Shown: one piece after another, positions 1 through 64,000 of the stretch | How the letters are laid out: the number at the start of each line of letters is the position of its first letter | Numbering within the stretch: position 1 is the first letter of the stretch | Assembly (NCBI RefSeq): GCF_988242995.1 | Contig: NZ_OZ547043.1 | DNA length: 64,000 bases | Reading direction: 5' to 3' (one strand) | Position numbers and translations under genes: made by a program | The notes under the pieces: model-generated | Database searches by the model: none | Seen by the model: the letters and a program-made list of their open reading frames with translations, nothing else | What the model was told of the DNA's origin: nothing

Positions 1-38
1 GTGAACAAAGATGGACATCTGTAAACGGTCTGGAAGTA

Positions 39-272
39 ATGAGTATGTTTGATGAGTATTGTCATCACATCTACCTTGATGATATCAATAAAAAAATACA
101 AGCTGAATTACCTGAAGATAAAACATTAGGTTTCAAACGTCAATTGCAATTTTTCATTTTAGGGGATGAGAAGATTAGAATATGGGTGCCACAGGGGGAA
201 TTATATTTCGCATTAATGAATGTATTGCAGATGTTCCCCCTGAAAAAAATGGTTGATGACTGGACAAGGTAA
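39..272 (+). CDS. hypothetical small protein (77 aa), AT-rich
   Basis: ORF track; preceded by GGAAG ~6 nt upstream; upstream reading frame stops at 22-24; low GC relative to core genes; no recognisable family. Confidence 0.3.
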   Translation: MSMFDEYCHHIYLDDINKKIQAELPEDKTLGFKRQLQFFILGDEKIRIWVPQGELYFALMNVLQMFPLKKMVDDWTR

Positions 273-391
273 TTTCAAATCACAGTAATGTCCATCGATT
301 ATACATGGTACGTAAACAGACTCGCACCGTTTTTGCAGAAGGTTAATGTGTCGTCTATCGAGAGCAGTCTCATATATGAAGGGGTATTAAC

Positions 392-769
392 ATGGATGAA
401 TGTTTTATAAATATCACTCCGACTTCATTGTCTTTTAAAAATGCCGAACTATCAGATTTAAGCTATAAAAATGCCAGGCTTGAACTTACCCTCATATGTC
501 CGGCGATCAAGTCAGAAGTTAAGTTATCATTTGACTGGATACATTCATTTCGTGTTACTGACGAAGGTGATTTGTTAGGAATGTCAGGAATTCACGGTAT
601 TAACCAAACGGGGATCTATAGAGTAGTGAATTCCGCCTACTTTGCATGGTTTACTATGCAAAGTTGTGAAATTTATAAAAATAATGTGATCGAGCATTAT
701 GTCATTGCCACGTCAAATGATGTTATTGATGTTTTATCAACAGTTTCTCCGCAAATACAGTATGACTAA
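392..769 (+). CDS. hypothetical protein (125 aa), AT-rich
   Basis: ORF track; strong SD-like GAAGGGG 8 nt upstream of ATG; low GC; no recognisable family. Confidence 0.4.
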   Translation: MDECFINITPTSLSFKNAELSDLSYKNARLELTLICPAIKSEVKLSFDWIHSFRVTDEGDLLGMSGIHGINQTGIYRVVNSAYFAWFTMQSCEIYKNNVIEHYVIATSNDVIDVLSTVSPQIQYD

Positions 770-884
770 AACCAGTGTCTGGTTCGCGATGGCGAGGTAG
801 AAAAAGCATCATCTTCCTTTCAGAGTGCTCCGCTTCTCATTATTATCTCACGCAGTATTCTTAAGGGAACGATAAGGAGGAACC

Positions 885-1685
885 ATGAACATTACCCCGT
901 TTCCGACGCTTTCGCCGGCAACCATAGATGCCATAAATGTTATCGGACAGTGGCTGGCGCAGGATGATTTCTCCGGTGAGGTGCCGTATCAGGCCGATTG
1001 CGTGATCCTTGCAGGCAATGCGGTTATGCCGACTATCGACGCGGCATGTAAGATTGCTCGCGATCAGCAAATTCCTTTACTGATCAGTGGTGGTATCGGT
1101 CACTCGACAACTTTTTTGTATAGCGCCATCGCACAGCATCCGCACTACAACACTATTCGCACCACTGGCAGAGCAGAAGCGACCATCCTGGCGGATATCG
1201 CTCATCAGTTCTGGCATATTCCGCATGAAAAAATCTGGATTGAAGACCAGTCAACAAACTGCGGTGAAAACGCACGCTTTAGCATCGCGCTATTGAATCA
1301 GGCCGTAGAACGAGTTCATACGGCTATCGTTGTTCAGGACCCCACCATGCAGCGGCGCACGATGGCGACGTTCCGCCGTATGACCGGGGACAATCCAGAT
1401 GCACCTCGCTGGTTAAGTTATCCCGGATTCGTTCCTCAGCTAGGAAACAACGCAGACAGTGTAATCTTTGTTAATCCGTTGCAAGGATTATGGCCGGTTG
1501 AGCGTTATCTATCACTACTCACTGGCGAGCTGCCGCGTTTACACGATGATAGCGATGGCTATGGTCCCCGCGGGCGAGATTTTATTGTTCACGTTGATTT
1601 TCCGGCAGAAGTCATCCATGCATGGCAAACGCTGAAACACGATGCGGTGCTCATCGAGGCGATGGAAAGTCGCTCGTTACGTTAA
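885..1685 (+). CDS. ydcF: DUF218-family protein YdcF
   Basis: 266 aa ORF, N-terminus [29 protein letters not shown] recognised as YdcF; GGAGG RBS upstream. Confidence 0.9.
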
Positions 1686-1881
1686 AAATTGCCCGTTTGT
1701 GAACCACTTGTTTGCAAACGGGCATAACTCCTGCCTTTTATTTCTGCCTCTTATTCCTTTTACACTTGTTTTTATGAAGCCCTTCACAGAATTGTCCTTT
1801 CATGATGCCGTCTCTATGATGATTGATGTTAATTAACAATGCATTTACCAAAAACAAACATATAAATCACAGGAGTCGCTC

Positions 1882-3321
1882 ATGTCAGTACCCGTTCAAC
1901 ATCCTATGTATATTGATGGACAGTTTGTTACCTGGCGTGGAGACGCATGGATTGATGTGGTAAACCCTGCTACAGAGGCTGTCATTTCCCGCATTCCCGA
2001 TGGTCAGGCCGAGGATGCCCGTAAGGCAATCGATGCAGCAGAACGTGCACAACCAGAATGGGAAGCGTTGCCTGCTATTGAACGCGCCAGTTGGTTGCGC
2101 AAAATCTCCGCCGGGATCCGCAAACGCGCCAGTGAAATCAGTACGCTGATTGTTGAAGAAGGGGGTAAGATCCAGCAGCTAGCTGAAGTCGAAGTGGCTT
2201 TTACTGCCGACTATATCGATTACATGGCGGAGTGGGCACGGCGTTACGAGGGCGAGATTATTCAAAGCGATCGTCCAGGAGAAAATATTCTTCTGTTTAA
2301 ACGTGCGCTTGGTGTGACTACCGGCATTCTGCCGTGGAACTTCCCGTTCTTCCTCATTGCCCGCAAAATGGCTCCCGCTCTTTTGACCGGTAATACCATC
2401 GTCATTAAACCCAGTGAATTTACGCCAAACAATGCGATTGCATTCGCCAAAATCGTCGATGAAATAGGCCTTCCGCGCGGCGTGTTTAACCTTGTTCTGG
2501 GGCGTGGTGAAACCGTTGGGCAAGAACTGGCGGGTAACCCAAAGGTCGCAATGGTCAGTATGACAGGCAGCGTCTCTGCAGGTGAAAAGATTATGGCGAC
2601 TGCGGCGAAAAACATCACCAAAGTGTGCCTGGAACTGGGGGGTAAAGCACCGGCTATCGTAATGGACGATGCCGATCTTGAACTGGCAGTCAAAGCCATC
2701 GTTGATTCACGCGTCATTAATAGTGGGCAAGTGTGTAACTGTGCAGAACGTGTTTATGTACAGAAAGGCATTTATGATCAGTTTGTCAATCGGCTGGGTG
2801 AAGCGATGCAGGCGGTGCAATTTGGTAACCCCGCTGAACGCAACGACATTGCGATGGGGCCGTTGATTAACGCCGCGGCGCTGGAAAGGGTCGAGCAAAA
2901 AGTGGCGCGCGCAGTAGAAGAAGGGGTGAGAGTGGCGTTGGGTGGCAAAGCGGTAGAGGGGAAAGGATATTATTATCCGCCGACATTGCTGCTGGATGTT
3001 CGCCAGGAAATGTCGATTATGCACGAGGAAACCTTTGGCCCGGTGCTGCCAGTGGTCGCATTTGACACGCTGGAAGAGGCTATCGCAATGGCTAATGACA
3101 GTGATTACGGCCTGACCTCATCAATCTATACCCAAAATCTGAACGTCGCGATGAAAGCCATTAAAGGGCTGAAGTTTGGTGAAACTTACATCAACCGTGA
3201 AAACTTCGAAGCTATGCAAGGATTCCACGCCGGATGGCGTAAATCCGGTATTGGCGGCGCAGATGGCAAACATGGCTTGCATGAATACCTGCAGACCCAG
3301 GTGGTTTATTTACAGTCGTAA
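1882..3321 (+). CDS. aldA: lactaldehyde dehydrogenase (NAD-dependent aldehyde dehydrogenase A)
   Basis: 479 aa; aldehyde dehydrogenase motifs (ELGGKAP, catalytic Cys region GQVCNCAERVYV); recognised as AldA. Confidence 0.95.
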   Translation: MSVPVQHPMYIDGQFVTWRGDAWIDVVNPATEAVISRIPDGQAEDARKAIDAAERAQPEWEALPAIERASWLRKISAGIRKRASEISTLIVEEGGKIQQLAEVEVAFTADYIDYMAEWARRYEGEIIQSDRPGENILLFKRALGVTTGILPWNFPFFLIARKMAPALLTGNTIVIKPSEFTPNNAIAFAKIVDEIGLPRGVFNLVLGRGETVGQELAGNPKVAMVSMTGSVSAGEKIMATAAKNITKVCLELGGKAPAIVMDDADLELAVKAIVDSRVINSGQVCNCAERVYVQKGIYDQFVNRLGEAMQAVQFGNPAERNDIAMGPLINAAALERVEQKVARAVEEGVRVALGGKAVEGKGYYYPPTLLLDVRQEMSIMHEETFGPVLPVVAFDTLEEAIAMANDSDYGLTSSIYTQNLNVAMKAIKGLKFGETYINRENFEAMQGFHAGWRKSGIGGADGKHGLHEYLQTQVVYLQS

Positions 3322-3330
3322 TGAGTGAAA

Positions 3331-3356
3331 GAGGCGGAGGCTTTTCTCTCCGCCTT
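3331..3356. terminator. bidirectional rho-independent terminator between convergent aldA and gapC
   Basis: inverted repeat AGGCGGAG...CTCCGCCT with flanking T/A runs. Confidence 0.6.
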
Positions 3357-3362
3357 TGCGCG

Positions 3363-4364
3363 TCAGAGTTTAGCGAATTTTTCGAGGGTGCGAATAAGCT
3401 GCGTGACGAAGCCATATTCGTTATCATACCAGGCGACCGTTTTCACCAGCTGTAAATCGCCCACGGCGGTAATTTCGGTTTGCGTGGCATCAAACACCGA
3501 CCCGAAATGGCTGCCAATGATATCAGAAGAGACTATTTCTTCATCGGTATAACCAAATGACTCGTTATTGTTTGTCGCCTTTTTAAGCGCGTTGTTCACC
3601 TCTTCGGCAGTCACTTTTTTTTCGAGAATAGACACCAGTTCAGTCACCGAACCTGTTTTCACGGGTACGCGTTGCGCATGACCTTTCAGTTTGCCGCTCA
3701 GTTCCGGGATCACCAGACCAATGGCTTTTGCCGCACCTGTAGTGTGGGGAATGATATTTTCTGCCGCTGCACGTGAAGCGCGTAGATCTTTACCTCGCGG
3801 ACCATCCACCAGTGACTGAGTGCCGGTATAGGCATGAATGGTCGTCATCGTGCCGACTTCTATTCCGAAACTGTCGTGCAAGGCTTTGGCCATCGGTGCA
3901 AGACAGTTAGTGGTGCATGACGCCACGGAAACAATGGTGTCGTTGCCATCCAGAGTGTCGTCATTGACGTTATAAACGATAGTTTTCATTTCACCGGCAG
4001 GGGCGGAAATCAACACCTTCTTCGCACCAGCATCAAGATGCGCCTGCGATTTCTCGGCGGAGGTATAAAAGCCAGTACATTCGACAATAATTTCTGCCCC
4101 TTTCGCTTTCCACGGAATATTTTTAGCCTCTTTTTCGGCGTAAACCGCGATACTTTTCCCATCAACGATAAGTGAATCTTCCGTAAAATCAACGCTCCAG
4201 GGGAACGGTCCGTAGTTTGAATCATGTTTCAGCAGGTAGGCGAGAATTTTTGGGGAAGTGAGATCATTAATAGCGACAATGTCTATGTTGCTTTTGACTT
4301 CAAGTAATCGACGCAACACCAGTCGACCGATACGACCAAAACCGTTAATACCAACTTTACTCAT
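3363..4364 (-). CDS. gapC: glyceraldehyde-3-phosphate dehydrogenase GapC (intact reading frame)
   Basis: 333 aa uninterrupted ORF; N-terminal NAD-binding motif INGFGRIGR; active-site region SCTTNCLAP. Confidence 0.9.
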
Positions 4365-4552
4365 GGTCTTCTCCTGTCAGGAACGTTCGGATGAAAATTG
4401 ATCCTTTCCAGGCTTAGACCAGGATGGCGGGATGGGCAATCTACATTCTTGCCGTGAAACGTAACGTACTGAAAACGGGTGAACAATATTTAATGAAATT
4501 TTAAGAAAAGCCCGTTATGTTAACGGAAAATTATGTTAAAGCAGGAAATGTT

Positions 4553-5083
4553 ATGGGAAATAAATACTCAAGGTTACAAATCAGCATTCACTGGCTGGTC
4601 TTTATGCTGGTTATCGCAGCGTATTGCGCAATGGAGTTTCGGGGTTTCTTCCCACGTAGCGATCGGCCACTCATCAACATGATTCATGTTTCCTGTGGCA
4701 TATCAATTCTCGTGCTGATGGTCGTTCGTCTTTTGTTAAGGCTGAAATACCCAACCCCGCCGATTATACCTAAGCCAAAACCGATGATGACGGGACTGGC
4801 GCATTTGGGCCATTTGGTGATTTATCTCCTGTTTATTGCGCTGCCAGTGATTGGTTTGGTGATGATGTATAACCGGGGCAACCCGTGGTTTGCGTTTGGT
4901 TTGACGATGCCTTATGCATCAGAGGCCAATTTCGAACGGGTTGATAGCTTAAAGTCGTGGCATGAAATGCTGGCGAATCTGGGATATTTTGTCATCGGGT
5001 TGCACGCTGCGGCTGCACTGGCACACCACTATTTCTGGAAGGACAACACACTTCTACGCATGATGCCGCGTAAACGTTCCTGA
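4553..5083 (+). CDS. cybB: cytochrome b561
   Basis: ORF 4517..5083; likely native start at internal ATG (MGNKYSRLQISIHWLVF...) giving ~176 aa multi-TM protein. Confidence 0.85.
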   Translation: MGNKYSRLQISIHWLVFMLVIAAYCAMEFRGFFPRSDRPLINMIHVSCGISILVLMVVRLLLRLKYPTPPIIPKPKPMMTGLAHLGHLVIYLLFIALPVIGLVMMYNRGNPWFAFGLTMPYASEANFERVDSLKSWHEMLANLGYFVIGLHAAAALAHHYFWKDNTLLRMMPRKRS

Positions 5084-5093
5084 AGGATATTTA

Positions 5094-5157
5094 AAGAAAA
5101 CGCCTGTACTAAAACCGACCCGTGGTACAGGCGAAGAATACGGGTCTACATCGGAAG
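5094..5157 (-). ncRNA. rydC: RydC small regulatory RNA
   Basis: reverse complement reads CTTCCGATGTAGACCCGTATTCTTCGCCTGTACCACGGGTCGGTTTTAGTACAGGCGTTTTCTT, recognised as RydC; lies between cybB and ydcA. Confidence 0.75.
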
Positions 5158-5327
5158 CGCCTATTATATTTATTTGTATGACAAATAAAACCATAATCCT
5201 TATCCATACGTCCATCTGGCTTATCTTTAATCAATTCACCCGATCTTTGATCTCATCAACGGTATCAAAATAAACCAGCGTATAACGTTCAAATCGAACA
5301 TAAGATTCGATAAACCATGGAGGTTAT

Positions 5328-5501
5328 ATGAAAAAACTGGCACTCATCTTGGTTATAGGAGCGCTTGTTTCCTTTTTTGCCGATGCCGGGCGCAAACCCT
5401 GTTCTGGTTCGAAAGGGGGGATCTCACACTGTACGGCAGGCGGCAAATTTGTCTGTAATGATGGTTCTATTAGTGCATCGAAAAAAACATGCACTAACTG
5501 A
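5328..5501 (+). CDS. ydcA: small secreted/lipoprotein-like protein YdcA (57 aa)
   Basis: ATG at 5328 with GGAGG RBS; MKKLALILVIGALVSFFADAGRKPCSGSKGG...; below ORF-track size cutoff. Confidence 0.8.
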   Translation: MKKLALILVIGALVSFFADAGRKPCSGSKGGISHCTAGGKFVCNDGSISASKKTCTN

Positions 5502-5572
5502 AGTGTAAAAGGGGTGCCATGAGAAAATGAATCTGCTAGTCAGATGCGCGGGGAAAATCCCCGCGCTTGCCC

Positions 5573-5764
<192 letters not shown>

Positions 5765-5780
<16 letters not shown>

Positions 5781-5830
5781 TCGTTGGCCTCGGTTGATAG
5801 AAATATCGGTCGGGGCCTTCGTCTTTCTGA
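5765..5830 (+). ncRNA. sokB: putative SokB antisense RNA region (boundaries approximate)
   Basis: expected antisense to the mokB start/leader by analogy to hok/sok loci; not delimited from sequence alone. Confidence 0.25.
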
Positions 5831-6054
5831 TTCCCGGTTAGCCTGAAAACAGAAAGTCTCAGGCACCCGTGAGCATCCTATGTGGTTTCCTTAGGGACGA
5901 AAATAATCACCTGACGAAATTGCGTGCTGTTTTCCAGAATTTTTCGTCATTCGGGTTAGCCAGTTTAGCCATTCGTTACTCTCTTCATTCCAATAGCATT
6001 AATTTTCTCTGCAATAATTGTTGTAAAAATGTGACGCAAAGAGGTTTTTGGTCA

Positions 6055-6081
6055 TAAGTAATTATCGTCAAGTGCCGATGA
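6055..6081 (+). promoter_or_regulatory. sigma28 (FliA)-type promoter upstream of trg
   Basis: TAAGTAAT-N11-GCCGATGA matches the TAAAGTTT-N11-GCCGATAA class 3 flagellar/chemotaxis promoter consensus, ~40 nt upstream of trg ATG. Confidence 0.5.
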
Positions 6082-6120
6082 CTTTCTATCAGGAGTAAAC
6101 CTGGACGAGAGACAACGGTA

Positions 6121-7761
6121 ATGAATACAACTCCCTCACAGCGATTAGGTTTTTTGCATCACATCAGGCTGGTTCCGTTATTTGCCTGCATTCTTGGCGG
6201 TATCTTAGTTCTATTCGCATTAAGTTCAGCTCTGGCTGGCTATTTCCTCTGGCAGGCCGATCGCGATCAGCGTGATGTTACTGCGGAGATTGAGATTCGG
6301 ACCGGGTTAGCGAACAGTTCAGATTTTTTGCGTTCAGCCCGGATCAATATGATTCAGGCTGGTGCTGCGAGTCGTATTGCTGAAATGGAAGCAATGAAGC
6401 GAAATATTGCGCAAGCCGAATCGGAGATTAAACAGTCGCAGCAAGGTTATCGTGCTTATCAGAATCGGTCGGTGAAAACACCTGCTGATGAAGCCCTCGA
6501 CACTGAATTAAATCAACGCTTCCAGGCTTATATCACGGGTATGCAACCGATGTTGAAATATGCCAAAAATGGCATGTTTGAAGCGATTATCAATCATGAA
6601 AGTGAGCAGATCCGACCGCTGGATAATGCTTATACCGATATTTTGAGCAAAGCCGTTAAGATACGTAGCGCCAGAGCCAACCAACTGGCGGAACTGGCCC
6701 ATCAGCGCACCCGTCTGGGTGGGATGTTCATGATTGGCGCGTTTGTGCTTGCCCTGGTCATGACGCTGATAACATTTATGGTGCTACGTCGGATCGTCAT
6801 TCGTCCACTGCAACATGCCGCACAACGGATTGAAAAAATCGCCAGTGGCGATCTGACGATGAATGATGAACCGGCGGGTCGTAATGAAATCGGTCGCTTA
6901 AGTCGTCATTTACAGCAAATGCAGCATTCACTGGGGATGACAGTAGGGACTGTTCGACAGGGTGCGGAAGAGATTTATCGTGGCACCAGCGAAATTTCAG
7001 CTGGCAATGCGGACCTGTCATCTCGCACCGAAGAACAAGCGGCGGCTATCGAACAAACTGCCGCCAGCATGGAGCAACTTACTGCGACGGTGAAACAGAA
7101 TGCGGATAACGCGCATCATGCCAGCAAACTGGCGCAAGAGGCTTCTATTAAAGCCAGCGATGGCGGGCAGACGGTTTCCGGTGTAGTAAAAACGATGGGC
7201 GCTATCTCCACGAGTTCGAAGAAAATTTCTGAGATCACCGCCGTCATCAACAGTATTGCTTTCCAGACGAATATTCTGGCACTGAATGCTGCCGTTGAAG
7301 CCGCGCGAGCGGGTGAGCAAGGGCGTGGATTTGCCGTTGTCGCCAGCGAAGTACGGACACTCGCAAGCCGCAGCGCTCAGGCGGCGAAAGAGATTGAAGG
7401 CTTGATCAGTGAATCAGTCAGGTTAATTGACCTGGGGTCGGATGAGGTGGCAACGGCAGGGAAAACCATGAGCACTATTGTTGATGCCGTCGCGAGTGTC
7501 ACACATATCATGCAGGAAATCGCCGCCGCCTCGGATGAACAAAGTAGAGGCATAACTCAGGTTAGCCAGGCGATTTCTGAAATGGATAAGGTGACGCAAC
7601 AGAATGCTTCTCTGGTAGAAGAGGCCTCAGCGGCGGCGGTGTCCCTTGAAGAACAGGCGGCACGATTAACTGAGGCGGTGGACGTATTCCGTCTGAACAA
7701 ACATTCTGTGTTGGCAGAACCTCGCGGAGCGGGTGAACAAGTTAGTTTCGCTACGGTGTGA
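6121..7761 (+). CDS. trg: methyl-accepting chemotaxis protein III (ribose/galactose sensor)
   Basis: 546 aa; two TM segments, HAMP, conserved MCP signalling domain with methylation-site heptads; recognised as Trg. Confidence 0.95.
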
Positions 7762-7773
7762 AAATGTTCAAGG

Positions 7774-7793
7774 AAGGGATCGACAGATCCCTT
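7774..7793. terminator. bidirectional terminator between trg and ydcI
   Basis: hairpin AAGGGATC-GACA-GATCCCTT. Confidence 0.5.
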
Positions 7794-7799
7794 CACCTT

Positions 7800-8723
7800 T
7801 CAGAACGGCATTGATTTTCGAATAGCGTTAATCATCAACTGGCAACCAGAAGAGAACGTTGCATCTACGCGGGTCAGTATTCCAATCGGTTCGCCTGCAC
7901 CATGTCCCGGAACAGGCAGGGCCACCAGTGTGGCATGACGCAGGTCGTCTTTTACAGCGCCAGAAGGGACAAACCACACGTAATCGTATTCAACCGTAAG
8001 TTGACGAGATAGCGAAGCAGACAGCGTTTCGATACAACCCGAAGGAATTTTACATCCCTGGCTCTGCACTAATGCATCTGAATGCTGGCGTGGCGCAGTG
8101 CCTTCTGGTGATACAACGACCGGCCATTCCAGCACCCGGCTTAGCGTTACGTTCTCCTGAAGTAGCGGATGATTAGGGCGGACAACCAGCTTCAGCGATT
8201 CAAGAAACAGCAGTTCGTAATTAAGTCCGGTCATCAGTTCAGGATCTGACATCCGACCAATGCCGATATCGATTTCCCCGGTTTTTAAACCCGCAAGAAT
8301 CATAGGGTTACTCATTGTCGCAACTTGCAAGGTCGTCTCTTTTTGTTGCTGATGAAACTGACCTATAACCGAAGGTAATATCCCCAGTGCCGCAGTAGGT
8401 AGTGCACCAACCCTGACGACATCATTATTAAGACCTTCTTTACGATGAAGCGACTGTCCGGCAGTGTTGATGGCGTCAAGAACTCTGACTGCATGCGTTA
8501 AAAATTGTTCGCCGGGTAAGGTAAGTTGCGCCCCCTGACGACCACGCTCAAACAAGCGAGCGCCCGTCAGCTGCTCCAGTTCATTCAATGTCTTAGAGAG
8601 CGCAGGTTGACTCAAATTAAGGGTTTCAGCCGCGCGCCCCAAAGTTCCTTGTTGTGCGACAGCTACGAATGTATGAAGGTGGCGCAGACGGATGCGCTGA
8701 CTAAACAGACTATTTTTTTCCAT
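7800..8723 (-). CDS. ydcI: LysR-family transcriptional regulator YdcI
   Basis: ORF track gives 357 aa; native start taken at internal Met (MEKNSLFSQRIRLRHLHTFVAVAQQGTLGRAAE..., 307 aa) with LysR HTH at N-terminus. Confidence 0.85.
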   Translation of the reverse strand: MEKNSLFSQRIRLRHLHTFVAVAQQGTLGRAAETLNLSQPALSKTLNELEQLTGARLFERGRQGAQLTLPGEQFLTHAVRVLDAINTAGQSLHRKEGLNNDVVRVGALPTAALGILPSVIGQFHQQQKETTLQVATMSNPMILAGLKTGEIDIGIGRMSDPELMTGLNYELLFLESLKLVVRPNHPLLQENVTLSRVLEWPVVVSPEGTAPRQHSDALVQSQGCKIPSGCIETLSASLSRQLTVEYDYVWFVPSGAVKDDLRHATLVALPVPGHGAGEPIGILTRVDATFSSGCQLMINAIRKSMPF

Positions 8724-8939
8724 AAGCGATGTTAAAAACGAAGCGGTGTCGCTGACAAGTGAAGTTGTTTGATTATGATAACTTGATTGCAAAATATTAT
8801 TAACAATTAAAGCAATTATGTTACAGCAAAATGGATAATATTGATGTTTTCGCGGCGAGATCACAGTTTGCAAATTCTTCCCGCCAGAGTGAATGCGGTT
8901 ACCTACACTCCAGATTACTGACCACTGGAGGCAGACATT

Positions 8940-10283
8940 ATGGCGAACAGCATCACGGCGGATGAGATTCGGGAACAGTTTTCGCAGGCAATGTCAGCCA
9001 TGTACCAGCAAGAAGTTCCGCAGTACGGCACGCTGCTGGAACTGGTAGCTGATGTGAATCTGACTGTGCTGGAAAACAATCCTCAACTGCACGAAAAAAT
9101 GGTAAATGCAGACGAGCTGGCGCGACTGAATGTTGAACGTCATGGGGCAATTCGCGTTGGGACTGCACAAGAGCTTGCTACTCTTCGGCGGATGTTTGCC
9201 ATTATGGGGATGTACCCGGTGAGCTATTACGATCTCTCGCAGGCGGGAGTGCCGGTACATTCCACAGCATTTCGGCCCATTGATGATGCTTCTCTGGCGC
9301 GTAATCCCTTCCGCATTTTTACCTCATTACTCCGCCTAGAGCTTATCGAGAACGAATTTTTGCGCCAGAAAGCGGCGGAGATTCTGCGTCAGCGCGATAT
9401 CTTCACCCCACGTTGTCGACAACTGTTAGAGGAATATGAGCAGCGGGGCGGTTTTAACGAAACACAGGCACAGGAGTTTGTGCAGGAAGCCTTGGAAACG
9501 TTTCGCTGGCACCAGTCAGCAACGGTGGATGAAGTAACCTATCGCGCCTTGCATAACGAACATCGGCTGATTGCTGATGTGGTCTGTTTTCCTGGATGCC
9601 ATATCAACCACCTGACGCCACGCACGCTGGATATTGACCGGGTGCAGTCGATGATGCCTGAATGCGGGATTGAACCCAAAATTCTGATCGAAGGGCCGCC
9701 GCGCCGCGAGGTACCCATTTTACTACGCCAGACCAGCTTTAAAGCACTGGAAGAGACGGTGTTGTTTGCAGGGCAGAAACAGGGCACGCATACCGCGCGC
9801 TTTGGTGAAATAGAGCAGCGTGGTGTGGCATTAACGCCGAAAGGGCGACAACTGTATGATGATCTTCTGCGTAACGCTGGAACCGGGCAGGATAATCTCA
9901 CTCACCAAATGCATTTACAGGAAACCTTCCGCACTTTTCCTGACAGTGAGTTTTTAATGCGTCAGCAAGGGTTGGCATGGTTCCGATACCGTCTGACGCC
10001 TTCAGGTGAGGCGCATCGTCAGGCGATTCATCCCGGAGACGATCCACAGCCCTTAATTGAACGTGGTTGGATAGTGGCGCAACCCATTACCTATGAAGAT
10101 TTCTTGCCTGTTAGCGCGGCGGGGATCTTCCAGTCAAATCTGGGTAATGAAACGCAGGCACGCAGTCACGGTAATGCCAGTCGCGAAGCATTTGAGCAGG
10201 CGTTGGGCTGCCCGGTTTTGGATGAGTTCCAGCTTTATCAGGAAGCGGAAGAACGCAGTAAACGTCGCTGTGGTTTGCTTTAA
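8940..10283 (+). CDS. ydcJ: DUF1338-family protein YdcJ (putative metal-dependent dioxygenase-like enzyme)
   Basis: 447 aa, recognised as YdcJ; divergent from ydcI. Confidence 0.85.
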   Translation: MANSITADEIREQFSQAMSAMYQQEVPQYGTLLELVADVNLTVLENNPQLHEKMVNADELARLNVERHGAIRVGTAQELATLRRMFAIMGMYPVSYYDLSQAGVPVHSTAFRPIDDASLARNPFRIFTSLLRLELIENEFLRQKAAEILRQRDIFTPRCRQLLEEYEQRGGFNETQAQEFVQEALETFRWHQSATVDEVTYRALHNEHRLIADVVCFPGCHINHLTPRTLDIDRVQSMMPECGIEPKILIEGPPRREVPILLRQTSFKALEETVLFAGQKQGTHTARFGEIEQRGVALTPKGRQLYDDLLRNAGTGQDNLTHQMHLQETFRTFPDSEFLMRQQGLAWFRYRLTPSGEAHRQAIHPGDDPQPLIERGWIVAQPITYEDFLPVSAAGIFQSNLGNETQARSHGNASREAFEQALGCPVLDEFQLYQEAEERSKRRCGLL

Positions 10284-10507
10284 ATTCTGACCATCCGCCT
10301 TTGCAAAAATTTGCCTGATTTTACAAACGAATCAGGCTCATCCCATCGACATAAAAAAATTGCCGATTTATGCATATTCTCTCAGTTCAACAATTGGATT
10401 ATTAATAAATATTGTCTAGAGTGAGCGGTCATAAATAAGCACTTTCTTGCCGCTGAAAACGACCAGCGCGGGACCATTCACAACACCAGAAGGACTCACT
10501 TTCAGGT

Positions 10508-12163
10508 ATGGATCGTAGACGATTTATTAAAGGTTCAATGGCTATGGCCGCCGTGTGCGGTACCAGCGGCATTGCTTCTCTTTTTTCTCAGGCGGCATTC
10601 GCGGCAGATTCTGATATTGCCGACGGGCAAACCCAACGTTTTGACTTCTCCATTCTACAGTCAATGGCGCACGACTTAGCGCAAACAGCGTGGCGTGGTG
10701 CGCCGCGTCCGTTACCTGACACTCTGGCGACAATGACGCCGCAGGCTTATAACAGTATTCAATACGACGCCGAAAAATCGCTCTGGCATAACGTTGAGAA
10801 CCGTCAACTGGACGCTCAGTTCTTCCATATGGGAATGGGATTCCGTCGCCGCGTTCGTATGTTTTCTGTTGATCCCGCAACACATCTGGCGCGTGAAATT
10901 CACTTTCGCCCGGAGTTGTTCAAATACAACGATGCGGGTGTTGATACCAAACAATTAGAAGGGCAAAGCGATCTCGGTTTTGCCGGTTTTCGCGTGTTTA
11001 AAGCCCCCGAACTAGCGCGCCGTGATGTAGTATCATTCCTCGGTGCGAGTTATTTCCGCGCCGTTGACGACACATATCAATACGGTCTATCGGCTCGCGG
11101 CCTGGCGATCGACACTTACACCGACAGTAAAGAAGAGTTCCCCGACTTTACCGCCTTCTGGTTTGATACGGTAAAACCGGGGGCAACCACCTTTACCGTT
11201 TATGCGTTGCTCGATAGCGCCAGCATTACTGGTGCCTATAAGTTCACTATCCATTGTGAGAAAAGTCAGGTGATTATGGATGTGGAAAATCACCTGTATG
11301 CGCGCAAAGACATTAAACAGCTGGGCATTGCGCCGATGACCAGCATGTTCAGCTGCGGTACTAATGAACGTCGGATGTGCGACACCATTCATCCGCAAAT
11401 CCATGACTCTGATCGTTTGTCCATGTGGCGGGGCAACGGCGAGTGGATTTGTCGTCCGCTGAATAATCCGCAAAAATTGCAGTTCAATGCTTACACCGAC
11501 AACAACCCGAAAGGGTTTGGTTTATTGCAACTGGATCGTGATTTCTCCCATTATCAGGACATTATGGGCTGGTATAACAAACGCCCAAGTCTGTGGGTGG
11601 AGCCGCGTAACAAGTGGGGTAAGGGCACCATCGGCCTGATGGAAATCCCAACTACGGGTGAAACGCTGGATAACATTGTCTGCTTCTGGCAGCCAGAAAA
11701 AGCTGTAAAAGCGGGTGATGAGTTTGCATTCCAGTATCGTCTGTACTGGAGTGCGCAACCGCCTGTTCATTGCCCATTAGCGCGCGTTATGGCGACGCGT
11801 ACCGGCATGGGCGGTTTCCCGGAAGGTTGGGCGCCAGGTGAACACTATCCCGAAAAATGGGCGCGTCGTTTTGCCGTCGATTTCGTTGGTGGTGATCTGA
11901 AAGCTGCCGCGCCAAAAGGCATTGAGCCGGTGATTACGCTTTCCAGTGGGGAAGCGAAGCAAATCGAAATTCTCTATATTGAACCCATTGATGGTTATCG
12001 TATTCAGTTTGACTGGTATCCGACTTCGGACTCCACTGATCCGGTCGATATGCGGATGTATCTGCGTTGTCAGGGCGACGCTATCAGTGAAACATGGCTG
12101 TATCAGTATTTCCCGCCAGCGCCGGATAAACGTCAGTATGTTGACGACCGCGTGATGAGTTAA
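10508..12163 (+). CDS. opgD: glucans biosynthesis protein D (periplasmic, Tat-secreted)
   Basis: 551 aa; twin-arginine signal [32 protein letters not shown]; recognised as OpgD/MdoD. Confidence 0.95.
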
Positions 12164-12209
12164 TCGTTTTTTCTTCGGCACCTTCTTCGGGAGGTGCCGT
12201 CTGGTTGTG

Positions 12210-12925
12210 CACAGAAAACCCCCAGCTAGGCTGGGGGTTCCGGAAAGCTTTCAGCTTTGAGCCAGTTATTAAAACCCCTTTTGATTTGTTAAAACACCTT
12301 GCGGTCTGGCAACTGCAAGTGTCAAACAAGAAATCAAAAGGGGGTCCCAATGGGGGACGAAAAGAGCTTAGCGCACACCCGCTGGAACTGTAAATATCAC
12401 ATAGTTTTTGCGCCGAAATACCGAAGACTGGCGTTTTACGGAGAGAAGCGTAGGGCGATAGGCAGTATTTTGAGAAAGCTGTGTGAGTGGAAAAGCGTAC
12501 GGATTCTGGAAGCAGAGTGCTGCGCAGATCATATCCATATGCTTGTGGAAATCCCACCCAAAATGAGCGTATCCGGCTTTATGGGATATCTGAAAGGGAA
12601 AAGCAGTCTGATGCTTTACGAGCAGTTTGGGGATTTGAAATTCAAATACAGAAACAGGGAGTTCTGGTGCCGAGGGTACTATGTCGATACGGTGGGTAAG
12701 AACACGGCGAAGATACAGGACTACATAAAGCACCAGCTTGAAGAGGATAAAATGGGGGAGCAGTTATCGATTCCATATCCGGGCGGCCCGTTTACGGGCC
12801 GTAAGTAACGAAGTTGAATGCAAATGTCAGATCGTATGCGCCTGTTAGGGCGCGGCTGGTAACAGAGCCTTACAGGCGCATTTGAAAAACCTCCGGCTAT
12901 GCCGGAGGATATTTATTAACAACTG
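12210..12925 (+). mobile_element. IS200-family (IS200/IS605) insertion sequence, ~0.7 kb (ends approximate)
   Basis: contains Y1 HUH transposase gene; subterminal hairpins (CCCCCAGCTAGGCTGGGGG near left end; GCGCCTGTTAGGGCGCG and CCGGCTATGCCGG near right end) typical of IS200 ends. Confidence 0.65.
12350..12808 (+). CDS. tnpA: IS200-family transposase TnpA (Y1 HUH)
   Basis: 152 aa from MGDEKSLAHTRWNCKYHIVFAPKYRR...; HUH motif (HIHM) and catalytic Tyr region; the 169-aa track ORF has an N-terminal extension. Confidence 0.85.
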   Translation: MGDEKSLAHTRWNCKYHIVFAPKYRRLAFYGEKRRAIGSILRKLCEWKSVRILEAECCADHIHMLVEIPPKMSVSGFMGYLKGKSSLMLYEQFGDLKFKYRNREFWCRGYYVDTVGKNTAKIQDYIKHQLEEDKMGEQLSIPYPGGPFTGRK

Positions 12926-12946
12926 CATGGAGTGACTGGAGATAAG

Positions 12947-13486
12947 ATGACTGAAACGATAAAAGTAAGCGAATCACTTGAATTACATGCTGTTGCAGAA
13001 AATCACGTCACACCTCTTTATCAGTTAATCTGTAAAAATAAAACCTGGTTACAGCAGTCGCTAAACTGGCCGCAGTTTGTTCAAAGTGAAGAGGACACGC
13101 GAAAAACGGTGCAGGGCAATGTAATGTTGCATCAACGCGGATATGCCAAAATGTTCATGATTTTCAAAGAAGATGAACTTATCGGCGTTATCTCGTTTAA
13201 TCGTATTGAACCACTGAATAAAACCGCTGAAATCGGCTACTGGCTGGACGAATCTCATCAGGGGCAGGGGATCATTTCTCAGGCGCTGCAGGCATTGATT
13301 CATCATTACGCCCAGTCTGGTGAACTTAGACGCTTCGTGATCAAATGTCGGGTGGACAATGCGCAAAGCAACCAGGTCGCTTTGCGCAATGGTTTTATCC
13401 TTGAAGGTTGCCTGAAACAGGCTGAGTTCCTGAATGATGCCTATGATGATGTGAACTTATACGCGCGTATTATCGATTCACAATAA
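12947..13486 (+). CDS. rimL: ribosomal-protein-L7/L12 serine N-acetyltransferase (GNAT)
   Basis: 179 aa from [20 protein letters not shown]...; GNAT fold; recognised as RimL. Confidence 0.9.
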
Positions 13487-14458
13487 CCCTGCCAGTGGCG
13501 TTCGCGTAATGCGCTCTTCGCCGTTAATGACTTTTGGACCACGGACATGAACCGTGTCGCCATCAAAGGCTTCAACGACGGCGTGGTCGGTTAACTCCAC
13601 ATGGTTTTCAATTATCACCGCACCTGTAATACGGCTCTCACCTTGTATGACAACGTGCTCGTCGAGCAGAATCGGTCCGCCACATACCACGGCATTTCCG
13701 CCAATCAAAACATGATGTTTTAACACACAATTACCTTCCACAATGGCATATTCCGCCACCTGCGAACTGTAATGAATCGTCGGAATGGCATCTTCTTCTA
13801 TGCCAGCTTTCACCTGCGCGTGACCGTAGACTTTAGCGCAATCGCATAGCCAGACGTTGTTCTCTTCATTACCTTCAACGCTGGCAAAATCAAAAACTTC
13901 GGCGCGATGTTCAATAAAAGCATACCGGACGACGGCATCGCCATAAATTTGTGCCTGGTGAACAATACGCGAGGCGCTAACCCTTGCGCGATCATAAATT
14001 TGTAGCAGGAGTTGATGGTCGGGCGTTAAGCCTTGTGCGGCGACGATCATAGAATGTTGATCAATTAAGGCGTGACCAAATATTCTACATTGACCACAAA
14101 CTAATGAGTCACGAATGGTGACGCTGTCACTTATATATGCACCCTGGCTGATTTCACTATTATCGATCCAGACATTATCCGTTGCGTAAACCTCTCCCCA
14201 CAGCACGCTGGTGCCGGTGATACGCGTATTCCCGGATATCACCGTTCCGCCGAACGCAATAGCATTCTGGTCGTAAATCCAGCAATTTCCTTCCTGTGCT
14301 AACACCGTTTCGCGATCGATCCAGCCGCCAGCGGTTCCTGCTATCACATCGTTAAAATCGCTAATGGCGATAATCTGCCGTAATAACACACTTTTTTTAG
14401 TGCCATCTTCCTGATAACTAAAGGCTCGCTGTTCTTCACTTAGACGATATTTGCGCAT
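13478..14458 (-). CDS. ydcK: hexapeptide-repeat (left-handed beta-helix) protein YdcK
   Basis: 326 aa; repetitive hexapeptide pattern; recognised as YdcK. Confidence 0.85.
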
Positions 14459-14581
14459 AGCGTTTTCCCACAGGTGACTTACTATAACCGTAGCAAATTC
14501 TGCGGCTCTGGCTATGCTCGAGAAAATTCCATAAAATGCATTTCAAATATACTTTATAAATTAAACAAAATGAGTAAGAAG

Positions 14582-15574
14582 ATGCAGAGCGATAAAGTGC
14601 TCAATTTGCCGGCAGGCTACTTTGGTATTGTGTTGGGGACGATAGGGATGGGATTTGCCTGGCGCTATGCCAGCCAGGTTTGGCAGGTCAGCCACTGGTT
14701 AGGGGATGGGCTGGTGATTCTGGCGATGATCATCTGGGGATTATTGACTAGCGCATTTATTACCCGACTCATACGCTTTCCGCATAGCGTGCTGGCGGAA
14801 GTTCGCCATCCAGTGCTGAGCAGTTTTGTGAGTTTGTTTCCGGCAACGACGATGCTGGTGGCGATTGGTTTTGTTCCGTGGTTTCGCCCACTGGCGGTGT
14901 GCCTGTTCAGTTTTGGTGTCGTGGTGCAACTGGCTTATGCCGCATGGCAAACTGCGGGATTATGGCGCGGATCTCACCCTGAAGAAGCTACCACGCCTGG
15001 ACTGTATCTGCCGACAGTTGCCAACAACTTTATCAGCGCAATGGCCTGTGGTGCGTTGGGCTACACCGACGCCGGTCTGGTGTTTTTAGGCGCAGGCGTT
15101 TTCTCATGGCTAAGCCTTGAACCGGTGATCTTGCAGCGTCTGCGCAGTTCGGGAGAATTACCCACGGCGCTGCGGACATCACTCGGCATTCAGCTCGCTC
15201 CTGCGCTGGTGGCCTGTAGTGCCTGGCTGAGCGTCAACGGCGGCGAGGGTGACACGCTGGCGAAAATGCTTTTCGGTTATGGACTGCTGCAACTGCTGTT
15301 TATGCTACGTCTGATGCCATGGTATCTCTCCCAGCCATTTAATGCTTCATTCTGGAGTTTCTCGTTCGGCGTATCTGCACTGGCAACCACCGGTTTGCAT
15401 CTGGGGAGTGGCAGCGATAATGGATTTTTTCATACGCTGGCGGTGCCGCTGTTTATCTTTACCAATTTTATTATTGCAATACTGCTCATCCGTACTTTTG
15501 CGCTTCTGATGCAGGGAAAATTGTTAGTCAGAACCGAGCGCGCCGTTTTAATGAAAGCAGAGGACAAAGAATGA
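14582..15574 (+). CDS. tehA: tellurite resistance / C4-dicarboxylate-transporter-family membrane protein TehA
   Basis: native start at internal Met ([15 protein letters not shown]..., 330 aa); multi-TM; overlaps tehB start. Confidence 0.9.
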
Positions 15575-16164
15575 TCATTCGTGATGAAAACTATTTTACT
15601 GATAAATATGAATTAACCCGCACACACTCTGAAGTGCTGGAAGCGGTGAAAGTGGTTAAACCGGGTAAAACGCTGGATCTGGGCTGTGGCAATGGTCGTA
15701 ACAGTCTTTACCTGGCAGCCAATGGTTATGATGTTGACGCATGGGATAAAAATGCCATGAGTATCGCCAACGTCGAGCGCATTAAGTCCATTGAAAATCT
15801 GGATAATTTACACACCCGGGTCGTTGATCTGAATAACCTCACATTTGATGGACAGTACGATTTTATTATTTCGACTGTGGTGCTGATGTTCCTTGAGGCT
15901 AAAACCATCCCAGGGCTGATTGCCAATATGCAACGTTGCACTAAACCTGGCGGTTACAACCTGATTGTGGCGGCGATGGATACCGCTGATTATCCATGTA
16001 CCGTCGGCTTCCCGTTTGCCTTCAAAGAGGGGGAATTACGTCGATATTACGAAGGCTGGGAGATGGTGAAATACAATGAAGACGTCGGCGAGCTGCACCG
16101 CACCGACGCCAACGGTAATCGTATTAAACTGCGTTTCGCCACGATGCTGGCACGTAAAAAATGA
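15571..16164 (+). CDS. tehB: tellurite methyltransferase TehB (SAM-dependent)
   Basis: 197 aa; SAM-binding motif [15 protein letters not shown]; ATGA start/stop overlap with tehA. Confidence 0.95.
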
Positions 16165-16466
16165 TCCGGTAAGAACAAAGCGCGTGAAAATTCCCCACGC
16201 TGAGATGGTTTACTGTTCTTCTTTTCGGTAAGCATATTTTTTATCGAAGGGATGTGAAATTAATCACAGTAGTCGAAGTTTTTTAGCCGCTTAACTTACT
16301 GAAATTTAACTACTGATGATTGACTTAGCCCCTTTTTCGGCATTGACTATGTCGTCTGAAAAGGGGCTAAAAAATTTATTTTCACCAACACTTTTTTTGC
16401 CACAACACGAAGCGGCGCTTTTTGCTATAACTTAGAAAGTAATATAATCATCTCAGGAAACTATTC

Positions 16467-17135
16467 ATGCGTACCACATCATTTGCGAAAGTTGCAGCTT
16501 TATGCGGCTTGTTGGCTCTGTCTGGTTGTGCCTCTAAAATCACCCAGCCAGATAAATATTCTGGTTTTTTAAACAATTACTCTGATTTAAAAGAAACAAC
16601 CTCAGCAACAGGTAAACCTGTTTTACGTTGGGTAGACCCGAGTTTTGATCAAAGCAAATATGACAGCATCGTCTGGAACCCAATCACTTATTATCCGGTA
16701 CCGAAACCTTCAACCCAGGTAGGGCAGAAAGTTCTGGATAAAATTTTGAACTATACCAACACCGAAATGAAAGAAGCGATAGCGCAGCGTAAACCACTGG
16801 TTACCAACGCTGGGCCGCGTAGTCTGATTTTCCGTGGGGCCATTACCGGTGTAGATACCAGCAAAGAAGGGCTGCAATTCTATGAAGTGGTTCCTGTTGC
16901 ATTAGTGGTTGCGGGGACGCAAATGGCTACAGGCCACCGTACCATGGATACTCGCCTCTATTTTGAAGGTGAGCTGATTGATGCAGCGACTAATAAACCG
17001 GTTATCAAAGTCGTTCGTCAGGGCGAAGGTAAAGACCTGAATAACGAAAGTACGCCAATGGCTTTCGAAAATATTAAACAAGTTATTGATGACATGGCGA
17101 CCGATGCCACCATGTTTGACGTTAACAAAAAGTAG
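16467..17135 (+). CDS. ydcL: lipoprotein YdcL (DUF3313)
   Basis: 222 aa; lipobox LALSGC after signal peptide. Confidence 0.9.
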   Translation: MRTTSFAKVAALCGLLALSGCASKITQPDKYSGFLNNYSDLKETTSATGKPVLRWVDPSFDQSKYDSIVWNPITYYPVPKPSTQVGQKVLDKILNYTNTEMKEAIAQRKPLVTNAGPRSLIFRGAITGVDTSKEGLQFYEVVPVALVVAGTQMATGHRTMDTRLYFEGELIDAATNKPVIKVVRQGEGKDLNNESTPMAFENIKQVIDDMATDATMFDVNKK

Positions 17136-17143
17136 TTCCAGAC

Positions 17144-17170
17144 GCGCCATCGTTAGATGGCGCTTTTTAT
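17144..17170. terminator. bidirectional rho-independent terminator between ydcL and ydcO
   Basis: hairpin GCGCCATC-GTTA-GATGGCGC followed by TTTTTATTA. Confidence 0.65.
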
Positions 17171-18342
17171 TATCGGTTTCTGTTAGCGATTAAATTCAAC
17201 ACCACGTAACAAACGCCTCCGGCAATTAATCCCCAAAACGCAGAACCAATCCCGACCAGCGTCAATCCACTTGCCGTTACCAGAAATGCCACCACCGCCG
17301 CGTCGCGCTCACGCTCATTATGCAGCGCCTGATACAAACTGCCGCCAATGGTACTCAACAGCGCCAGACCTGCCAGCATCTGGATCCAACTTACGGGCAG
17401 GGCAGCCATCATCCCGGTAATGGCACTACCAAACAGACCTGCGAGCAAATAGAAAATGCCTGCAACGGCAGCGGCCAGCCAACGTTGATCTTTATCCGGA
17501 TGCGCTTCCGGGCTTTGGCAAATAGCCGCGGTGATTGCCGCAATACCGACGGAATAAACGCCGAAAGGGGAAAAAACCAGTGCCAGCAATCCAGTAAATA
17601 CAATTAATGGCGAAACAGGAGCTGAATATCCGGCGGCTTTCATTGCTGCGATACCCGGTGCGTTTTGCGATGCCATCGTCACCAGAAAAAGGGGGAGTGC
17701 AACGCTCAGGCTGTGAGCAAACGAAAAATCAGGGCTAATATAAGTGGGGAGAACGGGTTTAAAGACAACATCAGTTGTGACAACGTCACCTTGCGCGATA
17801 ACGATCACGACCCCAATAATCATCGCGGCAATTACCGCATAGCGCGGCGCAACGGCCTTGGTTGCCAGCCATACCAGCAACATACCTCCACACAACGTAG
17901 ATTGACCATCCAGACTGGCAAACGCCTGTAAACCAAAGCGTAATAAAATCCCGGCAAGCATTGCCGCCGCAAGCGAGTGCGGAATAATGCGCATCAGACG
18001 AGCAAAGAGTCCCGTTATGCCGCAGAGGACTATTAACGCGTTGGTGACAATAAAAACGCCGATGGCTTCGTTAAGTGTTAGTCCCTGTAATCCGGTGACC
18101 AACAAAGCCGCGCCAGGCGTTGACCATGCGGTGAGAACAGGTACGCGATACCATAATGTCAGAGTCAGCGTACTGACGCCCATTGCCAGCCCCAGCGCCG
18201 TCATCCAGCCAGAGATTTGTGTAGTGGTGGCTCCGGCGACAATCGCTGCTTGCCAGATTATTGCCGCTGAACTGGCGTAGCCAATTAATACCGCCAGAAA
18301 CCCCGCCAGTAGCGTGGGTGGAGGAATAGAAAACAGACGCAT
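17170..18342 (-). CDS. ydcO: BenE-family membrane transporter YdcO
   Basis: native start at internal Met (MRLFSIPPPTLLAGFLAVLIGY..., 391 aa); polytopic membrane protein. Confidence 0.85.
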   Translation of the reverse strand: MRLFSIPPPTLLAGFLAVLIGYASSAAIIWQAAIVAGATTTQISGWMTALGLAMGVSTLTLTLWYRVPVLTAWSTPGAALLVTGLQGLTLNEAIGVFIVTNALIVLCGITGLFARLMRIIPHSLAAAMLAGILLRFGLQAFASLDGQSTLCGGMLLVWLATKAVAPRYAVIAAMIIGVVIVIAQGDVVTTDVVFKPVLPTYISPDFSFAHSLSVALPLFLVTMASQNAPGIAAMKAAGYSAPVSPLIVFTGLLALVFSPFGVYSVGIAAITAAICQSPEAHPDKDQRWLAAAVAGIFYLLAGLFGSAITGMMAALPVSWIQMLAGLALLSTIGGSLYQALHNERERDAAVVAFLVTASGLTLVGIGSAFWGLIAGGVCYVVLNLIANRNR

Positions 18343-18433
18343 AGTCACCTCGTGCGTTATAACGTACAGGTACCGTAGCATTTGTCCGTTATAACGCACA
18401 AGTGATAAACTTCCGTTTTGCCGGAGGAGTCGC

Positions 18434-18970
18434 ATGGAAAATCTCGCTCGCTTTTTATCCACCACACTTAAACAACTACGTCAGCATCGCGGCTGGAGTC
18501 TTTCGCGACTGGCAGAAGCGACGGGCGTTTCTAAAGCGATGTTAGGGCAGATTGAGCGTAATGAATCCAGCCCGACGGTCGCGACATTATGGAAAATTGC
18601 CACCGGGTTGAACGTGCCATTTTCAACATTTATTTCTCCGCCGCAGTCCGCTACGCCTTCAGTTTATGATCCACAACGGCAGGCGATGGTGATCACTTCG
18701 CTGTTTCCTTATGATCCACAACTCTGCTTTGAACACTTCTCGATTCAGATGGCACCTGGTGCAATAAGTGAATCGACGCCCCATGAGAAGGGAGTAATCG
18801 AACATGTTGTCGTCATTGATGGGCAACTTGATCTGTGCGTTGATGGTGAATGGCAGAGCCTTAATTGTGGAAAAGGCGCTCGATTTGCTGCAGACGTTAC
18901 GCATGTCTATCGTAATGGTGGGGAGCAAATCGTACATTTTCATTCCCTCATCCATTACCCGCGCAGTTAA
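18434..18970 (+). CDS. ydcN: XRE-family HTH plus cupin-domain transcriptional regulator YdcN
   Basis: 178 aa; N-terminal HTH (LRQHRGWSLSRLAEATGVSKAMLGQIERNESSPT), C-terminal cupin. Confidence 0.9.
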   Translation: MENLARFLSTTLKQLRQHRGWSLSRLAEATGVSKAMLGQIERNESSPTVATLWKIATGLNVPFSTFISPPQSATPSVYDPQRQAMVITSLFPYDPQLCFEHFSIQMAPGAISESTPHEKGVIEHVVVIDGQLDLCVDGEWQSLNCGKGARFAADVTHVYRNGGEQIVHFHSLIHYPRS

Positions 18971-19042
18971 GCGGGAAAACTATTTCGCAACGTCGCGCTT
19001 GTGGCTAAAATAGCCGCCATTTTTCAGCTACTGGATAAGAAA

Positions 19043-21004
19043 GTGACCGTATCTTCTCATCGTCTTGAACTGTTAAGTCCGGCACGCGATGCCGCCATTG
19101 CCCGCGAAGCTATTTTGCACGGTGCCGATGCTGTTTATATCGGCGGCCCTGGTTTTGGTGCCCGTCATAATGCCAGTAATAGCCTGAAAGATATTGCCGA
19201 ACTGGTGCCATTTGCCCATCGTTATGGTGCAAAAATTTTCGTCACGCTTAACACCATTTTGCATGATGATGAGCTGGAACCTGCGCAACGGCTGATTACC
19301 GACCTCTACCAGACCGGCGTCGACGCGCTGATTGTTCAGGATATGGGGATTCTGGAACTTGATATTCCGCCGATTGAACTGCACGCCAGTACGCAGTGCG
19401 ACATTCGTACAGTAGAAAAAGCGAAGTTCCTCTCTGATGTTGGCTTCACGCAGATTGTGCTGGCGCGAGAGCTGAATCTTGAGCAGATCCGCGCGATTCA
19501 CCAGGCCACGGACGCGACCATTGAATTCTTTATTCATGGCGCACTGTGCGTGGCCTATTCGGGTCAGTGCTACATTTCTCATGCGCAAACAGGGCGTAGC
19601 GCCAACCGTGGCGATTGCTCGCAGGCGTGCCGTTTGCCATACACATTGAAAGACGATCAGGGGCGGGTGGTTTCCTATGAAAAACATCTGCTGTCGATGA
19701 AAGATAACGATCAGACTGCCAACCTCGGCGCGCTGATTGATGCTGGCGTACGCTCCTTCAAGATTGAAGGGCGTTACAAAGATATGAGCTACGTGAAGAA
19801 TATCACCGCCCATTATCGCCAGATGCTGGATGCCATTATTGAAGAACGTGGCGATCTGACGCGTACTTCATCAGGTCGTACTGAACATTTCTTTGTTCCA
19901 TCGACGGAAAAGACTTTCCACCGTGGTAGCACAGATTATTTTGTGAATGCCCGTAAAGGCGATATTGGCGCGTTCGATTCGCCGAAATTTATCGGCCTGC
20001 CGGTGGGTGAAGTATTGAAAGTGGCGAAAGATCATCTCGATGTTGCCGTCACCGAACCACTGGCAAATGGCGATGGCCTGAACGTGATGATTAAACGTGA
20101 AGTCGTCGGCTTTCGTGCCAATACGGTCGAGAAAACCGGAGAAAATCAGTACCGCGTCTGGCCCAATGAAATGCCAGCAGAGTTGCACAAAATTCGCCCG
20201 CATCACCCACTAAATCGTAATCTTGATCATAACTGGCAGCAGGCACTGACAAAAACATCCAGCGAACGTCGGGTGGCGGTAGATATTGAACTGGGCGGCT
20301 GGCAGGAACAACTGATTCTGACCCTCACCAGTGAAGAGGGTGTCAGCATCACGCATACGCTGGACGGGCATTTCGACGAAGCCAATAACGCCGAAAAAGC
20401 AATGAACAATCTAAAGGATGGTCTGGCAAAACTGGGGCAAACCCTCTATTACGCCCGCGATGTGCAAATTAATTTGCCCGGGGCGCTGTTTGTACCAAAC
20501 AGTCTGTTAAACCAGTTCCGCCGTGAAGCCGCCGACATGCTGGATGCTGCACGTCTTGCCGGTTACCAGCGGGGCAGCCGTAAACCGGTTGCTGATCCTG
20601 CGCCGGTTTATCCGCAAACGCATCTGAGTTTCCTCGCGAACGTATACAACCAGAAAGCGCGTGAATTTTATCATCGCTACGGTGTGCAGCTGATTGACGC
20701 GGCGTATGAGGCACATGAAGAGAAGGGCGAAGTCCCGGTGATGATCACTAAGCATTGTCTGCGCTTTGCCTTCAATCTGTGCCCGAAACAGGCGAAAGGC
20801 AATATCAAAAGCTGGAAGGCGACGCCAATGCAACTGGTTAACGGCGATGAAGTATTAACGCTAAAGTTCGATTGTCGCCCATGTGAGATGCACGTCATCG
20901 GCAAAATTAAAAATCACATTCTGAAAATGCCGTTACCGGGAAGTGTTGTCGCCTCCGTAAGTCCGGATGAGCTGCTGAAAACATTGCCGAAGCGAAAAGG
21001 GTAA
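19043..21004 (+). CDS. ydcP: U32-family peptidase-like protein YdcP (RlhA-like rRNA hydroxylation factor)
   Basis: ORF track 19001..21004 (667 aa); U32 family signature around GxxxxGxRxN and Cys cluster; start may be GTG at 19043 (653 aa) or ATG at 19001. Confidence 0.85.
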   Translation: MTVSSHRLELLSPARDAAIAREAILHGADAVYIGGPGFGARHNASNSLKDIAELVPFAHRYGAKIFVTLNTILHDDELEPAQRLITDLYQTGVDALIVQDMGILELDIPPIELHASTQCDIRTVEKAKFLSDVGFTQIVLARELNLEQIRAIHQATDATIEFFIHGALCVAYSGQCYISHAQTGRSANRGDCSQACRLPYTLKDDQGRVVSYEKHLLSMKDNDQTANLGALIDAGVRSFKIEGRYKDMSYVKNITAHYRQMLDAIIEERGDLTRTSSGRTEHFFVPSTEKTFHRGSTDYFVNARKGDIGAFDSPKFIGLPVGEVLKVAKDHLDVAVTEPLANGDGLNVMIKREVVGFRANTVEKTGENQYRVWPNEMPAELHKIRPHHPLNRNLDHNWQQALTKTSSERRVAVDIELGGWQEQLILTLTSEEGVSITHTLDGHFDEANNAEKAMNNLKDGLAKLGQTLYYARDVQINLPGALFVPNSLLNQFRREAADMLDAARLAGYQRGSRKPVADPAPVYPQTHLSFLANVYNQKAREFYHRYGVQLIDAAYEAHEEKGEVPVMITKHCLRFAFNLCPKQAKGNIKSWKATPMQLVNGDEVLTLKFDCRPCEMHVIGKIKNHILKMPLPGSVVASVSPDELLKTLPKRKG

Positions 21005-21055
21005 AACGCCAGTTTTCTGGTTACTCACAACTTATTGAATCTGCATGATATTGTT

Positions 21056-21086
21056 GGCCGGGTAAGGCGTCACGCCGCATCCGGCA
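21056..21086. repeat. REP (repetitive extragenic palindromic) element
   Basis: GCCGGGTAAGGCGTCACGCCGCATCCGGC between convergent ydcP and yncJ. Confidence 0.5.
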
Positions 21087-21095
21087 ATAAATGAC

Positions 21096-21326
21096 TCAAC
21101 GTTGTCCCGCTTCTGGTTTGCGCGATTTTTGCCAGTAAAAATGCTCGCGCAAACCTTCCGCCGACTCTTCCGCCACAGCACGCAATTCATCGCTGTCCGC
21201 TTCATGACGCAGTTGATGATCCACATTCTTTACCCACATAAATTCATGTCCTTTGTGCCCTGCCATGAGTTGTCCTGAGAACAGCGCACACGTTAATAAG
21301 ACAACCGATAACGCCTTCGTAAACAT
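21096..21326 (-). CDS. yncJ: DUF2554 secreted protein YncJ
   Basis: 76 aa with signal peptide MFTKALSVVLLTCALFSGQLMA. Confidence 0.85.
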   Translation of the reverse strand: MFTKALSVVLLTCALFSGQLMAGHKGHEFMWVKNVDHQLRHEADSDELRAVAEESAEGLREHFYWQKSRKPEAGQR

Positions 21327-21547
21327 CCTGCCACCTTTTTCTTACCTTTTGCCGCTATGATGCCGATCGTTTCTTGAGGTTATTATTCAGTTTTGCAAAT
21401 TAGCGCAAAGAAATTCTGGAATCTTCCTTCCTGATTTTGCATTGCATTCTGCCGTTGCGGCGATTTAGTGCTATTTTCGAGCACATTACACACGGAGGTA
21501 AACACTAATGTTTACTTTGTTGATATACTCAGCGGCAGGGAGGCGAT

Positions 21548-21724
21548 GTGAAACAAAGCGAGTTCAGACGTTGGCTCGAATCTCAGGGCGTCGATGTAGC
21601 GAATGGCAGCAACCATTTAAAACTCAGGTTTCACGGGAGGCGCAGTGTCATGCCGCGTCACCCCTGCGATGAGATTAAAGAACCATTGCGTAAAGCAATC
21701 CTGAAACAACTCGGTTTGAGTTAA
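21548..21724 (+). CDS. hicA: HicA mRNA interferase toxin (type II TA)
   Basis: 58-codon frame from GTG: (M)KQSEFRRWLESQGVDVANGSNHLKLRFHGRRSVMPRHPCDEIKEPLRKAILKQLGLS; below ORF-track cutoff; immediately upstream of hicB. Confidence 0.85.
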   Translation: MKQSEFRRWLESQGVDVANGSNHLKLRFHGRRSVMPRHPCDEIKEPLRKAILKQLGLS

Positions 21725-21748
21725 TCGCCAATTAAAAAGGTTAATGAC

Positions 21749-22186
<438 letters not shown>

Positions 22187-22264
22187 TAACAGTTAATGAA
22201 AAGTTGTCATTTTTAACAACTGATATAGACTGCCGAATCACCTGCACATAATAACGATTCGATA

Positions 22265-23671
22265 ATGAAAAAATACCAGCAGCTTGCAGAACAATTACGC
22301 GAGCAGATTGCGTCGGGTATCTGGCAACCCGGAGATCGTTTGCCTTCGTTGCGTGACCAGGTGGCGCTTTCTGGCATGAGCTTTATGACTGTCAGCCATG
22401 CCTATCAGTTGCTCGAAAGTCAGGGATATATTATCGCGCGACCGCAGTCGGGTTATTACGTTGCGCCACAGGCAATAAAAATGCCGAAAGCGCCAGTCAT
22501 TTCAGTCACACGAGATGAAGCAGTCGATATCAACACCTATATTTTTGATATGTTGCAGGCCAGTCGTGATCCGTCGGTAGTTCCGTTTGCCTCGGCCTTT
22601 CCCGACCCGCGACTTTTCCCCCTCCAACAACTAAACCGCTCGCTGGCGCAGGTAAGCAAAACCGCCACGGCGATGAGCGTGATTGAAAACTTACCGCCAG
22701 GAAACGCAGAACTGCGTCAGGCTATTGCTCGTCGCTATGCCTTACAGGGCATCACTATTTCTCCTGATGAAATTGTCATTACCGCCGGGGCGTTAGAGGC
22801 ATTAAACCTCAGTTTACAAGCGGTAACGGAACCAGGCGATTGGGTGATAGTAGAGAATCCTTGTTTCTACGGCGCGTTGCAGGCGCTGGAGCGGTTACGG
22901 CTGAAGGCGTTATCGGTGGCGACGGATGTTAAAGAAGGGATCGATCTTCAGGCGCTGGAACTGGCGTTGCAGGAGTATCCGGTGAAAGCGTGCTGGCTGA
23001 TGACTAATAGCCAGAATCCACTCGGATTTACCTTAACGCCGCAAAAAAAAGCACAACTGGTGGCGTTGCTCAATCAGTACAACGTAACGCTGATTGAAGA
23101 TGACGTGTACAGCGAACTTTATTTTGGACGGGAAAAACCGCTGCCTGCGAAAGCGTGGGATCGCCACGATGGTGTTTTGCATTGCTCTTCGTTTTCGAAA
23201 TGTCTGGTGCCTGGTTTTCGTATTGGTTGGGTCGCCGCCGGAAAACATGCACGTAAAATTCAACGATTGCAGTTGATGAGTACGCTTTCCACCAGCTCAC
23301 CGATGCAGCTTGCGCTGGTGGATTACCTTTCCACGCGCCGATACGACGCCCATCTTCGTCGCCTGCGTCGCCAGCTTGCGGAACGTAAACAACGTGCCTG
23401 GCAGGCACTGCTGCGTTATCTGCCTGCGGAAGTGAAAATTCATCATAATGACAGCGGTTATTTTCTCTGGCTGGAACTCCCCGCGCCGTTAGATGCGGGC
23501 GAATTAAGCCTGGCGGCACTGACGCATCATATCAGTATTGCGCCGGGTAAAATGTTTTCTACCGGTGAAAACTGGTCACGTTTTTTTCGTTTTAATACCG
23601 CGTGGCAGTGGGGAGAACGTGAAGAACAGGCGGTAAAACAATTAGGCAAATTTATTCAAGAACGGCTGTAA
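22265..23671 (+). CDS. ydcR: MocR-family regulator (GntR HTH fused to PLP aminotransferase-like domain) YdcR
   Basis: 468 aa; N-terminal GntR-type HTH, C-terminal fold-type I aminotransferase domain. Confidence 0.9.
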   Translation: MKKYQQLAEQLREQIASGIWQPGDRLPSLRDQVALSGMSFMTVSHAYQLLESQGYIIARPQSGYYVAPQAIKMPKAPVISVTRDEAVDINTYIFDMLQASRDPSVVPFASAFPDPRLFPLQQLNRSLAQVSKTATAMSVIENLPPGNAELRQAIARRYALQGITISPDEIVITAGALEALNLSLQAVTEPGDWVIVENPCFYGALQALERLRLKALSVATDVKEGIDLQALELALQEYPVKACWLMTNSQNPLGFTLTPQKKAQLVALLNQYNVTLIEDDVYSELYFGREKPLPAKAWDRHDGVLHCSSFSKCLVPGFRIGWVAAGKHARKIQRLQLMSTLSTSSPMQLALVDYLSTRRYDAHLRRLRRQLAERKQRAWQALLRYLPAEVKIHHNDSGYFLWLELPAPLDAGELSLAALTHHISIAPGKMFSTGENWSRFFRFNTAWQWGEREEQAVKQLGKFIQERL

Positions 23672-23915
23672 TAGCGTTTAATTAAATTCCTCTCAGGTTG
23701 GGTAATATGAATTTCGAATAGCAGTCATATTTCCTAACTCCTTGTCTATACTCCAGAAGATAACCTTACAGACGGCATAATGCGCGGTAGCTCACAACCT
23801 GATTAAATTTTCTCAGGGGCGAAGGTGTGCCTGCAAGCCGCCGTCTATGGTTAAACAAGGAGATATTTTTACGGCACGGCGGCTGAACAATTAATTACGA
23901 CAGGAGTAAGACCTT

Positions 23916-25061
23916 ATGAGCAAGACATTTGCCCGCAGCAGCCTGTGTGCGCTCACCATGACAATAATCACCGCTCATGCCGCCGAACCGCCTACCAATT
24001 TAGATAAACCGGAAGGGCGACTGGATATTATCGCCTGGCCGGGATACATCGAACGCGGACAAACTGATAAACAATACGACTGGGTAACGCAATTCGAAAA
24101 AGAGACAGGCTGCGCGGTGAATGTGAAAACCGCCGCGACTTCCGATGAAATGGTCAGTCTGATGACCAAAGGGGGTTACGATCTGGTTACAGCATCCGGC
24201 GATGCCTCGCTGCGCCTGATTATGGGCAAACGCGTGCAGCCGATTAATACCGCATTGATTCCCAACTGGAAAACGCTCGATCCGCGCGTGGTTAAAGGCG
24301 ACTGGTTTAACGTTAGTGGCAAAGTTTATGGCACACCCTACCAATGGGGGCCGAACCTGTTGATGTACAACACTAAAACCTTCCCGACGCCGCCGGATAG
24401 CTGGCAAGTGGTCTTTGTTGAGCAGAATCTGCCGGACGGCAAGAGCAATAAAGGCCGCGTACAGGCCTATGATGGCCCTATCTACATTGCGGACGCTGCG
24501 TTGTTCGTTAAAGCCACTCAGCCGCAGTTGGGCATCAGCGATCCGTATCAACTCACCGAAGAACAGTACCAGGCGGTGCTGAAAGTGCTGCGCGATCAAC
24601 ACAGTTTGATCCATCGCTACTGGCATGACACGACCGTGCAAATGAGCGATTTCAAAAACGAGGGTGTGGTTGCTTCCAGTGCCTGGCCCTATCAGGCCAA
24701 CGCCCTGAAAGCCGAAGGCCAGCCTGTCGCTACCGTTTTCCCGAAAGAGGGCGTTACCGGTTGGGCTGACACCACCATGCTACATAGCGAAGCGAAACAT
24801 CCGGTTTGCGCCTACAAATGGATGAACTGGTCATTAACGCCAAAAGTGCAGGGCGATGTGGCGGCCTGGTTTGGCTCGTTACCAGTAGTGCCGGAAGGGT
24901 GTAAAGCCAGTCCGTTATTAGGCGAGAAAGGTTGTGAAACAAACGGTTTTAACTATTTCGATAAAATCGCCTTCTGGAAAACGCCTATAGCAGAAGGGGG
25001 CAAGTTTGTTCCCTACAGTCGCTGGACGCAGGATTACATTGCCATTATGGGCGGTCGCTAA
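23916..25061 (+). CDS. ydcS: ABC transporter periplasmic substrate-binding protein YdcS (polyamine-binding family)
   Basis: 381 aa with signal peptide; first gene of ydcSTUV-patD cluster. Confidence 0.9.
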   Translation: MSKTFARSSLCALTMTIITAHAAEPPTNLDKPEGRLDIIAWPGYIERGQTDKQYDWVTQFEKETGCAVNVKTAATSDEMVSLMTKGGYDLVTASGDASLRLIMGKRVQPINTALIPNWKTLDPRVVKGDWFNVSGKVYGTPYQWGPNLLMYNTKTFPTPPDSWQVVFVEQNLPDGKSNKGRVQAYDGPIYIADAALFVKATQPQLGISDPYQLTEEQYQAVLKVLRDQHSLIHRYWHDTTVQMSDFKNEGVVASSAWPYQANALKAEGQPVATVFPKEGVTGWADTTMLHSEAKHPVCAYKWMNWSLTPKVQGDVAAWFGSLPVVPEGCKASPLLGEKGCETNGFNYFDKIAFWKTPIAEGGKFVPYSRWTQDYIAIMGGR

Positions 25062-25078
25062 CTTCGCTGGGGTGTTTT

Positions 25079-26092
25079 ATGACGTACGCAGTGGAGTTTG
25101 ACAACGTCTCGCGGTTGTACGGTGACGTGCGCGCAGTAGATGGCGTCAGTATTGCGATAAAAGATGGTGAGTTCTTCTCTATGCTGGGGCCGTCCGGCTC
25201 CGGCAAAACCACCTGCCTGCGCCTGATTGCTGGCTTCGAACAGCTTTCCGGCGGGGCTATCTCTATCTTTGGTAAACCCGCCAGCAATCTGCCACCGTGG
25301 GAGCGGGACGTGAATACCGTCTTTCAGGACTACGCGCTATTTCCGCATATGTCGATTCTTGACAACGTGGCCTATGGGCTGATGGTCAAAGGCGTGAATA
25401 AAAAGCAGCGGCATGCGATGGCGCAAGAGGCGCTGGAGAAAGTGGCGTTGGGGTTTGTACAGCAACGTAAACCGTCACAACTTTCTGGTGGTCAGCGCCA
25501 ACGGGTTGCTATTGCCAGAGCACTGGTGAATGAACCGCGCGTATTGCTGTTGGATGAACCGCTCGGCGCACTGGATCTCAAATTGCGTGAGCAGATGCAA
25601 CTGGAACTAAAAAAGCTGCAACAGTCTCTCGGTATCACTTTTATCTTCGTTACCCACGATCAGGGCGAAGCGTTATCGATGTCTGATCGTGTTGCGGTTT
25701 TCAATAATGGACGCATTGAGCAGGTCGATTCCCCGCGCGATCTCTATATGCGCCCGCGCACGCCGTTTGTTGCCGGGTTCGTTGGTACATCGAATGTTTT
25801 TGATGGACTGATGGCAGAGAAACTTTGTGGCATGACGGGAAGCTTCGCCCTGCGACCGGAACATATCCGCCTCAACACCCCTGGTGAACTGCAGACCAAT
25901 GGCACGATCCAGGCGGTGCAATATCAGGGCGCGGCAACACGTTTTGAACTGAAATTGAACGGCGGTGAAAAACTGCTTGTGAGTCAGGCCAATATGACAG
26001 GCGAAGAACTGCCTGCCACGCTCACGCCCGGACAACAGGTGATGGTTTCCTGGTCGCGTGATGTGATGGTGCCGCTGGTTGAGGAGAGGTGA
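25079..26092 (+). CDS. ydcT: ABC transporter ATP-binding protein YdcT
   Basis: Walker A GPSGSGKTT, signature LSGGQRQRVAIARAL, Walker B LLLDEP. Confidence 0.9.
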   Translation: MTYAVEFDNVSRLYGDVRAVDGVSIAIKDGEFFSMLGPSGSGKTTCLRLIAGFEQLSGGAISIFGKPASNLPPWERDVNTVFQDYALFPHMSILDNVAYGLMVKGVNKKQRHAMAQEALEKVALGFVQQRKPSQLSGGQRQRVAIARALVNEPRVLLLDEPLGALDLKLREQMQLELKKLQQSLGITFIFVTHDQGEALSMSDRVAVFNNGRIEQVDSPRDLYMRPRTPFVAGFVGTSNVFDGLMAEKLCGMTGSFALRPEHIRLNTPGELQTNGTIQAVQYQGAATRFELKLNGGEKLLVSQANMTGEELPATLTPGQQVMVSWSRDVMVPLVEER

Positions 26093-27034
26093 ATGGCGAT
26101 GAATGTATTGCAATCACCTTCACGTCCAGGTCTGGGTAAGGTGTCCGGTTTCTTCTGGCGTAATCCGGGGCTGGGGCTGTTTTTACTGCTGCTTGGCCCG
26201 CTAATGTGGTTTGGCATTGTCTATTTCGGCTCGCTGCTGACACTGTTATGGCAGGGATTTTATACCTTTGACGATTTCACCATGTCGGTAACGCCGGAAC
26301 TGACGCTGGCGAATATCCGTGCGCTGTTTAATCCGGCGAATTACGACATCATTCTCCGCACGCTGACTATGGCTGTGGCAGTCACTATCGCCAGCGCCAT
26401 TCTGGCTTTTCCAATGGCGTGGTATATGGCGCGCTATACCAGCGGGAAAATGAAAGCGTTTTTTTATATTGCGGTAATGTTGCCGATGTGGGCGAGCTAC
26501 ATTGTTAAAGCCTATGCCTGGACGTTATTGCTGGCAAAAGATGGCGTGGCTCAGTGGTTTTTACAACATCTTGGGCTGGAACCACTGCTGACTGCGTTCC
26601 TTACATTACCTGCGGTGGGCGGCAATACGCTGTCAACTTCCGGGCTGGGGCGCTTTCTGGTGTTTCTCTATATCTGGCTGCCGTTCATGATCCTGCCCGT
26701 GCAGGCGGCGCTTGAGCGTTTGCCGCCGTCATTGTTGCAGGCGTCGGCTGATCTTGGCGCGCGTCCACGGCAAACCTTTCGCTATGTGGTGCTGCCGCTG
26801 GCAATCCCTGGTATTGCCGCTGGCTCTATCTTTACCTTTTCACTCACACTGGGCGATTTTATTGTTCCGCAGCTGGTTGGCCCTCCAGGATATTTTATCG
26901 GCAATATGGTTTATTCCCAGCAGGGAGCGATTGGCAATATGCCGATGGCGGCGGCATTCACCCTGGTGCCGATTGTTCTCATCGCACTGTACCTGGCGTT
27001 CGTGAAACGTCTGGGAGCGTTCGATGCACTCTGA
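26093..27034 (+). CDS. ydcU: ABC transporter permease YdcU
   Basis: 313 aa polytopic membrane protein; translationally coupled to ydcT (TGAATGG junction). Confidence 0.9.
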
Positions 27035-27818
27035 ACGCGCACCGTTTTTCCTCAAACTGGCGGCCTGGGGCGGCGTGGTTTTCCTACATTTTCCCATCCT
27101 GATTATCGCCGCCTATGCGTTTAACACTGAAGATGCGGCGTTTAGTTTTCCACCGCAGGGCCTGACGCTGCGCTGGTTTAGCGTGGCAGCACAGCGTAGT
27201 GATATTCTTGATGCCGTGACACTGTCACTTAAAGTGGCGGCGCTGGCGACATTAATGGCGCTGGTGTTAGGGACGCTGGCCGCTGCCGCGCTGTGGCGAC
27301 GAGACTTTTTCGGCAAAAACGCCATTTCGCTGTTACTGCTGCTGCCCATTGCGCTGCCGGGCATTGTCACTGGTCTGGCGTTGTTAACCGCCTTTAAAAC
27401 CATCAATCTGGAGCCGGGATTTTTCACCATCGTGGTCGGTCATGCGACTTTTTGTGTAGTTGTGGTGTTTAACAATGTCATCGCCCGTTTTCGCCGCACC
27501 TCGTGGAGTCTGGTTGAGGCGTCAATGGATCTTGGGGCCAATGGCTGGCAAACCTTCCGCTACGTAGTGTTGCCGAATCTCAGTTCGGCGTTACTGGCAG
27601 GAGGAATGCTGGCGTTTGCCTTGTCGTTCGATGAAATCATCGTGACGACCTTTACGGCAGGTCATGAACGAACGTTACCGTTGTGGTTGCTCAATCAGCT
27701 TGGGCGACCGCGTGATGTACCGGTAACCAACGTGGTGGCACTGCTGGTTATGTTGGTAACAACCTTGCCGATCCTGGGGGCCTGGTGGCTAACCCGCGAA
27801 GGCGACAATGGTCAATAA
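27024..27818 (+). CDS. ydcV: ABC transporter permease YdcV
   Basis: 264 aa polytopic membrane protein overlapping ydcU end. Confidence 0.9.
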
Positions 27819-27839
27819 CCACTGATACAGGAATATGCT

Positions 27840-29264
27840 ATGCAACATAAGTTACTGATTAACGGAGAACTGGTTAGCGGCGAAGGGGAAAAACAGCCTG
27901 TCTATAATCCGGCAACGGGGGACGTTTTACTGGAGATTGCCGAGGCATCCGCAGAGCAGGTCGATGCTGCTGTGCGCGCGGCAGATGCAGCATTTGCCGA
28001 ATGGGGGCAAACCACGCCGAAAGTGCGTGCGGAATGTCTGCTGAAACTGGCTGATGTTATCGAAGAAAATGGTCAGGTTTTTGCCGAACTGGAGTCCCGT
28101 AATTGTGGCAAACCGCTGCATAGTGCGTTCAATGATGAAATCCCGGCGATTGTCGATGTTTTTCGCTTTTTCGCTGGTGCGGCGCGCTGTCTGAATGGTC
28201 TGGCGGCAGGTGAATATCTTGAAGGTCATACTTCGATGATCCGTCGCGATCCGTTGGGGGTCGTGGCTTCGATCGCACCGTGGAATTATCCGCTGATGAT
28301 GGCCGCGTGGAAACTGGCTCCGGCGCTGGCGGCAGGGAACTGTGTAGTGCTTAAACCATCAGAAATTACCCCGCTGACCGCGTTGAAGTTGGCAGAGCTG
28401 GCGAAAGATATCTTCCCGGCAGGCGTGATTAACGTACTGTTTGGCAGAGGCAAAACGGTGGGCGATCCGCTGACCGGTCATCCCAAAGTGCGGATGGTGT
28501 CGCTGACGGGCTCTATCGCCACCGGCGAGCACATCATCAGCCATACCGCGCCGTCCATAAAGCGTACTCATATGGAACTTGGTGGCAAAGCGCCAGTGAT
28601 AGTTTTTGATGATGCGGATATTGAAGCGGTGGTCGAAGGTGTACGTACTTTTGGCTATTACAATGCCGGACAGGATTGTACAGCGGCTTGTCGGATCTAT
28701 GCGCAAAAAGGCATTTACGATACGCTGGTGGAAAAACTTGGTGCTGCAGTGGCAACGTTAAAATCGGGTGCGCCGGATGACGACTCTACGGAGCTTGGAC
28801 CTTTAAGTTCGCTGGCGCATCTCGAACGCGTCAGCAAGGCGGTAGAAGAGGCGAAAGCGACAGGGCACATCAAAGTGATCACTGGCGGTGAAAAGCGCAA
28901 GGGTAATGGCTATTACTATGCGCCGACGCTACTGGCTGGCGCATTACAGGACGATGCCATCGTGCAAAAAGAGGTATTTGGTCCAGTAGTGAGTGTTACG
29001 CTCTTCGACAATGAAGAACAGGTGGTAAACTGGGCAAATGACAGCCAGTATGGACTTGCATCCTCGGTATGGACGAAAGATGTGGGCAGGGCGCATCGCG
29101 TCAGCGCGCGGCTGCAATATGGTTGTACCTGGGTCAATACCCATTTCATGCTGGTAAGTGAAATGCCGCACGGTGGGCAGAAACTTTCTGGTTACGGCAA
29201 GGATATGTCACTTTATGGGCTGGAGGATTACACCGTCGTCCGCCACGTCATGGTTAAACATTAA
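27840..29264 (+). CDS. patD: gamma-aminobutyraldehyde dehydrogenase
   Basis: 474 aa aldehyde dehydrogenase (ELGGKAP, Cys active-site region); recognised as PatD/YdcW. Confidence 0.95.
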
Positions 29265-29303
29265 GGATAATATTGCAGATCGTAAGAGTATGAGAAGATC
29301 TTG

Positions 29304-29338
29304 CGTACTGTCAGAGCACTGATTTCTCTGACAGTACG
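29304..29338. terminator. bidirectional terminator between patD and yncL
   Basis: 13-bp inverted repeat CGTACTGTCAGAG...CTCTGACAGTACG. Confidence 0.6.
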
Positions 29339-29360
29339 TGCTGCGTGCAAAATCACTACA

Positions 29361-29456
29361 TCAAATAAACCAGCCAAATCTCATAGAGATAAGAGTAAAC
29401 AAACTAACAGCAGCAAAGACATTTATCAGTACTACAGTTCTACTGGAAACATTCAT
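29361..29456 (-). CDS. yncL: small membrane protein YncL (31 aa)
   Basis: minus-strand frame MNVSSRTVVLINVFAAVSLFTLISMRFGWFI; single TM; below ORF-track cutoff. Confidence 0.7.
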   Translation of the reverse strand: MNVSSRTVVLINVFAAVSLFTLISMRFGWFI

Positions 29457-29651
29457 TTTTGCCACCTTTTATCATTGCCCCTATGTGTATAGTACGGGTT
29501 AAGAAAATCCGCAATAATACTCATTCTGAAGATGGATAAGGGCAAGTTGCTGTTTGATGTTTTTTTCTCAAACCGGTTAAAAAACTTGATGTACGTCAAA
29601 AAAATGACGCATATTTGCGCGCGTTTTATTCATCTGGCTGGACGCCCGTAC

Positions 29652-29825
29652 ATGTCTCTCTATCAACATATGCTTGTTTTTTATGCGGTTATGGCAGCAA
29701 TCTCATTTCTTATCACCTGGTTTCTTTCTCACGATAAGAAACGCATCCGTTTCTTAAGCGCCTTTCTGGTGGGGGCAACATGGCCGATGAGTTTCCCGGT
29801 GGCGCTGTTGTTTTCACTGTTTTAA
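29652..29825 (+). CDS. ortT: orphan toxin OrtT (YdcX), GhoT-like small membrane toxin
   Basis: 57 aa from internal Met of the 97-aa track ORF: MSLYQHMLVFYAVMAAISFLITWFLSHDKKRIRFLSAFLVGATWPMSFPVALLFSLF. Confidence 0.8.
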   Translation: MSLYQHMLVFYAVMAAISFLITWFLSHDKKRIRFLSAFLVGATWPMSFPVALLFSLF

Positions 29826-29910
29826 ATCTTACTCACTGGCTTGACGGCACCACGCAGACTTATATCATTTGGATGAATCGATAAATTTCACAAGTGGCTA
29901 AGGAGAAAGT

Positions 29911-30144
29911 ATGTCGCATCTGGATGAAGTCATCGCGCGCGTGGATGCCGCGATTGAAGAGAGCGTCATTGCCCATATGAACGAATTATTAATCGCCCTG
30001 AGCGATGATGCGGAGTTAAGTCGGGAAGAACGCTATACCCAGCAGCAGCGTCTGCGCACAGCGATCGCCCATCACGGTCGCAAACATAAAGAAGATATGG
30101 AAGCGCGCCATGAACAGTTAACCAAAGGCGGCACCATCCTCTGA
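29911..30144 (+). CDS. ydcY: DUF2526 protein YdcY
   Basis: 77 aa, recognised as YdcY. Confidence 0.85.
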   Translation: MSHLDEVIARVDAAIEESVIAHMNELLIALSDDAELSREERYTQQQRLRTAIAHHGRKHKEDMEARHEQLTKGGTIL

Positions 30145-30594
30145 TTAAAATGAGCGTCTGGCCACCAGCCAGGCGCCAACCACAAGTAAAATTGCGCCAC
30201 AAATTGGGCCGATCAACGCTCGTAGTGGTACGCCATGGCTGCGGAAGATATCCAGCACCAGACCGCCAATCAGCTGGCTGGCGACCAGTACCGCAATAGT
30301 TGTCGCCGCTCCCACATTCTGATATCCGCTGATACTGGCGAAGACAAAAAACGATCCCAGCAAGCCAGGTATAAGTGTCCACCAGCGCACGCTGGACACC
30401 AGTTCACCAAACCCCTCCATACCTTGTTTAAACCACAAAATAGAAACGAACAGCACAATTCCTACCAAAGAGTTCAGCAACATGGCGATGAGAATGGTAG
30501 AGGAGCTCTGGGTGATGCGCACCATCAGCGTGTTTTGCACCACCAGACCAATTCCGGCGGCAATCAAAAAAGCAAGGGTAAGCGACTGATTCAT
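30145..30594 (-). CDS. ydcZ: DMT-superfamily-like inner membrane protein YdcZ
   Basis: 149 aa, four predicted TM segments. Confidence 0.85.
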   Translation of the reverse strand: MNQSLTLAFLIAAGIGLVVQNTLMVRITQSSSTILIAMLLNSLVGIVLFVSILWFKQGMEGFGELVSSVRWWTLIPGLLGSFFVFASISGYQNVGAATTIAVLVASQLIGGLVLDIFRSHGVPLRALIGPICGAILLVVGAWLVARRSF

Positions 30595-31109
30595 CCAATC
30601 GCGTCCGGTTCAGTGCGCTCGTCGAGTTGCAACTGCATAAATGTCAGATCCAGCCAACGACCAAATTTAGTGCCTACCTGCGGCATTTGTGCGGTGACGA
30701 CAAATCCCAGCGACTGGTGCAGATGCAGCGAGGCCTGATTTTGCGATTCGATCCCGGCGACCATGACATGCTTCCCGCAATCCCGCGCTTCATCAATCAA
30801 TCGGCTTAACAATTTACGCCCCAGACCTTTCCCCTGATGATCGGGATGGACATAAACCGAATGTTCCACGGTATGGCGAAAACCATCAAAACTACGCCAG
30901 TCGCCAAACGAGGCATATCCCGTCACTACGCCGTTTTCCTCGCTCACCAGCACTGGATAACCTGCTAAAGTCCGCGCTTCGAACCAGGCAATGCGGTTAT
31001 CTGCATCCACCGTTTGGTCATTCCAGATAGCCGCCGTATACAACACGGCGTGGTTATAAATTTCCGCAATGGCAGCACAGTCGGCTTTGCGGGCAAAACG
31101 GATGGACAT
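30591..31109 (-). CDS. mnaT: GNAT L-amino acid N-acyltransferase MnaT (YncA)
   Basis: 172 aa GNAT motifs (QGKGLGRKLL); overlaps ydcZ start. Confidence 0.9.
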   Translation of the reverse strand: MSIRFARKADCAAIAEIYNHAVLYTAAIWNDQTVDADNRIAWFEARTLAGYPVLVSEENGVVTGYASFGDWRSFDGFRHTVEHSVYVHPDHQGKGLGRKLLSRLIDEARDCGKHVMVAGIESQNQASLHLHQSLGFVVTAQMPQVGTKFGRWLDLTFMQLQLDERTEPDAIG

Positions 31110-31289
31110 GTTTGGCCTCGATTAAATAATGATGATGACGTTATCAATACTATCGAAAACAGCCCGAAGCAACGGATTCCTCGATGAAATTATTGCGTGT
31201 TGCAGAGGGGATGTGACGGCTGCAAACAAAACCATTCCTGCGAGCCTGCTACTATTGATGGATTCATGCCAAAAGCACAGGAGAGCATT

Positions 31290-32327
31290 ATGGGGCAACA
31301 AAAGCAGCGTAATCGACGTTGGGTTCTGGCCTCGCGTCCGCATGGCGCGCCGGTTCCGGAGAACTTTCGTCTTGAAGAAGATGATGTCGCCACACCGAGT
31401 GAAGGACAGGTGTTACTGCGCACAGTTTATTTGTCCCTGGACCCGTATATGCGTGGACGTATGAGCGATGAGCCATCTTATTCACCGCCTGTTGATATTG
31501 GCGGCGTGATGGTCGGCGGTACGGTGAGCCGTGTCGTGGAGTCGAATCATCCTGATTATCAGCCTGGCGACTGGGTGCTGGGCTACAGTGGATGGCAGGA
31601 CTATGACATATCCAGTGGTGATGAACTGGTGAAACTTGGCGATCATCCGCAAAATCCATCGTGGTCGCTGGGTGTGCTGGGGATGCCAGGCTTTACCGCT
31701 TATATGGGGCTGCTGGATATCGGTCAGCCCAAAGAGGGCGAAACATTGGTTGTTGCTGCGGCGACAGGTCCTGTGGGGGCGACGGTGGGTCAAATCGGCA
31801 AACTTAAAGGTTGCAGGGTGGTGGGGGTGGCCGGTGGCGCGGAAAAATGCCGCCATGCTACCGAGGTGTTAGGTTTTGATGTTTGCCTTGATCACCATGC
31901 GGATGATTTTGCCGAACAACTGACGAAAGCGTGCCCAAAAGGTATTGATATCTATTATGAAAACGTGGGCGGTAAGGTATTTGATGCGGTGCTACCGTTA
32001 CTTAATACATCTGCGCGCATTCCCGTCTGCGGCTTAGTGAGCAGCTATAACGCTACAGAGCTACCACCCGGTCCGGATCGTTTACCTCTGCTGATGGCTA
32101 CGGTGCTGAAAAAACGTATTCGCTTGCAAGGATTTATTATCGCTCAGGATTATGGTCACCGCATCCATGAGTTTCAGAAGGAGATGGGGCAATGGGTGAA
32201 AGAGGATAAAATCCACTACCGCGAAGAAATTACTGACGGTTTAGAGAATGCGCCACAGACATTTATCGGCCTGCTGAAGGGTAAAAACTTCGGCAAAGTG
32301 GTGATCCGCGTGGCGGGTGATGATTAA
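31290..32327 (+). CDS. curA: NADPH-dependent curcumin/dihydrocurcumin reductase (MDR family)
   Basis: native start at internal Met (MGQQKQRNRRWVLASRPHG..., 345 aa); NAD(P)-binding AATGPVGATVGQ. Confidence 0.9.
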   Translation: MGQQKQRNRRWVLASRPHGAPVPENFRLEEDDVATPSEGQVLLRTVYLSLDPYMRGRMSDEPSYSPPVDIGGVMVGGTVSRVVESNHPDYQPGDWVLGYSGWQDYDISSGDELVKLGDHPQNPSWSLGVLGMPGFTAYMGLLDIGQPKEGETLVVAAATGPVGATVGQIGKLKGCRVVGVAGGAEKCRHATEVLGFDVCLDHHADDFAEQLTKACPKGIDIYYENVGGKVFDAVLPLLNTSARIPVCGLVSSYNATELPPGPDRLPLLMATVLKKRIRLQGFIIAQDYGHRIHEFQKEMGQWVKEDKIHYREEITDGLENAPQTFIGLLKGKNFGKVVIRVAGDD

Positions 32328-32525
32328 AGATACGACGGCGGCGTAAAGCCGCCATAAAAATCCAGGCAAAAATCTTATTTCCAGCTTTAATTAACTTATC
32401 ACTTCTCTGTTCTGTAGCTAATAACAATAAAGGTGAGTGGATAATGATTATTCAGCTTCATACGCCAGGTAAACGACTTCTGCTATGCTGGCAGAGTTGG
32501 AACGAAAACGCCTAAAGGAAATAAC

Positions 32526-33191
32526 ATGCCTGGAACGGAAAAAATACCGCATATCAGTTTAACTATGAAGGTTGAGAACGACCTGAAACATCAGCTTAGT
32601 ATTGGCGCACTAAAACCTGGCGTACGCCTGATTACTAAAAATCTGGCGGAGCAATTAGGTATGAGTATTACACCCGTGCGTGAAGCATTATTACGTCTGG
32701 TTTCGGTGAATGCGCTTTCTGTCGCACCAGCGCAAGCATTTACAGTTCCGGAAGTGGGGAAACGTCAATTAGACGAAATCAATCGGATCCGCTACGAGCT
32801 GGAATTAATGGCAGTTACTCTGGCTGTTGAAAACCTCACCCCGCAAGACCTGGCGGAACTCGAGGAATTGCTCGAGAAATTACAGCAGGCGCAAGAAAAG
32901 GGCGACATGGAACAAATCATTAATGCGAACAGGCTATTTCGCTTAGCGATTTATCATCGTTCAAATATGCCCATCCTGTGTGAGATGATTGAGCAACTGT
33001 GGGTCAGGATGGGACCTGGTTTACATTATCTCTATGAAGCGATTAATCCAGCGGAATTACGGGAGCGTATAGAAAACTATCGTCTATTACTCGCCGCGTT
33101 AAAAGCAAAAGACAAAGAGGGATGCAGGCATTGTCTTGCTGAAATTATGCAACAAAATATTGCTATTTTATACCAGCAATACAATCGTTAA
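32526..33191 (+). CDS. mcbR: GntR/FadR-family transcriptional regulator McbR (YncC)
   Basis: 221 aa with N-terminal GntR HTH. Confidence 0.9.
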   Translation: MPGTEKIPHISLTMKVENDLKHQLSIGALKPGVRLITKNLAEQLGMSITPVREALLRLVSVNALSVAPAQAFTVPEVGKRQLDEINRIRYELELMAVTLAVENLTPQDLAELEELLEKLQQAQEKGDMEQIINANRLFRLAIYHRSNMPILCEMIEQLWVRMGPGLHYLYEAINPAELRERIENYRLLLAALKAKDKEGCRHCLAEIMQQNIAILYQQYNR

Positions 33192-33196
33192 ATTAA

Positions 33197-33218
33197 ATGC
33201 CCGGCAAATACCGGGCAT
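33197..33218. terminator. bidirectional terminator between convergent mcbR and yncD
   Basis: hairpin ATGCCCGG-CAAATA-CCGGGCAT. Confidence 0.6.
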
Positions 33219-33226
33219 CAAGGTAA

Positions 33227-35329
33227 TTACTCAAATCGCCACGCAATATTCATGCCGACACCATAATTTCGCCCGGGTGCAGGTTCGTAATATCGCCCGT
33301 TTGACTCATTGACAATGACAGAACCAACGTATTCTTTATCGAATAAATTATCGACACGACCAAATAAATCCACAGTTAAATTGTGGTAATTGTATTTATA
33401 CCCGGTGAATAAGCCGACGAGAGTATAAGACGGCGCTTTGGCCGTATTTTCATCATCTGCCATAATATCACCCATATAACGCGCTTCCGTGCCTGCATAC
33501 CAACCATCTTCCGGTACATAACCTATCGATGCAAAGCCCATATTACGGGCGATCCCTGGCATCCGATTACCGTTACAATCCTGTTCATTGCAAACATTGC
33601 TGCGATAGGTCGCATCGAGCCAGGTCCAGGACGCTTTTACACGAAAATCTCCCGCGAAACGTTGATCCCATGCCAGCTCAGCGCCTTGACGACGGGTCTT
33701 TCCGGCATTTTTGTAAGTCGTACGCCCACCGCTACTGCTATCGACAACAATTTCATCATCGGTGTCGGTCTGGAACAATGCGAGACTAAGCAGCCCATCA
33801 CCAATACGCGTTTTACTGCCGATCTCAATTGTATCGTTGGTGGATGGTTTTAAACCAAAGTTCATACCGCTTTGACCGTCAGCACGATAAGACAGCTCAT
33901 TAATCGTCGGCGTTTCAAAACCTCGCCCGGCTGCCAGATAGATATTCCAGGCATCGGTCATTGCATATTTTAACGAACCGGCAGGTAGCCATTTGTGATA
34001 ACTGGCATCACCGCTGTCATCGCCGTTACCCGGAGTAACGTAATGGTCGTTGGAATCAAACCACACGGAGCTGTAGCGCACGCCAGCATCCAGCGACAGT
34101 TTTTCGCTCAGCTGCCACTGCGTCTGTAAATAGGGATCGACGTTCCACATCAGATTGCGTTCGTCGCGGCGCAACTCACCTTTTTGCCCGTATTCCGGCA
34201 CGCCGCTATTCAGGCGGAAGTTATTGTAGCCTTTGCGATTTTCACTCATGTTTTCGTAGTTCAGGCCGGTAGTGAACGTGAGCGGAACGCCCAGCTCGCC
34301 ACGGTGTGTCCAGCGGCTGTCTATCCCCTGATAATGGCGTTGCAGAGTAATCACGCCGCCCGCATGCGACGGGTTAAGTTGTGGTGCCATCGGGATTGAC
34401 TGGTACTGGGTCGTTTCTCGCTCCCCGGCATACATCATCACACTCATATCATCTTGTGCGCTCAGGCTACGTTCATAGCGCAACCCAGCCTGAGTTTGCT
34501 TGATGGTTTTTCGCGTGTCGTACTGTTCAGCGCGTGGCGCTTGTTGCGGATTCGCCTTCCATTCTGCTTCGGTTAGCCCACCTGGGTCATCTGCTTTGAT
34601 ATCCACACTATTGAAAATCAGGCTTAATTTGCTGGCGTCATCAATGCGTACGCCCAGTTTGGCATTGGCTAAATTTTTCTGTGCGCCACTATGATCACGA
34701 TAGCCGTGGGTCGTAAAGCGCGTTGTTGAGACGGTGTAATCGACATCGCCAGGCTGAGTGCCGTCGCCCATTGCGCCTGTTGCTTTCAGCCCATAGCGCC
34801 AGCTGCCAAAACTGCCGTAGTAACTACTGGCTTCAATGGTTGGTGGCTGTTGTCCGGTCTGGGTGATGACATTCATTACACCGCCAGACGCGTTGCCATA
34901 CAGAGCAGAGAAGGGGCCGCGCAGCACTTCCACATTTTGTACACTGCTTAAATCGATGTTGGATGTTTGCCCTTGTCCGTCGGGCATGGTGGCGGGAATA
35001 CCGTCCACATACAGGCGAATACCACGAATTCCGTAAGTGGAGCGGGAGCCAAATCCGCGAATCGACAGCTGTAAATCTTGCGCATAGTTCTGCCGGTTTT
35101 GTACCTGCAAACCAGGCACGCCGGTCAGTGATTCAGACAAGTTAATGCGCGGTGTTGCCAGGCGCATCTCCTCGCCATTCACCACGCTTACTGCTGCTGG
35201 CGTATCCAGTTCTGAAACCACCTGCGGCGCGGCACTGACAATCATGGTCTGTTCATCAGCGGCAAAAACAACGGGGGAAAGGACAAGCAGTGCGGGCAAA
35301 ACGGTCTGTCGGACGGAAAAAATCTTCAT
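33227..35329 (-). CDS. yncD: TonB-dependent outer membrane receptor YncD
   Basis: native start at internal Met (MKIFSVRQTVLPALLVLSPVVFA..., 700 aa); TonB box region and C-terminal aromatic residue (…AWRFE). Confidence 0.9.
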   Translation of the reverse strand: MKIFSVRQTVLPALLVLSPVVFAADEQTMIVSAAPQVVSELDTPAAVSVVNGEEMRLATPRINLSESLTGVPGLQVQNRQNYAQDLQLSIRGFGSRSTYGIRGIRLYVDGIPATMPDGQGQTSNIDLSSVQNVEVLRGPFSALYGNASGGVMNVITQTGQQPPTIEASSYYGSFGSWRYGLKATGAMGDGTQPGDVDYTVSTTRFTTHGYRDHSGAQKNLANAKLGVRIDDASKLSLIFNSVDIKADDPGGLTEAEWKANPQQAPRAEQYDTRKTIKQTQAGLRYERSLSAQDDMSVMMYAGERETTQYQSIPMAPQLNPSHAGGVITLQRHYQGIDSRWTHRGELGVPLTFTTGLNYENMSENRKGYNNFRLNSGVPEYGQKGELRRDERNLMWNVDPYLQTQWQLSEKLSLDAGVRYSSVWFDSNDHYVTPGNGDDSGDASYHKWLPAGSLKYAMTDAWNIYLAAGRGFETPTINELSYRADGQSGMNFGLKPSTNDTIEIGSKTRIGDGLLSLALFQTDTDDEIVVDSSSGGRTTYKNAGKTRRQGAELAWDQRFAGDFRVKASWTWLDATYRSNVCNEQDCNGNRMPGIARNMGFASIGYVPEDGWYAGTEARYMGDIMADDENTAKAPSYTLVGLFTGYKYNYHNLTVDLFGRVDNLFDKEYVGSVIVNESNGRYYEPAPGRNYGVGMNIAWRFE

Positions 35330-35570
35330 GAAAAAAGCCAGGTTAAGAATGGGAAAACGCCGCCATGGTAATAAAATTGTAAATTTATGGAAAACGAAAC
35401 GGCACGATACGTTAAGTAATTGAGAAAATTGTAGTCGTAACGGCAAGAAATGCTCCACATTTGAGAAAATAATGATTACCATTCCCATTTATAACAAGGG
35501 CGTAACGATGATTACGCTTAGCGAAGCATTGTGATGCAGCAAAAATATCGGTTCATCAAAGGGAGTCGTC

Positions 35571-36632
35571 ATGCATTTACGTCATCTGTTTTCATCGCGC
35601 CTGCGTGGTTCATTACTGTTAGGTTCATTGCTTGTTGCTTCATCATTCAGTACGCAGGCCGCAGAAGAAATGCTGCGTAAAGCGGTAGGTAAAGGTGCCT
35701 ACGAAATGGCTTATAGCCAGCAAGAAAACGCGCTGTGGCTCGCCACTTCGCAAAGCCGCAAACTGGATAAAGGCGGCGTGGTTTATCGTCTTGATCCGGT
35801 TACTCTGGAAGTGACGCAGGCGATCCATAACGATCTCAAGCCGTTTGGTGCTACCATCAACAACACGACTCAGACGTTGTGGTTTGGTAACACTGTAAAC
35901 AGCGCGGTCACGGCGATAGATGCCAAAACGGGCGAAGTGAAAGGCCGTCTGGTGCTGGATGATCGTAAGCGCACGGAAGAGGTGCGCCCGCTGCAACCGC
36001 GTGAGCTGGTGGCAGACGATGCCACGAACACCGTTTACATCAGTGGTATTGGTAAAGAGAGCGTGATTTGGGTCGTTGATGGCGAGAATATCAAACTGAA
36101 AACCGCCATCCAGAACACCGGTAAAATGAGTACCGGTTTAGCGCTGGATAGCAAAGGCAAACGTCTTTACACCACTAACGCTGACGGCGAATTGATTACC
36201 ATCGACACCGCCGACAATAAAATCCTCAGCCGTAAAAAGCTGCTGGATGACGACAAAGAGCACTTCTTTATCAACATCAGCCTTGATACCGCCAGGCAGC
36301 GTGCATTCATCACCGACTCTAAAGCGGCAGAAGTGTTAGTGGTCGATACCCGTAATGGCAATATTCTGGCGAAGGTTGCGGCACCGGAATCACTGGCTGT
36401 GCTGTTTAACCCCGCGCGTAATGAAGCCTACGTAACGCATCGTCAGGCAGGTAAAGTCAGTGTGATTGACGCGAAAAGCTATAAAGTGGTGAAAACGTTC
36501 GATACGCCGACTCATCCGAACAGCCTGGCGCTGTCTGCCGATGGCAAAACGCTGTATGTCAGTGTGAAACAAAAATCCACTAAACAGCAGGAAGCTACCC
36601 AGCCGGACGATGTGATTCGTATTGCGCTGTAA
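35571..36632 (+). CDS. yncE: beta-propeller (PQQ/YVTN-like repeat) periplasmic protein YncE
   Basis: 353 aa with signal peptide; recognised as YncE. Confidence 0.9.
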   Translation: MHLRHLFSSRLRGSLLLGSLLVASSFSTQAAEEMLRKAVGKGAYEMAYSQQENALWLATSQSRKLDKGGVVYRLDPVTLEVTQAIHNDLKPFGATINNTTQTLWFGNTVNSAVTAIDAKTGEVKGRLVLDDRKRTEEVRPLQPRELVADDATNTVYISGIGKESVIWVVDGENIKLKTAIQNTGKMSTGLALDSKGKRLYTTNADGELITIDTADNKILSRKKLLDDDKEHFFINISLDTARQRAFITDSKAAEVLVVDTRNGNILAKVAAPESLAVLFNPARNEAYVTHRQAGKVSVIDAKSYKVVKTFDTPTHPNSLALSADGKTLYVSVKQKSTKQQEATQPDDVIRIAL

Positions 36633-36714
36633 TAGATATGGCGAGGGTGAAAACGGAGAGACTTGCCTGACTTTTATCACGCCGTATCCGGTACCTTCGT
36701 CAGTAATTTGAATT

Positions 36715-36735
36715 TGCCCGGCACGTAGCCGGGCA
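36715..36735. terminator. hairpin between convergent yncE and ansP
   Basis: TGCCCGGC-ACGTA-GCCGGGCA followed by ATTTTG. Confidence 0.4.
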
Positions 36736-36744
36736 ATTTTGCAA

Positions 36745-38244
36745 TTAACTCGCCGTTTCAGGCTTAAACACAATTTCCTGTTGTTCTTCATCTTTCTCGA
36801 CGACTGGCGCAGTGCTGTGAATTTCAGCAACGCGTTTGCGCACACCAAACCAGCCTATAACCAGCAGAATACCGATAATCGGCAGCGCCGCGATAGTATA
36901 AGTCCCGTTCGGGTAATCGAACGCCATCAGCACAAGGACACTCAGTAAAAACAGTAATGTCAGCCAGGAAGTGAAGGGCGCGCCAGGCAGTTTAAAACTG
37001 ACATCCGCTGCTTTGCCTTCTTTAATCGCTTTACGCAGGCGCATCTGGCACACGATGATAAACGCCCATGAAGCGATGATTCCCAGCGACGCGAAGTTCA
37101 ACACAATCTCAAATACGCGCGACGGCACCAGATAGTTGAGGAATACGCCGACGACATACACAACCAGTGTCGCCAGAATCCCGGCATACGGCACATGCTG
37201 ACGACTCATTTTCGCCATAAAACTCGGTGCGGAACCGCCCATCGCCATTGAGCGCAGAATACGTCCGGTGCAGTACAGACCTGAGTTCAGGCTGGAGAGG
37301 GCAGCGGTCAGCACCACAATGTTCATAATGCTGCCGATGTACGGCACACCCAGTTTAGAGAAAAACGTCACGAACGGACTTTGCCCCGCCTGATACGCGC
37401 TCCACGGCAATAACATAACCAGCAACACCACGGAGCCGACGTAAAACAGGCCAATACGCCAAATCACACTGTTAATCGCTTTAGGCACCATGGTCTGCGG
37501 ATCTTTACATTCTCCGGCAGCTGTACCCACCATTTCAATGGAGGCAAAAGCAAACACTACGCCCTGAATCAACACCAGCGCAGGTAGCAAACCGTGGGGG
37601 AAGAAGCCGCCGTTATCGGTAATTAAATGAAAGCCAGTGGTGTTGCCATCCAGCGGCTGACCACTACCGAGGAACACTGTACCCACGACCAAAAAGGTCA
37701 CAATGGCGAGCACTTTAATAAGCGCAAACCAGAACTCCATCTCGGCAAACCATTTCACACCAATCATATTCATGGTGCCAACGATGGTCAGCGCAGCGAG
37801 CGCAAAGACCCACTGCGGTACACCACCAAATGCGCCCCAGTAATGCATATACAGTGCAACGGCGGTAATATCGACAATCCCTGTCATCGCCCAGTTGATG
37901 AAGTACATCCAGCCAGCAACATAAGCGGCTTTCTCTCCTAAAAACTCACGGGCATAAGAGACAAAACTGCCACTGGAAGGGCGGTGTAACACCAGCTCAC
38001 CCAATGCACGCAGAATAAAAAATGAAAACAGGCCGCAGATTAAATAGACCAGTGCCAGTGCTGGCCCCGCCATTTGCAGTCGGGCTCCTGCACCTAAAAA
38101 CAAGCCGGTGCCAATCGCGCCGCCAATGGCGATCATCTGTACCTGGCGATTGCCCATCGCTTTGTGATACCCCTCTTCGTGGGCATTAAGCCAGCGGCGT
38201 TTCGCGGCGTGCTGATCTGAAGTGTCGGTGTCGTGTTTACTCAT
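36745..38244 (-). CDS. ansP: L-asparagine permease (APC family)
   Basis: native start at internal Met (MSKHDTDTSDQHAAKRRWLNAHEEGYHKAMGNRQVQMIAIGGAIGTGLF..., 499 aa). Confidence 0.9.
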   Translation of the reverse strand: MSKHDTDTSDQHAAKRRWLNAHEEGYHKAMGNRQVQMIAIGGAIGTGLFLGAGARLQMAGPALALVYLICGLFSFFILRALGELVLHRPSSGSFVSYAREFLGEKAAYVAGWMYFINWAMTGIVDITAVALYMHYWGAFGGVPQWVFALAALTIVGTMNMIGVKWFAEMEFWFALIKVLAIVTFLVVGTVFLGSGQPLDGNTTGFHLITDNGGFFPHGLLPALVLIQGVVFAFASIEMVGTAAGECKDPQTMVPKAINSVIWRIGLFYVGSVVLLVMLLPWSAYQAGQSPFVTFFSKLGVPYIGSIMNIVVLTAALSSLNSGLYCTGRILRSMAMGGSAPSFMAKMSRQHVPYAGILATLVVYVVGVFLNYLVPSRVFEIVLNFASLGIIASWAFIIVCQMRLRKAIKEGKAADVSFKLPGAPFTSWLTLLFLLSVLVLMAFDYPNGTYTIAALPIIGILLVIGWFGVRKRVAEIHSTAPVVEKDEEQQEIVFKPETAS

Positions 38245-38509
38245 TGCTCTCCCTGATTGCTTTAATGAAAAAGTCATATAAGTTGCCATGAACAATGTTT
38301 ATTCATCCTGGCGATGATAGTTATCACCATTATTCTTTATGGGTATAAAACTATCGGCGCAGCATCCTACCTGTTATCGATAAACGATGCAAAACATCCC
38401 CTTACAATCCTGATGGGGATTTATACAACTGACAAAAAAATGACCATCCTTTTGCAGGTTAACCTGTGTGCTGTCTTACACTTAATCTTTAAAGGATTGT
38501 GAGGGGCAT

Positions 38510-39109
38510 ATGATTAAGGTGTATGGCGTACCCGGATGGGGCTCTACAATCAGTGAGCTGATGCTAACACTGGCTGATATCCCTTATCAGTTCGTTGGTG
38601 TCAGTGGTTTTGACCACGAGGGAACTTCACGCGAGTTATTGAAAACCCTGAACCCGTTGTGTCAGGTTCCGACACTGGCGCTGGAAAATGACGAGATTAT
38701 GACGGAGACAGCGGCGATTGCATTGATGGTTCTCGATCGTCGCCCGGACCTTGCGCCACCGCTTGGGCGCGCCGAACGTCAGCAGTTTCAACGGCTATTG
38801 GTCTGGCTGGTTGCTAATGTCTATCCAACGTTCACTTTCGCCGATTACCCTGAGCTTTGGGCTCCTGACGCGCCTGAACAGTTAAAGAAGAATGTTATTG
38901 AATATCGTTTTATATCTGGTTGAATTCGCAGCTCACTGCTGAACCTTATGCGTTTGGCGATCAGCTACCCTTATCTCTGCGTTATGCGCATATGGGGACC
39001 GGGGCATGAATGGTTTCAAGATAATGCCGCGAATATCAGTGCGATTGCTGATGCTGTATGTCCGATACCAACGTTACAAGAAATACTAAAAAGGAATGCC
39101 ATTATTTAA
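38510..39109 (+). pseudogene. yncG: glutathione S-transferase-like gene yncG, disrupted by frameshifts
   Basis: N-terminal GST-like ORF ends prematurely at 38923 (137 aa); downstream sequence continues GST-like in two other frames (…YIWLNSQLTAEPYAFGDQL… then …YLCVMRIWGPGHEWFQDNAANISAIADAVC…), implying at least two indels. Confidence 0.7.
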
Positions 39110-39329
39110 CAATAATGCCGGAGATTAATGTTAATAAATCACTGGCGTAGTTAACTGGACATCCATTTGTTTGCTATGAATGGTAATTAAAGTTGGTACA
39201 ATTATTTATATGATTTATGTAATCTCGTTTTTTATATGAAATATCAATTTAATATAATCCGAAAATAAAACATCCTTTCGCATGTAGAGAAATATGTCGA
39301 TATGATAGCGCCGTGCAGATCATGTTATC

Positions 39330-40685
39330 AGGGCAGAGCGGTAGCGTATCAGGGAAAAAGCATGAAAGCCCGCGCCCCACAAGACTTTGGTGAATGATGA
39401 ATTTTTAAATCGCGACATTACTTTTATCGTAAAACCCATCATGTTGATCTTTTTTTTCGATCAATTTGACCATCTTATTTCAGTGTGATCTTATCCTTTC
39501 TTTTTGATGGATAGCACACCATGAACGGACTAAGCCTTTTGGATCAAATTTCAATTATTCACGATTATCGCCAGTCCTGGAAAACCAGTTACAGCCTGGC
39601 GGATATCCTTTTTCTGACGATCACCGCCATTATCGGTGGCGCTGAAGGATGGGAAGAAATTGCTGATTTTGGTGAGGAGCATCTGGAATGGTTACGCCTG
39701 TATGGTGATTTTGAAAATGGCACCCCCTCCCATCACACGATTGCCCGAGTGATGGGAATGATTTCAGCAAAACAATTACAGCCCCTTTTTATCCAGTAGA
39801 TGAAGGACTGTCACACGTTGTCTGAAGGCTCTGTTGTGGCGATTGATGGTAAGTCATTACGGGGTACTTACGATAAATCGAAACGTAATGCCGTGATCCA
39901 TAGGGTCAGTGCTTTTAGCGCAGAAAATCGTCTGGTTTTGGGGCAGGTGAAAACAGGGGCAAAATCGAATGAGATAACGGCGATCCCGGAACGGCTCCAG
40001 TTGCTGGAATTAAAAGGGTGTCTGGTCACGCTGGATGCAATGGGTTGCCAGCATATAATCGCCCGTGAAATTCTGAAAAAGAAAGCCGGTTACCTGCTGG
40101 CGCTGAAAGGAAATCAGGGAAAATTAGCGGAGGCGTTTGATAACGGGTACTCGCCGACAATGTGGCTGGGTGAGAGGTATGACAGTTACAGCACGCAGGA
40201 AAAAGGGCATGGACGGGAAGATACACGATGCTGCATTGTGAGCCATGATTTAACCGCTCTGGGTGATTTAGCTTATGAATGGTCAGAGCTGAGCACGATA
40301 GGAATAGTGCTGGCGAGCAGACAGGAAGGAGAAACAGCGGTGAAATCAGAGAAGTGTATTCTTCGCTACTACATAAGTTCGGTGACGCTTACGGCGAAAG
40401 AACTCCTGGAAGCAACACGAGCACACTGGTCGGTAGAAAATCAACTGCACTGGCGACTTGATATGGGGATGCGGGAAGATGAATGCCAGATTGTTCGTGG
40501 AGAAGCGGGAGAAAATCTGGCAGTTTGTCGACATATCGCGATGAATTTACTGACCGCAGAGAATAGCTTTAAAGCGGGTATTAAACGCAAGCAAAAGCGG
40601 GCAGGACGTAAGAATGAATACCTTTCTCTAATCCTTGCTGGCTGCGGGCCTTCATGATTTCGCCCTGCGGTTAGAGGTTAATTAT
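39330..40685 (+). mobile_element. H-repeat (ISAs1-family) element, copy 1 (ends approximate)
   Basis: ~100-bp conserved upstream block (ATGAAAGCCCGCGCCCCACAAG...CATCATGTTG) shared with the second copy at ~46100; transposase-like ORF; similar sequence just after both stop codons. Confidence 0.6.
39521..40657 (+). pseudogene. H-repeat-associated (ISAs1-family) transposase interrupted by in-frame amber codon
   Basis: 92-aa and 285-aa ORFs are in the same frame, separated only by TAG at 39797-39799; combined 378 codons, same length as the intact paralog at 46358..47494. Confidence 0.75.
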
Positions 40686-41078
40686 GCTCCTGGTATGCAT
40701 GGTAAATTGATTTTGTGTTTCTCATGGTATGCTGTTAATTATAAGAGATGATTGTTTTTAAGGTTGATTAATATGTAATTCATATTTGTCATGCGACATA
40801 AAGTAATCGATTTTTTTTGTTGTGGCTTTAATTGATGGTTCTAAGGTATGCAGTTTGAGAACGTTCAGTGAATGATGTATATACAATAATAAATAATATT
40901 TGCAATAAATTTGTGTGGGTGGTTATTTTTATATTTCATTGGTACGGGATTTTACGGTTAATTAGTGAAGAGGACTTCGCTAATTTATATAGATTATTCG
41001 GGGAAATCTTATTCACTGGTTATGAATCAGTATGGATTGCACTCAGAATAAAACCATAAATAATTTAAGGAATAAACC

Positions 41079-44000
41079 ATGAGCGGAAAACCGGCGGCGC
41101 GACAGGGCGATATGACCCGCAAGGGACTGGATATTGTGCAGGGTTCAGCGGGGGTGCTGATAGGTGCGCCGACGGGAGTGGCCTGCTCGGTGTGTCCCAA
41201 CAGCCCGGTGGAGGAGCAGAAGGGTAACCCGGTGAACCCGCTACTGGGTGCGAAGGTGCTGCCGGGCGAGACGGATCTTGCGCTGCCCGGCCCGTTGCCG
41301 TTTATTCTTTCCCGCGCCTACAGCAGCTACCGGACCAGGACACCCGCGCCGGTGGGGGTGTTTGGTCCCGGCTGGAAAGCGCCCTTCGATATCCGCTTAC
41401 AGGTTCATGAGCGGGAACTGATACTCAACGACAGTGGCGGCAGGAGCATTCACTTTGAGCCGCTGTTTCCCGGCGAGATAAGCTACAGCCGCAGCGAGTC
41501 GTTCTGGCTGGCAAGGGGCGGGGTGGCGGAGCAGCACAGTTCGCAGCCGCTAAGCGCGCTCTGGCAGGTGCTGCCGGAGAGTCTCCGCTTAAGCCCGCAT
41601 GTGTACCTGGCGACAAACAGCCTTCAGGGGCCGTGGTGGATACTCGGCTGGCCGGAGCGGGTACCGGAGGCGGACGAGGTGCTGCCGCCGGAGCCGCCCG
41701 CATACCGGGTGCTGACGGGCGTGGTGGACGGCTTCGGGCGGACGCTGGCCTTCCACCGGGCGGCAGAGGGGGAAGCGGCGGGCGCGGTGACGGGGGTGAC
41801 GGACGGCGCGGGCCGCCGTTTTCATCTGGCGCTGACCACACAGGCGCAGCGGGCGAAAGCCTTCCGTAAACAGCGCGAGTCTTCTTTATCTTCTCCGGCC
41901 AGTCCCCGTTCTGTTTCCTCTTCTCAGTTTTTCCCCGACACGCTGCCCACCGGTACAGAGTACGGTGCCGATAACGGTATCCGGCTGGAGGCGGTATGGC
42001 TGACACACGACCCGGCATACCCGGATGAACTGCCGACTGCGCCGCTGGCGCGCTACACGTACACGGCCAGCGGAGAACTGCGGGCGGTGTATGACCGCAG
42101 CGGTACGCAGGTGCGCGGGTTTACTTATGATGCGGAGCACGCCGGGCGGATGGTGGCGCACCATTATGCGGGGAGGCCGGAGAGCCGCTACCGGTATGAT
42201 GATACCGGTCGGGTGACGGAGCAGGTCAACCCGGAGGGGCTGGACTACCGCTTTGAGTACGGGCAGGACCGCGTGACCATCACGGACAGCCTGAACCGGC
42301 GGGAGGTGCTGTACACGGAGGGCGAGGGCGGCCTGAAGCGGGTGGTGAAGAAGGAGTATGGGGACGGGAGCATCACCCGCAGCGAGTATGATGAGGCGGG
42401 GAGGCTGAAGGCGCAGACGGATGCGGCGGGACGGCGGACGGAGTACCGGCTGCATATGGCGTCGGGAAAGCTGACTTCAGTGATACTGCCGGACGGCAGG
42501 ACGGTACGGTATGGTTACAACAACCAGTTGCAACTGACGTCAGTGACGTACCCGGACGGGCTGCGCCGCAGCCGGAAATATGACCGTCAGGGCAGGCTGG
42601 CGGAAGAGGTCTCGCGCAACGGTAACATTACGCGCTGGTTTTATGATTCTTCCCGCAGTGGCCTGCCCTGTGCGGTGGAAGACGGAACCGGGGTGAGGCG
42701 GAGAATAACGCGAAACCGGTACGGTCAGCTTCAGGCATTTACGGACTGTTCAGGGTACACGACGCGGTATGAATACGACCGGTACGGTCAGAGGACGGCG
42801 GTTCACCGGGAGGAAGGCATCAGCACTTACAGCAGTTATAACCCGCGTGGTCAACTGGTCAGTCAGAAGGATGCGCAGGGACGTGAAACCCGTTATGAGT
42901 ACAGCGCCGCAGGCGACCTCACCGCTATCATTGCCCCGAACGGCAGCCGGAGTGAGACACAGTATGATGCGTGGGGAAAGGCCGTCAGCACCACGCAGGG
43001 CGGACTGACGCGCAGCATGGAGTATGACGCCGCCGGGAGCATCACCGTGCTGACCAACGAGAACGGCAGCCAGTCCACGTTCCGGTATGACCCGGTGGAC
43101 AGGCTGACGGAGCAGCGCGGCTTTGACGGCAGGACACAGCGTTACCGGTACAGCGCCACAGGGCAGCTCATCCGCAGCGAGGATGAGGGGCAGGTCACGC
43201 AGTGGTACTACGATGACGCCGGGCGCATCACGCACCGGACGGTGAACGGCGACCCGGCGGAGCAGTGGCAGTATGACGACCACGGCTGGCTGACAGAAAT
43301 CAGCCACCTGAGCGAAGGCCACCGTGTGGCGGTCCACTACGGCTATGACGATAAAGGCCGCCTGACGGGCGAACGGCAGACGGTGGAGAACCAGGAGACG
43401 GGGGAGATGCTGTGGGAGCATGAGACGAGGCACGTCTACAGCGAACAGGGGCTGGCGACCCGTCAGGAGCCGGACGGTCTGCCGCCGGTGGAGTGGCTGA
43501 CGTATGGCAGCGGTTATCTTGCGGGGATGAAGCTGGGCGGAACGCCGCTGGTCGAGTACACGCGGGACCGGCTGCACCGTGAGACGGCCCGCAGCTTCGG
43601 CGGGGCGGGCAGTACAGCGGGGTACGAACAGGCCACGGCGTACACCCTCACAGGGCAGCTCCGGAGCAGGCACCTGAACCTTCCGCAGCTTGACCGTGAG
43701 TATACGTGGAACGATAACGGGCAACTGGTGCGCATCAGCGGCCCGCAGGAGAGCCGGAAGTACCGTTACAGCGACACGGGAAGACTGACGGGCGTTCACA
43801 CCACGGCGGCGAACCTGGATATCGATATCCCGTATGCGACGGACCCGGCAGGAAACCGGCTGCCGGACCCGGAACTGCACCCGGACAGCACCTTCACGGC
43901 GTGGCCGGATAACCGCATCACGGAAGATGCGCACTATGTCTACCGCTACGATGAATACGGCAGGCTGGCGGAGAAGACGGACCGTATCCCGGAAGGGGTG

Positions 44001-45290
44001 ATACGGATGCACGACGAGCGGACGCACCACTACCATTACGACAGCCAGCACCGCCTGGTGTTCTACACGCGGATACAGCACGGCGAGCCACAGGTGGAGA
44101 GCCGCTACCTCTATGACCCGCTGGGCCGCCGGACGGGGAAACGGGTGTGGCGGCGGGAGCGTGACCTGACGGGGTGGATGTCGCTGTCGCGTAAACCGGA
44201 GGAGACCTGGTACGGGTGGGACGGTGACAGGCTGACGACGGTACAGACCGGCACCACGCGTATCCAGACGGTATACCAGCCGGGGAGCTTCACGCCGCTC
44301 ATCAGAATCGAAACAGAGAATGGTGAACAGGCGAAGGCGCGGCACCGGAGTCTGGCGGAGGTGTTGCAGGAGGACACGGGGGTGACGCTACCGGCGGAGC
44401 TGTCGGTGATGCTGGGGAGGCTGGAGCGGGAACTGCGCGCGGGTGCGGTGAGTGCGGAGAGTGAGGCATGGCTTCAGCAGTGCGGGCTGACGGCGGAACA
44501 GATGAAAAACCAGATGGAGGCGGAATACATCCCGGAGAGGACACTTCATCTTTACCACTGCGACCACCGGGGGCTGCCGCAGGCGCTCATCAGCCCGGAA
44601 GGGGAAACGGCGTGGCAGGGGGAGTATGACGAGTGGGGAAACCTGCTGGGCGAAACCAGCGCGCAGCAACTGCAACAGCCGTACCGTCTGCCGGGGCAGC
44701 AGTATGATGAGGAGTCGGGGCTGTACTATAACCGCAACCGGTACTATGACCCGTTGCAGGGGCGGTATATCACCCAGGATCCCATTGGGCTAAGAGGTGC
44801 ATGGAACCTGTATCAGTATCCATTGAATCCAACTACTAAGATAGATCCGTTGGGTCTCTCCGGAGAAGATTCCATAGAGCAGTCAGGTCCATCTTGGTTG
44901 ATTGCTGACCCCATGGATAAATACAGACAACAGGCAGTGATGGGTTTAACAAAATTGTGGGATGATACCTTTAGTCAAGAGAAGACTAAATGTTTACCTA
45001 CGACACCTGAAAACATCAGGATGGTTGTGGCCAACAGTCCCTTGTTGACAGTACAACAAAAAGTCTCAGTACCCGTAGTAGCTCACTACGTACAAATGCT
45101 GGAAGATGGTAGTGGAGCACCACCGGTTGATATGGATGGGAATGTGATTGTTAATGGTAATCACAGGATGGTTGCGGGTCTGTTATGTGATAAACTTCCT
45201 CCTGAGCGGCCAGGTACGCGTCCATTATCGGCACCACTATATCCGTTTAGCCAAATTTTTCCGGAGTTAGATGATTGGGGGAATAGATGA
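41079..45290 (+). CDS. Rhs-family polymorphic toxin, full length (PAAR-like N-terminus, YD-repeat shell, DPxGL boundary, variable C-terminal toxin tip)
   Basis: 1403 aa; N-terminus [12 protein letters not shown]...GVACSVCPN; many YD repeats; conserved core end ...[33 protein letters not shown] (ends 44858); GC-rich core, AT-rich tip after 44858. Confidence 0.95.
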
Positions 45291-45772
45291 TAAGAATCGC
45301 GTTTTTAATAACCAATAAATTTCTTGATATAGATAGTACCACTCTTGCTGGATATGATTTTAGCGGGATGGATCTACATCGTGCCATCCTCAATGGTTAT
45401 TGTCTTGATGGGGCGAAATTTGAAAATTCCCATTTAAGAAATGTAATGATTCAACATACATCAACTAGAAATGCTGTCTTTCGCAATGCGGCTCTGATGA
45501 ACGCTATTCTTAATAACTCAGATTTCACTGGAAGTGACTTTAGTAATTCAAGGTCAATAGGTGCAAACTTTGAGGGTGCTATATTAACTAATTCAACCTT
45601 TTGCAATGCAGACGTTAAAGATTCAAATTTTTCTGGTGCTGACTTATGTGGCGCTAATTTATTATGTGATAGATATGGCGATATAAATATAACAGGTGCA
45701 TTATTCGATAAAAACACCTCATGGTTAGAAGGTTTTGATCCTATAGCTCATGGGGCTATATTAAAAATATGA
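45287..45772 (+). CDS. pentapeptide-repeat protein, putative cognate immunity protein of the Rhs C-terminal toxin
   Basis: 161 aa; start overlaps rhs stop (ATGA); consecutive A(D/N)(L/F)xx pentapeptides ([40 protein letters not shown]...); AT-rich like the toxin tip. Confidence 0.8.
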
Positions 45773-46064
45773 CAAGGATCATAACTCATTATTTTCTGTG
45801 TCAGTAACACTGATGTGGAAAGTAGACTTACTTGCAATAGCCACCGGGATCTGCTGTTGAAAGCCGATCCCAAACAACCCCGGTTGCTGTGGTAAAGAGT
45901 CATAGTAGCGAGCGCAGGGGGAGTGCTCAGATTATATGAGATACAGTGAAATGAATAAACCCGAACCTGTGTTGACGTGTCGTTAGTCCTAAGCGGCATC
46001 AGAACCGGAGGTTTCGTGATACCGCCGTGATAAATTTACGGGTGAATTCCGAATGCTACGTAAA

Positions 46065-47520
46065 GGGTGTCCGGCGTATAGCAGACATCAGGATAAAAGT
46101 ATGAAAGCCCACGCCCCACAAGGCTTTACCGGATGATGAGTTTTTAAACTACGACATTACTTTTACAGTAAAATCCATCATGTTGGTATTTTCTCTCGAA
46201 CAATTTGACGATCCACGGAAAGATCACGTAACGCTGCTTTTTTGTACTAGACAATTCGCATTTTATGTTTAACAATTGAGATATTCCTCATTACCTGAAG
46301 CTGTTTTTTATTGCGTATACATGATCAAATACTCCTTACATAATTAAGGAGAACAAAATGGAACTTAAAAAATTGATGGAACATATTTCTATTATCCCCG
46401 ATTACAGACAAGCCTGGAAAGTGGAACATAAATTTTCGGATATTCTACTGTTGACTATTTGTGCCGTTATTTCGGGTGCAGAAGGCTGGGAAGATATAGA
46501 GGATTTTGGGGAAACACATCTCGATTTTTTGAAGCAATATGGTGATTTTGATAATGGTATTCCTGTTCACGATACCATTGCCAGAGTTGTATCCTGTATC
46601 AGTCCTGCAAAATTTCACGAGTGCTTTATTAACTGGATGCGTGACTGCCATTCTTCAGATGATAAAGACGTCATCGCAATTGATGGAAAAACACTCCGGC
46701 ATTCTTATGACAAGAGTCGCCGCAAGGGAGCGATTCATGTCATTAGTGCGTTCTCAACAATGCACAGTCTGGTTATCGGACAGATCAGGACGGATGAGAA
46801 ATCCAATGAGATTACAGCTATTCCAGAACTTCTTAACATGCTGGATATTAAAGGAAAAATCATCACAACTGATGCGATGGGTTGCCAGAAAGATATTGCA
46901 GAGAAGATACAAAAACAGGGCGGTGATTATTTATTCGCTGTAAAAGGAAACCAGGGGCGGCTAAATAAAGCCTTCGAGGAAAAATTTCCGCTGAAAGAAT
47001 TAAATAATCCAGAGCATGACAGTTACGCAATTAGTGAAAAGAGTCACGGCAGAGAAGAAATCCGTCTTCACATTGTTTGCGATGTCCCTGATGAACTTAT
47101 TGATTTCACGTTTGAATGGAAAGGTCTGAAGAAATTATGCGTGGCAGTCTCCTTTCGGTCAATAATAGCAGAACAAAAGAAAGAGCCAGAAATGACGGTC
47201 AGATATTATATCAGTTCTGCTGATTTAACCGCAGAGAAGTTCGCCACAGCAATCCGAAACCACTGGCACGTGGAGAATAAGCTGCACTGGCGTCTGGACG
47301 TGGTAATGAATGAAGACGACTGCAAAATAAGAAGAGGAAATGCAGCAGAATTATTTTCAGGGATACGGCACATGGCTATTAATATTTTAACGAATGATAA
47401 GATATTTAAGGCAGGGTTAAGACGTAAGATGCGAAAAGCAGCCATGGACAGAAACTACCTGGCGTCAGTCCTTGCTGGGTGCGGGCTTTCGTAATCTTGC
47501 CCTGCGCCAAAGATTCCATA
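46065..47520 (+). mobile_element. H-repeat (ISAs1-family) element, copy 2 (ends approximate)
   Basis: conserved upstream block homologous to copy 1; intact transposase ORF. Confidence 0.6.
46358..47494 (+). CDS. ydcC: H-repeat-associated (ISAs1-family) transposase, intact (YdcC-like)
   Basis: 378 aa; [52 protein letters not shown]...; clearly related to but diverged from the copy at 39521..40657. Confidence 0.85.
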
Positions 47521-47539
47521 TAATAATATTAAGGTTGTT

Positions 47540-48175
47540 ATGAATAAAGGTAATAGATTACAACAGTTAGAAGATGCGTGTCGTGATATTATTAAAATTA
47601 ACATGTGGTATGAACTCCCCGATTATGTATTTTTTTCAATATCTGACACCATCGATGGGACGAGTGATGAATTTGCAATAAATGTGTATAAAAATATCGA
47701 TAAAAGTCTTCTTGAAATATTATTGCATCCATCTGTTTTACTGTCAGTTGTTGAGTCCTTACAAAGTAATACTATAGCTGAGTATATCGTGAAATTGTCT
47801 GGAATAGAGATGAATTATGACGACTTGCTAATATCGGATGTTAAGTCATGTCTTTTTATCAACTATGGATTCAATAACAGTGAATCGGTTGCGCTATTTA
47901 ATAAGATTTGCCGCGAATTAAAAGACATTGTAAAATCATCAAGAGTACATATAGATCATGAGAAAGATATTTTTGATGGCCTTAATCAAATCTTGGCTTT
48001 TTCCGATAATAATAAACGTGAGTATTTTTTATATATAAAGGCATATTGGCTCAGTTTATACTTTTGTGAAATTTCACAGAACGTGAGAGAAAGAGATAAG
48101 TTGTCATTTTATTATAATGAATTTTCTGTCCGATTTCCTAATGTTGTCCTATATCCGTCATGCTACAAATTGTAA
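47540..48175 (+). CDS. hypothetical protein (211 aa), AT-rich, no TM segments
   Basis: ORF track; AAGG 7 nt upstream of ATG; very low GC; no recognisable family. Confidence 0.5.
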   Translation: MNKGNRLQQLEDACRDIIKINMWYELPDYVFFSISDTIDGTSDEFAINVYKNIDKSLLEILLHPSVLLSVVESLQSNTIAEYIVKLSGIEMNYDDLLISDVKSCLFINYGFNNSESVALFNKICRELKDIVKSSRVHIDHEKDIFDGLNQILAFSDNNKREYFLYIKAYWLSLYFCEISQNVRERDKLSFYYNEFSVRFPNVVLYPSCYKL

Positions 48176-48566
48176 GGCTTGGCACCTGAAATTCATTGTT
48201 AATTCGAGACGCTTGATTGTCCACTATATCAAAACAGTCATACCTCGGAATTTCTCACATTAGTCCATACGGTATTCAATTTTCGCAACTGTGCCCTGAA
48301 ATAAAAAACTGCAAAACTGCTTTTTCTTGACCTGTCCCAATCACGCAAGACTACTTTTAGTAGAGACCTCCAGCCATATCGATTTTAGTGCCGCCCGCGC
48401 ATTTTATACAAAACAGGGCTTTATCAATGAAGCTATAATACGCAATTACTATGATGTTGGTGAGGATAAATTAATCTTCACTAAAAATATGCAATCGTGA
48501 GATAAAATATGCTTTTAACTCATATTGAAACATTGCTTACGCAACTTCGTTGCTGCATATGATTCT

Positions 48567-49136
48567 TTAGCCAGCGGTAATACGCTTGCCGCTGGTAACA
48601 AACGTGCCAGCACCTAAATGATGCAACGTATTGAGTTTGTCATCATCAAACTGCCAGCGGCCTTCGACAAATACTCGTGCGTCTGCCGCTGCTGATACTA
48701 CCTCGCCAAACAGTGTGTCGTATTTTTCTTGCGCAGAAGTCGCAGGTAGCAGGCGACACTCCATCCACGCCAGACATTTTTCCTCGACCAGCGGCAAACC
48801 AAGCACCGGGCCTCTCACTACCGGAATGCCGTAGCAATTAAATTTATCTTCTTCACGCCCCGACACACTTCCCACCGCCCACGTCCAGTTAGTTGCTGCA
48901 ACACCCGGGATAACGATGCCAAACTTACCATTACGTTCAATCAACTCCCTGGTCCATGTCGATTTATCTACCACAATCGCCACGCGTGGCGGTTCAAACT
49001 CCACCGGCATTGACCAGGCTGCTGCCATAATGTTACGCCGCTGGGATTGCTCATCGAAACTGGTGATCATGACAGTTGGGCCATGATTTAACAGACGGCT
49101 GGCATGGTGTAATTCGACGGGAATGAATTGGCTCAC
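48567..49136 (-). CDS. yddH: flavin reductase-like (FMN-binding split-barrel) protein YddH
   Basis: 189 aa; recognised as YddH. Confidence 0.85.
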   Translation of the reverse strand: MSQFIPVELHHASRLLNHGPTVMITSFDEQSQRRNIMAAAWSMPVEFEPPRVAIVVDKSTWTRELIERNGKFGIVIPGVAATNWTWAVGSVSGREEDKFNCYGIPVVRGPVLGLPLVEEKCLAWMECRLLPATSAQEKYDTLFGEVVSAAADARVFVEGRWQFDDDKLNTLHHLGAGTFVTSGKRITAG

Positions 49137-49310
49137 GATATCGCCTCGCTATGAAGGGTGTTTTAAAAGCGTAGCTCGTAACGCAATAAGTAACGAAATT
49201 AACGGGATTGGCGATTTGCGAACGTGATGCATGTCCGCGATCGCACAAAATAGCCGGTGCAGCGTCTATTCCAGGTTATAAGTTGAGAAAACCACTAAGG
49301 GAAACGCCTG

Positions 49311-50156
49311 ATGACGCCCATTCTGAATCACTATTTTGCCCGTATTAACTGGTTGGGAGCTGCTGCGGCCAATATTGATACGCTGCGTGCATTGCACCTG
49401 AAACACAATTGCACCATTCCATTTGAAAACCTCGACGTTTTGCTGCCAAGGGAAATACAGCTTGATGATCAATCGCTGGAAGAGAAACTGGTGACAGCCC
49501 GTCGTGGCGGTTACTGTTTTGAGCAGAATGGCGTGTTTGAGCGGGTGTTACGCGAGCTGGGGTTTAACGTTCGCAGCTTGTTAGGGCGCGTAGTGTTATC
49601 AAATCCGCCAGCATTACCGCCGCGCACCCATCGTTTGTTGTTGGTGGAACTGGAAGGGGAAAAATGGATTGCTGATGTCGGTTTCGGTGGACAGACGCTA
49701 ACCGCGCCGATTCGTTTAGTTCCCGATCTCGTGCAGATCACGCCACACGGAGAGTATCGGTTGTTACAGGAGGGTGATGATTGGGTGTTGCAGTTTAATC
49801 ATCATCAGCACTGGCAGTCGATGTACCGTTTTGATCTCTGCGAGCAGCAACAAAGCGATTATGTAATGGGCAATTTCTGGTCGGCGCACTGGCCGCAGTC
49901 GCATTTTCGCCATCATTTGCTGATGTGCCGCCATTTGCCGGACGGCGGCAAGCTGACACTGACCAATTTTCATTTTACCCATTATGAAAATGGGCACGCG
50001 GTGGAGCAGCGAAATCTACCAGATGTGGCGTCGTTATATGCCGTGATGCAGGAACAGTTTGGTCTGGGCGTGGATGATGTGAAACATGGCTTTACTGTGG
50101 ATGAGTTAGCGCTGGTGATGGCGGCGTTTGATACGCACCCGGAGGCGGGAAAATAA
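49311..50156 (+). CDS. nhoA: arylamine N-acetyltransferase / N-hydroxyarylamine O-acetyltransferase
   Basis: 281 aa; NAT catalytic Cys in RRGGYCFEQN. Confidence 0.95.
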   Translation: MTPILNHYFARINWLGAAAANIDTLRALHLKHNCTIPFENLDVLLPREIQLDDQSLEEKLVTARRGGYCFEQNGVFERVLRELGFNVRSLLGRVVLSNPPALPPRTHRLLLVELEGEKWIADVGFGGQTLTAPIRLVPDLVQITPHGEYRLLQEGDDWVLQFNHHQHWQSMYRFDLCEQQQSDYVMGNFWSAHWPQSHFRHHLLMCRHLPDGGKLTLTNFHFTHYENGHAVEQRNLPDVASLYAVMQEQFGLGVDDVKHGFTVDELALVMAAFDTHPEAGK

Positions 50157-50169
50157 TTTATGTCAGGTT

Positions 50170-50234
50170 GCCGGATGCGGCGTAAACGCCTTATCCGGCA
50201 TACATAGACCTGATAAGCGAAGCGCATCAGGCAA
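50170..50234. repeat. REP/BIME element (two inverted REP units)
   Basis: GCCGGATGCGGCGTAAACGCCTTATCCGGC followed by ...CCTGATAAGCGAAGCGCATCAGGCA between nhoA and yddE. Confidence 0.7.
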
Positions 50235-50239
50235 CGGTT

Positions 50240-51133
50240 TCAGAATTCAATTGCCCATTCGGCATGAAACAAAATCACCGCTGTGCCAGAAATGGTGACT
50301 TTCTCCGGTTGGTTATCGCGAATTGTCACCGTCACTTCAATCACGCCGTCACGCCCTAATGCGCGCCCCTGATGGCCTTTAACATGCAACACGTTGCCAT
50401 CGTGGGGCAATACGTTGTGATGTACCAACCATGCACCCATCGGGCCATTGGCATTGCCGGTCACCGGATCTTCCACAATACCAATGGCAGGCGAGAACAT
50501 ACGACCGTCGGTTTCGTTTTTGCCTGGGCGGATCTGGAACGGGAAGAAACCATTGCAGCCAATCTGTTTGCTGATAGCGGTCAGCGCAGCAAGATCAGGC
50601 GAAAGGGCGTCGATATCCACTTCTGGTTTCAGTGGGATCATCACTTTTGAGTGTCCTGTGGTTGCCACCTGAATTGGCAAGCCTGGCAGAATATCGTCTT
50701 CAGTGAGATGAAGCGCGTTGATAATTGCCGTGCGAGCTTCACCTTCCAGCGGTGGCTCAAAGCCCGGCGGACCTTGTTCCAGTGAAATACGATAATCATC
50801 ATTGTGATTTTCGATAGTCACGCGATGTTTTCCTGCCAGTGACGTTTGCCAGACCGTGCAATTTCCTAAACCTACCACCTTCGCACGTACATAGTGCGCA
50901 GCTACTGTCGCGTGACCGCAAATAGGCACTTCAACCGTTGGCGTAAAGTAGCGGATGCGCACATCGCTGTCGTCGCTGTGCAGCAGAAAAGCAGTTTCGG
51001 AATGACCTAATTCGCGGGCGATAAGCTGCATTTGCGCTTCACTGAGATTATCGGCGGGGAAAACAACACCGGCAGAATTGCCGCGAAACGGTTGTGAGGT
51101 AAAAGCATCGACGTGGTACACCTGCGGTTTCAT
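50240..51133 (-). CDS. yddE: PhzF-family isomerase-like protein YddE
   Basis: 297 aa; recognised as YddE. Confidence 0.9.
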   Translation of the reverse strand: MKPQVYHVDAFTSQPFRGNSAGVVFPADNLSEAQMQLIARELGHSETAFLLHSDDSDVRIRYFTPTVEVPICGHATVAAHYVRAKVVGLGNCTVWQTSLAGKHRVTIENHNDDYRISLEQGPPGFEPPLEGEARTAIINALHLTEDDILPGLPIQVATTGHSKVMIPLKPEVDIDALSPDLAALTAISKQIGCNGFFPFQIRPGKNETDGRMFSPAIGIVEDPVTGNANGPMGAWLVHHNVLPHDGNVLHVKGHQGRALGRDGVIEVTVTIRDNQPEKVTISGTAVILFHAEWAIEF

Positions 51134-51211
51134 TAACGTTCTCCTGTGGCTGGAGAACTATCATAGCCTGCAAGTGGCCGGAGAGCGAAGGGCTATCCGG
51201 CCAGGGTGAAA

Positions 51212-51892
51212 TTATCGCCGCGAGCGCACAATCTGATACCGACGAGTAAAGTACTCAAACGGCGCGCTCCACACATGCACCAGTCGGGTGAACGGGAAGA
51301 GCAGGAAGATGGTCATTCCCAACACCAGATGCAGGCGGAAAACGAACGCTACGCCGTTAAGCATTTCTGACGATCCACCACGGAAAGTGACAATGCTTTG
51401 CGCCCAACCCACCAGCTTCATCATTTCGCTACCATCAGGATACTGTGCTGAAAACGGTATGGTACTTAGCCCCAGCAGACACTGAATCAGCAAAATGATC
51501 ATGATGATAATATCCGGCGTAGTGGAAGTGGCACGCACGCGCTGATTTGTCAGCCTGCGCCACAGCAGTCCTGCGCCGCCAATCAGCGTCAATACACCGC
51601 AAATACCACCGAGCACCATCGCCATCTGCTGTTTTACCGCCACCGGCAGAAACCACGCGTACATCCAGTGCGGCGTTAACATGCCGAACAGGTGCCCGAA
51701 GAAAATCCCCAAAATGCCGATATGGAACAGATTCGACCATATCACCATCCCGCGTTTATCGAGCATCTGACTCGAGGAGGCGCGCCAGGTATACTGCCCG
51801 TAGTCGTAGCGCAGCCAGCTGCCGAGGAAAAACACTGTCGCACAAATGTACGGGTAGATATCATAAAAAAAGACGTTCAGATACTGAATCAT
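51212..51892 (-). CDS. narV: respiratory nitrate reductase 2 gamma subunit (cytochrome b)
   Basis: 226 aa membrane protein; last gene of narZYWV. Confidence 0.95.
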
Positions 51893-52584
51893 TTCCCACC
51901 TCCCGCACTGATGTCGACATACTGCGGCGCGACATCCTGGCTAAAGCGTCGCTGATATTGATTAAGCGGCGAGCTGTCACACGCCGTGGCGTTATCTTCA
52001 ATAAACTTCACCTGTTCCTCTTCCCACACCGCATCCAGTGCCTGGCGGGTGTCATCGCGCTCCTCACTGTTCACCTGTTTTGTGACACTGTCACTTGAAA
52101 GTGTACTTCCTGCCAGTTGCAACAGGGTGTCAAATAACGCGTACCACGATGCCTCGCGTTGTTTTAAGCGTCCGCCAAGCAGGGCGAGGATCGGCGCAAC
52201 GTTGAGCAAGCCTTCTTTCGCCTGATCGTCCGGCAGTACGCTTAAGTACTCCAGATACAGCGGTAGATAATCGGGCAGTTCTCGACAATCCAACTGCAGG
52301 CCGACCTTTTCATACTCCGCCAGCAGGTCCACCATTGCCTGGCCGCGATCGCGGGACTCGGCATGAACATGTTCGAACAGCAGCAGCGATGTGGTACGTC
52401 CACGGTCAAACACTTCGCACCATTCGGCCTGTTTATCCAGCAGCGGCGCGTTAAGCAGGTTGCGGGTAAAATCCGTAAGCATCGGTGCGTCGCGGCGGAT
52501 CAACGCCAGCGCGTCCTCCTTACATTCCCACAACAGCTCGTCCGGATACTCCATCAACAGGCCGATCACTTTGAGGATCTGCAT
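51889..52584 (-). CDS. narW: nitrate reductase 2 delta subunit (assembly chaperone)
   Basis: 231 aa; overlaps narV start. Confidence 0.95.
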
Positions 52585-54128
52585 TATTCGCCCTCCGCTT
52601 TGTCGCGCACTTCGGTGATGTTGATGGCATCGATACGGCTACTGTTGAACAGGTTGAATTTGCTGTCCGAGCCGTGGCAACCGTCGCCAAAGGTAAAACC
52701 GCAGCCATTGCGTTCTGCGAAGGCATCGCCCGCCATTTCCCGATGACTGGTTGGAATGACAAAACGGTCTTCATAGTTGGCAATGGCGAGGTAGCGATAC
52801 ATCTCTTCGACCTGGGCGACGCTCAGGCCTACTTCGTCAATGGCGCGGGTATCGGTAACGCCTTCCACGGTTTGTGAACGCATATAGTGGCGCATCGCCA
52901 TCATCCGTTTCAGCGCCCGCAGTACCGGACCGGTATCGCCGGCACTCAACATATTGGCGAGATATTGCACCGGAATACGCAGGCTTTCGATGGCGGGCAG
53001 CACGCCTTCGCTTTTCGGCAAGCCGCCCGCATCAGCGTAAGACTGAATCGGTGACAGCGGAGGAACGTACCAGACCATCGGCAGGGTGCGGTATTCAGGG
53101 TGCAGCGGTAACGCCAGTTTCCAGTCCATCGCCATTTTGTAGACTGGCGAACGCTGAGCAGCTTCAATCACGTTTTGTGGAATACCTTGTTTCAGGGCTT
53201 CTTCGATCACTGAGGGATCGAGCGGATCGAGGAACACTTCGCACTGGCGTTCATAGAGGTCAACTTCGCGCTCGGTGCTCGCCGCTTCCTCGATGCGGTC
53301 GGCGTCGTAAAGCAGCACGCCCAGATACCGGATGCGACCCACGCAGGTTTCTGAGCACACGGTGGGTTGGCCTGACTCAATTCGTGGGTAACAGAAGATA
53401 CATTTTTCTGACTTGCCGCTTTTCCAGTTGAAGTAGATTTTTTTGTACGGACAACCGCTAATGCACAAACGCCAGCCACGGCATTTATCCTGATCGATCA
53501 GCACAATGCCGTCTTCTTCGCGTTTGTAGATAGCGCCGCTTGGGCAGGTTGCCACGCAACTGGGATTGAGGCAGTGTTCGCACAGGCGCGGCAGGTACAT
53601 CATGAAGGTGTTTTCAAACTGCCCGTACATCTCCTTTTGCATGGCCTCGAAGTTGCGGTCACGGGCGCGTTTTTCGAATTCGCCGCCCAACAATTCTTCC
53701 CAGTTTGGCCCCCAGATCACTTTGTCCATCCGTTTGCCGTCAATCAGTGAACGCGGGCGAGCAGTAGGGATATGTTTGCCTTCCGGTGCGCTATGCAAAT
53801 GTTCGTAGTCGAAGGTGAAAGGTTCGTAGTAATCATCAATCTGCGGCACCACCGGGTTGGCGAAGATTTTGGTTATTACGCCCATCTTGCTGCCCAGACG
53901 CGGGCGGATCTTGCCATTCACATCACGCACCCAGCCGCCTTGCCACTCTTCCTGATCTTCCCAGTTTTTCGGATAACCAATGCCCGGTTTGGTTTCGACG
54001 TTGTTAAACCATGCGTACTCCATGCCTTCGCGTCCGGTCCAGACGTTTTTACAGGTCACCGAACAGGTATGGCAGCCGATACATTTATCGAGGTTAAGCA
54101 CCATGCCGACTTGCGAACGTATTTTCAT
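52584..54128 (-). CDS. narY: nitrate reductase 2 beta subunit (Fe-S)
   Basis: 514 aa; multiple Cys clusters (CIGCHTCSVTCK, CEHCLNPSCVATCP). Confidence 0.95.
   Translation of the reverse strand: MKIRSQVGMVLNLDKCIGCHTCSVTCKNVWTGREGMEYAWFNNVETKPGIGYPKNWEDQEEWQGGWVRDVNGKIRPRLGSKMGVITKIFANPVVPQIDDYYEPFTFDYEHLHSAPEGKHIPTARPRSLIDGKRMDKVIWGPNWEELLGGEFEKRARDRNFEAMQKEMYGQFENTFMMYLPRLCEHCLNPSCVATCPSGAIYKREEDGIVLIDQDKCRGWRLCISGCPYKKIYFNWKSGKSEKCIFCYPRIESGQPTVCSETCVGRIRYLGVLLYDADRIEEAASTEREVDLYERQCEVFLDPLDPSVIEEALKQGIPQNVIEAAQRSPVYKMAMDWKLALPLHPEYRTLPMVWYVPPLSPIQSYADAGGLPKSEGVLPAIESLRIPVQYLANMLSAGDTGPVLRALKRMMAMRHYMRSQTVEGVTDTRAIDEVGLSVAQVEEMYRYLAIANYEDRFVIPTSHREMAGDAFAERNGCGFTFGDGCHGSDSKFNLFNSSRIDAINITEVRDKAEGE

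Positions 54129-64000: not shown

Follow-up and report, generated by a model that had tools for sequence, protein, structure and literature searches.

A Predicted ParB-Fold Rhs Toxin Tip and Its Probable Pentapeptide-Repeat Immunity Protein at the Escherichia coli rhsE Locus

Introduction

ToxB, an ATPase toxin of CdiA proteins (CDI) with a ParB-CTPase fold and the cognate partner iToxB (Kaljevic et al., bioRxiv, May 2026, 10.64898/2026.05.05.722872), is the closest characterised toxin to the Escherichia coli Rhs tip described here, to which it is likened by motif and spacing. ToxB was found via Pfam PF02195 and reported on CdiA only, in 52 species, mostly Enterobacterales; alanine mutants of the ATP pocket (e.g., G105A and Y81A) lost toxicity, R108A lost both ATP binding and hydrolysis, the toxin neither binds nor cuts DNA, and iToxB covers the ToxB active site in a 2.4 Å co-crystal (10.64898/2026.05.05.722872). 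The term "pentapeptide" has 0 occurrences in that preprint, and iToxB is never so described (10.64898/2026.05.05.722872). The available text of an earlier survey (Zhang, de Souza, Anantharaman, Iyer, Aravind 2012; PMC3482391) places Tox-ParB domains at the C-termini of Rhs, filamentous-haemagglutinin, MafB, and HINT toxins, and "pentapeptide" is absent within 300,000 characters of it. The third comparison is Tse6-Tsi6a of Stenotrophomonas rhizophila, in which Tse6 is a PAAR-Rhs effector tip whose function is not known and Tsi6a has been proposed from structure predictions to resemble a pentapeptide-repeat antitoxin; Tse6 orthologs are reported from Actinomycetes, Planctomycetes, and Proteobacteria, where their carriers are of the Rhs, HINT, TPS, and Ig-like kinds (bioRxiv, July 2026, 10.64898/2026.07.13.738213). 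In the literature we found no published pairing of a pentapeptide-repeat protein (PRP) with a ParB-fold toxin.

Results

Gene arrangement of the rhsE locus

The window, i.e., the whole stretch of 64,000 nucleotides that was analysed, contains the following features at this locus:

39521-40657: disrupted ISAs1 copy upstream of the Rhs gene (ORF list; RefSeq annotation)
41079..45290, plus strand: Rhs gene of the E. coli rhsE locus, 1403 aa, intact
41079..44858, plus strand: Rhs core, residues 1-1260 (NCBIfam RHS_core equivalog, Pfam)
44859..45290, plus strand: variable C-terminal tip, Rhs residues 1261-1403, 143 aa plus stop codon (GC drop)
45277-45282, plus strand: GGGGGA, a Shine-Dalgarno-like run before ORF161 (read from the sequence)
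45287..45290, plus strand: ATGA overlap of Rhs stop and ORF161 start (read from the sequence)
45287..45772, plus strand: ORF161, a 161-aa PRP, predicted cognate immunity protein
45773..46213, no strand assigned: 3' spacer co-occurring with the tip-PRP module (E. coli genome counts)
45840-45948, plus strand: group II intron fragment inside the 3' spacer (Rfam RF01999, score 48 bits, gathering threshold 36)
46358..47494, plus strand: intact transposase of ISAs1 (H-repeat) next to the module (ORF list; RefSeq annotation of matching genomes)

A sequence-only reading of this DNA had described a 1403-aa Rhs protein whose stop codon overlaps the start of a 161-aa ORF at ATGA, and both ORFs and the overlap were confirmed; such an overlap would couple translation of the two genes. 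The Rhs protein is indeed intact and carries YD repeats: the curated NCBIfam equivalog RHS_core matches residues 1-1260 at 2510 bits (cut-off 2000), Rhs_assc_core matches residues 1183-1260, and Pfam finds DUF6531 (49-126), more than 10 RHS repeats, and the RHS core-end domain. The RHS-associated core terminates in ...DPIGL...IDPLGL. Because the RHS_core match covers residues 1-1260, the tip was taken as residues 1261-1403 (143 aa), the length proposed before. The PAAR-like N-terminus that had also been proposed is present as a literal PAAR tetrapeptide at residues 5-8, but no Pfam PAAR_motif domain was found there. The low GC said to be common to the tip (~0.45) and ORF161 (~0.35) was borne out against ~0.63-0.66 for the Rhs core.

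The tip and PRP module is present in identical form in 143 of the 5426 complete E. coli genomes; 144 E. coli genomes have the whole 3' spacer, 143 of them at 99% identity or more, a number equal to that of the module. RefSeq already names ORF161 "pentapeptide repeat-containing protein" (WP_000618048.1). No T6SS genes or vgrG were found within 20 kb of the locus. Under the best explanation, recombination would have joined a polymorphic toxin-immunity module to the conserved Rhs core of E. coli rhsE.

Fold, motif, and family distribution of the toxin tip

The 143 aa of the tip, for which the sequence-only reading had suggested an HMM search, matched no Pfam or NCBIfam family, and there was no PDB sequence match. 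A poorly conserved linker makes up the first ~44 residues and was modelled by AF2 at low confidence (pLDDT 55-64 at tip residues 1-40). The remainder contains two features:

44991..45287, plus strand: ParB/sulfiredoxin-fold toxin domain, tip residues 45-143 (AF2)
45156..45167, plus strand: GNHR motif, tip G100-N101-H102-R103, predicted phosphate-binding GxxR P-motif (family alignment)

The toxin domain was modelled at pLDDT >93 (residues 45-140), and a search of AFDB50 with it returned 73 matches at E<=1e-3, many of them named ParB/Sulfiredoxin in UniProt. The family went undetected by sequence profile against the PDB and by Pfam ParBc, and PF02195 matched 0 of the 44 family members tested. 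It consists of 329 cluster representatives with C-terminal toxin domains; among the matches listed, the domain ends no more than ~10 residues from the C-terminus of proteins of roughly 100-2400 aa. The carriers are of the RHS, PT-HINT, DUF637/filamentous haemagglutinin (CdiA-type), and TcdB/SpvB types, and some toxins are stand-alone ORFs of ~100 aa with a PRP alongside and without T6SS context.

In the family alignment, for which the E. coli tip is the reference sequence, G100 and H102 of the G-x-H-R motif are invariant and R103 is near-invariant. All of the invariant or near-invariant family residues (T49, Q66, S70, G84, I97, G100, H102, R103, and A106) are found in the E. coli tip. Position 99 is N in E. 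coli (NGNHR) and D in most family members (DGNHR), with N recurring in other members. The E. coli toxin domain, with a pI of 5.55 and a net charge of -2, is acidic, and toxin domains across the family have a mildly basic median pI of 8.25. In a confident model, the tip thus folds as a small ParB/sulfiredoxin domain with a predicted phosphate-binding motif, for which we infer toxicity and nucleotide use.

ORF161 is a pentapeptide-repeat protein with a conserved basic patch

That ORF161 is a pentapeptide-repeat protein, as first read from its repeats, was established by Pfam (Pentapeptide, 1.8e-8; Pentapeptide_4, 1.8e-6), by similarity to solved PRPs (QnrB1, 1.9e-11; MfpA, 2.7e-6), and by an AF2 model of a regular beta-helix at pLDDT >95. 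It has ~25 pentapeptide units in about 6 coils; a beta-hairpin caps its N-terminus, and its C-terminal cap is conserved (T144-x-W146-(P)...F150-x-P152...G156). With the curated Qnr and MfpA models it scores 32-37 bits, against cut-offs of 240-360. The conservation map of 37 PRPs singled out one region:

Within 45377..45439, plus strand: codons of H31-R32 (45377-45382) and R51 (45437-45439) of ORF161

H31 (100% conserved), R32 (95%), and R51 (100%) are the sole invariant outward-facing residues; they are basic and stacked on one face, R51 sitting one 20-residue coil past H31/R32. We predict that they form a contact patch for the toxin or a nucleotide. With a median pI of 4.8 and a net charge of -6, the PRP family is mildly acidic, but a conserved acidic stripe is absent from its surface in the 37 PRPs.

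Conserved pairing of toxin and PRP

HMM rescoring places an ORF161 homolog directly downstream of the toxin domain in 56 of the 63 evaluable loci, and phmmer recognises 50 of 60 downstream ORFs as ORF161 homologs. The pairs occur in Proteobacteria, Bacillota, Bacteroidota, Myxococcota, and Planctomycetota, and the PRP start usually overlaps the toxin stop or falls a few bases away. At loci L003 and L002 a PRP follows the toxin, and the same holds beside a CdiA-type carrier of P. cichorii (DUF637, L020) and at two Bacillota loci (L012 and L045). Toxins and PRPs co-diverge, with a Mantel r of 0.76 that was reached by 0 of 2000 permutations. The downstream PRP in 56/63 loci across phyla, together with this co-divergence, strongly supports the toxin/immunity arrangement that the gene order had suggested, and since the PRP follows the toxin domain in so many phyla, ORF161 is very probably an immunity protein, of a type not described before.

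Co-inheritance of neighbouring genes suffices to predict co-divergence of this kind.

Another downstream gene takes the place of the PRP in 7 of the 63 evaluable loci and is HAD-like in 4, with a HAD_SAK_2 partner identified beside some family members at E = 1.7e-26; the HAD association concerns divergent subfamilies and small numbers. Partner type follows the C-terminal segment of the toxin, which is typically ...DWGN in PRP-paired toxins and IQP or VVP in the 118-aa HAD-paired ones. Structure prediction of toxin and PRP together, also suggested earlier, was carried out on a toxin-linker-PRP fusion; the AF2 model reached a pTM of only 0.59, so no interface is predicted with confidence.

Discussion

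With a probability of roughly 0.6, the tip is a ParB-fold nucleotide-binding Rhs toxin and ORF161 its cognate immunity protein, which would bind the toxin directly and block catalysis. If it behaves like other Rhs effectors, the tip would be enclosed in the YD shell, freed by autoproteolytic cleavage close to the DPxGL boundary, and delivered to the cytoplasm of a neighbouring cell, presumably via a T6SS encoded elsewhere. On the ToxB model, it would bind a nucleoside triphosphate, use it by hydrolysis or phosphoryl transfer, and thereby poison a conserved cytoplasmic process. ORF161, a cytoplasmic beta-helix putatively coupled in translation to the toxin gene, would bind the toxin directly; the H31/R32/R51 patch and the C-terminal cap most likely cover the nucleotide-binding cleft and the toxin C-terminal segment, and catalysis would be blocked by this covering.

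It is unlikely that the toxin acts on nucleic acid, as a nuclease or through NTP-dependent phosphorylation or modification of DNA or RNA ends, and that the PRP binds it as a substrate look-alike. Nuclease activity is predicted for DGHHR Tox-ParB domains in the available text of Zhang et al. (2012; PMC3482391), and the mildly basic family toxin domains face acidic PRPs; the E. coli toxin domain, however, is itself acidic, and the exposed residues conserved among the PRPs are basic rather than phosphate-like. HAD_SAK_2, a phosphatase domain known from RNA-repair proteins, would fit a toxin yielding a phosphorylated nucleic-acid product, but it accompanies few and divergent members. The slow in vitro turnover of ATP to ADP by ToxB is compatible with a kinase deprived of its substrate, yet ToxB has no DNA-binding capability and no detectable DNA cleavage.

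From the PRP partner, the sequence-only reading had drawn a toxin that acts on DNA or on a DNA-binding enzyme, with immunity by DNA mimicry. ORF161 would then leave the toxin untouched and, as Qnr, McbG, AlbG, and MfpA do, bind and shield gyrase, topoisomerase IV, or some other enzyme that works on DNA; we consider this quite improbable. ORF161 is a true PRP of a mildly acidic family with generic similarity to QnrB1, MfpA, and AlbG. With ToxB, nucleoids are compacted and segregation is defective although DNA is not damaged (10.64898/2026.05.05.722872), and its target may be an ATP-dependent DNA-organising enzyme. Against DNA mimicry, the Qnr and MfpA scores are far below cut-off, the invariant exposed residues are basic with no conserved acidic stripe, the E. 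coli toxin domain is acidic, a single PRP subfamily, capped in its own way at both termini, is used by hosts as distant as Bacillota and Planctomycetota, and 7 loci have another partner, HAD-like in 4. Immunity proteins of polymorphic toxins, iToxB included, are known as direct binders, and ToxB is neutralised by occlusion of its active site. ORF161 is thus most likely a direct toxin blocker rather than a gyrase-shielding DNA mimic. As to novelty, we found no demonstrated DNA-mimic immunity for an Rhs toxin, in agreement with the sequence-only reading, but PRP-like Rhs immunity as such has already been proposed (10.64898/2026.07.13.738213).

The E. coli cassette is very unlikely to be an inert relic that has lost expression or toxicity. 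It does lie between ISAs1 copies, with a group II intron fragment after the module, no T6SS genes within 20 kb, and the D99N change in its motif. In E. coli K-12, the rhsE gene is a pseudogene. Here, however, the Rhs gene and ORF161 are both intact, the core has its full length and exceeds the equivalog cut-off, the stretch is kept at 99% identity or more in 143 genomes, and the tip retains every invariant and near-invariant family residue. We give hardly any credence to ORF161 being a secretion accessory or chaperone instead of an immunity protein, like the documented PRP factors of T6SS spike assembly (TagAB, TvpB, and DUF2169-PRP fusions; PMC13373197, PMC11883445, PMC3942780), because those adjoin vgrG, DUF2169, or DUF3540 genes and not the 3' side of a toxin tip, whereas the PRP trails tips on CdiA-type, PT-HINT, and Gram-positive carriers and stand-alone toxins without T6SS context, and T6SS genes are absent near the E. 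coli locus.

Comparison with known systems

The direct-blocking pair proposed here resembles Tse6-Tsi6a, compared by description only, in its PRP-like immunity and its distribution. The preprint likens Tse6 to a predicted ADP-ribosyltransferase and then terms it a nuclease, with ParB and sulfiredoxin unmentioned (10.64898/2026.07.13.738213), and none of its taxa (Stenotrophomonas, Clavibacter, Gimesia, Sedimenticola, and Mycobacterium) is among our 63 loci; Tse6 may or may not belong to the same family as the E. coli tip. Tox-ParB, as far as the available text goes, shares the ParB fold and a DGHHR-type motif (consensus DGNHR in our family, DGHHR in some members), but the immunity families given for it are Imm20, Imm27, and Imm-SuFu, and its predicted activity is that of a nuclease (PMC3482391). 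With Qnr, MfpA, McbG, and AlbG, ORF161 has in common the right-handed quadrilateral beta-helix, the A(D/N)LXX repeats, mild acidity, and a protective role, encoded beside a toxic agent (McbG and AlbG) or acting against one; it differs in falling far under the family cut-offs, in being shorter (about 6 coils), in its own caps and basic conserved exposed residues, and in having a delivered protein toxin as partner where theirs is a small-molecule gyrase poison.

Like the tip, ToxB is a C-terminal polymorphic toxin domain of the ParB/Srx fold, with a small cognate immunity gene next to it and no HTH DNA-binding domain. By published residues, the two share the same tetrad (G100-N101-H102-R103 in the tip, G105-N106-H107-R108 in ToxB). 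They differ in that PF02195 finds ToxB and none of the 44 members tested of the tip's family, and in that ToxB is reported only on CdiA whereas the carriers of the family are Rhs, HINT, CdiA, and TcdB proteins from many phyla; the locus scan for this family did not pick up E. amylovora or the other ToxB species. The base-contact position lies at G-30 in both, occupied by the near-invariant S70 in the tip and by D75 in ToxB. The family thus has Ser, as in CTP-binding ParB, rather than Asp, and its preferred nucleotide may therefore differ from that of ToxB.

The rhsE locus and its Rhs carrier

ORF calls and the RefSeq annotation of matching genomes place the window on the E. coli chromosome at the rhsE locus, with the gene order yncE, ansP, yncG, a disrupted ISAs1, Rhs, ORF161 (a 161-aa pentapeptide-repeat protein, PRP), ISAs1, yddH, nhoA, yddE and narV. 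Both ORFs were found where the sequence-only reading had put them, and they overlap by four bases, ATGA (45287-45290), as it had also claimed; the ORF161 ATG is preceded, at a distance of 4 nt, by a GGGGGA run.

41079..45290, plus strand: Rhs ORF, 1403 aa
45287..45772, plus strand: ORF161, 161 aa

By a curated standard the Rhs protein is intact: the NCBIfam RHS_core equivalog scored 2510 bits (cut-off 2000), with Rhs residues 1-1260 aligned to model positions 1-1261, and the remainder is the 143-aa C-terminal tip that had been delimited by eye (residues 1261-1403, from which tip numbering starts). Further matches are YD_repeat_2x (2.1e-48), Rhs_assc_core (residues 1183-1260) and, in Pfam, DUF6531, over 10 copies of RHS_repeat, and the core-end domain RHS (residues 1157-1191). 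The core end reads ...QDPIGL...IDPLGL, as expected for the PxxxxDPxGL boundary that precedes a variable tip. A break in GC content coincides with this boundary, from 0.63-0.66 in the Rhs core to ∼0.45 (tip) and 0.35 (ORF161), in agreement with the low GC noted earlier for the pair. The description of the Rhs N-terminus as PAAR-like holds only for the literal tetrapeptide PAAR at residues 5-8; a Pfam search of residues 1-1200 gave no PAAR_motif match even at E ≤ 10. No vgrG or T6SS genes were found within ±20 kb of the locus in one genome matching the window. A PAAR domain and linkage to vgrG or T6SS genes are the marks of a PAAR-domain T6SS effector, and neither was seen in these stretches.

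The stretch encoding the tip and ORF161 is present at ≥99% identity in 143/5426 complete E. coli genomes (2.6%). The ∼440-nt 3' spacer at 45773-46213 is complete in 144 E. coli genomes, practically as many as have the tip and PRP. Promoter and terminator scans returned hits at chance level only. Just 3' of ORF161, the spacer contains a group II intron fragment at 45840-45948 (plus strand; Rfam RF01999, group-II-D1D4-2, 48 bits vs gathering score 36, E = 2e-7), and no intron-encoded ORF follows it.

ISAs1 (H-repeat) elements flank the Rhs gene at 39521-40657 and 46358-47494 and may mediate tip-cassette exchange. An internal stop divides the upstream copy into ORFs of 92 and 285 aa; the downstream one is intact (378 aa). 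Between the latter transposase and yddH lies a 211-aa ORF (47540-48175, plus strand, GC ∼0.31) with no NCBIfam match, which may be an orphan immunity gene or a cargo gene. Two matching genomes that were inspected differ from the window's strain at this site and carry a GGDEF protein, a sulfatase and pptA instead. On the other side of the locus, yncG (glutathione S-transferase homolog) is truncated or frameshifted at 38510-38923, and RefSeq annotates it likewise in matching genomes. A 430-nt low-GC stretch (∼0.31; 40650-41078), with a 63-aa ORF at 40868-41059, directly precedes the GC-rich Rhs start; this stretch may serve the Rhs gene as promoter or regulatory region, with the promoter scan at chance level.

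ORF161 is a pentapeptide-repeat protein

ORF161 proved to be a genuine PRP. It matches Pfam PF00805 (1.8e-8 and 1.2e-5), PF13599 (1.8e-6) and PF13576 (3.9e-5), as well as the PDB sequences of solved PRPs, QnrB1, MfpA and AlbG among them; the domain search that had been proposed as a check on its kinship with pentapeptide beta-helices therefore came out in favor of that kinship. Its RefSeq name is "pentapeptide repeat-containing protein". In Pfam the Imm families went unmatched, and only pentapeptide-type models and the pentapeptide-like SV2 luminal domain were hit. AF2 predicted a right-handed quadrilateral beta-helix (pLDDT 96-99), modeled with one short strand per five residues over ∼125 residues. 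The PRP family has its own C-terminal cap, T144-x-W146-P...F150-x-P152...G156.

The predicted toxin tip belongs to a family with a ParB/Srx fold

The tip had no match in Pfam or NCBIfam and no PDB sequence match. When 1.84 billion representative proteins were searched exhaustively with HMMER (E ≤ 1e-3), 329 relatives were recovered; among the relatives listed, the match lies at the C-terminal end or within ∼10 residues of it, in proteins of roughly 100-2400 aa. A word-indexed homolog search with the tip returned two fragments only, probably because Rhs proteins cluster by their core and the cluster representatives bear other tips. The scaffolds of 57 longer members comprise RHS/YD shells, PT-HINT, DUF637 with filamentous haemagglutinin (CdiA-type), TcdB/SpvB, DUF6443 and Ig-like proteins, and public sources name the family proteins after the carrier part only.

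The conserved toxin domain spans tip residues ∼45-143, with the consensus ...T..NI...Q..VS.P.V.RYV..L..G...PPIKVDG.VIVDGNHRY.AG...PGT.P.S...D..DWGN. In the family alignment referenced to the E. coli tip (A2), Q66, G100 and H102 are invariant and T49, S70, G84, I97, R103 and A106 nearly so. The model of the tip has the alpha+beta fold of the ParB/Srx type, and the GxxR phosphate-binding motif is present as G100-N-H-R103, with helix 101-109 beginning at the motif. Pfam ParBc (PF02195) matched neither the tip nor any of 44 family members, and the family profile found no ParB among PDB sequences. Despite these missing matches, the ParB/Srx fold assignment is solid.

The toxin is paired with a PRP across distant taxa

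Rhs toxin-immunity cassettes are textbook knowledge. A 65%-identical tip on a Logan contig is followed by a PRP 66% identical to ORF161. Likewise, a PRP 34% identical to ORF161 follows a tip of 36% identity that sits behind a VENN-like junction on a P. aeruginosa replicon of 2.6 kb. A locus scan with one genome per species gave 63 loci, from taxa including Neisseria, Aggregatibacter, Pseudomonas, Achromobacter, Budvicia, Snodgrassella and Sinorhizobium, and further Bacteroidota, Bacillota, Sorangium, Pirellula, Actinomycetota, Verrucomicrobia and others. Where a downstream ORF was available it was a phmmer homolog of ORF161 in 50/60 loci (E-values 1e-5 to 1e-33), and the PRP start usually lies within a few bases of the toxin stop or overlaps it. 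Rescoring with the family HMM in all frames found the PRP in 56/65 loci, or 56/63 without two that end too soon to judge. The toxin and PRP identities co-vary (Mantel r = 0.76; 0/2000 permutations reach that value), which would also be expected from co-inheritance of neighboring genes.

The toxin/immunity arrangement proposed from this one locus is thus strongly supported by the recurrence of the PRP downstream of the toxin and by the co-divergence of the two, and on this comparative evidence ORF161 is very probably the immunity protein of the tip. The immunity role itself is something we infer from sequences.

Some copies of the cassette look like orphans. Locus L002, the P. aeruginosa "plasmid" pHPA0008-4 (NZ_CP137521.1, 2630 bp), is essentially an orphan CdiA-CT-like toxin and PRP gene, with a VENN-like ATQNNY junction and a DGNHRY motif. 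Its toxin frame ends early at ...AEKILG and the tblastn match runs on to 1862, which suggests a frameshift; the record could reflect a misassembly or a cassette that was excised. Short toxin-domain copies were found in Candidatus Thiomargarita nelsonii (L028, 1524-2298 and 3989-4177) and Candidatus Parabeggiatoa (L044, L047). In these giant sulfur bacteria, several stand-alone or frameshifted toxin copies and PRP genes sit on one contig and look like arrays of orphan cassettes.

Alternative HAD-like partners

In seven loci the toxin is paired with a downstream gene other than a PRP. Varied partners are usual for polymorphic toxins. Two loci encode a 154-aa HAD-like partner instead (L054, 4345-4806; L062, 4344-4805); the L062 protein belongs to HAD_SAK_2 (PF18143, 1.7e-26), the "Swiss Army Knife" HADs of RNA repair, and has a close homolog in the L054 copy. 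Two others encode a 118-aa HAD-like partner with a DVDDT motif (L008, 1173-1526; L031, 348-701), unrelated to the 154-aa type. A phosphatase partner could be a sign of a phosphorylated toxin product. In giant sulfur bacteria the 118-aa type is also found close to cassettes of toxin and PRP, and at L028, L037, L044 and L047 the HAD-type gene is on the minus strand, 0.5-1.4 kb upstream of the toxin match.

The partner type tracks the C-terminal segment of the toxin: PRP-paired toxins typically end in ...D..DWGN, and toxins paired with the 118-aa HAD end in IQP or VVP. This suggests that the toxin C-terminal segment forms part of the interface with the partner.

How ORF161 may confer immunity

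ToxB, a ParB-fold toxin of CdiA, and its immunity protein iToxB provide a structural precedent. The iToxB dimer occludes the ToxB active site in a 2.4 Å co-crystal structure, in which iToxB Arg, His and Trp residues enter the nucleotide site (10.64898/2026.05.05.722872). When conservation across 37 PRPs was projected onto the pentapeptide register, basic residues alone proved to be both invariant and outward-facing: H31 (100%), R32 (95%) and R51 (100%). R51 comes one coil (20 residues) after H31/R32 and shares their face; no conserved acidic stripe and no invariant acidic exposed position was found in these 37 proteins. By analogy, such a basic patch on one helix face fits an iToxB-type contact with the nucleotide site better than DNA mimicry. 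An AF2 run with the toxin and PRP fused by a Gly-Ser linker (31 natural pairs) gave two well-folded domains and no confident interface (pTM 0.59).

We favor direct occlusion of the toxin active site by ORF161, with a probability of about 60%, because of the basic patch, the low Qnr/MfpA scores of ORF161, the ToxB-iToxB contacts and the varied partners. ORF161 would accordingly be expected, on the iToxB model, to bind the toxin directly. The tip would be toxic and use a nucleotide as its characterized analog does, and by analogy with other Rhs effectors it would be released at the DPxGL boundary and delivered by a T6SS, no T6SS genes lying within 20 kb.

Mimicry of a substrate by ORF161, acting on the toxin, is an unlikely alternative on which the charge data bear in both directions. 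ORF161 is mildly acidic (pI 5.16, net charge -5; PRP family median pI 4.8, net -6) and the toxin family median pI is 8.25; the E. coli toxin domain itself is acidic (pI 5.55). A conserved, strongly electronegative DNA-like surface of the Qnr/MfpA kind was not found for ORF161, its net charge being only -5 and its invariant exposed residues basic.

Also of low probability is a Qnr-like role, in which ORF161 would protect the toxin's target. To our knowledge, a function is known for only a minority of the many bacterial PRPs, and the few that are understood act by protecting topoisomerases. The sequence-only reading had gone further and taken a pentapeptide partner to imply DNA mimicry and a toxin acting on DNA or on a DNA enzyme. 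That proposal is not supported by the NCBIfam scores (32-37 bits against MfpA/Qnr cut-offs of 240-360) or by the basic character of the conserved patch. ORF161 scored 37.2 bits with MfpA (cut-off 360), 32.3 with Qnr (cut-off 240) and 33.5 with QnrB (cut-off 460); membership of Qnr or MfpA was rejected at scores so far below the curated cut-offs, and relative to these models its sequence is that of a generic PRP only.

We give little weight to a further, more speculative reading: the tip family could be NTP-dependent phosphotransferases acting on nucleic acid or nucleotides, not simple ATPases, neutralized by a PRP decoy plugging the cleft or by HAD phosphatases. The PRP beta-helix would then fill the substrate and nucleotide cleft as a nucleic acid-like decoy, and in other subfamilies the RNA-repair-type HAD phosphatases would undo the modification. 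If so, the PRP would be the first case of protein-toxin immunity by nucleic acid mimicry, and it would be a pointer to the target of ToxB-like toxins.

That the module is an inert relic is very improbable: both ORFs are intact, the Rhs core is full length, and the stretch recurs at ≥99% identity in 143 genomes. An accessory function of ORF161 is hardly credible, and a T6SS accessory role of the TagAB/TvpB kind was rejected on gene position and on contexts without a T6SS, since a PRP also accompanies the toxin on a carrier of the CdiA type (the P. cichorii DUF637 protein, L020) as well as in Bacillota (L012, L045).

Comparison with known toxin systems

The toxin class itself is already known, as Tox-ParB since 2012 and as ToxB since 2026. 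The PRP as a cognate immunity family of ParB-fold toxins appears to be undescribed: no paper on this pairing was found in the full-text literature, with most subscription journals outside the scope of the search, and a prior description is possible. A ∼160-aa PRP subfamily serving as cognate immunity of a widespread polymorphic toxin would be a new and testable role for the fold. The ParB-fold class is widened to several hundred cluster representatives, whose Rhs, CdiA, HINT and TcdB scaffolds are spread over many phyla; the PRP basic patch, the change at the base-contact position described below and the HAD partners offer handles on nucleotide use and action of the toxin.

In the nearest precedent, the immunity protein of a Stenotrophomonas Rhs tip (Tse6/Tsi6a) was likened to a pentapeptide-repeat antitoxin from structure predictions (10.64898/2026.07.13.738213). 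Compared by description, that pair could belong to the same family as the tip and ORF161; cluster-member accessions gave no link to it.

Tox-ParB was described as a tip with the ParB fold found on Rhs, haemagglutinin and MafB toxins; it bears a DGHHR motif, was predicted to be a nuclease and was listed with the immunity families Imm20, Imm27 and Imm-SuFu; the word "pentapeptide" does not occur in the portions of that text available to us (Zhang et al., 2012; PMC3482391). The tip family resembles Tox-ParB in its consensus V-D-G-N-H-R-Y, with DGHHR in some members, and in its Rhs, HINT and FHA carriers. It differs in its partners, which are PRPs in 56/63 loci and HAD-like proteins in four, not Imm20, Imm27 or Imm-SuFu.

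The ParB-fold class was first demonstrated experimentally in 2026, in a rare CdiA toxin: ToxB, a CdiA tip of Erwinia, Providencia, Klebsiella and Proteus, has the ParB-CTPase fold, binds ATP with a Kd of about 87 µM and hydrolyses it slowly (10.64898/2026.05.05.722872). Its GxxR motif is G105-N106-H107-R108 and D75 touches the adenine base; the R108A mutant neither binds nor hydrolyses ATP, and toxicity is lost in other pocket mutants, for example G105A and Y81A (10.64898/2026.05.05.722872). Cells intoxicated by ToxB have compacted nucleoids, with neither DNA cleavage nor SOS induction (10.64898/2026.05.05.722872). ToxB follows a VENN motif at the CdiA C-terminus, whereas the tip studied here is on an Rhs protein; other family members are on DUF637/filamentous-haemagglutinin proteins, and the P. 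aeruginosa homolog has the VENN-like "ATQNNY". ToxB was found via PF02195, a model that the tip family fails, and the one-genome-per-species locus scan did not recover the ToxB species. The tip and ToxB share the GNHR tetrad (G100-N-H-R103 vs G105-N-H-R108), and G100 comes exactly 30 residues after tip S70, the same spacing as between D75 and G105 of ToxB. Because of this shared tetrad and spacing, the tip can be placed, by motif and description, in the ToxB/Tox-ParB class of nucleotide-dependent toxins. The serine that corresponds to S70 in canonical ParB stands 27 residues ahead of the glycine and reads cytosine (10.64898/2026.05.05.722872). The base-contact position is Ser in the tip and Asp in ToxB, and the nucleotide preference of the tip is possibly different from that of ToxB.

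Follow-up and report, generated by a model that had tools for sequence, protein, structure and literature searches.

A probable ParB/Srx-fold toxin domain at the tip of an Escherichia coli Rhs protein, and the pentapeptide-repeat gene beside it

The C-terminal tip of one E. coli Rhs protein is probably the part of a polymorphic Rhs toxin that kills: a minimal nucleotide-binding enzyme of the ParB/Srx fold, to which a pentapeptide-repeat protein gives immunity. The prediction of ParB-fold toxin domains dates from 2012, and it took until 2026 for one of them, ToxB, to be characterised. If our reading is right, E. coli carries a second toxin family of the ParB/Srx fold, much more widespread and invisible to Pfam, and with it a native toxin/immunity pair convenient for study. 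In this paper, we ask what kind of enzyme so short a domain might be, and what its genetic partners—a pentapeptide-repeat protein here, two unrelated HAD proteins elsewhere—can say about the way it would kill.

The setting is that of an Rhs toxin–immunity module, with a core that ends in DPxGL, a variable tip of low GC content and a small open reading frame (ORF) immediately downstream (Table 1). The NCBIfam model RHS_core matches Rhs residues 1-1260 with 2510 bits and ends at DPLGL; YD repeats and Rhs_assc_core are matched as well, and the N-terminus carries DUF6531 and a weak PAAR motif (E = 0.26). GC content falls from about 0.65 in the core to about 0.45 at DPLGL and the tip, and to 0.35 in the immunity ORF. 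Identical E. coli genomes label the gene “RHS element core protein” and place it at ansP-yncG / yddH-nhoA, the rhsE position, where K-12 has a pseudogene. Copies of ISAs1 lie on both flanks of the locus, one of them disrupted. The tip is found in 143 of 5426 E. coli genomes, the core flank being matched in 3211, and the region is at least 99 % identical in 143 complete genomes (100 % among the matches listed).

Table 1. Features of the Rhs toxin locus (coordinates are those of the window, the whole 64,000-nucleotide stretch that was analysed)
Feature	Coordinates	Strand	Basis
Full Rhs toxin gene, 1403 aa	41079..45290	+	ORF list; NCBIfam RHS_core
DPLGL core/tip boundary, Rhs residues 1256-1260	44844..44858	+	End of RHS_core and Rhs_assc_core; GC drop
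Tip linker / pre-toxin segment, tip residues 1-45	44859..44993	+	Kept only in closest relatives
Putative ParB/Srx-fold toxin domain, tip residues 46-143 = Rhs 1306-1403	44994..45287	+	
Q66-x3-S70 ... Y77 ... G84 segment, strand 1 + helix 1	45054..45110	+	Conservation; model secondary structure
P-motif N99-G100-N101-H102-R103-M-V-A106 (NGNHRMVA), Rhs N1359-A1366	45153..45176	+	Position, conservation, hhalign
Pentapeptide-repeat protein, 161 aa, presumed cognate immunity	45287..45772	+	Pfam; start overlaps rhs stop
ISAs1-family (H-repeat) transposase, 378 aa, 3' bound of Rhs element	46358..47494	+	ORF; RefSeq twin annotation

How much weight can a motif recognised by eye in so short a stretch bear? 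The earlier note had pointed to an NGNHR box in the tip as a ParB/sulfiredoxin-like signature, and on this it was right: positions 44859-45290 encode a 143-residue tip after DPLGL whose translation matches the tip quoted there exactly, and the box is conserved across 147 aligned domains. Shuffling the window and translating all six frames would yield the bare core G.HR..A about 1.5 times by chance, and alone it is therefore uninformative. The longer pattern P[VI].[VM]...[IV].[DNE]G.HR..A occurs once in the window and in none of 30 shuffles. That the motif is real is shown by a protein family of which it forms the conserved core.

That family comprises at least 329 representative sequences matching tip residues ~46-143, and it surfaced in an exhaustive search of representatives, a word-indexed homologue search having given short fragments only. 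The domain is carried by Rhs, CdiA/DUF637 or Gram-positive toxins and is always C-terminal. Matches begin at about tip residue 40-50, and model confidence is lowest (block mean pLDDT 70) at tip residues 36-45, the first ten of the domain-only alignment. Conservation across the 147 aligned domains is concentrated in the P-motif (G100 in 146, H102 in 146, R103 in 142, A106 in 139) and in a segment upstream of it (Q66 in 143, S70 in 144, Y77 in 124, G84 in 135), with I97 kept in 135; in alignment A1 the Gly is invariant and the Arg present in at least 90 %. The third position of the box (DGNHR) is N in 86 % and H in 9 % (13/147). Before the Gly stands D in 103 domains, E in 35 and N in 8, the last found in several unrelated lineages; the E. 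coli copy, with its N99, departs from the D/E of 94 % of the family, and we have counted this against our own explanation.

The model supports a ParB/Srx fold for the tip, visible at the level of structure only: the predicted core has the beta-alpha-beta-beta-alpha topology, with the hairpin followed by a helix whose N-terminus bears a GxxR phosphate box, and the Gly and Arg that define the ParB/Srx P-motif are the nearly invariant G100 and R103. The profile search against ParB/Srx families that had been proposed as a check would nearly have failed. PF02195 (ParBc) matched none of 72 family members at E <= 0.1; Pfam gave no match to the tip even at E <= 10, and on the 72 aligned members it gave scattered noise without ParBc; NCBIfam, PADLOC and phmmer against the PDB returned nothing for the tip; the family profile found no ParB among PDB sequences, only chance matches to SRP54 and FolD; and Foldseek against the PDB gave no significant match. 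An hhalign comparison with sulfiredoxin (Srx) found the correct register at 13-24 % probability, which we do not count as independent proof. Of the earlier interpretation, the fold is supported, at structure level, and the nuclease is weakened, for reasons taken up below.

What is the tip most like? Its closest characterised relative is ToxB, the ParB-CTPase-fold ATPase toxin of a CdiA C-terminus described with its immunity protein iToxB by Kaljevic et al. (bioRxiv 10.64898/2026.05.05.722872), although the kinship suggested by the alignments is one of fold. In both, the C-terminal toxin domain of a polymorphic toxin has a ParB/Srx-type fold; both are of ~100-150 aa, with neither a helix-turn-helix (HTH) nor a dimerisation domain, and have an immunity gene immediately downstream; and both carry the P-motif (D/E)-G-N-H-R-(M/Y)-(V/I)-A, NGNHRMVA in the tip and EGNHRMVA in ToxB. 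Over 12 columns, hhalign matches the tip family to ToxB with P = 5.5e-6, where the reversed control gives 0.31. In the 2.4 A structure of ToxB, G105-N106-H107-R108 contacts the ATP phosphates; toxicity is lost in both the R108A and the G105A mutant, and with R108A the ability to bind and hydrolyse ATP goes as well. ToxB causes no detectable DNA cleavage or SOS induction; it turns over ~300 times per hour; ATP depletion does not account for its toxicity; and it compacts the nucleoid and disturbs segregation without damaging DNA. The authors leave the lethal mechanism open, listing topoisomerases and SMC complexes as candidate targets (Kaljevic et al.).

Membership of the tip in the ToxB family itself was considered and rejected, the family HMM scoring 7-11 bits against four ToxB homologues and over the P-motif only. 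ToxB was found through PF02195, whereas none of the 72 tip-family members is matched by that model. Upstream of the box, ToxB has Q60...D75-M-x3-N-Y-R...E-G88 and a long hairpin, whereas the tip family has Q66-x3-S70...Y77...G84 and a short one; the ToxB C-motif residues D75, M76 and Y81 find no domain-wide match in the family, and the essential W134 no clear counterpart, in a comparison that used ToxB sequences from the gBlock table of the preprint and covers residues up to 112. The Q66-G84 segment is nevertheless the probable equivalent of the C-motif on the base/ribose side, and its spacing suggests that it corresponds to ParB Box I and to D75-G88 of ToxB. The two also differ in distribution and in partners: ToxB is rare (52/68,709 species) and CdiA-borne, and the tip family broad and mostly Rhs-borne; iToxB is of ~108 aa and, in its Pantoea homologue, without pentapeptide repeats, and the partners of the tip family are pentapeptide-repeat or HAD proteins. 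A Pantoea orphan module stood in for iToxB(Ea) here; in its 108-aa iToxB-like ORF, from Pantoea soli, H43, N44, H47, H57 and Q65 are equivalent to the published H48, N49, H52, H62 and Q70. A genome scan for [DE]G[NH]HR[YMF] preceded by I[VI] found no Erwinia, Providencia, Proteus or K. grimontii locus, an absence that is expected and uninformative, because ToxB has Y-I-S where the pattern wants I[VI].

The ParB-fold toxin domains predicted by Zhang et al. in 2012, Tox-ParB and Tox-ParBL1 (PMC3482391), invite the same comparison. Their carriers are RHS, filamentous haemagglutinin, MafB and T7SS proteins, those of the tip family Rhs, CdiA and Gram-positive toxins, and the phyletic spread is the same (Proteobacteria, Bacteroidetes, Firmicutes, Actinobacteria). 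Tox-ParB shares with the tip family a conserved Arg in a DGHHR-like box, and Tox-ParBL1 has a conserved N-terminal Ser (Ser/Thr), as the tip family has S70. The published description gives Tox-ParB a strongly conserved DGHHR, where the tip family has DGNHR, though the two may overlap; the Tox-ParBL1 signature is [NT][RT][RT], mostly N-R-R, and the tip family, with N-H-R and H in 146/147, does not carry it. Tox-ParB is served by the immunities Imm20, Imm27 and SuFu; Zhang et al. 2012 (PMC3482391) make no mention of immunity by pentapeptide-repeat or phosphatase proteins. The tip family is probably a separate and unnamed one, with the same GNHR box as ToxB and different solutions to the problem of immunity, the contrast with Tox-ParB being one of published description.

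There are also ParB/Srx-fold proteins outside the world of toxins, for sulfiredoxin, the free serine kinase SerK and SbnI are ATP-dependent phosphotransferases of this fold. Like the tip, they are single-domain proteins without a DNA-binding module, and the sulfiredoxin segment ...PPIDV...FGGCHRYAA lines up with ...PPVDM...NGNHRMVAG of the tip. They are, however, housekeeping enzymes and not toxins, the catalytic Cys of sulfiredoxin is Asn in the tip, and the sequence likeness is marginal, as the hhalign probability indicates.

The gene downstream of the toxin overlaps it, its start codon sharing the ATGA of positions 45287-45290 with the rhs stop. Its product matches the Pfam families PF00805, PF13599 and PF13576 and, in NCBIfam and the PDB, Qnr (QnrB1), MfpA, Alr5209 and designed beta-helices, with a weak McbG-like match. 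It has tandem A(D/N)LXX repeats, as expected of a right-handed quadrilateral beta-helix, and AlphaFold2 (AF2) predicts a regular beta-helix, with a strand every five residues and pLDDT >90. In 60 of 82 related loci, from many phyla, a pentapeptide-repeat gene lies directly downstream of the toxin. These proteins are acidic (median net charge -7, pI 4.8), have a median identity of 33 % and share an N-terminal cap, MIxI...LHRA, and a C-terminal one, TxWPxGFxPxxxGAI. They belong to the same repeat family as Qnr, MfpA, McbG and AlbG and share the right-handed five-residue beta-helix, but they are shorter (~160 aa, where Qnr and MfpA have 183-218 aa), and they are genetically coupled to a toxin, whereas Qnr, MfpA, McbG and AlbG are tied to resistance to gyrase poisons. 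Known pentapeptide-repeat resistance proteins protect gyrase, and MfpA, Qnr and similar proteins are DNA mimics; proteins best known in that role would here join the conserved immunity families of polymorphic toxins. A pentapeptide-like immunity protein, Tsi6a, is also reported in a 2026 preprint for Stenotrophomonas Tse6, another Rhs-CT. When toxin, linker and immunity protein were fused and modelled by AF2 with a paired alignment, both domains were confident (overall pTM 0.64), and the interface was not.

In each of two sub-clades of the family, the place of the pentapeptide-repeat protein is taken by a HAD phosphatase-like partner; the two partners are unrelated, and in both the catalytic motifs are intact. 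In the “...IQP” Rhs sub-clade, all four toxins with an intact downstream gene have a HAD ORF of 116-118 aa overlapping the toxin stop, in which motifs I-IV (VDVDDT, CWS, KP, DDQ) are invariant (6-8 sequences); its nearest families, through weak matches, are TIGR01684, DUF705 and baculovirus 38K / viral phosphatases. The top PDB matches of this small HAD protein, designed TIM barrels, were disregarded as the effect of a low-complexity helix, and the 38K match alone agrees with the other libraries. At nine Bacteroidota loci, a stand-alone ParB-like gene is paired with a HAD_SAK_2 protein (PF18143, E = 1.5e-22), and at four further loci the small HAD gene adjoins a toxin and pentapeptide-repeat pair. 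From motifs I (DxDxT/V), II (S/T), III (K) and IV (DD), the HAD partners are predicted phosphatases. This alternation of partners offers a clue to phosphotransfer, over DNA cleavage or simple ATP depletion.

How, then, might the tip kill? Most likely, in our analysis, the tip works as a ParB/Srx-fold enzyme that depends on ATP and may be a kinase; a DNase is less likely. After delivery, the tip would be released from the Rhs shell at DPLGL, and its domain of ~100 residues would bind an NTP, most likely ATP, which we infer to be the ligand because the GNHR box is identical to that of ToxB. Helix 2 would hold the phosphates at its N-terminus, on the G100-N-H-R103 box, with the base/ribose side formed by the Q66/S70/Y77/G84 segment; the gamma-phosphate would be hydrolysed or transferred, and that activity, not DNA cleavage, would poison the target cell. 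The producer would be shielded by the co-translated 161-aa beta-helix protein, most probably because it binds the toxin and blocks the active site.

Transfer could mean that the tip is a true phosphotransferase, like sulfiredoxin, SerK and SbnI, which phosphorylates a specific essential substrate—a protein, a nucleic-acid end or a metabolite. We regard this as possible and hold it tentatively. The slow ATPase of ToxB would then be hydrolysis that runs uncoupled when no substrate is present, and immunity would be reversal by a HAD enzyme in some lineages and sequestration by a pentapeptide-repeat protein in others, E. coli included. HAD phosphatase-like partners in sister clades argue for phosphotransfer and not DNA cleavage: the four-of-four pairing in the “...IQP” toxins with its invariant motifs, the viral-phosphatase kinship of the small HAD protein, the nine Bacteroidota pairs and the four loci where both partners occur all point this way, as does the leisurely turnover of ToxB, whose toxicity its authors could not attribute to ATP depletion and whose mechanism they left open. 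Yet HAD-fold proteins could be plain binding inhibitors, the stand-alone Bacteroidota proteins, with no more than 23-30 % identity, may be something other than toxins, and the E. coli locus has no HAD gene. Were the kinase reading true, the HAD partners would be a direct handle on the substrate of ParB-fold toxins. The larger generalisation, that the tip family and by extension ToxB would be the first ParB/Srx-fold kinase toxins, phosphorylating a conserved essential target and met by sequestration in E. coli and most lineages and by HAD erasure in the “...IQP” Rhs sub-clade and the Bacteroidota two-gene modules, we consider possible, though less likely than not.

Would a nuclease serve as well? 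The tip might be a metal-dependent, perhaps NTP-regulated, non-specific nickase or DNase like Osa, some ParB-methylases and GmrS, with the immunity protein a mimic of B-DNA that fills the DNA-binding groove. There are reports of ParB/Srx DNases, and a nuclease role has been predicted for Tox-ParB (PMC3482391; PMC5512222), and the immunity protein does resemble the DNA mimics MfpA and Qnr; its family is acidic where the toxin family has a median pI of 8.5, a support for mimicry that is weak because acidity is shared by the E. coli toxin domain (net -3, pI 5.2), unlike a non-specific DNA binder. We think this unlikely, since ToxB, with the same active-site box, neither cleaves genomic DNA nor induces SOS, the domain has no HTH or other DNA-binding module, the HAD partners are hard to reconcile with it, and Zhang et al. 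themselves call the nuclease label for ParB weakly grounded (PMC3482391). It is more improbable still that the pentapeptide-repeat protein, in the manner of Qnr, MfpA, McbG and AlbG, shields the target of the toxin, an ATPase that works on DNA (gyrase or topoisomerase IV, for example), without binding the toxin. The habits of pentapeptide resistance proteins, the weak matches to Qnr, MfpA and McbG-like proteins, the nucleoid defects caused by ToxB and the candidate targets listed for it, and the unconfident interface in our fused model would all suit it. But binding to the toxin is characteristic of polymorphic-toxin immunity proteins, and iToxB binds its own (Kaljevic et al.); divergence in the pentapeptide family keeps pace with that of the toxin, and this, like the translational coupling of the two genes, suits a specific binder; and the likeness to the longer Qnr and MfpA is at the level of the repeat only. 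Least likely of all, we believe, is that the E. coli copy is inactive or decaying and kept only as a recombination cassette, as one might suppose from its minority N99, the flanking ISAs1 copies with one disrupted, and the pseudogene at the same position in K-12. Neither the 1403-aa ORF nor that of the immunity protein is broken, both are nearly invariant in the 143 complete genomes, and every other conserved residue is present. N occurs at this position in unrelated lineages, and the ToxB equivalent, E104, is listed among the contacts that stabilise the pocket and not among catalytic ones (Kaljevic et al.).

The Rhs gene occupies the rhsE position of the E. coli chromosome (ansP-yncG ... yddH-nhoA, as in RefSeq genomes that are 100 % identical). 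Its protein has DUF6531 and a weak PAAR-motif match at the N-terminus, and the NCBIfam model RHS_core matches it over residues 1-1260 (2510 bits), ending at DPLGL, the point from which we number the tip; beyond it, the window translates into exactly the tip that the earlier note had quoted. GC is ~0.65 in the core, drops to ~0.45 at the tip and reaches ~0.35 in the downstream gene. Tip plus downstream ORF is found in 143 of 5426 complete E. coli genomes (at least 99 % identity), whereas the adjoining core sequence is matched in 3211, which is the usual distribution of a polymorphic Rhs tip/immunity cassette.

Features of the window and of related loci (L-numbers) gathered for comparison
Feature	Source	Position	Strand	Remarks
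yncG, glutathione S-transferase gene	window	38510-39109	+	apparently two ORFs, 137 aa + 53 aa
ISAs1-family (H-repeat) transposase copy, upstream of Rhs unit	window	39521-40657		split: 92-aa + 285-aa ORFs
Rhs gene	window	41079-45290	+	ORF, 1403 aa
Rhs tip	window	44859-45290	+	translation of window, 143 aa
Immunity-candidate ORF	window	45287-45772	+	161 aa; start within rhs stop codon (ATGA)
ISAs1-family (H-repeat) transposase copy, downstream of Rhs unit	window	46358-47494		intact, 378 aa
ORF directly past ISAs1 copy	window	47540-48175	+	211 aa; GC 0.30-0.32
116-118-aa HAD-like ORF, '...IQP' locus	L010	1173-1529
116-118-aa HAD-like ORF, '...IQP' locus	L035	348-704
116-118-aa HAD-like ORF, '...IQP' locus	L088	2716-3063
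116-118-aa HAD-like ORF, '...IQP' locus	L090	2772-3125
Bacteroidota modules	L062, L063, L075, L076, L077, L081, L084	toxin ~2440-2830, partner ~2845-3320
Bacteroidota modules	L032, L066			convergent arrangement
Orphan ToxB C-terminal fragment + iToxB-like ORF	L085	1962-2585		Pantoea soli plasmid NZ_CP032703.1

Is the NGNHR motif, picked out by eye in the earlier note, more than an accident? Translated in six frames, a shuffled window is expected to contain the bare core G.HR..A ~1.5 times; the extended motif appeared in 0 of 30 shuffled windows. Conservation is the stronger argument. When 1.84 billion representative proteins were searched exhaustively, 329 relatives emerged at E <= 1e-3 (117 of them at <= 1e-10), which match over about tip residues 40-143 and finish within one residue of the protein C-terminus in 142 of 156 aligned stretches. 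The consensus of 147 aligned domains, T..I...L....TxQxxVSxPxVxxYVxxLxxGxxxPPIKVDGNxIVDGNHRYIAG...P...PGT...P...I..D..DWGN, is near-invariant at G100 (146), H102 (146), R103 (142), A106 (139), Q66 (143) and S70 (144), and the residue before the box glycine (position 99), N in the E. coli copy, is D in 103, E in 35 and N in 8. Being a family's conserved core, the motif is no accident.

The fold that the earlier note proposed, ParB/sulfiredoxin (Srx), is well supported at the level of predicted structure but weak at the level of sequence. A confident AlphaFold2 model from a 72-sequence alignment (pLDDT 94, pTM 0.86) predicts a helix, strand 1 (tip 68-70), helix 1 (71-82), strand 2 (90-93), strand 3 (96-99), helix 2 (101-109) and strand 4, with G100-N-H-R103 at the start of helix 2. 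Its fold comparison lists Arabidopsis sulfiredoxin (5.7), Atu1540 (5.6), SbnI (5.5), free serine kinase (5.2), human sulfiredoxin (4.9), PadC (4.7), KorB (4.7), pNOB8 ParB-N (4.3) and Spo0J (4.0). Foldseek returned nothing significant from the PDB and, from AFDB50, family members (E down to 1e-21), many named "ParB/Sulfiredoxin domain-containing protein" or "ParB-like nuclease domain-containing protein" in UniProt. By sequence, the tip matched nothing in Pfam, NCBIfam, PADLOC or the PDB, PF02195 matched 0 of 72 family members, and no ParB came up when PDB sequences were searched with the family profile. Aligned to sulfiredoxin by hhalign, the family falls in the correct register (GNHRY on GCHRY, PPVDM on PPIDV) at a probability of only 13-24 %, with P ~1e-3 against 0.14 for the reversed control. 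The human Srx sequence itself had a 100 % hit named sulfiredoxin-1, with PF02195.

The nearest characterised system is ToxB, a toxin with the ParB-CTPase fold that forms the C-terminal end of rare CdiA proteins (bioRxiv 10.64898/2026.05.05.722872, May 2026). ToxB has the phosphate box G105-N106-H107-R108, binds ATP with a Kd of ~87 uM, hydrolyses ~300 ATP per hour and loses toxicity in R108A and in G105A. It compacts nucleoids with neither DNA cleavage nor an SOS response detectable, its active site is occluded by a dimer of its immunity protein iToxB, and the authors explicitly leave its lethal mechanism unresolved (same preprint). We translated four ToxB sequences from the preprint's gBlock table, which agree with every residue number cited there, and compared their first 112 residues. 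Our family HMM scored 7-11 bits, solely over ...I-S-E-G-N-H-R-M-V-A-A, and hhalign aligned 12 columns (P = 5.5e-6; reversed control 0.31). The Pantoea soli plasmid carries an orphan ToxB module beside a SymE type I toxin gene; the ORF after it (108 aa, mis-annotated 'zinc ABC transporter substrate-binding protein') has no pentapeptide repeats, and its H43/N44/H47/H57/Q65 correspond at constant offset to the iToxB contacts H48/N49/H52/H62/Q70. Thus, from the low scores, the alignment confined to the P-motif and the non-pentapeptide partner, ToxB shares fold and P-motif with the tip but, over those 112 residues, represents a separate family by sequence, and its immunity protein is unrelated.

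The tip's own partner is a pentapeptide-repeat protein (Pfam PF00805/PF13599; PDB matches QnrB1, MfpA and Alr5209), predicted by AF2 as a regular five-residue beta-helix. Three distant relatives on Rhs, CdiA-type and Bacteroidota carriers all have a homologous ~160-aa ORF overlapping or abutting the toxin stop. Scanning 100,044 species genomes with a pattern that favours canonical members yielded 80 loci, in Neisseria, Aggregatibacter, Pseudomonas, Achromobacter, Budvicia, Bacteroidota, Bacillota, Myxococcota, Planctomycetota and Actinomycetota. In a census of 82 loci, a pentapeptide-repeat ORF lies directly downstream in 60, a same-strand HAD_SAK_2-like ORF (PF18143, E = 1.5e-22) in seven and a 118-aa HAD-like ORF in two; two have too short a downstream sequence, and no same-strand partner was recognised in the other 11, of which two have a HAD_SAK_2-like gene that abuts the toxin in convergent orientation. 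At L009, L072, L059 and L033, the toxin domain is split over two ORFs or left as short orphan fragments beside an intact pentapeptide-repeat gene, which fits frameshifted or decaying cassettes whose immunity genes outlive their toxins.

In the Rhs sub-clade whose ParB-like domain ends in '...LQIQP', a 116-118-aa HAD-like protein replaces the pentapeptide-repeat gene; with two further metagenomic members (118 aa), it is there in 4/4 loci having an intact downstream gene, overlapping the toxin stop in three (L035, L088, L090). Its motifs I-IV (VDVDDT, CWS, KP, DDQ) are invariant in 6-8 sequences, and searches of three libraries place it nearest to baculovirus 38K/viral phosphatases (TIGR01684, E = 1.6e-6; DUF705, E = 9.7e-5; PDB 38K, E = 0.028). 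This small HAD gene also lies on the minus strand, convergent to a ParB-like toxin and pentapeptide-repeat pair and not preceded by a toxin gene of its own, at four giant-sulfur-bacterium loci (L033, L045, L050, L059; Thiomargarita, Parabeggiatoa and related Gammaproteobacteria). In the Bacteroidota modules, the ParB-like protein stands alone, has ~126 aa (IKVDGNxIIDGHHRYVAS) and lacks a trafficking domain; the gene after it encodes a ~155-aa HAD_SAK_2 protein, and the two resemble a cytoplasmic toxin-antitoxin pair of the kinase/phosphatase type.

The tip, then, is a ParB/Srx-fold domain in a polymorphic-toxin context with a conserved immunity partner; any statement about what its family does would be an extrapolation. 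The conserved GxxR box is identical to ToxB's experimentally defined ATP-phosphate box, and by analogy the ligand would be ATP and the toxic act hydrolysis or transfer of the gamma-phosphate. We favour such a putative ATP-dependent enzyme over a DNase because ToxB leaves DNA uncleaved, the pI of the E. coli domain is acidic at 5.2 (family median 8.5), the best structural matches are phosphotransferases and sister clades have, in place of the pentapeptide protein, two unrelated HAD phosphatase-like partners with their catalytic residues intact. The ToxB result, the acidic pI and the HAD partners weaken the nuclease option raised in the earlier note. A DNase, with the pentapeptide-repeat protein as DNA mimic, is kept as a minor reading.

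Most simply, the phosphatase-like partners would mean that the toxin's product is an erasable phosphomonoester. Kinase toxins whose mark HAD phosphatases erase are an attractive, unproven refinement of the ATP-dependent enzyme that we hold tentatively, as possible rather than probable. The pentapeptide-repeat protein most likely works by sequestering the toxin: we infer direct binding because polymorphic-toxin immunity generally works so. A fused toxin-immunity AF2 prediction from a paired alignment reached pTM 0.64 and resolved no interface. Qnr-like protection of the target is a minor alternative.

ParB-fold polymorphic toxins are already known, and automatic annotation labels relatives with the superfamily name; by itself, the fold assignment therefore brings nothing new. 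In 2012, Zhang et al. (PMC3482391) predicted Tox-ParB (DGHHR; immunities Imm20, Imm27 and SuFu) and Tox-ParBL1 (conserved Ser + N-R-R) on RHS, haemagglutinin, MafB and T7SS carriers, with no mention of pentapeptide or phosphatase immunities. The tip family may overlap with Tox-ParB, compared by its published description only; its N-H-R box rules out Tox-ParBL1. What appears undescribed is a GNHR family distinct by sequence from ToxB (first 112 residues) and invisible to PF02195, its breadth (mostly Rhs-borne, E. coli member included), and its near-universal pentapeptide-repeat immunity partner with HAD phosphatase-like alternatives. Tse6, a Stenotrophomonas rhizophila Rhs-CT of unknown function, is paired with Tsi6a, a pentapeptide-like immunity protein whose orthologues occur in Actinomycetes and Planctomycetes (bioRxiv 10.64898/2026.07.13.738213); both phyla also contain the tip family, and the two toxins may be one family.

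Around the cassette, two ISAs1-family copies bracket the Rhs unit, the upstream one a pseudogene in the RefSeq twin. The very AT-rich ORF past the downstream copy, without a match in NCBIfam or PADLOC and labelled 'hypothetical protein' across 193 E. coli genomes, could be an orphan immunity gene or the remnant of an older Rhs cassette. yncG is frameshifted, with an internal stop, according to the annotation of an identical genome.

Follow-up and report, generated by a model that had tools for sequence, protein, structure and literature searches.

An AT-rich gene beside yddH in Escherichia coli probably belongs to an unnamed family of orphan and cognate immunity genes for EndoU RNase toxins

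We found that the 211-codon open reading frame (ORF) beside yddH, at the right edge of a variable Escherichia coli island, is quite probably an orphan immunity gene from an unnamed family that is paired with EndoU RNase toxins (PF14436). The ORF occupies positions 47540..48175 (+ strand, ATG start) of the 64,000-nucleotide stretch of DNA analysed here (the window); it was delimited by the ORF call, the contexts of its homologs and a family alignment, and its allele is the public protein P0036. The initial annotation had placed a 211-codon frame at exactly this position and proposed that it encodes an orphan immunity or displaced accessory protein. This reading is supported, since homologs in other genomes lie 9-16 nt behind EndoU toxin domains or fragments of them.

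The gene is real, and the observation on which the proposal was built was confirmed in all particulars. The ORF has the very low GC content described for it (30.8%, i.e. 0.308, compared with about 0.50-0.53 for the flanking core genes yddH and nhoA and 0.60-0.72 for the Rhs core). Given this composition, a codon is a stop with a probability of 0.0825, or once in ~12 codons; hence 211 open codons are unlikely to arise by chance (1.3e-8, which corresponds to ~0.002 such ORFs over the six frames of the 64 kb). The ATG follows the stop codon of the ISAs1 transposase (47492-47494) after the 46-nt gap noted before, and the Shine-Dalgarno (SD) sequence judged reasonable is an AAGG at 47531-47534, 5 nt before the ATG. 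Comparison of upstream sequences placed AAGG(G/A) at the same position before homologs of other genera. The protein was also predicted to be soluble, and we found no transmembrane segment (maximum Kyte-Doolittle 19-residue mean of 1.51) and an acidic composition with 30 D/E versus 22 K/R. A small cytoplasmic protein without transmembrane segments fits immunity to a toxin that acts in the cytoplasm.

Searches of the 211-aa protein against Pfam, NCBIfam and PADLOC returned no family at E<=1, so the earlier statement that it has no recognisable motif holds for curated libraries; it does not hold for the protein's own family, whose alignment shows clear conserved motifs. Sequence searches gathered about 30 clusters at 90% identity, with members 99-26% identical to the window protein and phmmer E values of 1e-78 to 4e-12; one member, P0022, is 35% identical. 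All recognisable members are from Enterobacterales (E. coli, E. albertii, Shigella flexneri, Pseudocitrobacter faecalis and Morganella morganii), with others on metagenomic contigs. The alignment has 12 invariant positions, and all 12 are kept in the window protein.

We found an EndoU_bacteria (PF14436) domain, or a decayed fragment of one, directly upstream of the homolog in 5 of 7 independent lineages, always on the same strand and with spacers of 9-16 nt (contigs L018, L003, L010/L012, L014 and L008). The initial annotation had proposed looking in other genomes for homologs downstream of toxin C-terminal domains, and had named contexts unrelated to polymorphic toxin loci as evidence against its reading; the former were found in these five lineages, with EndoU as the toxin, and the outcome was the opposite of the latter. 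The Logan assembly L018 has a 592-aa gene, then DUF2169 and Tox-PAAR-like, and next a 388-aa effector that carries EndoU (PF14436, E 5e-16) at its C-terminus; 16 nt separate the effector from the homolog (62% identical to the window protein), behind which lies an ISAs1 transposase. Pseudocitrobacter (L003, homolog also 62% identical) has the same module with its effector as two overlapping calls: L003 3235-4400 in P. faecalis is called as overlapping 272-aa and 135-aa ORFs where L018 3382-4548 is a single 388-aa ORF, which suggests a frameshift in the P. faecalis EndoU effector with the immunity gene intact.

The other lineages present the same pair in other settings. In Morganella morganii (L010), a 214-aa ORF made of a Pyocin_S linker and EndoU precedes the homolog (33% identical) by 14 nt and adjoins a Colicin_D/Colicin_immun module, and this EndoU module is part of an orphan array that comes after VgrG, DUF4123 and a deaminase effector. 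The array itself (L010 4468-12015) is a long run of orphan modules behind VgrG-DUF4123-deaminase/SMI1_KNR4, and each of its toxin fragments opens with a weak Pyocin_S-like linker (EndoU; Colicin_D with Colicin_immun; two unknown tips); this linker may be a recombination handle for tip swapping. On metagenomic contig L014, a 134-aa EndoU ORF, a 9-nt spacer and the homolog (27% identical, as on L013) are followed by Rhs fragments. Shigella keeps an 88-aa C-terminal EndoU fragment (26.4 bits, above the Pfam GA) 16 nt before a homolog of 52% identity, and in E. albertii a frameshifted remnant with the last ~36 EndoU codons (E 0.096) precedes the homolog. The Shigella-related contig L017 starts just 74 nt upstream of its homolog, and the N-terminal extension of its ORF call is a read-through of upstream sequence that it shares with Shigella. 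In the L009 lineage no toxin was found in the surrounding context, and the homolog is a 401-aa call directly after flgN (L009 8001-9206) that has the immunity-family domain at residues ~73-255 and ~125 extra C-terminal residues with no Pfam match; possible explanations are an overlong call, the fusion of two immunity proteins into one or a fold put to another use.

The linkage therefore tracks the toxin domain across delivery types, from the PAAR-like/DUF2169 cargo effector and the Pyocin_S-linker module to bare orphan fragments and an Rhs-fragment neighbourhood. Because homologs lie right behind an EndoU domain whatever the delivery context, they carry the signature of cognate immunity. The partner EndoU toxins form one clade (57-97% identical), and every full-length member keeps GGGHGQ, NIPxHxxKxKR and GTMTSG. 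The Tox-EndoU signature consists of His, His and Ser/Thr (PMC3482391), and the EndoU-fold tRNase CdiA-CT-STECO31 has a His-His-Lys triad (PMC9086364); judged by their motifs, the partner toxins appear to fit both. In the same module pairs the immunity proteins are 28-58% identical versus 57-97% for the toxins; hence the immunity protein diverges faster than the toxin. Such faster divergence of immunity proteins is the usual pattern.

We propose that the 211-aa product is a cytoplasmic, acidic, all-alpha immunity protein of a family that would neutralise one EndoU (PF14436) clade, most likely by direct 1:1 binding that blocks access to RNA. By analogy with polymorphic toxin/immunity pairs (PMC3482391, PMC3150448, PMC9086364), the family is expected to bind the EndoU domain and so neutralise it.

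[quoted passage not shown] We consider this quite improbable. T6SS adaptors are typically encoded upstream of the effector. Here the gene stands behind the toxin domain with every type of delivery part, and even behind bare EndoU fragments that could not be secreted; moreover, the adaptor role is already filled by DUF2169 or DUF4123, the protein diverges faster than the toxin, and the gene persists alone where the effector is absent. We rejected the adaptor reading on the gene's place behind the toxin domain, the role already filled and its persistence without the effector.

In the window the immunity gene stands alone. No EndoU domain was found by tblastn anywhere in the 64 kb; hence the 211-aa gene is a true orphan there. 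Nor did tblastn detect an EndoU remnant upstream of the copies in E. coli 042 and EC42405, and what remains upstream of the E. coli copies is a short nucleotide resemblance around the stop codon and SD. The ORF is preceded by a native 35-nt leader (47505..47539, + strand) that every E. coli carrier retains; position 47505 is the precise start of the cross-genome homology, and the leader includes a TATAAT (47519-47524) as well as the SD AAGG (47531-47534). The leader possibly holds the last bases of the lost toxin gene, its stop codon and the intergenic spacer (AATAATATTAAGG versus AATAATATCAAGG in E. albertii), a short match that is suggestive only. By blastn we found no EndoU toxin in 5,426 complete E. 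coli genomes, a search at the DNA level that diverged toxins could escape. Since these genomes hold, at the DNA level, no EndoU toxin of the clade, any benefit of the gene would have to be protection from the effectors of other species.

We envisage the following history. The ancestral module would be the one intact in L018, namely a T6SS cargo effector that ends in an EndoU domain and, after 16 nt, an immunity gene whose SD is conserved. The E. coli lineage would have lost the toxin gene wholly, with the immunity gene persisting beside yddH as the last member of an orphan immunity-type array. In the window, an ISAs1 copy appears to have joined 35 nt upstream of the ATG, with the older upstream sequence gone. 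As an orphan, the protein could act only on toxin delivered from outside.

The window covers the yncG-yddH variable VgrG/Rhs island of E. coli, which is the rhsE locus of K-12. The gene order is a truncated H-repeat, Rhs, a pentapeptide-repeat ORF, ISAs1, the 211-aa ORF, a 391-bp gap, yddH (- strand), nhoA and yddE. At the same junction K-12 has ydcC (the same IS), pptA and yddH, without the 211-aa ORF, and pptA is missing from the whole window. At the left edge yncG (38510-38923) appears truncated, with 137 aa and the GST N-terminal domain only versus 205 aa in K-12 and 042. The initial annotation had put the ORF behind a second H-repeat, and two such elements are indeed present. The first is a 5'-truncated transposase gene just upstream of the Rhs gene (39800-40657, 285 aa, DDE_Tnp_1 only), and the second is a complete ISAs1-family element (H-repeat, ydcC equivalent; 46239..47504, + strand) whose boundaries were set by comparison with K-12, EC42405 and JNE070796 and whose transposase (46358..47494, + strand) has the Pfam domains DDE_Tnp_1_assoc and DDE_Tnp_1. 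Its right end, ...CTTGCCCTG, abuts the 35-nt leader.

On the other side of the ORF, the ~390 bp described as decayed are 391 bp (48176-48566) that reach up to yddH and contain what is left of a GNAT N-acetyltransferase gene. The remnant comprises the last 51 codons of the gene (48339..48500, + strand; GNAT Pfam matches and tblastn), and residues 105-155 of the GNAT protein of strain PT62, in which the gene is intact (155 aa), matched 48345-48497 with 96% identity by tblastn. A deletion of ~463 bp took the 5' two-thirds of the gene; mapped against L016 and L021, it is common to the window, 042 and EC42405.

We found the gene in 237 of 5,426 complete E. coli genomes (~4%; ~96% are without it), and in all carriers it is single-copy, chromosomal and adjoining yddH. 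It is full-length in 193 of the 237 (81%), and in the other 44 the same ISAs1 end has cut it down to a 3' stump. The cargo upstream of it varies: PAAR, VgrG, an M35 peptidase effector and an IS fragment in 042, other Rhs genes in EC42405 and JNE070796, and a string of small ORFs without any VgrG or Rhs in PT62 and L016.

This variation bears on the resident Rhs gene of the window (41079-45290, + strand by ORF call, full-length, 1403 aa). Between the Rhs stop and the 211-aa ORF, which is downstream and on the same strand, there are ~2.2 kb that include the IS, an arrangement that would suit an RhsI of this Rhs displaced by IS insertion. We hold this to be highly improbable. The Rhs stop overlaps, by a 4-nt ATGA, its own pentapeptide-repeat ORF (45287-45772, + strand, 161 aa, Pfam E 1e-19), and the two are likely a cognate pair. 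The 211-aa gene is present behind the M35 peptidase effector of 042, behind another Rhs in EC42405 and also in PT62 and L016, where Rhs and VgrG are absent, and its homologs pair with EndoU whereas the resident Rhs tip has no EndoU match. Since the cargo upstream shows no relation between strains, the 211-aa ORF does not encode the immunity protein of this Rhs, and comparative context refutes that reading. The orphan immunity proposal of the initial annotation thus stands in a sharper form, in which the resident Rhs is not the partner; the partner is EndoU, mostly from non-Rhs T6SS cargo effectors.

The resident pair has features of its own. The Rhs tip comprises ~135 aa after the DPLGL motif and gave no Pfam match and no PDB sequence match; a 12-residue segment in it has what we take to be a resemblance to the DGxHR motif of ParB-like nuclease toxins. 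The pentapeptide-repeat protein has weak Qnr/MfpA-like NCBIfam matches. It is unusual for a pentapeptide protein of the DNA-mimic type to occupy the immunity position, which may be a sign that the Rhs toxin is directed at DNA.

We found that the same ISAs1 right end meets at least five different points of the right flank among E. coli strains (47496-47504 in the window; L002, L019 and L020). In EC42405 the junction is 172 nt further upstream than in the window, where it is 35 nt before the ATG of the 211-aa gene; in JNE070796 it is at nt 388 of the gene, in GF43 at about nt 441, and in K-12 at pptA, with the gene absent. This series suggests, from the junction sequences, serial IS-adjacent deletions that would be eroding the right flank towards yddH.

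Strains free of the IS at this point give a view of what may have been removed. In these strains a 186-aa ORF precedes the 211-aa gene (E. coli 042, L001 8116-8676). Its homolog in Citrobacter portucalensis (L022 6001-6534, 60% identical) starts 3 nt after the gene of a 1,481-aa protein that lies behind VgrG and DUF2169 and has no Pfam domain. Probably, the 186-aa gene is a further orphan immunity gene and the protein of 1,481 aa an uncharacterised T6SS effector. The right edge of the island thus resembles a short array of orphan immunity genes (the 186-aa and 211-aa genes; 3-5 small ORFs in PT62 and L016), of which the window keeps the last member only, the 211-aa gene.

These results raise the question of whether the gene still does anything in the window strain. 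It might be of immunity-family origin and yet a functionless relic there, with its toxin gone, its native upstream sequence removed by the IS, and the gene itself simply not destroyed so far. We find this unlikely, if far from negligible. It would accord with the graded junction series from EC42405 through the window, JNE070796 and GF43 to K-12, with the many truncated variants of the protein in public data and with the deletion already suffered by the neighbouring GNAT gene. The gene is also dispensable in E. coli, being missing from ~96% of genomes and destroyed by IS-adjacent deletions in 44. Against a relic, the ORF is intact in 193 of 237 carriers, the SD and the -10-like element are kept, all 12 family-invariant residues are present, and orphan immunity genes elsewhere are expressed and protective (PMC3150448).

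Selection argues in the same direction, as dN/dS is significantly below 1 even within E. coli. We found values of 0.24-0.47 within E. coli and ~0.3 between genera; for the window and L016, the most divergent E. coli pair, there were 22 nonsynonymous to 13 synonymous changes versus ~28:7 under neutrality (binomial p=0.0125). The gene is thus under purifying selection and has an intact ORF with translation signals.

The allele of the window speaks for the relic. P0036 is found on 66 contigs, compared with at least 1000 for the common allele P0035, and comes from draft assemblies only, with none of the 5,426 complete genomes carrying it (best match 99.1% at the nucleotide level). It differs from P0035 by three residue changes, E->G, Y124->C and H->R (residues 108, 124 and 161). 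Position 124 is Tyr in 16 of 17 aligned family members, and the window allele is the sole exception. These changes are compatible with relaxed constraint, and because Y124C falls at a nearly invariant position, present-day function in the window strain is uncertain.

We infer that the E. coli protein is still expressed. That it shields the cell from EndoU effectors which other Enterobacterales inject is a nearly balanced possibility, to which we lean slightly less than to its opposite. In the window, a -35-like TTGCCC (47497-47502) lies inside the IS end, 16 nt from the native TATAAT, and forms a promoter-like site scoring 10/12. A promoter scan gave 7 promoter-like sites versus 5.7±2.5 in shuffled sequence, i.e. 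no enrichment, and a terminator scan found none; these scans therefore do not speak for expression.

The AlphaFold2 (AF2) model of the 211-aa protein (pLDDT 88.5) is soluble and all-alpha with 12 helices, and neither sequence similarity nor fold similarity to PDB chains was found. Foldseek returned 280 matches at E<=10; aminopeptidase N and LTA4 hydrolase were matched in their helical domains, very weakly (E 1.5-2.6, TM<=0.24). An AF2 model of a GS-linker fusion of the L018 EndoU domain to its cognate immunity protein reached a pLDDT of 60 and a pTM of 0.44, with five paired sequences and the toxin half largely unmodelled.

The name 'aminopeptidase' is given to many family entries in NCBI and UniRef (e.g. 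WP_105288505.1), and one source has 'transposase'. If these names were right, the gene would encode an aminopeptidase or a transposase accessory protein, and the faint fold matches with aminopeptidase N and LTA4 hydrolase would be the structural echo of the former. We give this almost no credence. No peptidase family was found in Pfam or NCBIfam at E<=1, the protein has no HExxH motif, and the helical matches are generic solenoid noise among the 280 at E<=10; as for a transposase accessory, the gene occurs with or without the IS. The missing peptidase HMM, the missing HExxH and structural matches at E>1 effectively refute the aminopeptidase, and neither database name has support in sequence or structure.

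We compared the gene, read as an orphan EndoU immunity gene, with known systems. For CDI/Rhs loci, orphan immunity genes have been documented that are expressed and give protection (Poole et al. 2011, PMC3150448). Like orphan cdiI and rhsI genes (PMC3150448; Koskiniemi et al. 2014, PMC3967940), the gene follows the main toxin locus, lacks a functional cognate toxin, is AT-rich, sits among IS elements and has its own translation signals, and its relatives in Shigella and E. albertii keep a toxin-CT fragment in front. Unlike them, the E. coli gene has no toxin-CT fragment (at most ~15-30 nt are left), the ancestral partner of its family is a T6SS cargo effector and not an Rhs or CdiA tip, and it stays at a fixed junction (yddH) while the active upstream cargo is swapped. 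Orphan immunity genes are a common type of relic in the Rhs/T6SS islands of E. coli.

CdiI-STECO31 (PDB 5HKQ), a mixed alpha/beta protein, confers immunity to the EndoU-fold tRNase CdiA-CT-STECO31 (PMC9086364). The 211-aa family is predicted to do the same job, inhibiting a bacterial EndoU-type RNase with an active site of the His-His-Lys type, but it is modelled as all-alpha with 12 helices and shares no sequence or fold similarity with CdiI-STECO31. Since no similarity to any PDB chain was found, the family is, on the evidence of the model, a solution unrelated to CdiI-STECO31 and not a member of its family. Immunity families already associated with EndoU are SUKH, Imm-SuFu and Imm28 (Zhang et al. 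2012, PMC3482391) and MafI of Neisseria and Salmonella (PMC4287609, PMC10469887). The 211-aa family shares their functional class and gene order, and Imm28 is also 'mostly alpha'; however, the protein matches no family HMM of Pfam-A or NCBIfam at E<=1, including SUKH/SMI1_KNR4, Imm-SuFu, Imm28, MafI and Colicin_immun. The family thus appears to be without a curated model, and it is set apart from Imm28 by the Pfam model only.

The nearest ecological parallel in these comparisons is defence acquired against other bacteria. In Bacteroidales, acquired interbacterial defence (AID) systems were reportedly described by Ross et al. in Nature in 2019, and V. cholerae has orphan immunity arrays. As in acquired interbacterial defence islands, the 211-aa gene lies within a toxin-less array of immunity type and could protect against the effectors of other species; unlike in those islands, the E. 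coli array is short, no integrase- or recombinase-driven capture system is evident, and protection is a candidate role. A more far-reaching version of our reading, in which the family is a structurally new all-alpha class of EndoU inhibitor, the E. coli copy is an acquired cross-species defence against the EndoU T6SS effectors of other gut Enterobacterales (with donors of the Pseudocitrobacter, Morganella or Citrobacter type) and expression in the window has been rewired by a hybrid promoter of the ISAs1 end and the native -10, is in our view doubtful and distinctly on the unlikely side.

What is new here is modest, as orphan immunity in polymorphic-toxin islands is well known: it lies in the assignment to the EndoU class, the correction of database names and the IS-mediated erosion. 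A gene that hundreds of genomes of E. coli, E. albertii and Shigella carry, mis-annotated as 'aminopeptidase/hypothetical', becomes a predicted EndoU-toxin immunity protein, a family lacking a Pfam or NCBIfam model is defined, and its cognate clade of T6SS EndoU effectors is identified. A single locus documents what seems to be the stepwise erosion of an orphan immunity array near yddH by H-repeat/ISAs1-adjacent deletions. If the gene is still protective, E. coli would offer a simple case in which cross-species T6SS immunity can be tested.

Follow-up and report, generated by a model that had tools for sequence, protein, structure and literature searches.

The interval between a 211-aa hypothetical ORF and yddH in a 64-kb stretch of DNA (the whole of which is referred to here as the window) almost certainly holds the inert 3' remnant of a pseudogene, derived from a GNAT family N-acetyltransferase gene and left behind when one deletion of 466 bp, blunt at its junction, took away the rest. 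Under this explanation, the ancestral locus would have carried a stand-alone gene for a 155-aa GNAT protein where the RhsE/ISAs1 island ends on the right, in convergent orientation to yddH. The deletion would have taken 157 nt upstream of this gene together with its ribosome-binding site, ATG start and codons 1-103, and the residual codons 104-155 with the stop codon would have been fused to an unrelated upstream flank that happens to be open for 14 codons. The remnant represents the ordinary decay of a gene from an already annotated family, and no new mechanism or system is implied by the window sequence. Its recognition corrects the annotation of one interval, which RefSeq leaves blank, and provides a small example of how an accessory GNAT gene has been lost repeatedly and independently where the hypervariable RhsE/ISAs1 island borders yddH. 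A literature search on rhsE together with yddH yielded a single genome announcement, which is not relevant here.

The genes of this part of the window follow in the order yncE, ansP, an ORF at the yncG position, a split ISAs1 transposase, a 1403-aa Rhs protein, a 161-aa pentapeptide-repeat ORF, a 378-aa ISAs1 transposase, the 211-aa ORF, the GNAT remnant, yddH, nhoA and yddE, with ansP, yddH and yddE on the minus strand (Table 1). The remnant forms the right-hand (yddH) edge of the RhsE-equivalent/ISAs1 variable island, and the 378-aa ISAs1 transposase marks the mobile, rearranging part of this island. The conserved right-hand boundary is yddH, at the stop codon of which homology to K-12 resumes exactly (48567; L005:7283 in K-12).

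Table 1. Features of the remnant and its surroundings (window coordinates).
Feature	Position	Strand	Evidence or remark
ORF at the yncG position, 137 aa	38510-38923	+	GST N-terminal domains alone
Split ISAs1 transposase, first part, 92 aa	39521-39799	+	3' of the yncG-position ORF
Split ISAs1 transposase, second part, 285 aa	39800-40657	+	3' of the yncG-position ORF
Rhs protein, full-length, 1403 aa	41079-45290	+	DUF6531, nine RHS repeats, RHS core
Pentapeptide-repeat ORF, 161 aa	45287-45772	+	4-nt overlap with the Rhs gene
ISAs1-family (H-repeat, ydcC-like) transposase	46358..47494	+	Pfam DDE_Tnp_1_assoc, DDE_Tnp_1; RefSeq orthologues
Promoter-like site	47497-47524	+	TTGCCC, 16 nt, TATAAT; 10/12 matches; 5' of the 211-aa ORF
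211-aa hypothetical ORF	47540..48175	+	ORF list; directly upstream of the remnant's flank, same strand as the remnant
Flank 3' of the 211-aa ORF, non-GNAT	48176..48341	+	in-frame TGA at 48297-48299, then 14 codons open by chance
Deletion scar	48338..48345	+	junction 48341 (T of CAAT) / 48342 (C of CAC)
GNAT N-acetyltransferase 3' remnant, codons 104-155 and TGA	48342..48500	+	tblastn; DNA alignment to 6EVA and UTI89; family alignment
Spacer between the convergent GNAT and yddH stop codons	48501..48566		kept in all GNAT-type alleles; alignments
yddH, flavin reductase family	48567..49136	-	Pfam Flavin_Reduct, E = 1.4e-21; RefSeq orthologous loci; alignment

The original prediction described an open frame without a start codon that ends in a stop, and the plus strand does read in this way: positions 48300-48497 translate as NKKLQNCFFLTCPNHARLLLVETSSHIDFSAARAFYTKQGFINEAIIRNYYDVGEDKLIFTKNMQS and are followed by TGA at 48498-48500, and the in-frame TGA that had been pointed out lies directly 5' of the open frame. 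The first in-frame ATG encodes the Met of NMQS, four codons before the stop, and the sole mechanical start of this frame in the six-frame ORF list for 47700-49100 is TTG at 48327, in agreement with the claim that no Met-initiated ORF covers the fragment. When the intact 155-aa E. coli GNAT protein was compared with the whole 64-kb window by tblastn, a single match was obtained at 48345-48497, with 49 of 51 residues identical (96%, E = 2e-29) and spanning only residues 105-155; the second-ranked match had E = 1.1. The fragment had been taken for a truncated GNAT C-terminus, and it corresponds indeed to residues 104-155 of a gene that is intact at the matching position elsewhere. Its proposed extent, 48300-48500, is right for the open frame but too long for the homology, as GNAT-derived DNA begins at 48342. 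The translation of the preceding codons 48300-48341, NKKLQNCFFLTCPN, has no counterpart in the GNAT family alignment, and the whole of 48176..48341 aligns with 6EVA sequence upstream of the GNAT promoter region; the 14 codons in question belong to the flank 3' of the 211-aa ORF and are open by chance.

The retained segment comprises the C-terminal motif B region of GNAT proteins (an A-x-x-F-Y-x-K-x-G-F helix, then the last beta strands). The predicted A-x-x-FY-x-K-x-GF pattern is present as ARAFYTKQGF, with R122, F124, Y125, G129 and F130 invariant in an 11-sequence alignment of the family. Motif A, the acetyl-CoA pyrophosphate-binding loop (Q/R-x-x-G-x-G/A), was not found in the window, and of a complete GNAT ORF with a start codon and the N-terminal substrate-binding strands and helices there are residues 104-155 only. 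Neither the N-terminal part of the protein (tblastn of the full protein) nor the deleted 466 bp (blastn) occurs elsewhere in the 64-kb window, so the missing part was lost rather than moved.

The start codon, the ribosome-binding site, the loop that binds the cofactor and two thirds of the fold are all missing, and the remnant most likely does nothing and would give no functional product; acetyl-CoA-dependent activity in particular is not expected, because motif A is missing. Continued expression of the remnant, whether by read-through or as a 57-aa protein that starts at TTG 48327, together with a residual function (for example that of a GNAT C-terminal subdomain which binds a partner or interferes with it), is very improbable. 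The frame is open across 66 codons and does contain this TTG, yet the sequence before it, ctgctttttcTTG, includes nothing resembling a Shine-Dalgarno element, and a consensus scan of the plus strand between 48176 and 48330 detected no sigma-70-like site. Read-through transcription from the 211-aa ORF is possible, since the DNA between this ORF and the remnant contains no terminator-like sites; a product made in this way would be devoid of motif A and of the whole N-terminal sheet. The residues of the remnant fit the family consensus (e.g. A121, and His 104 as in other genera), whereas its alleles differ non-synonymously from each other (HID versus YVD) with no constraint visible, the intact gene has been knocked out repeatedly in E. 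coli, and no RefSeq feature is annotated at the remnant.

The description of the fragment as promoterless holds insofar as the ATG has been deleted along with the ribosome-binding site and 157 nt of native upstream sequence, but less so in that a simple consensus scan finds no plus-strand promoter before the intact GNAT gene either. The best promoter-like site of the region lies 5' of the 211-aa ORF, where similarity to strains lacking this ISAs1 copy starts (about 47505); it may represent a putative hybrid promoter at the ISAs1 edge that drives the 211-aa ORF and reads into the remnant. Within 47400-49300, no Rfam matches at E <= 1 and no terminator-like sites were found, and the predicted fold of the spacer region (48490-48580) is no better than that of shuffled sequences (z-scores -0.4 and -0.5).

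Inert decay after one deletion, the preferred explanation, is supported by the alignment with the orthologous E. coli interval that had been proposed as a check, in which strain 6EVA has the intact GNAT gene, colinear flanks and, opposite one clean gap in the window, 466 bp (L001:4833-5298) that are absent here. The left flank ends at L001:4832 of 6EVA and the sequence resumes at L001:5299; the missing DNA consists of the 157 nt 5' of the ATG and the first 309 nt of the coding sequence, and its loss takes the ribosome-binding site, the ATG, codons 1-103 and motif A (QRQGVG, residues 84-89). In a three-way DNA alignment of the window, 6EVA and strain CFSAN061770 the flanks are colinear, with the same single clean gap in the window and CFSAN061770. 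When 47500-48570 was compared by megablast with 5426 complete E. coli genomes, one match was informative, that to 6EVA, where the interval is 456 bp longer overall than in the window. There is no microhomology at the junction (with a slash for the breakpoint, the left flank reads CAAT/GAAG, the gene TTAAA/CAGG and the window CAAT/CACG). An alternative placement of the junction at a repeated TC-CAAT was rejected, as it needs an additional 4-bp loss. Set against this explanation, the window departs from 6EVA at the two bases closest to the junction (CAC versus CAG, GCA versus GCT), so that the ancestral sequence at the break is uncertain in detail.

The junction is not private to the window. The string ...cctgtcccaat/cacgcaagactac... 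is identical in the complete genomes of CFSAN061770, S1-SRL-01-C, M7424 and WP7-S17-ESBL-01, and a junction-spanning 120-mer is covered by at least 80% in 220 of the 5426 complete E. coli genomes, which looks like the trace of a single ancestral event. The closest junction match, at 100% over 120 nt, is found in strain 18KM2445. The islands upstream of the shared junction differ, with vgrG and an M35 peptidase gene in CFSAN061770, an Rhs pseudogene in S1-SRL-01-C and no Rhs gene in 18KM2445, which points to one old deletion that would have been followed by ISAs1-driven reshuffling upstream. We infer a single origin of the deletion, with later spread through descent and recombination. For about 4% of sequenced E. 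coli, the common 466-bp junction could be used as a simple marker of lineage.

In the same set of complete genomes, any trace of the GNAT gene is present in 660/5426 and a full-length GNAT locus in 433/5426. The annotation reads GNAT in 17 of the best 30 matching records listed, among them the type of strain 2012C-4502, in which the gene is shortened by K127stop. A large group of strains carries the UTI89/Nissle allele, with W72stop (TGG to TGA) and a 1-bp deletion near codon 98; this pseudogene, annotated as a 71-aa hypothetical protein (WP_000470661.1), is the homologous gene at the homologous locus and is likewise inactivated, but it keeps its full length and is point-lesioned, whereas the window allele was broken by the 466-bp deletion, so that the two are independent events. 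The independent knock-outs in UTI89 and 2012C-4502 show that E. coli can do without the gene.

The intact parent is the 155-aa "GNAT family N-acetyltransferase" WP_000470660.1, encoded at the corresponding position in 6EVA and convergent with yddH; strains with this protein include 6EVA, LHM10-1 and MB53, and the gene is intact in a few E. coli strains. The retained part of the window belongs to the same orthologue group, given 96% amino acid identity and colinearity with 6EVA on both flanks. Position, flanks, stop codon and the spacer to yddH are as in the window, which lacks the 157 nt upstream, the start, codons 1-103 and motif A and therefore has a remnant and no gene. Homologues of about 155 aa are found in Salmonella, Enterobacillus, Enterobacter (on a plasmid), Phytobacter, Kluyvera, Citrobacter, Serratia, Yokenella, Aeromonas and Uliginosibacterium; their alignment with the parent covers the full length, with 41-77% identity across at least eight other genera. 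The conservation of this architecture across genera implies that the long form is ancestral and that the window form arose by deletion. The converse polarity, with an ancestral short form and 466 bp of inserted DNA in 6EVA and similar strains, might be suggested by the preponderance of deletion-type alleles (220 genomes) over intact ones (about 17 annotated as GNAT among the best 30 records listed), but with the 466 bp the ORF reaches 155 aa and aligns over its whole length with the proteins of these other genera and with PDB 2R7H, a match that no insertion could produce, and UTI89-type strains keep the full-length locus with point lesions; this polarity is extremely unlikely and, judging from the alignments, effectively refuted.

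The fragment alone, as 66 or as 52 aa, matches no Pfam family at E <= 1 or even at E <= 10, and the profile search that had been named as the refuting test thus gives nothing for the fragment itself; the family was for this reason assigned via the intact orthologue, which passes the Pfam gathering scores of three GNAT models, namely Acetyltransf_7 (PF13508; 39.7 bits versus 27), Acetyltransf_1 (PF00583; 33.5 versus 20.7) and Acetyltransf_10 (PF13673; 26.7 versus 23.6). The window sequence accordingly derives from a GNAT member, while being itself no scorable member. The lack of a Pfam match might suggest that AT-rich intergenic DNA happens to resemble the tail of a GNAT here; this reading is refuted, since a tblastn E value of 2e-29, 96% identity to an annotated GNAT and flanks that are syntenic on both sides leave such a coincidence a negligible probability.

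The parent is a GNAT of the RimI-like type, and among solved structures PDB 2R7H is its closest relative (E = 1.4e-14, residues 2-150). This structure, named by its depositors "putative D-alanine N-acetyltransferase of GNAT family", is a distant relative with a putative function; its similarity to the parent includes the C-terminal segment retained in the window, which keeps the last third only. The best named NCBIfam model for the parent is RimI, the S18-alanine N-acetyltransferase (TIGR01575; PDB 5ISV, 2CNM), with which it shares the GNAT core, and homologues of the parent are named "RimI-like" in several sources; its scores are, however, far under the cutoffs (37.4 bits versus 86.4 for TIGR01575, 26.7 versus 173 for NF007025), and it is no RimI equivalog.

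No neighbour gene that could hint at a function is common to E. coli and seven loci in other genera. At the homologue loci of other genera the DNA similarity ends at the ORF borders, and neither the 211-aa ORF nor the small ORFs of 6EVA have homologues at the seven loci. The parent GNAT gene is a stand-alone cassette of variable regions. In Phytobacter (L011:66-2666) and Citrobacter (L014:1532-4152) its homologue follows a CdiA-CT tRNase, a small ORF (a putative immunity gene) and a DUF6572 gene, and in Salmonella (L009:1-3727) it is located downstream of an array of small ORFs without assigned function in an island with a P4-type integrase; its contexts in Yokenella, Enterobacillus and Serratia are unrelated. 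These arrangements give a weak hint of a link between the parent family and polymorphic-toxin islands (Rhs/VgrG in E. coli, CdiA-CT elsewhere). It is conceivable, though improbable, that the family is a roaming cassette at the far end of polymorphic-toxin/orphan-immunity islands and encodes a putative accessory protective enzyme. If this were true, the parent might acetylate an incoming toxin or a toxic metabolite, and E. coli would be losing a protective function repeatedly, with the window representing one of at least three independent knock-outs. A predicted 187-aa protein from metagenome contigs (P0072) combines the ISAs1 DDE_Tnp_1_assoc domain with 46% of the GNAT protein at 69% identity, and is probably a chimeric ORF that resulted from an ISAs1 insertion or deletion beside the GNAT gene in another strain.

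Further observations concern the island around the remnant. In K-12, the slot between the ISAs1 gene ydcC and the 3' end of yddH is occupied by the tautomerase gene pptA, with no trace of GNAT; its sequence is unrelated to the window, with which similarity begins only at the yddH stop codon. In K-12 pptA and yddH overlap by 4 nt, while the GNAT allele has a 66-nt spacer instead; neither the window nor the GNAT-type loci contain pptA, and the two genes were never found together at the loci examined. The 211-aa ORF matches no Pfam or NCBIfam family, and its RefSeq orthologues are annotated as "hypothetical protein", or as "aminopeptidase" in two of the records listed. A frameshift reduces it to 165 aa in 6EVA, where the GNAT gene is intact, and an ISAs1 element interrupts it in S1-SRL-01-C. 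None of the complete E. coli genomes covers at least 80% of 45200-50200, and in the best E. coli matches to this segment the stretch from 45200 to about 46210 (~1 kb) is unmatched.

At the position of the Rhs gene, which together with the overlapping pentapeptide-repeat ORF looks like a toxin and immunity gene pair, K-12 has an rhsE pseudogene only. The ORF at the yncG position is to be compared with a K-12 yncG of 618 bp, and its reduction to GST N-terminal domains, along with the split ISAs1 transposase that follows it, suggests that an insertion element caused a disruption here, at the island's left edge.
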